DNA of 36,823 nt, from positions 1 to 36,823 of the forward strand of contig KZ539006.1 of assembly GCA_000934665.2 (NCBI GenBank), in the 5' to 3' direction. The DNA comes from Catajapyx aquilonaris (lineage: Eukaryota). Numbering within the stretch: the stretch's first letter is position 1; every line of letters starts with the position of its first letter. The notes under the pieces were generated by a model. It was not told the origin of the DNA. It was given only the letters and a program-made list of their open reading frames with translations, and did not search any database. This document shows positions 1-36,823 of this stretch, one piece after another. Made by a program: the position numbers and the translations under genes.

Positions 1-1787
1 CAAGGCGCGCCCAGTGTCATGGGAAAAGGCTAAAGCATGTCACCCTGGCGTTCCTTTTTGCCTCTCATTACGTTCTTTCCTAATTGTTATCTTGCTTTGG
101 TGTACAGTCCAAGGTAACGGGCCTTGAAAACACGATTTTTGTTTTGTTTTGTTGCCGTCTCCTTGATCAAACACATACTATTGAATTATCAATATTTTTC
201 AATTATAATAGTCAACATGCCTTTATTTAATAGCAAAATCGTCAAAATTCGCCAAGTTGAAGTGTAGGGCTTTCCCGCCTTTTCCACCTGTTGAGCCTTC
301 CGAGTTTTCGCAACGTGCCAAAAAGGAACCGCCAACAAGTGAAGCTACCTTAATATATATTTTTTTGCAAAATTCAATCCAAAAAAAACAAACAGAGGTG
401 ATCGTTCGCTCCAAAGAATCAGATGAAAGTCCTTTGGCTCCAACAATAAAAATGTAAACTTCAACTCGACCTTCACCGTGTTGTCTAGACAGACCAAAAC
501 ATAAACAAAGAATCGGAAGAGGAATAACAATGCAAAAAAAAACACACAAGACGAGACAAGCAATGTTGTTGCACCGAACAGTGTTGCATAACTCCATATT
601 GGTCGATGGGCATAGGGCCAATTGGACTATTTTCGGTTGGGGTTTTCTCCTGCAGACGAACTCGTACAATTAATGGAATGCACCTCCGGGAATAGTTCCC
701 AGGAAATTCCTGGCCCTGAGAGAGAAAAAAAATGTCCCATGAGGTTCTGCATAGAAACGAAAAGGAAAAAAAAAACTAGTAAGTACTTTTTGGAATAAAA
801 ACGCACAAAGTTTGAAAATTCCTCGCAAGTAATTTTGACTTTCTCCCTCCCCCATTTCCATCTCGAGTTGCGCGTGCCCCCCTTTTTTCCTGGAAACAAA
901 TTGAGAGAGGACACGTACTCGAAATTAAGAAATGTCCAATTAGCTAACGACTCTATTTTAATTAGAGAAGCGATCCACAGAAATCGAACGCTCCCCCTGA
1001 TTCCAAGAGGGGTTAGGGAGCCAACTTTTTCTTTCTTTCTTTCCTCCAGTTTCCTTTTAGGAGTTTTGTTCGTGACGAAAACATACTCTTTTGGAAGGGC
1101 TTTTCTGTAAAAGACACCGACAAGGGTGTAACATATCGCATTTTTTTTTTGAAGTTTGGACATCCTAGACTGATATCGTCATCGCCAATAATTCGCGTGA
1201 AGATGGCCTCCTTGGCTTGCAAAATGTCTCTTCATATACATTTTTTTTTTCTGTCTGAGGGATGGTCCGCGGCCTGTGGCAAGTCTTTATGTCGTTGCAA
1301 GGTCGAGTTCTTGCCAAGACAGCTGCCGTAAGGCGCTTTATGGAGGGAAGCCCGGCAGCAATTATGCTCCAAGTTCGCTTCCAGATAGTAAGTAATGGCC
1401 CCATTAGCGCTAACGACCACGAGGCCTTCTTCCTAACGCAACCACCAAGCAGCCCAAAGCCAGTCTAACCAGCCAATCCTCTCACCTGACCCCTAGGACT
1501 TACTCTCACAAATGTACGTCACGCTTACTGGGGACGAAGCCAGTGTGACGGACCGTGACAAAACCCAACGATTTACCACGTAATACTATTCGTCGCGGAT
1601 AGATGTCGCACCCTGTCTGCATACACCTGCCACCGTGCGAGAGACAGCGATACTATCAGGTCGGACAAACATCAGACGAAGCGAATAATCATATTTGTCA
1701 CATCGGCCACAAAAAAAAACCACTTCACGTCACTGTCCGTCACAACGTAACGGACTTGAACCCAACCCGGGTTGATGATTATTTATT

Positions 1788-1959
1788 NNNNNNNNNNNNN
1801 NNNNNNNNNNNNNNNNNNNNNNNNNNNNNNNNNNNNNNNNNNNNNNNNNNNNNNNNNNNNNNNNNNNNNNNNNNNNNNNNNNNNNNNNNNNNNNNNNNNN
1901 NNNNNNNNNNNNNNNNNNNNNNNNNNNNNNNNNNNNNNNNNNNNNNNNNNNNNNNNNNN
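1788..1959. other. Assembly gap (N run) abutting a poly-G tract
   Basis: Continuous Ns 1788-1959, immediately followed by a G run. Confidence 0.99.
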
Positions 1960-2230
1960 GGGGGGGGGGGGGTACTGGACTTTTTGAAGAAGAAGAAGAA
2001 AAAAAAAAATCGGCCATAATATAATGGGTCGCTCGCGTCTGAGCCAAGGACGTTACGATAACGGGACCGAATGAAACGCAATTTCACGTAGGCGACTCGC
2101 GTTCAAAACTGGCAATACTATCGGATGCGTAGGAGAATAGTTTAAATTAGTCGCCTCCAAGGTGAGCCCACTATTTCGTAACGTATTGCCAATAACCGAC
2201 GTTGTATCACATATTGGCAAGTATATGTAT

Positions 2231-2502
2231 ATGATTTTTTTTACAAACGCAACCTAGTGCGCAGCCACATTCGCGCAGTATCCACAGTTGGCATTATCAG
2301 TGACAGTTGGTAAGCCATATGTACTGCGATGCACTTATTTCCAACGCTACCCTGTCAGCGACGTTGCCGAAGTTCTGGAACGAAGCAACGAACCTCAGTG
2401 GTGTGAATGAATTTTTTTGGACCCTTGAGAGTAACGTTCTCAGAACAGTAGAGCTGCGCCAGTGTGGATGCGCACTCGGTTGCGCTCGTTAAAAAAAAGC
2501 AT
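2231..2502. mobile_element. Degenerate MITE with ~45-bp terminal inverted repeats (family A, copy 1)
   Basis: Left ATGATTTTTTTTACAAACGCAACCTAGTGCGCAGCCACA vs reverse complement of right end ATGCTTTTTTTTAACGAGCGCAACCGAGTGCGCATCCACA. A related copy lies at 21639-21794. Confidence 0.75.
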
Positions 2503-2644
2503 GTGGTATTCAGAAACGTTGTCTAAGTTAAACGCTGTGTGGAAAATCTAAAAATTGCCCTTTTTTCCACTTCTTTCCTATTCGTACCCCTTGATTACTA
2601 AGCAAATAAATAAATAATATTAAATCATTCGTTGTATGACCGTC

Positions 2645-2705
2645 ATTGGCCCCCATTCTGCGCCGGCGCAGTGATGGAAGGCAGCGCCTCTGGTGGATGG
2701 GAGGA
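2645..2705. repeat. Dispersed ~60-bp repeat, also at 16206-16268
   Basis: Core GCAGCGCCTCTGGTGG(A/G)TGGGAGGA matches at 24/25. The upstream segment ATTGGCCCCCATTCTGCGCCGGCGCAGTG aligns with ATTAGCCGCCGTTCTGCTCAGGCGCAATG. Confidence 0.8.
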
Positions 2706-3734
2706 GGCCCTAATAGCTTAAATTAATAAAATTGCGTAATATTAGAAACGTCGACCTACAAAAAAAAATGTCGTTACTCATTACCTCAAAGATGTCAACC
2801 GTAATTAACCATTGCATAAAACAAGACAATGGCCAATCGGTGTGCAACATTTTTTTTCTCGTTCTTCCATTTGCGGAAACGTCGTCAGGGTTGACAGGTG
2901 GCTGGGAGAATAGGCGCCGGCGCCCACACTACCTGCAGGGGTGCCAGACTCAGCAGCATACATCACTCGGGATGGCGCCGACTGCCAGGATTCTTCATAT
3001 ACAATTTTTCTTTTTTACATTTTGAGGTCACCAACCTATCTGGCTACTGTCGCACTGCACGCGTCTAATTAACCCGCAAATTCAACTTACAACAAATACC
3101 CGGTATTCGCACCCCCTCAAAAAAAAAAAACGTCAGGACTGACCTTCTGTAGATGACCACTCCAATTTTTACGTCCATAAATGAGCGAATCCGCAAAAAA
3201 ATTGACCATCTAAACGTGTGTTAATAAATGGCGTCTTAATTTATTCCGCACGCTTGACCTCGGGAGCGGCTTCTTTTTAACCGCTAAATTAAGTCGCACG
3301 CTGCAGCTGAGGTGCTGGCAAATTTTTTTTTCTCGCTCGCAAAATGTTGAATCACAGTTTTCTCCACCATATTTACGTCATGCGACAAGACTTTCGGTCA
3401 TCAACCCCTACTCTTTTTTTTAAAAAAAAAAAAGGCGCAAAACGCACGCGTCATAAGGCCGATTGGTTGTCATTTAAGTGGGTTGAGAGGGGGGGGGGGT
3501 TGCTTCGTAATTCCAGCGGAAAAGTGACACCGTCCTTGACTGATTGTAACGGAAATCAATTGTCGGTGGATCAGGCGGAATATTTCGTCGACACCTTCCC
3601 GTCACAACCTCCGGAGGGGCTGGAGGTTATCGCCAATTCGCAGCATCAAGGTTTAAGTCACACCTTTTGACAAGATTTATGGCAACTCAGGTCGTACATC
3701 ATGGGGTTTGACGACACCTTTTTTTTAAAAAAAA

Positions 3735-3890
3735 AATTATTTCCAACCCTACACTTTTAGCCACAATGCACTTTATTTCCAACCTTCATTTGTGCTGCAA
3801 TTATTTCCAACTGACATGATTGTGGCGATGCCATGTATTTCCAACCTACGATGTGGAAATACCATGTATTTCCAACTTCCGATTTATTTC
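3735..3890. repeat. Degenerate ATTTCCAAC tandem repeat (about 5 units, 28-36 bp spacing), same family as 4600-5037
   Basis: ATTTCCAAC ends at 3747, 3783, 3811, 3845 and 3876. 3735-3785 aligns with 4628-4676. Confidence 0.85.
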
Positions 3891-4599
3891 AGCGTTTTTT
3901 TTTGTAGGTAGAAGATAAAGCTGAATCCTATTTTACAAGCCTGATAAAAAAGAAGTGGTTGTGTGAACACGACATCTCAACAGCCATCGAAAGGGATAAT
4001 AAAAATAGCGGGTAGCAGTTTAAAATAGCACATCAGGCTTTTGTGTAGTGTCTGGTGACTTTTAACCCCTACTGTTGATGTCCATCCCACGCCCGTTTCG
4101 TGACAAAAATCACGACACAAGGGAACGGGTGAGACTTTGAGGTCACGAAAGGCGAGATTTGATCTGGTTGGTCATGTCTCAAGGTCACAATAATGACCCA
4201 AATCGACGCACAAACAAGACACCGTCTAATTTCAGCTTCCTTATCTCTTTCTCTTTTTCTGTTGTCTCCTCCAGAGAACTCAACACCCTCCCCATATTTT
4301 TAATGTCACGTTTACCACCTTTGGCTTCGAAAGAACAGTGAAAAAGGTCATACATGGAATATCTATATTTTTTTTTGTCGTGGGTATTATGAGGTATTAA
4401 TAACCTGGCTGCCTGCGATTGACACCCAGATCACGTTTGGACCAGGCCAGCTTCCCACTCGCTACAATATGGAGGTTACAGAGTAGATATCTCAAGGTCG
4501 AAATTCCCACATCATAATTATGTGCATATTCTAGGGTGGTGCACCGTATGAATTGATGAACATAATATCAGAAGCTAATATTTTCCAGCCACAATTCCC

Positions 4600-5037
4600 T
4601 TTACTTCCAACCTACATTTTTTTCTACAATTATTTCCAACCTACACTCTTATCACAATGCCATTATTTCCAACTTACGCAATTGCGACATTAATGTAAGT
4701 TGGAAATAAGGACATTGCGATAATAGTGTTAGTTGGAAATAACATCGATGCGACAAGAGTGTCAGTTGGAAATAACATCAATGTGACAAGAATGTCAGTT
4801 GGAAATAACGGCAATACGACAATAGTTTCAGTTGGAAATAACGGCAATACGACAATAGTTTCAGTTGGAAATAACGCCAATACGACAATAGTTTCAGTTG
4901 GAAATAACATCAATGCGACAATAGTGTCAGTTGGAAATAACGTCAATGCGACAAGAATGTCAGTTGGAAATAACGTCGATACGACAAGAGTGTATACGTT
5001 ACATACATTCTTGTCGCAATGCATTTATTTCCAACTT
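4600..5037. repeat. 33-bp minisatellite with internal orientation switches (fold-back array)
   Basis: GTTGGAAATAA at exact 33-bp period from 4699 to 4963 (9 copies). Opposite-orientation units lie at 4600-4677 and 5006-5037. Confidence 0.95.
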
Positions 5038-7689
5038 ACCGCCTCCTACAAATTATTGCAAAAAAAAAATCAGTTAGCCTACACCCATTTTCATATAAAA
5101 AATTGCAATATTGTTTACAGGTGAGTTTGGCCAAAATCGCGAATAAGCCACGATAATTCGCGGCTCCCATAGGAATTTCATTATCATGCAACAAACCGGC
5201 AATTAAATGCTGAATTGCCATTTGAAAAGGGCCATTCATACCCTCTCTGCTCAACACTTTTGCAATAAATCCGAGAGTGCATTTTATTGCCCTTCCCCCG
5301 GAAACAACAAACTTAAAAAAAAAATGGCGAAAAAAAAACTTCCACACGGTTACGTATACCAAAAGCATTTAATAATTTTCAGGTTACTGTCATCCTGTGG
5401 TTTCAGGGTATGCCAAACGGACCTCGAAGTCACGCTGCAATTTTCCCTCCTTTTTAGTAAATGAGAAGCTGTCATTCTTAGGTTTTCGTGGCCGGTACGG
5501 TATGGTCACAAGATGTGCCCACAGGATTCTCACAACTTAACTAAAGGGGTCGTGCGGATAAACCACGTGGGATTTCCCCCTCCCAGTATTTTATGTAGGA
5601 GGTTTATAGTACTACTATAGGAAGCCCCTTGCATAATGGGTCGCCTGGAAACGAATTCAGCGGTGGGTGTTCCTTTGAACTCAGAGGACATTAGTTCTTG
5701 CCTGGCCCTTTCCGAGCAGCCCTATTAATACATAACACAAGTAGCCTAATCGCATTGGGAGGGTTCCCTTTCTGTCAGCGACGCCCTCGCGTTTATTGTC
5801 CCCCCACATCCCCCCCTTTGCGACGCCGAGGCTCTAAAACCCATCTCGACAAAAACATAGGACCCGATTTGTCATCTGCAAAAAAAAAAACGCCACTCTA
5901 AAAAATGGACCAATGCAGTTTCTGTGCAAATTATTGCAAAATTTTTGTTTATAGTTTTGATAGACTTATCATTTGGCTGATAGATTTTTTTTAAAAGGCT
6001 CCATTCATGTGTTTGTTCAGATTATTCTGGTGCAAACTAGAAATGTCTGTTTTTAAATGCACGCTAAGTATAGAACAAAAAAAAAAGAAGTGCAACACGT
6101 GCATCTGTATACAAAAGTGCATCAATGTATTGATCTCACAAGTGCTTCAGATTTTACACCAATAAAAAGGACATGAATTCGGATAATTGAGTAAAGTGGT
6201 AAATGCGGTGTGTACTTGCTAAAGGCTCATTATTGGCCGTAAAAGTTAAGCAAGTTTACTGAATAGTTTACCGCATTGGTGCGAATTGCTTTGGATGTGC
6301 AACTTTTGCAACATGTGAAACTATTGCGAAGCTGCGACTCGAATCAAATTTTTTTTATATAAATATGCTATATACTGTACATTAAAATTAGATTAAAATG
6401 AAATATCAACAGAATTGATCATACTCGTATGTAAAATTACAAAAAAAAAATCATTTCAAAGCAATTCACTGAATAAAATAAGACAGTGTAAGCCACCGTT
6501 TGACAGTTTGCAAATATTCTATTATTATAGTACAGTATGTGTCTATAGCGACACAGGAAGCGTGGGCGACTTGCAGATAATTCCGCAACATCCAAGCGGA
6601 TCATGATTTATTTTAAGAAGCAGTAACTCGAACTGCATTAGTAAAGATATGACGTACACGTGTAGCTTCGATACTCCGCAAGTACACTGTAACGTGTTGC
6701 TAAAAAATTAATGTACAATCAGGCCAGGCACCTTTAGGCGTCTGGTTATATTTTTATAGCACACGACTCGATAATTATGTATGCAGAGCCCTCTTATAAA
6801 TTCAAATTTTGACGGAAACAAGCTACGAGGCCTGATATAAATTCATGTCTTTTGCAACATATATGCACTTGTACAATGTGGTAGATGTTACATTTAGAAT
6901 TTGTCGTAAACAAGTCATGTGCAATTGCACGAGTTTATTGGTACAAGATCACAGACTCGAAATGTGGCGAATTACATTAGACGCAAGTGTGGAAACAAGT
7001 ACACAACAAAAATAAACAAGCATAAATAAATAATGTATCTCTGAAATTGCAGCCAGAGAATACAGGCCGATCCTAGTATATCTGCAGCTGCATGCATAAT
7101 AAGCTGATTATATTGAAACGTACAGTATTCATTAACGCACACATATGAAGACATGAGACGCAGACAGTTCAGGGTCATACTGGATCATTTCGAGTCCATT
7201 AAATTTTTATAGTAGATTGCCTGATATAGGGTATGTACGTGAATGACACAATAAAAAAATTCGAGTGCGTCTCGAGTCTTCATTCTGACTGTGCAGTACT
7301 TTCTCAGAAAATGTCTGGGAGGGGAAAAACCTGGCATTAACCCGCATTCAACTTATTCGCGAAGGTTAAACACCTTCCAATCGTTCACTAAGAGACGAAT
7401 AAGTTATCATAATTTCACACCCAACCTATTATCTCCCAAGCCAGCTTCTGTTGCAAAAATCGGCAAGGTCAACATCCTTACGGAGAAGATGCCAATCTCG
7501 CTAATATTCTAGTCCAAACTATGTTATTTGATGGTGGCCCATTCTAATCACTCATTAGTGATCGCATAAAAAAGAGATGAAACCGGAATGACAGCAGTGT
7601 TGTACAAGGAGAGCGGCGCAATGAAAAGGCGGGTAACCCATCATTACCCGATCTGCCGTAAATCTCTTTAGAGAAGCCCCTAAGGTTAC

Positions 7690-7790
7690 CTTCTAGAACG
7701 TCACCACTTCAAAAGTGTGTAAGGTTGTCACTCCCAAGTGCAGATGCTCTCGAGTCACTTACCTGCGAAAGAGAGAAAAAAAACGTTATA
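7690..7790 (-). other. Candidate recursive splice site (ratchet point) with putative 73-nt RS-exon
   Basis: Minus strand reads TTTTTTTTCTCTCTTTCGCAG|GTAAGTGAC (junction 7763/7762). Downstream cryptic donor GAAG|GTAACC at 7690/7689. Confidence 0.6.
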
Positions 7791-8643
7791 AGTAAACAAA
7801 CAGTGAGAGTCGTGCAAGAGGGCCCTTTACATCATTCAAACCGGTGTTGATAACAAGGCGTTGATGACCTGTCACAACCGACCCTTATGCAACACCCCCT
7901 TATCTTTCAGTAATCGCTGTGGCCTGATCCGCACGATAACACTTATGATTGTTAAAATTTTTGTACAATATGCACTATGTTGTCCATGATTTTGTCTGGT
8001 ATAGAAACAGTACAAAACGGGACCAGGTCACGCTGCAACGCACAGATCACGTGCTATTGCGAAACAAAAAAAAACACCCCCCTCAAGGTGAATTCTGGAT
8101 TCCGCCGGTGGCAATAATCTGTGCAGAGGTTGGGGAGATACCGCGAATGGCCTTGAAGCTCACAGTGCAAAGTACTCCCCCCCCCCCCNCCCGATGCCAA
8201 AAGAGCGCCTCTTGCAATTATCATCCGAATAAAATTTTGGCCAAACTGGCCGCTAATTAGAAAATTCTCAACCGTCCAATGAGTTAATGTCAGGGCAACC
8301 CAGCAAACCGTAATCGTGGCCAACTCGTCGGCTAAAAGCATACTCCTCGACACAATAAATATAAAAAAAGACAGGGGGTGGGAGGGGGGGGGGGGTTATC
8401 CTCTCCCCGCCACATTTGGCCGCACGTCTACTTCGCCCGACGCCGCCCGACGGCGACCCAAACTTTTTACTGGAAGACCGCCAACATGCAAATGAAAAAG
8501 CCTCCCAATGTAGACGGCCGTCTTCTTTAAAGCCCACACGGAAGTCGAGTCCTGGCGACCAATGATTCCCGCTTTTTTTTATTATTTATTTGTCGAAAAT
8601 GTCGCACGCTTGTTCTTATTTTATCAGCGACCTTCGGTATATA

Positions 8644-8664
8644 GTGTGTGTGTGTGTGTGTGTG
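8644..8664. repeat. (GT)10 microsatellite
   Basis: Direct reading of the sequence. Confidence 0.95.
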
Positions 8665-8825
8665 ACTTGCTTCACACTACTGCGTCGTTACACGATGGAA
8701 ATTCGTATAAGTCAAGGGCACGTGCGCATTACTCTGTACACAGATAATTTGCACCGTTCCTATCACACGGTACGACACGAGTTCAAGGACATGTAAACAC
8801 CACCTTTTTGCACACAGTGAAAGAC

Positions 8826-9535
8826 CTTAAAATCGCTAGCACGATCGCTGGAGACTTAAATAATACTAACAGTGATTTATCGGCTTAAACGTTATTTGTA
8901 TCAGCTACGTTTGTATACCAGTGTGCTGCTATGAGGAATATTGAATTACCTTCGTACAGACTATCCGGAAGACACATCAAGTGTTGCTGAGAGAAGCCAG
9001 AAAAAGTGTAAATATATCGTCTTTTAGACAATTGGAGTAAAAACTGTCGAATAAAATACATAAATAAAAATAAATACTAAACGCAGCGGAGTTTAAGATG
9101 AAATTAACCGCTGTTTGCATAATTTTAGTCGCTAGCGATCGTACTAGCGAATTTAATCCCGATCGCTAGCGACTTAACGTTTAAGCACGCAAATCGCTGC
9201 TTGTATAATTCTAGTCGCTATAGCGATTTCAATCCCGATCGCTAGCGACTTAACGTTTAAGCACGTAAATCGCTGCTTGTATAATTCTAGTCGCTATATC
9301 GAATTTAATCCCGATCGCTAGCGACTTAACGTTTAAGCACGCAAATCGCTGCTTGTATAATTCTAGTCGCTATAGCGATTTCAATCCAGATCGCTAGCGA
9401 CTTAACGTTTAAGCACGTAAATCGCTGCTTGTATAATTCTAGTCGCTACAGCGATTTTAAGTCCGATAGCTACCGACTTTTAAATTATACAATCTGCGAA
9501 ACGCAGCTGCTACAAATAAGCCGGTTAAATCGCTG
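8826..9535. repeat. 76-bp tandem array (about 4.5 units, ABAB higher-order pattern) with inverted flanking units
   Basis: GATCGCTAGCGACTTAACGTTTAAGCACG starts at 9161, 9237, 9313 and 9389. Diverged inverted unit at 8826-8895 and inverted fragment at ~9475-9500. Confidence 0.92.
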
Positions 9536-12102
9536 TTTTCTGAGCCTGAATTTTCTTCTTCCTTCTCCTGCGACCGGTGGCATTTCGCATGCATCAGATA
9601 TTTGGGTTGCCAAGAGGAGCGTCGGTGTCCAATAAGTGGCGCTTCCCTGGCGCCGGGGTCCTGATCCCAGCCAGGAAGGCGGCCAGGACGCCAAGTGCCA
9701 ATCCATTCCACTGCCTTGGATTCTTCGGCAACCTGACTCCTGCCAAACCCCCCCACCGACCAGACCAACCCCACCCATCCACCTCTAACACCAGAAGCAA
9801 GGGACTGTCCTCATCCCGATCAGCACAAAACTGGATGCCAAAGTCGCAGGACAATTTTCAAAAAACTTTTCCCGACTTGGCACACCGCGATTTTGTCTCA
9901 CTTTCCTGGCCACGAGCCCATTTCCCCCCGCCCTCAAATTTTCCCTAATTGCGGATCAGCAGTTCCCCCCCTATAGAGAGCAGCATATGCCATATGTGCA
10001 CTTGCATACACGTCAGGAGCAACGTGCTCTTGACAGCAACAGGTGCCGACATATGATGAAAGGCCGACCTTCGAAATCATTGCCCTCCAGCAAAGCATTG
10101 TCTGATACGTCCAACAGGTACAGTGTACCATACAAGTTTTTACTCCCGATTGTCTCAAAGGCGACAGATTTACACTTCTTGATGAGTCTTCCGTATCTTC
10201 TCGAAGGTGATTCACTTTTTTTTTTTCTTTCTTCTTAGGACAAACTTACATCCATCACCTTTTTATGACGGTTAGCTGAGGAGTGACAAATCGGGGTGGC
10301 TTCCGAGCTCTTTGCAGACATCGCGCTTCGGGTGAAATATCGCTCGCGGAAGAACTCACAACACAAGGACCGGGGCAGACAGCGTGGGAAATACATCCAA
10401 CAATAGTCGATCGGTTTAAGTGCATCAGCTCACACACCTTATATATCAAAGCACTATTCTAAATTATTCTGACGTAGCTCTTTCAACGATGCCAGATTTT
10501 TTTCGCTTCAACAAATGGCGGAATAACAATGGTGGCAGATGTGGTGCCATTGACTCATTCACAAAAGCTCAGTTGGTTAAATGTGTAGCTAATAAAAAAT
10601 TTTGTAACTTAATTTAGGCTACTTAAAACACTGGACCACAGCGAGCAGTATCTAACGAAGCTGAAAATCATTTTGGAGTCATACATTTTATGTATGAAAA
10701 GTACGGCAAGAGATCGGGTTGGTAATTTATCGATAATAATTTATTACACTTTTAACAACAGGCCTGAAAAGTCAAAATGCTGGTGAAGCAAGTAAGCTCG
10801 GGTTATCTAATTTCCAGGATGTAATCTAAGTACTTCAAGGTCGTCTTATATTCAGTTACCTATGCGTTCACCTCATGTCAACATAAACATGTTTGGGTCA
10901 TTGCAGGAAACTATACTTTTAAATAGACATTTAATGGCATATTTCAAGTATACGGCTATGGCAGTAAATCCGCTTACAATTTTTACATATATTGCATGTA
11001 TGTTTTCAAGACATTTGTTTCCAAACATTCGGCACGAGTTTCTCTCCTCTAGATAATCTTATCCTGAAAAGCTTTACCACAGTTTCCAACCCAAAATAGA
11101 AACCAACTCTTGTCTCCGATCCCAAATCCTCCCGTTCAGGCCAAGCAAAGAATACCAAGGGGCACATGACATGAAATCTTTGGATTTCATCCAATTCATG
11201 ACGTCTCTTCCCCCCTCCCCCCTCTCAACCACACGTTTCGTCATTTTATTACCTATATACGACATAGAGTTCAAGTCCCACAAAATGTACAAGACTTTAT
11301 CAATATTCCATACCGAGATATTTTATAGGTACTAGTTTTGCCATCCGTGAGAAGACGTAGGCATAGTTGAGGGGACATTGCCACGTGTCTACTAAGCTGA
11401 CTATGCCTTTTTTTTTGTAGGGGCATCGCACTCAACATATTGCGACATACGGCTACAAAAATCGCACGCGTGTTCGAGATTCTCTGGTCGCAATATTCGA
11501 TACGGGCTAATACGCGAAAAGTTTATGCAAAAAAAAATCATATTGGTTGAAATATCGTAAATATAGTTGTGTTTAAATCGTATGTGGCTAAATAAGTTAT
11601 TTAGTGATGTAAAACGGAGTTGAAGCGTAGTAAGAGTTGAAATGGTCCAAATTGGCAAGAAATTAGGTCCGGTTGTGCATCGTGTCCACCCTATAATATA
11701 TATATAATTTTCCCCTTAATTTTTAGGGTACATAATCGGCCCCAATCAAGATGGTGATTTAAAATTAAGTGGGATTGTGCGAAAAATAAGTTCAATTACT
11801 GTCCTATACCTTGAAAATCATCCCCCAGTCAACAAGATGTTGTCATCCAATTTTCTCATGATGCGTCGCAATAAAATACGGGCTCGGTTTACAAAGGTTA
11901 TTCACAGGATATACCGACTGATGCGCCAAAAAAAAAAACTAATGAGCAAAGAATGTGGGTAGCAAGACAAAAGAACCATTGACATGTGCACACTGAACAT
12001 CATTGTCAACGCCTCACCTGCTCTGCGTTGTTTGATTTTTTTCCCCCATGAAAAACATCAGGGTCTAACCTGCCCGATGTTGACAATATTTTTCCAGACT
12101 TG

Positions 12103-12138
12103 TACACGGTGTTTCATAACATAATTGCACACCCTGTA
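12103..12138. mobile_element. Possible 36-bp Tc1/mariner-type TIR remnant
   Basis: TACACGGTGT ... ACACCCTGTA is a 9/10 inverted match. TA+CAGGGTG is a common Tc1/mariner terminus. Confidence 0.35.
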
Positions 12139-14704
12139 TGAATATTCCAGTTTCCAAAAATTGCCTTCGATAGTTTATGGGGAAATGACTAGTTTCCGCT
12201 GTTTGACCTGCAATTCTGGCTTAGGGCCAGTCTTCCAAACATATCTAGCCTCAAAACCTCTTTTTTCTCTCTCTCTCCCCCCCCCTCTCTCTCTCTTTTT
12301 CTTAAATGTATATTGGGTCTTGTACCCAGCAGTCGGTCAGTGTATAGCCAGGTCAAGGGTAGCACCAAAACTATATTGGGGTTGGGTCTAACGGTAACTT
12401 GTACGACCCCGTTATCCCAGACTTTTGTCGCCTTCCAAAAACTATTTCCGACCCCCAAATGGAAGCAAAAGTGGCTAGCCACAATGGGGGACATCACTTA
12501 ATCTTATACGTAATGATAAGACCCGCACCTTATTTTTGTTGGGTGTGATATTACATCAAACAGATTATCATTGAGGTTTTTATTATTCCGTCGGTCATGT
12601 ACGTTGGAGCAACTTACTTTATCGCTGGAGCCAGCACTTCACAAAAGGGCCCTGTCATTTCCTCCACTGATAAACAAGCAGGATATTCAGTTGGTGAAGG
12701 TTAAGGTGGATTTGTCCTTTACTTGCGATTACACGTCACTTACTGTCTCCATCACAGATTCGCATACGTTACACTAGCCCGGGGAAAGAAAAAAAAACAT
12801 ATATGCAGGTGCGCATGACCGGTCTGCAATTCGTCACTGTCTCAACTGACCCTCATCGCGCAAAACAAGATCAAATGAAGCCCCTCTTTGCGCAGTCAGC
12901 AGCCTCTTAGTATCGTCTCCCGGATCTGGCGACGTAATAAGAGTCGCCAAGGTAAAGACAAGTTTATTCCATGCTCAAGCTTCGACCATTGATGATAGAG
13001 AAGGAGAAAAAAAAAAAGTGTTTTTTTTCCCCTATGCCGGAACACAGGGCAAGGCCATCAGTATGGTTTCAGGAGGCGTTTCTCGCTTCTCCGATGCTGG
13101 GCAGTCACGCGGTAATATTTTTACACTCTGATTAGCAGATTGCTGAATATTACGCAACGGAAACTTGTCAGAAAATCAGGTGCATACCAGTACCTTCTTT
13201 AAAAGTACAATTAATGTTACGAAACCCCCCCCCCTCCCCAGAACATGTAGTTATACAGCATGTGCGTAGTAAGCAATGGGCCGGTCACTGACTTGACCTT
13301 TCGACCCTAAACACAAACCGCGCGGTGACTGGTGGGCTTCACAAAAAAAAATGTGAAAAATTTCATTACAGTGATCATTATGCGCGGTTCTCTCAGGATC
13401 ACCCCCCAGCACATTTATTTTTGAGTCCAACTAGTTCGGGGGGGGGTCAAGTTGCCCCCACATCAAACCCCACTAGAAATGGTCTTTGTGTCGCTGCCCC
13501 GATGACCTCAATACCACGCGGGCACAAACTTGGACTTTGCCTCGCCACATAAACCTTTGCAAAGTCATCACGCATTGTTAGGTTCGGTCATGATTATCTG
13601 CGGAAAAGACCTTCAAAATATTTCTATGCGACTCCAACCAAGCCAACAGATATTGATATTAAATTATAATTTTTTTGTTGCGAAATTTTGCGAAATTTGA
13701 GAGTGGTATTGGCTATATTTTTACACAGCAGAAATCGGTCAAGCTCCGCTTTTATCACTCTGAGAGGTCAAAGTTCACGACTTTTTTGCTGACCTGTCGT
13801 AGATAATATTCTCCAGCCATGTTCACACCCTCGTTTGGCTTCAAGCCTATAACCACATACCAGTTATTACTCACAGCATGTCAACTAGCAAAAAAAAAAA
13901 AAAGGTGTGTACCAAATTAATTTCTTTTTGAAATCGCAAATGTTTCTTGCTTTTTTGAGACTTGCCCAAAAAAAATTAGAGGCGCCAACTGGGTCACCAG
14001 ACATGGTCGGTTTTCGCATCCGAGCTTTTAGTGTCCCTGTGCCCACAACTGAAATAATTCCCTCTGGATTACTTTCTGGTCGCAGCTTCGTTTCGTTCGT
14101 TTCGCCCCCCCTCAAACTTTACCCACTCTCAAAACTCTGCCAGTACTAGCGATAGACTCTTCAAAGACTATAGAGGTTGGGCAAGAGGCGAAACTGTTTG
14201 CAAACTGGGAGGGGTCCGCTTCGGAAATGAGAAAGTCTATTTTTTCCCCACACTTTTAATGCGCGCCCCACTTTTTTCTTCTGAAGCTAATTACGCATTG
14301 ATTCGCATAAAATGCGTGCAAATTTTTTGTTACGTTATGTACAGGGTGTATCGTTTTTTTTTTTAAAAAAATCAGACACTGTTAATTGAAGCCTCTCTCT
14401 TCCCCAGTATATATCCGGGGCAGGAAGCAGCAATTACTACAGGCGAGAACTTACAGGGCTCATGTCCAGGCCGGTGCTTGCTGCTTAATTATTAACCCCC
14501 GCTTCATAAATCACTGACACCGCAGCTTTTAAGCCTTGTGTGCTNCCCCCCCCCCTTCCCCTTTATCTCTGGTTGCATCGATATTTTCCAAACTAACCAA
14601 CACAGTGTCTCATGTGCAAATTTTCTCACCAGTGTCTTTTTAACTATTCACTTACTTCGGTCTAAGTGTCAGGTGACAATGAGTAAGTAGTGGTTACTAC
14701 TGCG

Positions 14705-14830
14705 GGTATGTTGGACATTATAACTCAAAAATTGTGGTTTTCGGACTTTTCCTTGAATCAGCGGCTTGTGAGCCATCAGTGTGCTAAGTAGTCTGAAAGT
14801 GGGTTAGGTAGCCCGGACATACCAAACTGA
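14705..14830 (-). mobile_element. Helitron-like non-autonomous family D fragment
   Basis: GACTTTTC..AATCAG.GGC.TGT.AG...TCAGTGTGC and AGTAGTCTGAAAGTGGGTTAGGTAGCCCGGACATAC align with 20146-20293 and 34277-34458. Confidence 0.6.
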
Positions 14831-16144
14831 GGAACTTTCTTCTTTTAGGCTACTATAATTATGTAAGATTGTAAGTCGCTTCATGTTGACCCTGTGATTC
14901 ATCATATGTCACCAACGTTCAGTTAGTCACAATCTGGTTGAATCACACTGCGGTTTTCCTTCTCTCCCCCCCCCCCTCCTCAAGATGGCCGCCCCCATTT
15001 CTTTTTCCCTCCTCCACTCTCCTTGCTCTTATGTGGATTCCTCAAATTGCATTTGTAGTACCAAAGTGGGTTTTCTACGTCTCCCCCACAACCCCCCTTG
15101 ACCTGCTCCTTTCGATAGGGAACCGACTGAGAGAGAGAGAGAGAGGAAATGGGGGAAGTCCTGCAAAGGTTGCTGCCTGACTCATTCCCTATATATACCT
15201 TACAACTTCTAGGGAGGAAAAACTTATCAACGTAACACGCACTTTTTCGATAACACTTTTCACCTTTTTCCCTAAACTACTCCATTAAGGTGAGCGGTTA
15301 TCGAAAGGACATCCGGCTCATTAACCCGAGAGGTCATCCGGTGACTTAAAAATTTCACCCTCCATATTTGTTGCGCCCTCTAGCACTATCTAATGGCCAC
15401 CATTTTGTCAAACCTCCCCTACCCGAAAAAAAAAAAAAATCCGGATCTACAGAAAAGTTGGCCCTCGAGTGCCATCGACTCAGCTCTAGACGATGCTTAT
15501 TACGTCCGAATGAAGCCGGATATGGCCATAATCTGGGCCCTGGTACCGCACCAGGACTTGAATGCAATGCTCCTGTTGTAGTGTCTGCCAAACTCTGCCC
15601 TCAATTTTTTTCCTCGTTTCCTACAAAAAAAAATTTCCGTATCTTAAAAGTTTTGGTAAGTACTTTAAATAATAACGCACTATTTCTGATGATTACTTAG
15701 TTTGAACCAACTTGTAGTTTTAAAACAATGTAATTTTTTAATATCAAAAATTCGTCACCCCTAGGGCGTCAAAAGTTTGGTGGATCTAATTATGCCATTT
15801 TGTGTCTCATTTTGACGGCAGGCAAGGCACCAGCCACAGACCATCGCCTTTTCTCCTGAGGTGGAAGAGAGAGAGAGGCCACCCTTTGTCTGTAATCGGA
15901 GGGGAGGGGGGAAAGGTGCAATGAGGTCCGCCGGGCCGACTCCTAATTGAGGTCGCCACTCCTCATAATGGTCTTGGCCGCAAGGTGACGGGCAAAAATC
16001 AATAGGGTCGCTGCCATCGAGGGGGGGAATGGATACTCTTATACGAACAAGAGAACCACTATCTTACATAGAGGAAAAAAAGAAAGAGAAGTTCTAAGAA
16101 GATAAATCGAAAAATATCACTGAATTAGTCTCACTCCGGTTATA

Positions 16145-16268
16145 TCTATAATATTAAAATCCTCTTCGTGTCTGATTGGTCCGCGGGGTTACCGCGACGC
16201 TTCCGATTAGCCGCCGTTCTGCTCAGGCGCAATGGGGGTGAATGCAGCGCCTCTGGTGGGTGGGAGGA
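16145..16268 (+). mobile_element. Possible Helitron-like 5' end carrying the second copy of the 2645-2705 repeat
   Basis: Begins A|TCTATAATATTAAAAT, resembling the 5'-TC AT-rich Helitron start. 16206-16268 is repeated at 2645-2705. No 3' CTRR/hairpin end found. Confidence 0.35.
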
Positions 16269-17157
16269 ACCATCCATTCGTTTGCTGTGGGCAGCCATCG
16301 TTTAGGCTCGTGGCACCACATTAATGTCCAGAATTATACCCAAAATTCGTAAGTAAATCCAACCAAGAACGACTAAAAGTGTCCCAAGCTTTATTGTAAT
16401 CCGGGCATAAAAACGAAGGGGGGGTTTGTCCTGACGAGCAATCTTGTTTCACAGCCGCATTCCAAACGCTATAATAAAAAGACCAGTGACTCCTCTCATC
16501 AACTACATGGAGAAAGAAACGGTCTGTAACACACACACACACAAAAAAAAGTGCTGGAGAACGAGCTAATTTCGGGACCTCGTGAAGAGGAGGACCCTTT
16601 AGACGTCATTCAGCAGCCGGACTTATCCATCATCTGTTACGTTAAGAGGAGTCTCAAGAAGTCACCTGTCTCCTACCTGGTTTTTGGTACTTGTTCTTTT
16701 GAAAGTTATTTGCAGCTAATATACATATTTGATGGGTGGTCCTGATGCTTCACCGTATTGTTGGCATGGATACATTTTATGTTCGGCAGTAGGCGCACCT
16801 TGGGTTTGTTCAAATCGCATTTAACACATGTGATTGCAAGGATGTTGCAAGCAGGCGGCCATTGTCCAAGGAAGGCACCCTGATGGTAGCAAGTGGCAGA
16901 TGGTTACTGTTGCCGGAAGGGCCATCAATTCAACCAGTCAGAGTCGCATACGGGACCAGGATACTCAAGTAGGACGTCCTTCACCTGTACCGCCTTTGTA
17001 ACAAAAAAAATTCCGCAATACTCCGGGTGTATAGGCACCCCGGATTTAAACCCTCCCACTACCTGTCGCAATTAAATTACCTCCGATAATGAAGTGCAAG
17101 TTAACCCACAAACCCATCCGTGTAAGAGCCTTTGGTCGCAGAAGCACGGGACGGGAC

Positions 17158-17174
17158 GGGGGGGGGGGGGGNNN

Positions 17175-17204
<30 letters not shown>
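17158..17204 (+). repeat. Long poly-G tract (contains 3 Ns)
   Basis: Direct reading; true length uncertain because of the Ns. Confidence 0.9.
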
Positions 17205-17205
<1 letters not shown>

Positions 17206-17383
17206 GGCCCGACTAATTTTCAATTGCCGCTCCGTCTGATATATGGCTATGTGCGGTGGCTAATTAATAATGATTGAGTGCCACATTCATTTCGAGACTC
17301 TTCCTCGTAACATCTCCTGGATTAATCTATAGTGTGTATATGCATAGGAGCCACGACAGTTCCAGACAAAACAATATGCAGAC

Positions 17384-17459
17384 AGTACCCGACTTACGTA
17401 AAATTTCGTGTCCGAGTTACGTCGAACTCGACTTACGCATTTTACGTAAGTCGGGTACT
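17384..17459. mobile_element. 76-bp palindrome, probably a pogo/Tigger-like micro-MITE
   Basis: Perfect 21-bp inverted repeat AGTACCCGACTTACGTAAAAT (17384-17404 / 17439-17459) with inner CGAGTT/AACTCG stem and internal CGACTTACG/CGAGTTACG subrepeats. Confidence 0.7.
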
Positions 17460-18473
17460 ACATGTGTAAATTTCTCCGTAATATGAAACCTGTAAGTGTT
17501 ATGTCGCTTGGAGCGATTTGAGCGTTAATTTTTGTTCCCAATGACGGTCGCTTCATTATACGATGCGCGTCAAGCCAATTTTTGTATGGGTCAGCGTTGG
17601 TGTCAGTTCCTCTCATTGTATCACATCCCCTCTGGGCACCTCACATATGGTGCTGATGGACATGTGAACATGCGTAGGAGATGAGCGTGTGTACCGGCGC
17701 CAGGTGCCGGGGAAGAATCGTCGCATCGCTTGACGTCCAACTGATGGGTGACGACTATAAATAATATCGCAGAGGATTCCAGCCAATATCCCGGCGGCCA
17801 GCTGCAATCCGGGGATCATTTGTTCCCAGCATCCCGACCTCTCCCCCTGATGGTCCAGACCAGACGATAATATCAGGGGGGGAGAGGATGCCCGGTGCTG
17901 GACAAATCGACGTGTGATAGAAAAGTCAACGGACCTCTCCTCGCCTCCGCTATTTTGATTAATAGCGCTCTCATTCTGTTTGAGCACTGCGATGCGGGAA
18001 ACGCTCATTATAATTCGACCATTTTCGGACCCGCTCGGCACTGTGTCCAATAAACTGCGCCTTTGTTGTTAGTAATGGCCGTAAATGCGCACCGCTGCTC
18101 TCTCGGGCGATCCCTGACCTCCAGCGAAAACCGCATCACTCCAGCAGCACATAGCTACTATTTAAGTACGGTGACTACCCGGTATAAAGCCAGGTGTTAA
18201 ATTTTAATCAAAGCCATCAACAATAGGATAACTGTATTTGAAGAAATTGCGCTTCTGACACAAACGAAATGGCACAAATTGTTCAGACTGCGTGACGAAA
18301 CATTCACTGTATACAACCGGCGGATTAGGGGAAACAGTAACTGTCCCATTTCCGAGTATTTAGACCCATTGCGGTAGCAGGAATTTAAATTGGACTGTAT
18401 TATGCAATAAGGTGTCACATTTTTGTGGGTTGACCCATTATTGCATAACACCGCCCATTTGAAAGCAGCTTGG

Positions 18474-18562
18474 ATGCGCAGATGGTATGCGCAGATGTTG
18501 TATGCGCAGAACATGTGCGCAGTTGTTCAACCACGTGCTATACTGCGTAGAAGGTGTGCGCA
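18474..18562. repeat. Short tandem array of RTGCGCAG motifs (13-15 bp spacing)
   Basis: RTGCGCAG at 18474, 18487, 18502 and 18515, plus TGCGCA at 18557. Confidence 0.8.
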
Positions 18563-19059
18563 CTCGTTCTCCACGTGTTGTATGGCCAAAATGAGGCTAT
18601 CATTCAGGCGCCGACAACGAGGGGGCCCTCTATTAACCCGCAGATGAGCAATAATCACGCGCAATCGATTCACCGGCCACTCAATCCGCAACGGGACTTG
18701 TGAAACAGACGGGCCTGTCATCTCCTACCCTCCGGGGCTCACAGCATCCAGAACAGGTTTTGAAAAACATTCCTTCAGGATACACTTCCGAGTCTCAAAA
18801 AGAATCTCGCGAACAGACGGTTGTCCTCAAACTTTTCCCGGTCACCCGTTACTGACTCGTGTCCATCTGTTGGACCACCTCTGGACTGTTCGCCAAATAA
18901 TAAATCAAAAAAAAATCTAAAATAAAGTGGTGGGCGTGTTTAGCGGACTTGTGACCGATGTGCAGTGTCAGCCGCGGTTCGTTTCGCGAACCAAGGACGC
19001 ATACTCTCACATTCGCTTCTTCGGGTTGACATGGTGTGATTACATGAGGAAGGACATTC

Positions 19060-19870
19060 ACATCCTAGGCTTATGGGAATGAACGGCAGCTGGTGCGATC
19101 AAGTGCATCATACAGAGTAATGCGTACCGTATGCGCAGAGTTTCGGTTTACCGCCATGTCAGCTGGTGGTTGAGACATGTCGCCTAGCTCCCAACATGAG
19201 ACACTTATTATATAAAAATGTGCATGATTAGGGATCGGACTCTACCCGGACACATCATTAGAGACAAATTTCGTGACCAGTAGGGGCGGAACATTGCTGG
19301 TCATCATCTCCAACCAACTTGTTAGGAAGCTCAAATTTGAAACCATATTTGGGAGAAGGGGTGTTCTGAAAACTATACCGAGAAAAAGTTGGCAGTGTTA
19401 CGTTTCACGAAAGCACTTGTCGCTTCAGCAACCCCAGAGGCCTGCCCTATAGTACGTATATAAAAAAAGGCAACGCCAGTCAAGACTTGCACCACCTGTT
19501 ACCTCATTTCTGACCCGCATAATCCGGATTACAGAGACCAGCAGCAACAGCAGTGGCTCTATAAAGTGTAACGCTTTCTCTGTGTGTATGATTTAAAGTG
19601 CGGGATGGCAGACAACAATGGTGTTCGAGATGTATGTAAACCGACGGGATACCAAAGTTACATTCGGAGGAAGCTACCGGTTGAGTCACACATAAAAAAG
19701 TTCGTGGTCATCGTGCCTCTAGCAGCATCCGCACAACCCCCCACTGGAGACGCATGGATTCTTCTTTTAAAGACATGGATGGGGTCCTCGACCGACAGCA
19801 AAACTTCCATCAACCATCCATCGTGCAGCGACATTCCTCGTCAAACACCTGGCCACTGACCATGCAAGAC
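19060..19870 (+). pseudogene. Possible heavily decayed non-LTR retrotransposon apurinic-like endonuclease domain
   Basis: Motif-like words appear in the expected order but in different frames: (W)NERQL ~19074-19092, LVVET 19163-19177, LPGH 19242, RGGTLLVII 19282, VYDLK ~19584, PT ~19740, VLDR 19785, TDH 19855. Confidence 0.3.
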
Positions 19871-20086
19871 GCCAACTGCCTAATTGTTGCCATCTATCTC
19901 TCAACCATTCTTCTCCAACAGACCATTATCGCCAAGCAACTGTGCGTCATCATCTGCATTGCGTATTATCCTTGCTGTAATCCCTCTAATCTGCAATTTT
20001 CGCCCTGCCTGTCTGCATATTTAGAGAGAAAAAAAGAGGTCACACATCATTGTTCATGACCGTTTGCTTCTATTTTTATATACGTA

Positions 20087-20294
20087 ACTAGCGCAACTAG
20101 CGTCTGTGCCACAATAATTGACGCAAATTAGAAACAATTTTATTTGGTATTTAGACATTAAAAAGTGCAGACTTTTCAGTCAATCAGTGGCATGTAAGAC
20201 GTCAGTGTGCCAATATTGAGTACTCTCAGTACTCTGAAAGTGGGTTACATATCCGTGAGCTACATATGGACAAACTTTCAACTTTATATATTAT
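20087..20294 (-). mobile_element. Helitron-like non-autonomous family D copy
   Basis: Aligns with the 14705-14830 and 34277-34458 copies. ACTAG at 20087 and 20096 could be the CTAG|T 3' end on the minus strand. Ends ACATATGGACAAACTTTCAACTTTATATATTAT. Confidence 0.6.
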
Positions 20295-21638
20295 GCAATC
20301 GATCTGGATTTTTTTTTCGGTCTGGAATGTAATGAATCACTGCTTTGAAATTAAAACATTACTTAAGCAGGTTTTTTCCTCTTCCATGTGGGAAGATACA
20401 TTAAATTGCTGACCAGGTTTTTGGGATGGTGCATCAGGAACTCTGCACACGTAGGGGTAGTTCTATGAAAAGGTGCCTTAGGCGTCGATTCCTCTTTCGA
20501 ACTCGACCTTGCATCGGTTTTCTTATACACGTGGGGGTATATAGCTACCACATAATTTTTTTTCTACATAAAAATTTCTTTTTTTAAAAACACACACGTG
20601 AAATAATCACTAGAGAGATACGCAGCACGCAATGGCGGGTGCAAACGAAAGACACGTGTGTTATAAATATAATCTGTTTTGTCATTAGCGGAGTGTTATA
20701 TGTATTTTTTTTATAAAGTTGCGGGCTTGCTCTAAAACGTGAAAATGGTGTATTCAATTTTGGGGTGGCCCCCAAAATCCAGGGGTCCGAGTGGCATTTT
20801 CTGGCCATTTTTCGCCTGACTGTCTAGGCAGATTACGTTATCACGTGATTTGCGGCAGGCCAAAGCTTCTGTTGACATGTGCGAACACGCTTAATTACTT
20901 TTGATAAACTCGCTAAACGTGTCTGCGCGGTATTATAAACGCAACAATCCGACGCTTACATCCAGGATTTTTTTTTTTCGGAGGCCGAAACCGTGGGTCC
21001 AAATCCTAATCTCCAAAAAAATAATCCGGATCACCCCCCCCCCCCCCNTGCATAGGGCTGTCTTTTTTTTAAAAAAAAATCTACAAATTGTTTAGGGTTG
21101 GTATGCAGTAAAATGTACGGTTAAATCTTGATTGGTTCCTCTGGAGTCTATACCAGCTTAGTGTGCTTGGAAGGCACGAAATCCGAGTCCGTTAGGCCTA
21201 AAGTCCCCCCATAGGCCACCTGTTGCTTCGAGAATCCGGGGGAATATACGGTTCTGCTTTTGGGTGGCTGCCCCCTCTTTTACAGCCCCGTTTTTTTTTT
21301 AATAATATAAAATAAAAAAAGGTGTAAAGTGATGGGGATTTTTTTTTTAGAGTAATGGCTTATAACCTGAAGAGAAAACCTTTTGGATCCTCATGCATCA
21401 TGAGCAAACCCCCCATAGCGTGAAGGCCCATAAATATGCGTCCAACACTTTTTTTTACAAAAAAAAAAAAGAGTGGATTAACTCTCGGATAATGCAGGAT
21501 GATTAGTGAATTCTACCATAGTCGTGTAATACATATTAACTGTTGTATTACAACAAGGTGAGTTACCGCCCAAAATGAGTGGTAACGAGAAGTTAAAATG
21601 CACTGTAAGATACCAACGGAAACTATTTTAAAAAAGAT

Positions 21639-21794
21639 ATGATTTTTTTAAATGAGCGCAACCGAGTGCGCAACACAGTTCGCGCAAATTGTTGAGATGG
21701 TAACAATATAGCTGACTTTTGAGACGTTGACAAGGTTTTGGAGTAACTCTGGCGACGTTATTGTCAGAACAGTGGACTTGCGCAAGTGTGGATA
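21639..21794. mobile_element. MITE family A, copy 2 (right TIR truncated)
   Basis: ATGATTTTTTTAAATGAGCGCAACCGAGTGCGCA matches the TIR of 2231-2502. TCAGAACAGTGGACTTGCGCAAGTGTGGAT matches 2440-2469. Confidence 0.75.
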
Positions 21795-23928
21795 CCCTCG
21801 TAAAAATTACAGTGTACTTGTGCAATTTAAACAAAAAAAAAATGTATATGGATATTTAAAAAATGCCCTTCGCAGTATATACACGCCAATATTTCTTTTG
21901 ACATGAGATGATGTTGTGTAATAATATTATACCATGCAGACATCATCATGTCTTAAACTTTGCATATGTTTTATTAAATATTTGGACATTTCCAGCTCTT
22001 TTGGTCATGAAACTGTTGTGAAATATTAGTCCGGTTGAGCATAATTATGAATTAAACGTCTTCCACGGTTACCTTGAAAAATTCTTTCAGAAAATTCGCA
22101 TGCATTAACGTTATTATCTACAAATGCCTAATTAAATGTGCTCTTTGAAATTGCGCAGGTCATGAATTTTGTATACGCAAAAAGGCCCTTGTGCACGAAT
22201 AGGTTTAATTGCGCCATGCTATTTCACATAACGCAATATATGATGTGAAGGGCAAATCCTGACCTTCCTCACTACGTACTCATTCCATTGCACAGGTAAA
22301 ATAGACCGTATGTACGCGTATATATACAAAACAGACTTGTTGCCAAGTGCTTGTTGCATCAGAAGAGAGTTGACACGAACCTGTACTTTTCCAGAGGCAG
22401 CGCATCTTTCAGAATCATCATAAGTCACCTTTTTTTTGCTAACTTAATTTTGAGGTATGTAACGTCATTCAACCAAGTAACTTGTGGCTCCCTCAAGGAC
22501 TATAAAACAAGGTACCTAACGTTACCCAAGGGCTACATTCGGGTCAGGACGTGTCAAGAGATGACAATTATTACGGATGCAGTTTCACAAATGCACATTT
22601 TTAGGTGTCATTTTTGTTAGTTATTTTTTTTTTTTGGGGGGGGGGGTCATTAAGTGGCGATGGAAGTGGCGTAGATTGTATCTGCTGGGGTCACCTCCAA
22701 ATACAGCGATCATGTCTTTCCTAAGAGTTCGTAGAAGCACTGTATGTCAGAACCGTATTACGAAACACCATGACAGAAAGACAAACAAAGCGTCGCAAGT
22801 GTGGGTATATCGGCGGGTTTGAATTAGAGTGCAAGTACTGGTCGCCTTCAAAGGATAATCACAGCTTGTGACACACCGTTGCTTGGTCTTGCACCGGCAA
22901 CGACGACGAATTCGCAAAAGTGACGTTAATGATTAATGAAGCCAAACCAGTTGTGTCGGCTCATTTAAGAAACGGACTGTGGGCCTGAGCTGTATATTAA
23001 TTCCGTTTGATCCATGATTCATGATGGAAGTTTCTATGTGGCCGAATGCATCGAAGCGCGTCAAGAAGTCTTTGCAAAAGGTAAATATAAAAAAACAAAC
23101 ATGATCACTTCCGTATAAGTACAACGCAACATCTGTTGCACGTCCGACTAATTACAAATGAGCCCGTTTCGGTCAGCAATTTTTAATACATTACTCGTAC
23201 AAGTAGTAGCCAAATTTTGCTTGCCCCCACTTGGACGTAGTACGGTAGGCGCCGTCCATCTGCACACTACTGCCTCTCTCCGGAGGGAAATGCACGTTGG
23301 TGATGAGTCACCGACGGACAAAGCCCACCAAGGTGCGCGTTACCTTCTGATTCATGGTAAAAATGTCGAAAATCCAAAATATCGTCCGATAAATAATAAT
23401 CCGTCAAACACCCCCCAAAATTCATCTGTAAGTCCTCTCGCACTGAGATTTAATCCGGTCATGTCGTTGCACTTGCAATTACAAAGTAACCGGGGGAAGC
23501 TAGGCGCGCCGTTTGATTACATCACGCTAAAAAGTCAGGGAGCCCCCGCCAGCTGGGAAAAGTGCCCATCCTTCACTTTCACTCCAAATCCCCCGGTTTT
23601 CATGACACTAACGGTCCGGCCACTGGGAAAAAAGAGAGACAACCCCCCTCCAACGGTTGCCAGTTGAAAAAAAAAAAAATATTGTTGGATAGTAGAGCCC
23701 TGTGATTGGGTGCTCAGGATGTAATTTGTACCGATTCAGACGCCTCCTTTTGCCCCCCCTCTCTACTAGTACTACACACTGTATAGACACCCTCGTTAGA
23801 CCCATGCTCCCTAACACTACGACTTCTCTCCCCGCAATTAGACCTCCTTTTTAGCGAGAGAACCCCCCCCCCCCCCCCTTCCTAGTATTTTTTTTCTCTC
23901 TCTCTTTCTAACTCCCCCGCATCGCAAC

Positions 23929-23977
23929 CCATGGCAACCGATCCTGGCGCGACAACCCCCCCGGTTACCATAGTGAC
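23929..23977. promoter_or_regulatory. RFX X-box-like motif pair
   Basis: CCATGGCAAC (23929-23938) and GTTACCATAGTGAC (23964-23977; one mismatch to GTNRCC-N2-RGYAAC). Confidence 0.35.
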
Positions 23978-24286
23978 CTTTAGATCAGAAGGGGGGGAGG
24001 TTGCATGTGGCTTGTCTTCATACTATCGTCTTTCCACCCCGAGAGAGTTTCTCGAGAGGAGGAGGAGGAGGGGTCACGTGTACTTTCCGAGAGAGTAATC
24101 ATCATTAAGTCCCTATGCAGTGATTGAATACGGGCAATTTGATGGGATGGCGGCTAAAAGTGAATGAAATTCAGGTGTGTTGGCCAACTTTGCGTTTTGT
24201 TGTAAAATAAGAGGGCTTCAATGAATATTAAGGAGTGACGTGGGGGAACTGTGGGTGTTTCGTAATGAATGGACAGCTAGGAAACC

Positions 24287-24511
24287 TCTGCCGTCAGATG
24301 TGAGAGGACCGTAACTCATTATCCACTTCCCTTGCGGCGAGAAAAGAAATCAAGTGTTACCGAAAGCATCCAAGAGGTGGCGTTGGGGGAAGGGGGGAAA
24401 AGGAACGGCATCCCAACTCCACCTGTTGGGTGCTTTTAGTACCACTGCTTTTTTTCTCGCCGCAAGGGGAAGTGGACATTGAGTTACGGTCTTCTCATAT
24501 CTGACGGCAGA
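24287..24511. mobile_element. Palindromic MITE-like element, ~100-bp imperfect arms with a ~24-nt purine-rich loop
   Basis: TCTGCCGTCAGATGTGAGAGGACCGTAACTCA... pairs with ...TGAGTTACGGTCTTCTCATATCTGACGGCAGA. Pairing continues to GTTGGG/CCCAAC. Confidence 0.85.
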
Positions 24512-24698
24512 CCTGAGGATTATATGTCAGAAGCTTGGCGAAATATGCTGAAAAGTCCGCGTGTAAAATAAAATTGTAGAGATGCAGAACAATTTTTCTG
24601 TGGATATACGGTTAGAGAAACACAATTTCCATCTTTGCAGTAATAAAATTAATTACTTACAAATATGAGCTGGATGAGAGTTCAAATTGTAGTAGGCA

Positions 24699-24902
24699 TA
24701 CTATAACACGCAAAAAGATTGCCGCACTGTAGCCATGTGGTGTTCGCGACTTTTTTGTTTACCCTCCTGCCGCAAGGGTCGTTGCGGGATGACGGTGTTT
24801 GGGGCGATTCTACGGCAACGACCCTTGCGGCAGGAGGGCAAACAAAAAAAGTCGCGAACACCACACGGATACAATGCGGCAATCTTTTTGCGTGTTATAG
24901 TA
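24699..24902. mobile_element. Young palindromic MITE with TA flanks (Tc1/mariner-superfamily style)
   Basis: Arms 24701-24785 and 24815-24900 differ by 4 substitutions and one T indel. TA flanks both ends. Confidence 0.9.
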
Positions 24903-26594
24903 TTATATAGGTAGGTAGGTTTCAATGCAAAATGACCCATATACGTATATGTTCGAAATATTGCATTTCGCTTATTACAGTACGCTATGACGTAAAATAA
25001 TATAAAACGACCAGTAGCACTGCCTTGTAATAACTTACAGTGTGTTATACCACCGTCCATTATAGCTAATGATGGTATTACTCCCATACAGTATTCCTGC
25101 GAGTAACCGAGTAACTATAGTGTCTACAAACATTCCTTCAGATGTTTATTGCCGCTATAAATCAGGACGTAAGTTATTGGCGGAAGGCAGCATATCGAAT
25201 AGGTTGCAAGTGAGTCGTTGAATGTGCATACAGCCAGATCGAATGGAAGTCATAATTCCCATTCAACCTATTGAATGCAATGTACAGTATATATATGCAG
25301 TGCGCATCACGCAAGGCTTCACATATCAGCTACAAAATGTTACAGTAGAATTTACTGATGCGAAAATTCGGTATATAACACACCTTGAAGTTGTTGCTAA
25401 TTAGTTACAAACAGTCTTGCCAACGTCTGGCTTTCCGAGGCCCATGCACATCACACTCAATTCGTTGATAATATTCACGACTTCACGTTGGCAAAACCCG
25501 GCATGAAAATTCAGCGAAGGAAACGAGCAGAAAAATGAACCGAGTCCGTGAGTTATTAGCGGTTCGCATCTGGTTAATCCAGGCCCAGCACCGCTTTTGT
25601 CTCTTCCAACGCCGACATGAAAAGGTGTTAATTAAGACTACTTTGATGTGGGGTGGGCACACCTTGACTTCTTTTTTTTTTCCTTTCTTTCTTTCATGCA
25701 CCGCTGTTTTCTAAATCCGCCATCAGGGGGCTAATCTCGCAGAAAATGGGGGCACACAAAATATACAGTGTATGTCATCTGACTGGAATTTGCGTGCGCT
25801 CCATTATGTTAAATCTGAATGCAAAGCACCTGGCGAAATATCTGGGGCATGGCACCGACCGCCATTGTTACGAATTAATGACGCCTCCTGTGATCGCAGC
25901 TGTCAATTCCTGCAATTACTGGTGCCTTGTGACGATGGCACACTTTTTTTTCTCATATAAGTATGAAAACAATATGGTAGGAATGCCTGTCCTTCGACGG
26001 TGAATACCCATATATGAGATTGTTGGAGCATCTTTTTTTCCGCGAGCTCAGATCCCTTGTTGACGCTAATCGCTCAACTTCCTTTTGTTCTCAAAGTTTT
26101 AGCTATGCAATGTGAGAAGCATGTCCTGCACTTTTTTCTCTTTTCCCTTATGGCGCTTCGAAGGCATGTCAAAACTGATCCTTTTGTTCGGCCGCCAAGT
26201 CGCCACAAAAGACATCGATGGCGCCTGTCCAATTGGTCAAGTCGCCTGCCATAACAATTAAAACGATGACAAAAAAAGGGGGACGATGTTGAGCTTCCAA
26301 TGCTATATACAAAAACCTATACAGGTGACGGATGAACTACAATTCCTAATGGCGGTTCGATTTTTTTTTTTCATCCACAGCGAACAGTTCCGGGGAGAGC
26401 ATTCATGTAAATTGCTTCCATCAAACGGATCGCCCCCCTGATGACGAGCTGGTGTCACCGGCTTCCCCATTCCTTCGTCCTCGGTAATGGTCCCCGACCC
26501 CCCCTCGCTTTGCAATTCGGCAACTCTCAGACAGATTGTCATACGCACCGCACCGTCACGGAACCCGCAAAAAAAACGTGCAAATTCGCACCCT

Positions 26595-26784
26595 TAATGG
26601 CGACCATGCTTCAAAATTTGGCAATAGATGGCTCTGACGATGACGTAACTCTCAGCTCCATCTATTGGCCATATTAGTATACAAAAAACGCTAATAATGG
26701 CGACCGCGCTTCAAATTTTGCCACTAGATGGCGCTGGTGATCACATGACTACCAACGCCATAATTTTAAAGCGCGGTCGCCATT
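26595..26784. repeat. Tandemly duplicated (100-bp period) palindromic module with CTCF-like and YY1-like motifs
   Basis: TAATGGCGACC..GCTTCAAA.TTTG.CA.TAGATGGC.CTG at 26595 and 26695. Perfect 16-bp inverted repeat AATGGCGACCGCGCTT at 26696-26711 / 26769-26784. Confidence 0.85.
26721..26735 (+). promoter_or_regulatory. CTCF consensus motif
   Basis: CCACTAGATGGCGCT matches the CCASYAGRKGGCRS core exactly. Confidence 0.55.
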
Positions 26785-27003
26785 TTTGACTCATATGTCG
26801 CTGATATTCACACGCAGCCAGTAAATCTCGCTACTGATCCCCCCTAGACATGAATCCCTGCTACAGACTCCCGCCTGAGGAGTTCAACAGATTATTGTCT
26901 CGAGTCCTAGCTGGCAAGAACGGGGGAAAAAGGAGACGAAGAAGAAGAAGGAGAAAAAAAATCTGTCCTTTTTCCACTTCCCCCCATCGCGTCTCCCCCC
27001 CCC

Positions 27004-27141
27004 NNNNNNNNNNNNNNNNNNNNNNNNNNNNNNNNNNNNNNNNNNNNNNNNNNNNNNNNNNNNNNNNNNNNNNNNNNNNNNNNNNNNNNNNNNNNNNNNN
27101 NNNNNNNNNNNNNNNNNNNNNNNNNNNNNNNNNNNNNNNNN
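27004..27141. other. Assembly gap (N run) inside a poly-C tract
   Basis: Continuous Ns flanked by C runs on both sides. Confidence 0.99.
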
Positions 27142-28617
27142 CCCCCCCCCCCCAAACAAAAATTTTTCAGCTCAACAATTAGCAACCATTGTTGTCAGAG
27201 CAGGGCAAAGGGGGGGTTGTCTGATAGGCATCGTCACAACACCCCCCTGGAAAAGTCGCAGGCTGCCAAACAGACGCCTTTACGCGCTGTTTTATGGGTA
27301 ATAACCGACGGCGCCTGCATTCCCCTTGTGACCTGCACGTTTTCGCTCATTTGCCAAATTTGACTTGGCTCTCCCCGCTTCCATATCCACACTTTACATC
27401 GCATAAAAGCCACCCCCCAGGAAACACCAGTCGCACACAAAAAAATGGGCACATACGCACTGATTTTTATATGCGACACACATACGCTCGCACTCTTGAA
27501 ACCCGAGTGTGAGACACTGCTATAAAAGTCGAGCCTAAAACAATTTTTTAAAAAAAACAAGAACTCAGATAACCTTGACTTTGTGGCTCTGGTTTCCATC
27601 ATAGTAGCCTTTTACCTCATGTTTCAAGTGATCCGATACCATGTATTTGTCTCCGTAAAAGACGCTGCATCATCAAAAAAATGGTTCGAGACGTCAAAAC
27701 AAAGTGTTACGTAGTTAGTGCAAACGATTCAGTTCACTTCAGGCGCGCCCAATGGTTATATCACCTGGGCCTATTTTTCTCTACGTCTGCCAAATTCCAT
27801 GACCACTTCCTCACCCTCTAGAATTAGCATCCGAAACAAGCTCGCTTTACCATCGCCCCCCCCCCCCCCATGAAACACTAGATGCAAAATTGGCGGAATT
27901 GCTTTATGCCACACCCTGCACGTTTACTACAATCGCGATAATAAACGCTGGGTGGCTTTGTACACAAGCTTAGTGCATTGTTTAAGTTGGATGCGATCCC
28001 AGTCATGTCGGGTCTTCTAAAGCCAAATTGGCAACGCTGGATCATGCGCGCGCAAGGGTTTGCAATCCTTAGGAGTTTTCCTTGGAATCCGACGGAATTT
28101 CCTGGAAGATTCCAACCTGCTTCGGATTCCTGATATCGACCAAAAGACAGCATCAGATTCCCTGGATTTTTACCCTTGACGAAATATGACCAAGAAGCAC
28201 GTATCAAAAATAGTGTTTTGGCCATTCCCCCCCTCACAGTTACATACTTGGAATTTACAACCCTTTAATTGATGATGGCTTGAACAAACGGCGTATATGA
28301 TTTTTACATACATTTTATTACAAAAGATGTTTTTTCTGGATTATATCCAAAGCATTCCGAGTGAAGATAACGCCCTTTTTGCATTTTTATGCGTGCAGTC
28401 CATTCAGGAACAACTTTACAAGTGCGTACCGGATCTATTACTTCGTGGATTTATGGACGATTTATGTGCATAAAAATCTGGTTTCATAATAAATTGAAAA
28501 AAATGGCGCTTTTTCTACACGTGAAAATTTTTATCCTGGAAGTTAGACTGTCTTCTGCACAGTTAAGCAATGCTCATTGCTCTGAATATCAAGGATAAAA
28601 CTGCTACAATCTCCAAT

Positions 28618-28750
28618 AAAACTGCAAGCTCAATTTGCTGTACTATTATTACAGTTTCAAATAAATAAAAATAAATTGCAAGCTCAATTTGCTGTATAGG
28701 CCTACTCTTATTACAGTCTCAGAAAAATTGCAAGCTCAGTTTAACTATTA
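28618..28750. repeat. Short direct repeat, about 2.5 copies of 52-54 bp
   Basis: TGCAAGCTCA at 28623, 28677 and 28729; shared ATTTGCTGTA and TTATTACAGT in the first two copies. Confidence 0.85.
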
Positions 28751-29956
28751 CTGTGTACACGAATTTTAATTTTATTTTATCAGCGTTACTTTCCCTATGT
28801 GAAATATTATGTATATTTTTATTAACCTGAAAATCTGAGCCTCATGAAGTCTTGCTGTCAATACTAGGCAATCCCATAATAATTGGTGGCTCAAATACAA
28901 TCGTCAAAAGCTCTTTCGTGTTACTTAACATCATCAAATCCAGCTCAGAAAGATGCAATCCGTCCTATTTCTAGCTTCAAATTTTTTGTTATTGCGATTC
29001 CAAAATCCGCGCACACCGCTTATTAAACAGCACATAAATAGCCAGAAATATTACAAAACCTCCTTCTGTTGCGTTAGGTGCATCATGCAAGGTTCCATTA
29101 TTGCATATATGGAGTGAGAGAGAAAAAATAATAATAATTGCAAACGTGTCGAAAAGGCTCAACAATTTCCCACAATCTCCAGCCTTGTACTTGCTCTATT
29201 TGGGGTGTAATAAAAACCTTGTAGTTTTTTTTTACGAAATAGTAGTAGATTGGAAGGTCAGGATAGAAAAAAAAAAGGTTTTCTCTCCCCCCCATGTTGG
29301 CAGCACGCAGAGGGCACATCTCAAGCCTAAACGAGAATGGATTTATTTCAACCCTCACATCGCGTGCAGCCCAGCCATCAGATCCGTTTAGGTGATTTCA
29401 TTACTCAAACACTTACTTCGGAAGTGTCACGTCACAAAACTACATGAATCAATCCTTGATTGAAGGCTTCATTCATGTGACAATCCGGCAGGGAGTCTCT
29501 ATTATTCTTGTCCAATAACCTTTTTATCCAGGGGAATAAAAATGGAGGATTGTATGCTAAAACGGGGGGGGGAATAGTTTTGTGTGTGTGCGTGTGTCTC
29601 TCTCTAGAGAGAAAGAGATTCAAGGTAAATGTGACAAGTGTTTTAAAATGTGGTGTGTCGGGTTTTCCGTATCAGACGTCGACAAGGTCAGGAGCAGCAC
29701 CTTCGTATACGTAAGCGTCAAACCATGACCATCAGGGCTGGGTCGCAAGGTCGACCAGGTTCCTCGAAACGTCAAGCGTTAAAAATTCCTTTGAAACAAT
29801 CGATTCAGTTAAGATTTGTAGAAAAAAAAAAATATGGGTCAATCTAGCGTCATAATTTCAGATGACATTTTTTTGGAGCCACCAAGTTAAATTAAATTAA
29901 ATTTTCTCGCATTATGCAGGTAAATTTATGCCTAATGTGAACAGGTTTCATGTTTC

Positions 29957-30152
29957 ATAATTTGTGAAATAATTGTAACTGGTAATTTGTCAAAAATGTG
30001 GCTGATAATTTGTCCAAAAATGTGACTGATAAATTGTGAAAAAATGGCGACTGATAGACCTAATACCAAATGGGAAAAATTGTGACTGATATAATATATT
30101 TGCCAAAAATTGTGCCATAATTTGTCACAACATTGTGACATCACATAATTTG
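29957..30152. repeat. Degenerate AT-rich minisatellite (~23-24 bp, consensus about ATAATTTGTCAAAAATGTGACTG)
   Basis: Recurrent ATAATTTGT and TGTGACTGATA words. Confidence 0.75.
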
Positions 30153-32097
30153 CGTAAATTATATTGAATGTGAGTCTAAAATTGCCTATAAAAATATATT
30201 AACTCCCCAAACTTTCGTCATAACCACTGACCAATACCATCAGTCCGAAAACTCAATCTCAATAATCTGCAACTGAAATATTGCAAAAAGTAAACCCCCC
30301 CCCTCGCATATTTTCTCAATCGACTTCCATCCCCCCCTTTAAAAAAAAACACTAACATTCTCCAATCAGAAACTTTGCCCTCCCCTCACAGTAAATTCCT
30401 TGATCCAATTAAATGCTAACGAACTAGGTGACACGAGATTTGGGCAAAAGAAATGTCTGGCATGGAAGCAGTTTAGTGACTTTGAGGGGGGGAGTGGTTT
30501 TTCGGTTCGATTCTGGTCTTGAGGACCCCAAAAAGAAGGTTTACAACTTTTTTTTTTGCACCCTTCAAGCGACGTAGTTAGTCGATTCCTGGATAAAAAC
30601 CAGTGTGAAAAAAATATATTTCTATCCAATTCTTCTCCCCCCCCCCTCACTCCACCTCACTTTATATACAGCTCTGTGCGCGGATTACGGGGCCTCCCAC
30701 CAGATCAATCTCGCATTAATGATGTCGGGTGTCAGACCGGAAGAATTTATGACAACAAAACGAAGGCTCCGACCCTGAGCCTTGCACTCCGTTCTTGGAA
30801 CCTGGCCAATTCGACAACACCAAACCCCCCAACTCTCCAAAGCTAGAAACGACAACTTTTGTGAACCCCCCAAGAAAAGGCGTGGTCCTTCCCCCCCAAA
30901 AAATGCGTAAAAAAAATTAGATGAGATTCGGAAGCACCAATTTTTTTCTCTCGAAAAGTTTGAGAGTACATGTGTAGGTTTAAAACCGGAAAAACGGTTT
31001 TGCCCCCCCACCCCACCTCACCTCCTTAAGACCCCTACCCCACTCTTGTCTTTTCCTCTTCCTCAGGGTTGTCCATCAAGGACACTAGAGGCTCCCACCT
31101 CTTATGGAGGCTGCTTCTAGGGAGGAAGGAATGCAATAAAAAAAATATATGCAACACCAAATACTTCCGCAGTCGGAAAATATTAGTTATCTGTTAATCC
31201 CCGTGTAATCAATTAGAGCGCTTTAGTATGATAACTTCCCTAGACAGCCACACCTGGAAACTAGCCTGACTAGCTAATTAAACTGTCCCGAGTAGACAGG
31301 CCCCATCAGGTCGCATTACAACACACAAACTATGTTACTTGACGCATCCAGAAAATTTTCCCCTGGCGTGCTCTTGGTTTCATAAGTTAGCGAGATACAT
31401 ATCTGAATATATAAATTTTTCTATACAAGACACCACAAGGCCGTGCTGTAAAAAGGTTTGCGTTTCATCTTATTTTTGCAAAAATTATCTCGATCATTGC
31501 AGCGCACTTTGTGTTCTTTTTTTTTTTTCCTAACTGGAAGCCAAACTCTCTTAGCCGGATTTACCCCAACGCCAAACCAACCCCCAAGAGGCACCTCCGA
31601 GCCCCCGATCCAAGATCAAAAATAGGCCTACCGTGGCGAAATAGCGAATATATATTGGCAATGTTTACACTACCCTTGCCCACACTAACTAGTAACACTA
31701 TCTGGCCAACTTGAAGCAAAATGGTCACTCATAAAGTCCCCCCTCCCCATCTGAATAATAAATCTCAATTCCCATGAATTGCACTTTTTAACCTCAAAAA
31801 AAACCTCTTCGAGTCTGCCTTCTTTTTTTTGCCAATTTTTTTTCCTACTAGTTGCAGCCAGTCTCGTGATGACGCGGGGTAATAAGTTCCATTGGCCAAG
31901 GTCCAGAGTACGCCCTCGCATATTCACGTGCAAATCAAACTCTTCGCCATGACTATATATCTGGGCGATAAAAGGCAGCTGCAACCCTATTTCGAAACCA
32001 GGACTGGGCAGCAAGTGTGCCACAGTCCACCACTGACTAGGGCAACAACAAAAAACCGGCTAATAACAAAAAACAACGAGCCAAAAACCGCGAATAA

Positions 32098-32800
32098 CTG
32101 TTAAAATCGCAGTTAGTGCCACTGTTACAAATCGCAGTTAGGGTCGGTGTTAAAATCGCAATTAGGGTAACCCGCACTAAAATAGCAGTTAGGACGAGTT
32201 AGGATCACTGGTGAAAATAACAGTTAGGGTCACTGTTACAAATAGCAGTTATAGTAACTGTTACAGATAGCAGTTAGGGTCAGTGTTGAAAAGCGCAGTT
32301 AGGGTTACTTACAATCACAGCTAGCGTCAAGGGTGAAAATTACAATTAGGGCGAATTAGGGTCACTTGCGAAAAATTGTAGTTAGGGTTACTGTTGAAAA
32401 TAGAAGTCAGGGCTACTTAAAAATCGCAGTTAGCGTCACCGTTGAAACTCGCAGATAGGGCCACTAGTGAAAATCACAGTAGTAGGGACTGGTGAAAAGT
32501 CGCAGTTAGGGTCATTGTCAAAAATATATCCGGGTTACTTAAAATCGCAGATAAGGCCGTTGGTGAAAAATCGCAGTTATGGTTACTTTAAATAGCAGTT
32601 AGGGTCACTGGTGAAAATCACAGCTAAAAATCGCAGATAGGGCAACTAGTGAAAATCACAGTTAGGGAAACTTGTGAAAATCACAATTAGGGTCACTGGT
32701 GAAAAGTCACAGTTACGGGTTACTGTTAAAATAGCCGTCAGGGTTACTCTTGAATATCGCAGTTAGGGTCACTTGAAAATCGCGGCTACAAATCGCAGTT
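32098..32800. repeat. Degenerate ~25-27-bp minisatellite containing TTAGGG (consensus about AAAATCGCAGTTAGGGTCACTGKTG)
   Basis: Many recurrences of AAAT(C/A)(G/A)CAGTTAGGG over ~700 bp. Confidence 0.92.
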
Positions 32801-34276
32801 TGTTAACCGCTCTTTGGCCCTAAACCTGACCGTTCCGTGCCTTTCCCTGTCCCGTGTGGGCCCATATAGCAGACATTGAGTCTGTGTATTCAACTCAAAA
32901 TTGATGCGGTCGGGCACATCGGCGCATGTAGTATATAGAAAAGGTTTGGCAAAAGGATCCGGGGGAATATAGGTCAAGCCGGCTGGTGCCTGTGCTCCCA
33001 ATCCTTTTTCCGCAGGAATATCGTGGAGGGGGAAGGAGGAAGGGAGGAGGAAGGGAAAGAAAACCGTACACTGAAAGGGAAAAGGTCCCCCGCCAGACTC
33101 CACCTCTCTTCACGGGCCATTTAACATGAAAAGTGGCAACGTCTCCAAGGCATCTCTGTGGGTGTCCCGACTTGTAACCATATTCAACTTCCACAACACC
33201 CCCACCATACCCCTACCCTTAGATTCTTTCGGGGGAAAAAATGCAAATTCACATACTTCTGAACATTGGTATTGAGAATAATTTTTTGGATAGGTCTAAT
33301 AATATTGGCGGAGTCTCCTCCTAAAATCACAGCAAGGTCTAATTGAAAGCGGTTGAAGCGCCAGAACCTTGTAGCGAAGGACAACTAGTGAAGCACGTTG
33401 CGCATTTTGATCATCTAGACAGCATGAGAGGGGGGGGGGAAGTATATGTAAAAAAATGTACTTCCTAGAAGAACTTTTGCCTTGTTCGTCGTCGCATTGA
33501 AAAATTTGTGTAGAATTAATCTAAATAAATTGTCTCACCTGAAGGTATGTCCCTCTTCCCCACCAAAAAGGGGGGGCGAAATTAAGCCCTTCGCCTATGT
33601 GCTACCCTCTGTATCCTGTAATAATGTGCAATAACTCATGACATGCCATGCCATGCATTGCCGAGCTTCCCCCCCAAAAAAAAGTAGCCCGTACTATACA
33701 TGGCATGCATTACCGTCTACATGCCGCATGCACTGGGGGTCCTCCAGCACAGTGCAGGCGCAAGATTATATTACTAACCAGAGAGAGATGGGTGCAGTGG
33801 ATAGGGTCGGGGGTGGGGGGATTTGCAACATCCCAACCCTGGATGGCGGGGATTTTTCGGCTGACTGATGGAAACGACCCGACATTTTTTTTCGGGGGGG
33901 GATAGAGGCAGAGAGAGAGAGAGAACCCCTCTTGCTGCCTGTACTTGGAAGCCGCCTCGTTCAAGTCCGTTACGCCCAATGAGGTTACACCCCATACCCA
34001 ACTACACACTCTCGCCCCCCCCAGTATACACGGGGCTGCAGACTATATTAGCCCCCCCTGCAACCCACTTGGAGAATAACTGTACTTTAATTTAAATCCG
34101 GGTTGATGAGTGCTCCCCAGCATGGCAGAAATGGTCTAGCCACCGGAGTTATGCGCTCACCAGTTTTTTTTTGGGTGCAAAATGAAATCAATTGCATGTC
34201 AAAACTTGTTCTTCATGTTCCATGGTAAAGTATAAGCCAGAATTGCCCGGAAAAATCATACATTTTAGTCATTTTT

Positions 34277-34458
34277 TTAAAAAAGTGCAGCAAGTAAGTT
34301 TCAGCACTCTCAGTAGTCCGAAAGGGGGTGAGGTAGCCCAGACATACGGACAAAATGTCCGCTTTATAATATGGTGTGCCAAAAATTTCAGCGCTCTCAG
34401 TAGTTCAAAAGTGTGTTAGGTAGCCTTAACATACAGACAAGCTTTTATTATATAAGAT
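34277..34458 (-). mobile_element. Helitron-like family D copy with a tandemly duplicated terminal ~88-bp segment
   Basis: TCAGCACTCTCAGTAGTCCGAAAG.. (34301) is repeated as TCAGCGCTCTCAGTAGTTCAAAAG.. (34388). Minus strand starts A|TCTTATATAATAAAAG at 34458. Confidence 0.6.
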
Positions 34459-36823
34459 TTTGATGGATTGAAACGACAAATCACTGCGCAAAAATAGCAA
34501 GAAGATAAGTAAATTTTTTTGTCACCAACCCAGGAGATGTCAATGAATGTCGGGGATTCAACGCGCAATCACATATAGGGTCTTTCACCCACAATATATG
34601 AGCTCTCCTAAAGGTCAGTCATTGAGACTGAACATCAAAGAGCAGCAACCTCAAATCTGTACAGACCGCACATTCCAAAAAATTATAGTATACACTAAGG
34701 GGGTCGCCCACAAAACGTATATTGGTCGACTCATACACTATACTGTGTGTACTGTATATAACAAGACCGCAGTGCACCACAGGAATTGCATGGCCTTGCT
34801 TCATGAGTCCTGAACCACGCAAAACCAAAAGTGGGGAGGGGGGAATCAAGGGAGAGGAGGGGGAGAGTATGAAAAAAAAACTGGATTCGCAAAGCTTGCT
34901 GACGCCCCTAAGATCATGGCCATTGTTTATCTACTGTGCGACCGAAATCAATGCCGAATGGACTGGTTTTCTGCAAGGTGGACTTATACTTCGTAAGTTT
35001 GTCATTGACGGACCAAGTGGGCCGGTTTTGGAGGGGGGAGCTAGGACAATAATTGCGACAGTAGAATTGACAAAAAAAATGAGTACCAATTAAAAAAGAT
35101 TTGCGCCTTTATAGAAATTCCATCATCTCCAACGAGACTTTCATTCTTAAGGACGACAACTTTCTATGAGTGGTTCCGGATTATTTAACATGTCCGGCAC
35201 GAACGTCCCAAGCATGATGAAATTTTTAGCTCCTGTTCATACGACAGCCATATAAAAAAAATTTACAAATGAAATATGACGTCGCAATAACTGGTCACTT
35301 ACCTCAGTACGTTATATAACCCAAAAAAATCCCCCGCCTGTAAGATAACTGCGCATCAGTACGTCATACACATTTTGAAAAAAAAAAATAAACCGGAAGT
35401 GTTTAGCACTCATAAAAATAATTGTGCTTATTGCCAAGTGTTGCGCTAACTACTTAAAAGGCGAGTTATAGCCATTAAAATCATTTTAAAAGACTGAATG
35501 TTAAGGCGCATCTCGTGCACAGAACCAGTTTATCCGAGGGTAAATGTTGCGGGGAACCCTTTTTTTCTTTTTTCTTCAAACATTAAAAAAAATTGTTAGA
35601 AGGCTCCCGCAGCTATTTTGCGTTTGTTTTAATTAAACCTCCAGCCAAGCAAGCATTGGCTTAACAGGTTGTCAAGTGTGTACTTGTTTTGTGGGGAGGG
35701 GCCAAAACCATTAAGGTTTTTCCGGGGAGGGGGAAAAGATAAAGTCTCCCTCGGTTTTCATTGAACACTTTTTTTTTTTTTTTGCAAGACTCATCCGTCA
35801 CTATGTAAGGATAGTAACACAACAAAGAAGCAAGGGGGTGCTGATGAGTCCGTATATCACTCCCGGATAAGCTGCCAGCGCCTATTGTCTTAACCCGGGA
35901 GGATCAATCTTTTTAGGACCTCAACCCGCCATCACCAATCATGTCATTTCCCCGCCTTTATAATTGTCTGAGGAGACCGCCTTTTTTTAAAAGATGCTAA
36001 AAAACGGCGGGGAAGAAATTGCTGGCTTTTAACTTCCAACCCGAGGTAACACACGCCTTTTCGTAACTTGCATCCTCCACCTGCGGGGGCAGAACATACC
36101 CCCCCNCCCCCCCCCCAAAAAAAAAAAAAAGTTTAAAAGACTTACACGCACATCAGGCAGCAGAAGCACGTGTGGACCTGCTTCACTTTGCACCAGATTC
36201 GACGCATGTAGGGCAAGCCAGATGCCAATTAGAATTTTTTAAAATTCATCAAGTCACACAGTAAACGCCATTATGAACATCTTCTAATTTGTAATTTTAA
36301 TTAATAAAATTCAAAAATGAAATTTAATTTCCAACCTAATATCTCAATGTTACTTTGTAAGTTAGGCCCTATCCGTAATATTCGATTGTTCACACGTGCT
36401 TAAATATTAATATTTATATAACATTTAGCTTAATATTTATTGTAATATGTAAATCTTAACATTTATTTTAGTATGCAATTCGTAATGGTCGACACAATTA
36501 CCGAATCGAATAAATGCAAGGGAAACCGACATATTCCCGGCAATATATTTTTGGGGGATAAAATGTCTATACGTATTCGATATTAATTATCGTCGCTCGA
36601 GTTTACCTATGTGCGAGGCTGGGTGAATTTTTGTGCAAAATTTGATGTTGTTTATTCCGACAAAAATGAAGTTTGTCAATTTTCGTGTCACTTTTCAAAG
36701 CCGAAAATAATAATTTTCTATAGCAGCGCCCAGCAGGTGCAATTTTGAATATTCCGCATAATTGATGCTTTTAATTTCATTCATTACGATCATGCCATCA
36801 AATTCTGGAGAAATATATTCTTG

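Follow-up and report, generated by a model that had tools for sequence, protein, structure and literature searches.

A putative ratchet point with a candidate cryptic RS-exon on the minus strand of a 36.8-kb stretch of non-coding eukaryotic DNA

The stretch of DNA analysed here, hereafter the window, spans 36.8 kb (positions 1-36823) and has a G+C content of about 0.42, which is somewhat raised between 8 and 10 kb (0.466). It is interrupted by two runs of N, at 1788-1959 and 27004-27141. On its minus strand, a 3′ splice site signal ending at 7763 directly abuts a 5′ splice site signal beginning at 7762, and this composite site is the subject of the present analysis. With respect to the coding content of the window, none of the 256 stop-to-stop ORFs of at least 55 aa matched a Pfam family above the cut-off, and the three sub-threshold matches that were obtained (E values of 0.0065-0.0099, under the curated cut-offs) correspond to the chance expectation for 256 queries. 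ORF count, longest ORF and codon 3-periodicity were all at null levels outside a 33-nt minisatellite located at 4621-5049. This array contains about 13 copies of the unit, showing 62-81% identity to the reference copy and an internal inverted symmetry, and it generates long artefactual ORFs on both strands with strong 3-periodicity, as well as a miRNA-like Rfam match below threshold. The ORFs of highest 3-periodicity in the window lie in this minisatellite and, being an artefact of it, were rejected as coding sequences. Two other ORFs, at 12850-13128 on the plus strand and at 16324-16605 on the minus strand, were also rejected, since their periodicity is at the level of the null for 55 ORFs and they look unprotein-like.

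As regards RNA genes, the window contained no Rfam family at the gathering score and no tRNA gene; when Rfam matches with E values of up to 0.5 were considered, two miRNA-like matches appeared far under the gathering score, one of them in the minisatellite and the other beside an N-run. Only one of the 56 acceptor-donor pairs of the window encloses an open frame. The window is non-coding eukaryotic scaffold DNA that carries no recognisable coding exon, so that none is found over a distance of at least 7.7 kb on the downstream side of the composite site and 29 kb on its upstream side. This is equally compatible with a long intron or with intergenic DNA.

Read on the minus strand, the composite site has the sequence CTCACTGTTTGTTTACTTATAACG-T8CTCTCTTTC-GCAG|GTAAGTGACTCG, where the bar separates the acceptor G (7763) from the donor G (7762). 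The acceptor GCAG (7763..7766) carries a C at position -3 and a G at position -4. It is preceded by the polypyrimidine tract T8CTCTCTTTC (7767..7783), a run of 17 unbroken pyrimidines that accounts for 17 of 19 positions and that is the main driver of the high score of the acceptor described below. The tract is more prominent than those of ordinary introns, as is typical of ratchet points, and it places a T at -6 and a C at -5 (7767). The branch-point consensus is yUnAy. A candidate branch point that agrees with it, CTTAT, occupies 7788..7792; its A, at position 7789, precedes the acceptor G by 26 nt, and the sequence offers a second candidate branch A at 7786, inside the motif TATAAC. No AG occurs from about position 7824 down to the acceptor AG, the nearest upstream AG being about 60 nt away. 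On the other side of the junction, and abutting the acceptor, lies the perfect donor GTAAGT (7757..7762), which is the putative regenerated 5′ splice site, that is, the donor of the predicted ratchet point. The direct juxtaposition of acceptor and donor at 7763/7762 is the one that defines a ratchet point of the fly type.

Downstream of the junction there is a second, weaker donor, GAAG|GTAACC (7684..7689), whose own junction falls at 7690/7689 and which would close a putative cryptic RS-exon at 7690..7762. This interval measures 73 nt (3 x 24 + 1), a length that is not a multiple of 3, and translation shows stop codons in all three of its frames. The GTAACC donor at 7689 reaches 7.07 bits, in comparison with 12.7 bits for the donor of the putative ratchet point, and it is the best donor within 400 nt downstream of 7762. 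In addition, the acceptor-donor pair that delimits 7690..7762 ranks at the top of the 56 pairs of the window. The interval has, in its letters, the properties of an RS-exon: it is short, out of frame and provided with a weaker donor of its own. Taken alone, however, the downstream donor is weak evidence for an RS-exon, because 85 GTs in the window score at least 7.07 bits (1.15 per kb per strand) and a donor of this strength is found by chance within 73 nt in roughly 8% of cases. These observations bear out what the sequence-only reading had described on the minus strand, namely a strong acceptor fused to a perfect GTAAGT at 7763/7762, followed 73 nt downstream by a second donor in another frame.

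The strength of the two fused signals was then compared with that of all other candidates in the window. All AGs and GTs of the 36.8 kb, on either strand, were scored with a simple splice-site matrix that is generic for metazoans and not specific to this organism, so the bits given here are only indicative. Results showed that 7763 leads the 3825 AGs as a 3′ splice site (17.9 bits), just as 7762 leads the 4144 GTs as a 5′ splice site with 12.7 bits. The combined score at 7763/7762 amounts to 30.5 bits, compared to 17.7 bits for the runner-up among the 248 AGGT sites. The CAG is scored in both matrices, and the same double count was present in the simulations with which this value was compared. 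These simulations used Markov models trained on the window itself, and none of the 1500 windows simulated at each of orders 1, 3 and 5 (0/4500 in total) reached 30.5 bits; the highest scores were 27.1, 28.1 and 28.9 bits, respectively. According to a rough calculation in which the extreme-value tail was extrapolated from the simulations, a site as good as this one would arise by chance at a rate of ∼3e-4 to 2e-3 per window, which amounts to about 2-14 equally good chance sites genome-wide if the ∼256 million letters of contigs approximate the genome. The motif AGGTAAGT is present twice in the window when both strands are considered, and the other copy (35303, minus strand) lacks a pyrimidine tract, having 10/19 pyrimidines versus 17/19 at the candidate site. 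The site is exceptional for one window, yet the motif alone is no proof of its use.

We also examined whether the site belongs to a repeated sequence. In three DNA runs from one sample, one contig per run spans the site at a likeness of at least 80%, and word depth at the site is similar to that of its flanks in DNA runs of the same sample. Since only one spanning contig was obtained per run and no intra-window repeat covers the position, the site is single-copy. For the same reasons, an origin of the site in a repeat or transposable element was rejected, and the Pfam search of the 256 ORFs detected no transposon protein domain in the window. Comparison of the contigs revealed no allelic difference within 7484-8188, versus about 12 SNP positions elsewhere in the 4 kb compared, and this SNP-free segment points weakly toward constraint. 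A scan of metagenome contigs with exact 25-mers gave no match. Another run, of unstated kind, contributed no contig over 5050-9060, a result that carries no weight as to expression. Extra contigs gathered only at 8356-8408, a simple repeat rich in T, G and C homopolymers that draws pieces of many unrelated DNA contigs and at which the contigs differ in length. Similar poly-G/poly-C runs adjoin single Ns and both N-runs of the scaffold, which suggests that poly-G/poly-C tracts break the assembly.

Base composition was analysed for indications of the organism and of the transcribed strand. The observed/expected ratio of CpG in the window is 0.90, a near-normal value that argues against a typical vertebrate genome. 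On the minus strand, T exceeded A in 15 of the 19 two-kb bins and G exceeded C in 14 of them, and after masking of homopolymers the skews were significant, with z values of 2.7 (T>A) and 5.0 (G>C). According to PMC5786239, coding strands generally show T>A, together with an excess of C over G in invertebrates and of G over C in vertebrates. Because the non-vertebrate-looking CpG content makes T>A and G>C point to opposite strands, the skews give no strand call, and this pair of indicators, contradictory under the invertebrate rule, was set aside. The hexamer AATAAA occurred 41 times on the plus strand and 29 times on the minus strand, a difference that is not significant (z ∼1.4) and that has the direction expected for minus-strand transcription. 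The whole window (1-36823) departs significantly from strand symmetry: on the plus strand A exceeds T and C exceeds G, most markedly at 26-32 kb; transcription, replication or repeats may be the cause of this asymmetry.

Ratchet points of Drosophila are reportedly also the subject of Hatton 1998, Burnette 2005 and Joseph 2018. Such intronic ratchet points, or zero-nucleotide recursive splice sites, are described in the fly genes Ubx, kuz, osp and Bx (Duff 2015, Joseph & Lai 2021, Pai 2018). The present site resembles them in the AG|GT juxtaposition of acceptor and donor, in the unusually prominent pyrimidine tract, in the GTAAGT donor, in the short out-of-frame putative cryptic exon with a weaker donor and in the non-coding surroundings. 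RS-exons are presented by Joseph & Lai (2021) as short (∼50 nt), variable in length and generally out of frame, so the 73 nt found here exceed the typical fly length within a published range that is itself variable. The same authors report, from mutagenesis in flies, that the donor of the ratchet point suppresses the donor of the RS-exon by competition. The anatomy at 7763/7762 agrees with these descriptions, and the claim that an AG|GT followed by a short downstream cryptic exon is the published layout of recursive sites stands.

The main difference from Drosophila concerns position -5. A TT at -5/-6 is reported for 196 of 197 ratchet points, a rule established for Drosophila only, and in the table of Pai 2018 it was present in all 47 rows examined out of 539. 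The site at 7763 has the T at -6 and a C at -5, which is very rare in flies: across the 539 rows of that table, TCNCAGGT (T-C-N-CAG|GT) appears 8 times, one of them with high confidence, in comparison with 128 occurrences of TTGCAGGT and 61 of TTTCAGGT. Should the organism be a fly, the C at -5 counts genuinely against the site; otherwise, the rule may not apply. On this account, the qualification of the site as a textbook ratchet point, which the sequence-only reading had proposed, was overstated.

Beyond Drosophila, several systems offer points of comparison. The candidate, whose sequence layout is compatible with that of the RS-exons of vertebrates (as presented in Sibley 2015 and Blazquez 2018), is like them in that the recursive 5′ splice site would compete with the donor of the exon and in that inclusion of the exon would introduce stops. 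In contrast, the CpG ratio of the window is untypical of vertebrates. In the locust, an invertebrate outside the Diptera, a recursive site was predicted in the 230-kb intron 2 of NPF1 with the support of U2AF65 RNA immunoprecipitation (PMC8892266). That site, like the one analysed here, was predicted from its motif and comprises a branch point and a T/C tract. The nature of the evidence differs in all three cases: the candidate is known from sequence alone, unlike the ratchet points of Drosophila, whereas vertebrate RS-exons are mostly expressed or annotated exons and the locust site lies in a known gene and has the U2AF65 data. Poison or cassette exons and 5′-UTR exons share with the 73-nt interval its short exon-like extent, its strong acceptor and weak donor and its stops in every frame, but they normally do not start with a perfect GTAAGT. 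Firm documentation of recursive splicing is limited to Drosophila, mouse and human, and a 2026 review calls its prevalence poorly defined; in the literature retrieved, the reports from outside flies, mouse and human were the locust NPF1 prediction (PMC8892266) and one study in lungfish. The earlier remark on the scarcity of reports of recursive splicing from other groups than flies and vertebrates is in agreement with this literature, and it may not apply to the present organism.

The explanation that we tentatively prefer, while holding its probability to be short of even, is that a minus-strand gene has a long intron here, in which the site serves as a ratchet point followed by a cryptic RS-exon. 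The ratchet-point reading fits the site because the two best splice signals of the window coincide and are accompanied by a branch point, an AG-free zone, a weaker downstream donor and a non-coding context. The sequence shows that the splice signals are present, fall together at one position, stand out statistically and occur in a single copy; that the minus strand is transcribed, that the site is intronic and that the spliceosome uses it are only inferred. In the mechanism proposed, the branch point near 7789, the 17-nt pyrimidine tract and the CAG would recruit U2 and U2AF, and the weak donor at 7689 would allow exon definition of the 73-nt interval. Once the exon upstream has been joined to 7762, the GTAAGT directly behind it would regenerate a strong 5′ splice site, which would be expected to beat the weak GTAACC donor. 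A second step would then remove the 73 nt together with the remaining intron, and the mRNA would keep no trace of the process. Inclusion of the 73 nt, should it ever occur, would give a poison exon because of the stops in all frames. The anatomy of a ratchet point is sound in this site and its use in splicing is only putative. A more specific version of the ratchet-point reading appears doubtful: it takes the window to come from an animal that is neither dipteran nor vertebrate, and the site to be a functional ratchet point whose acceptor departs from the fly type (C at -5).

The juxtaposition could also be accidental, that is, a pyrimidine-rich low-complexity run could happen to end in CAG beside GTAAGT, the DNA being intergenic or never undergoing splicing here, an explanation that we consider possible but on the unlikely side. 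T/C-rich runs are indeed over-represented in the window (observed/expected ratios of 1.22 for TT and 1.16 for CC), the simulated maxima approached 30.5 bits as the Markov order was raised (from 27.1 to 28.1 and 28.9), and the candidate was chosen by eye out of a large scan, at a chance rate (∼3e-4 to 2e-3 per window) that leaves room for about 2-14 such sites per 256 Mb. The departure from the fly TT rule and the second donor, itself only a ∼8% event, also speak for an accident. Against it, none of the 4500 simulated windows attained the score, and an accident would require the top acceptor and the top donor among about 8000 candidates to meet at one nucleotide. It would also have to bring together there a well-spaced branch point, a zone free of AG and, at a distance like that of an RS-exon, the strongest donor of the neighbourhood. 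Moreover, the known density of ratchet points, more than 500 in the fly genome according to Joseph & Lai (2021), far exceeds the estimated rate of chance sites.

If the signals are used, they might still belong to conventional splicing. The acceptor at 7763 could be the ordinary acceptor of an expressed non-coding exon of at least 73 nt (in a 5′-UTR, an lncRNA or a poison cassette) that starts with GTAAGT; this could be an "expressed RS-exon" or an exon in which recursive splicing has no part. Such an exon seems to us rather unlikely, even with an acceptor, a branch point and a downstream donor that form the best of the 56 acceptor-donor pairs. The stops in all frames permit only a non-coding or poison exon, and expressed exons with features of ratchet points exist, fewer than 50 being reported in flies and many in mammals (Joseph & Lai 2021; PMC6224609). 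Conventional exons presumably outnumber ratchet points vastly, and some of them would start with GTAAGT by chance; ordinary splice sites in general are abundant enough for a few to have an excellent partner signal beside them accidentally. However, a perfect six-base donor, the first of 4144, is improbable at the first base of an exon unless selected, and under the competition rule established in flies (Joseph & Lai 2021) GTAAGT would be expected to beat GTAACC and remove the exon. Conversely, CAG|GTAAGT is a perfect donor that could end a first or non-coding exon lying upstream, from about 7763 as far as 8053/8118 or further, in which the pyrimidine tract would be present only incidentally. 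Two acceptors, of 8.9 and 9.7 bits, are found at distances of 291 and 356 nt upstream, and the G+C content at 8-10 kb is somewhat higher (0.466), but the putative exons are closed in all frames and the top acceptor of 3825 would have to be an accident. We regard this donor-only explanation as very improbable, and it is less likely than an acceptor of a non-coding exon.

Should the ratchet-point reading be true in a lineage outside flies and vertebrates, zero-nucleotide recursive splicing with cryptic RS-exons would appear as an old strategy for coping with long introns that is widespread and not peculiar to flies and vertebrates. A site validated in another lineage would reveal how common the stepwise removal of long introns is and whether the TT(-5/-6) rule is general. 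The mechanism is already known and the candidate adds at most one more member to it; at present this is a single candidate, read from the DNA, whose value is that of a precise and cheap target.

Besides the minisatellite, the window contains other repeated structures. A tandem array at 9069-9524 is made of a 76-nt unit whose central copies are 95-99% identical, and a 42-nt piece of this unit recurs in inverted orientation at 8853-8894. A degenerate array at 32100-32774 comprises at least 15 copies of a 25-nt unit with CAGTTAGGG, which has a telomere-like TTAGGG core. Finally, two neighbouring, near-perfect inverted repeats were found at 24287-24511 and 24698-24903, one with 45-nt arms that are 91% complementary and lie 135 nt apart, the other with 59-nt arms that are 95% complementary and lie 88 nt apart; both look like small foldback/MITE-like elements or hairpin RNA genes.
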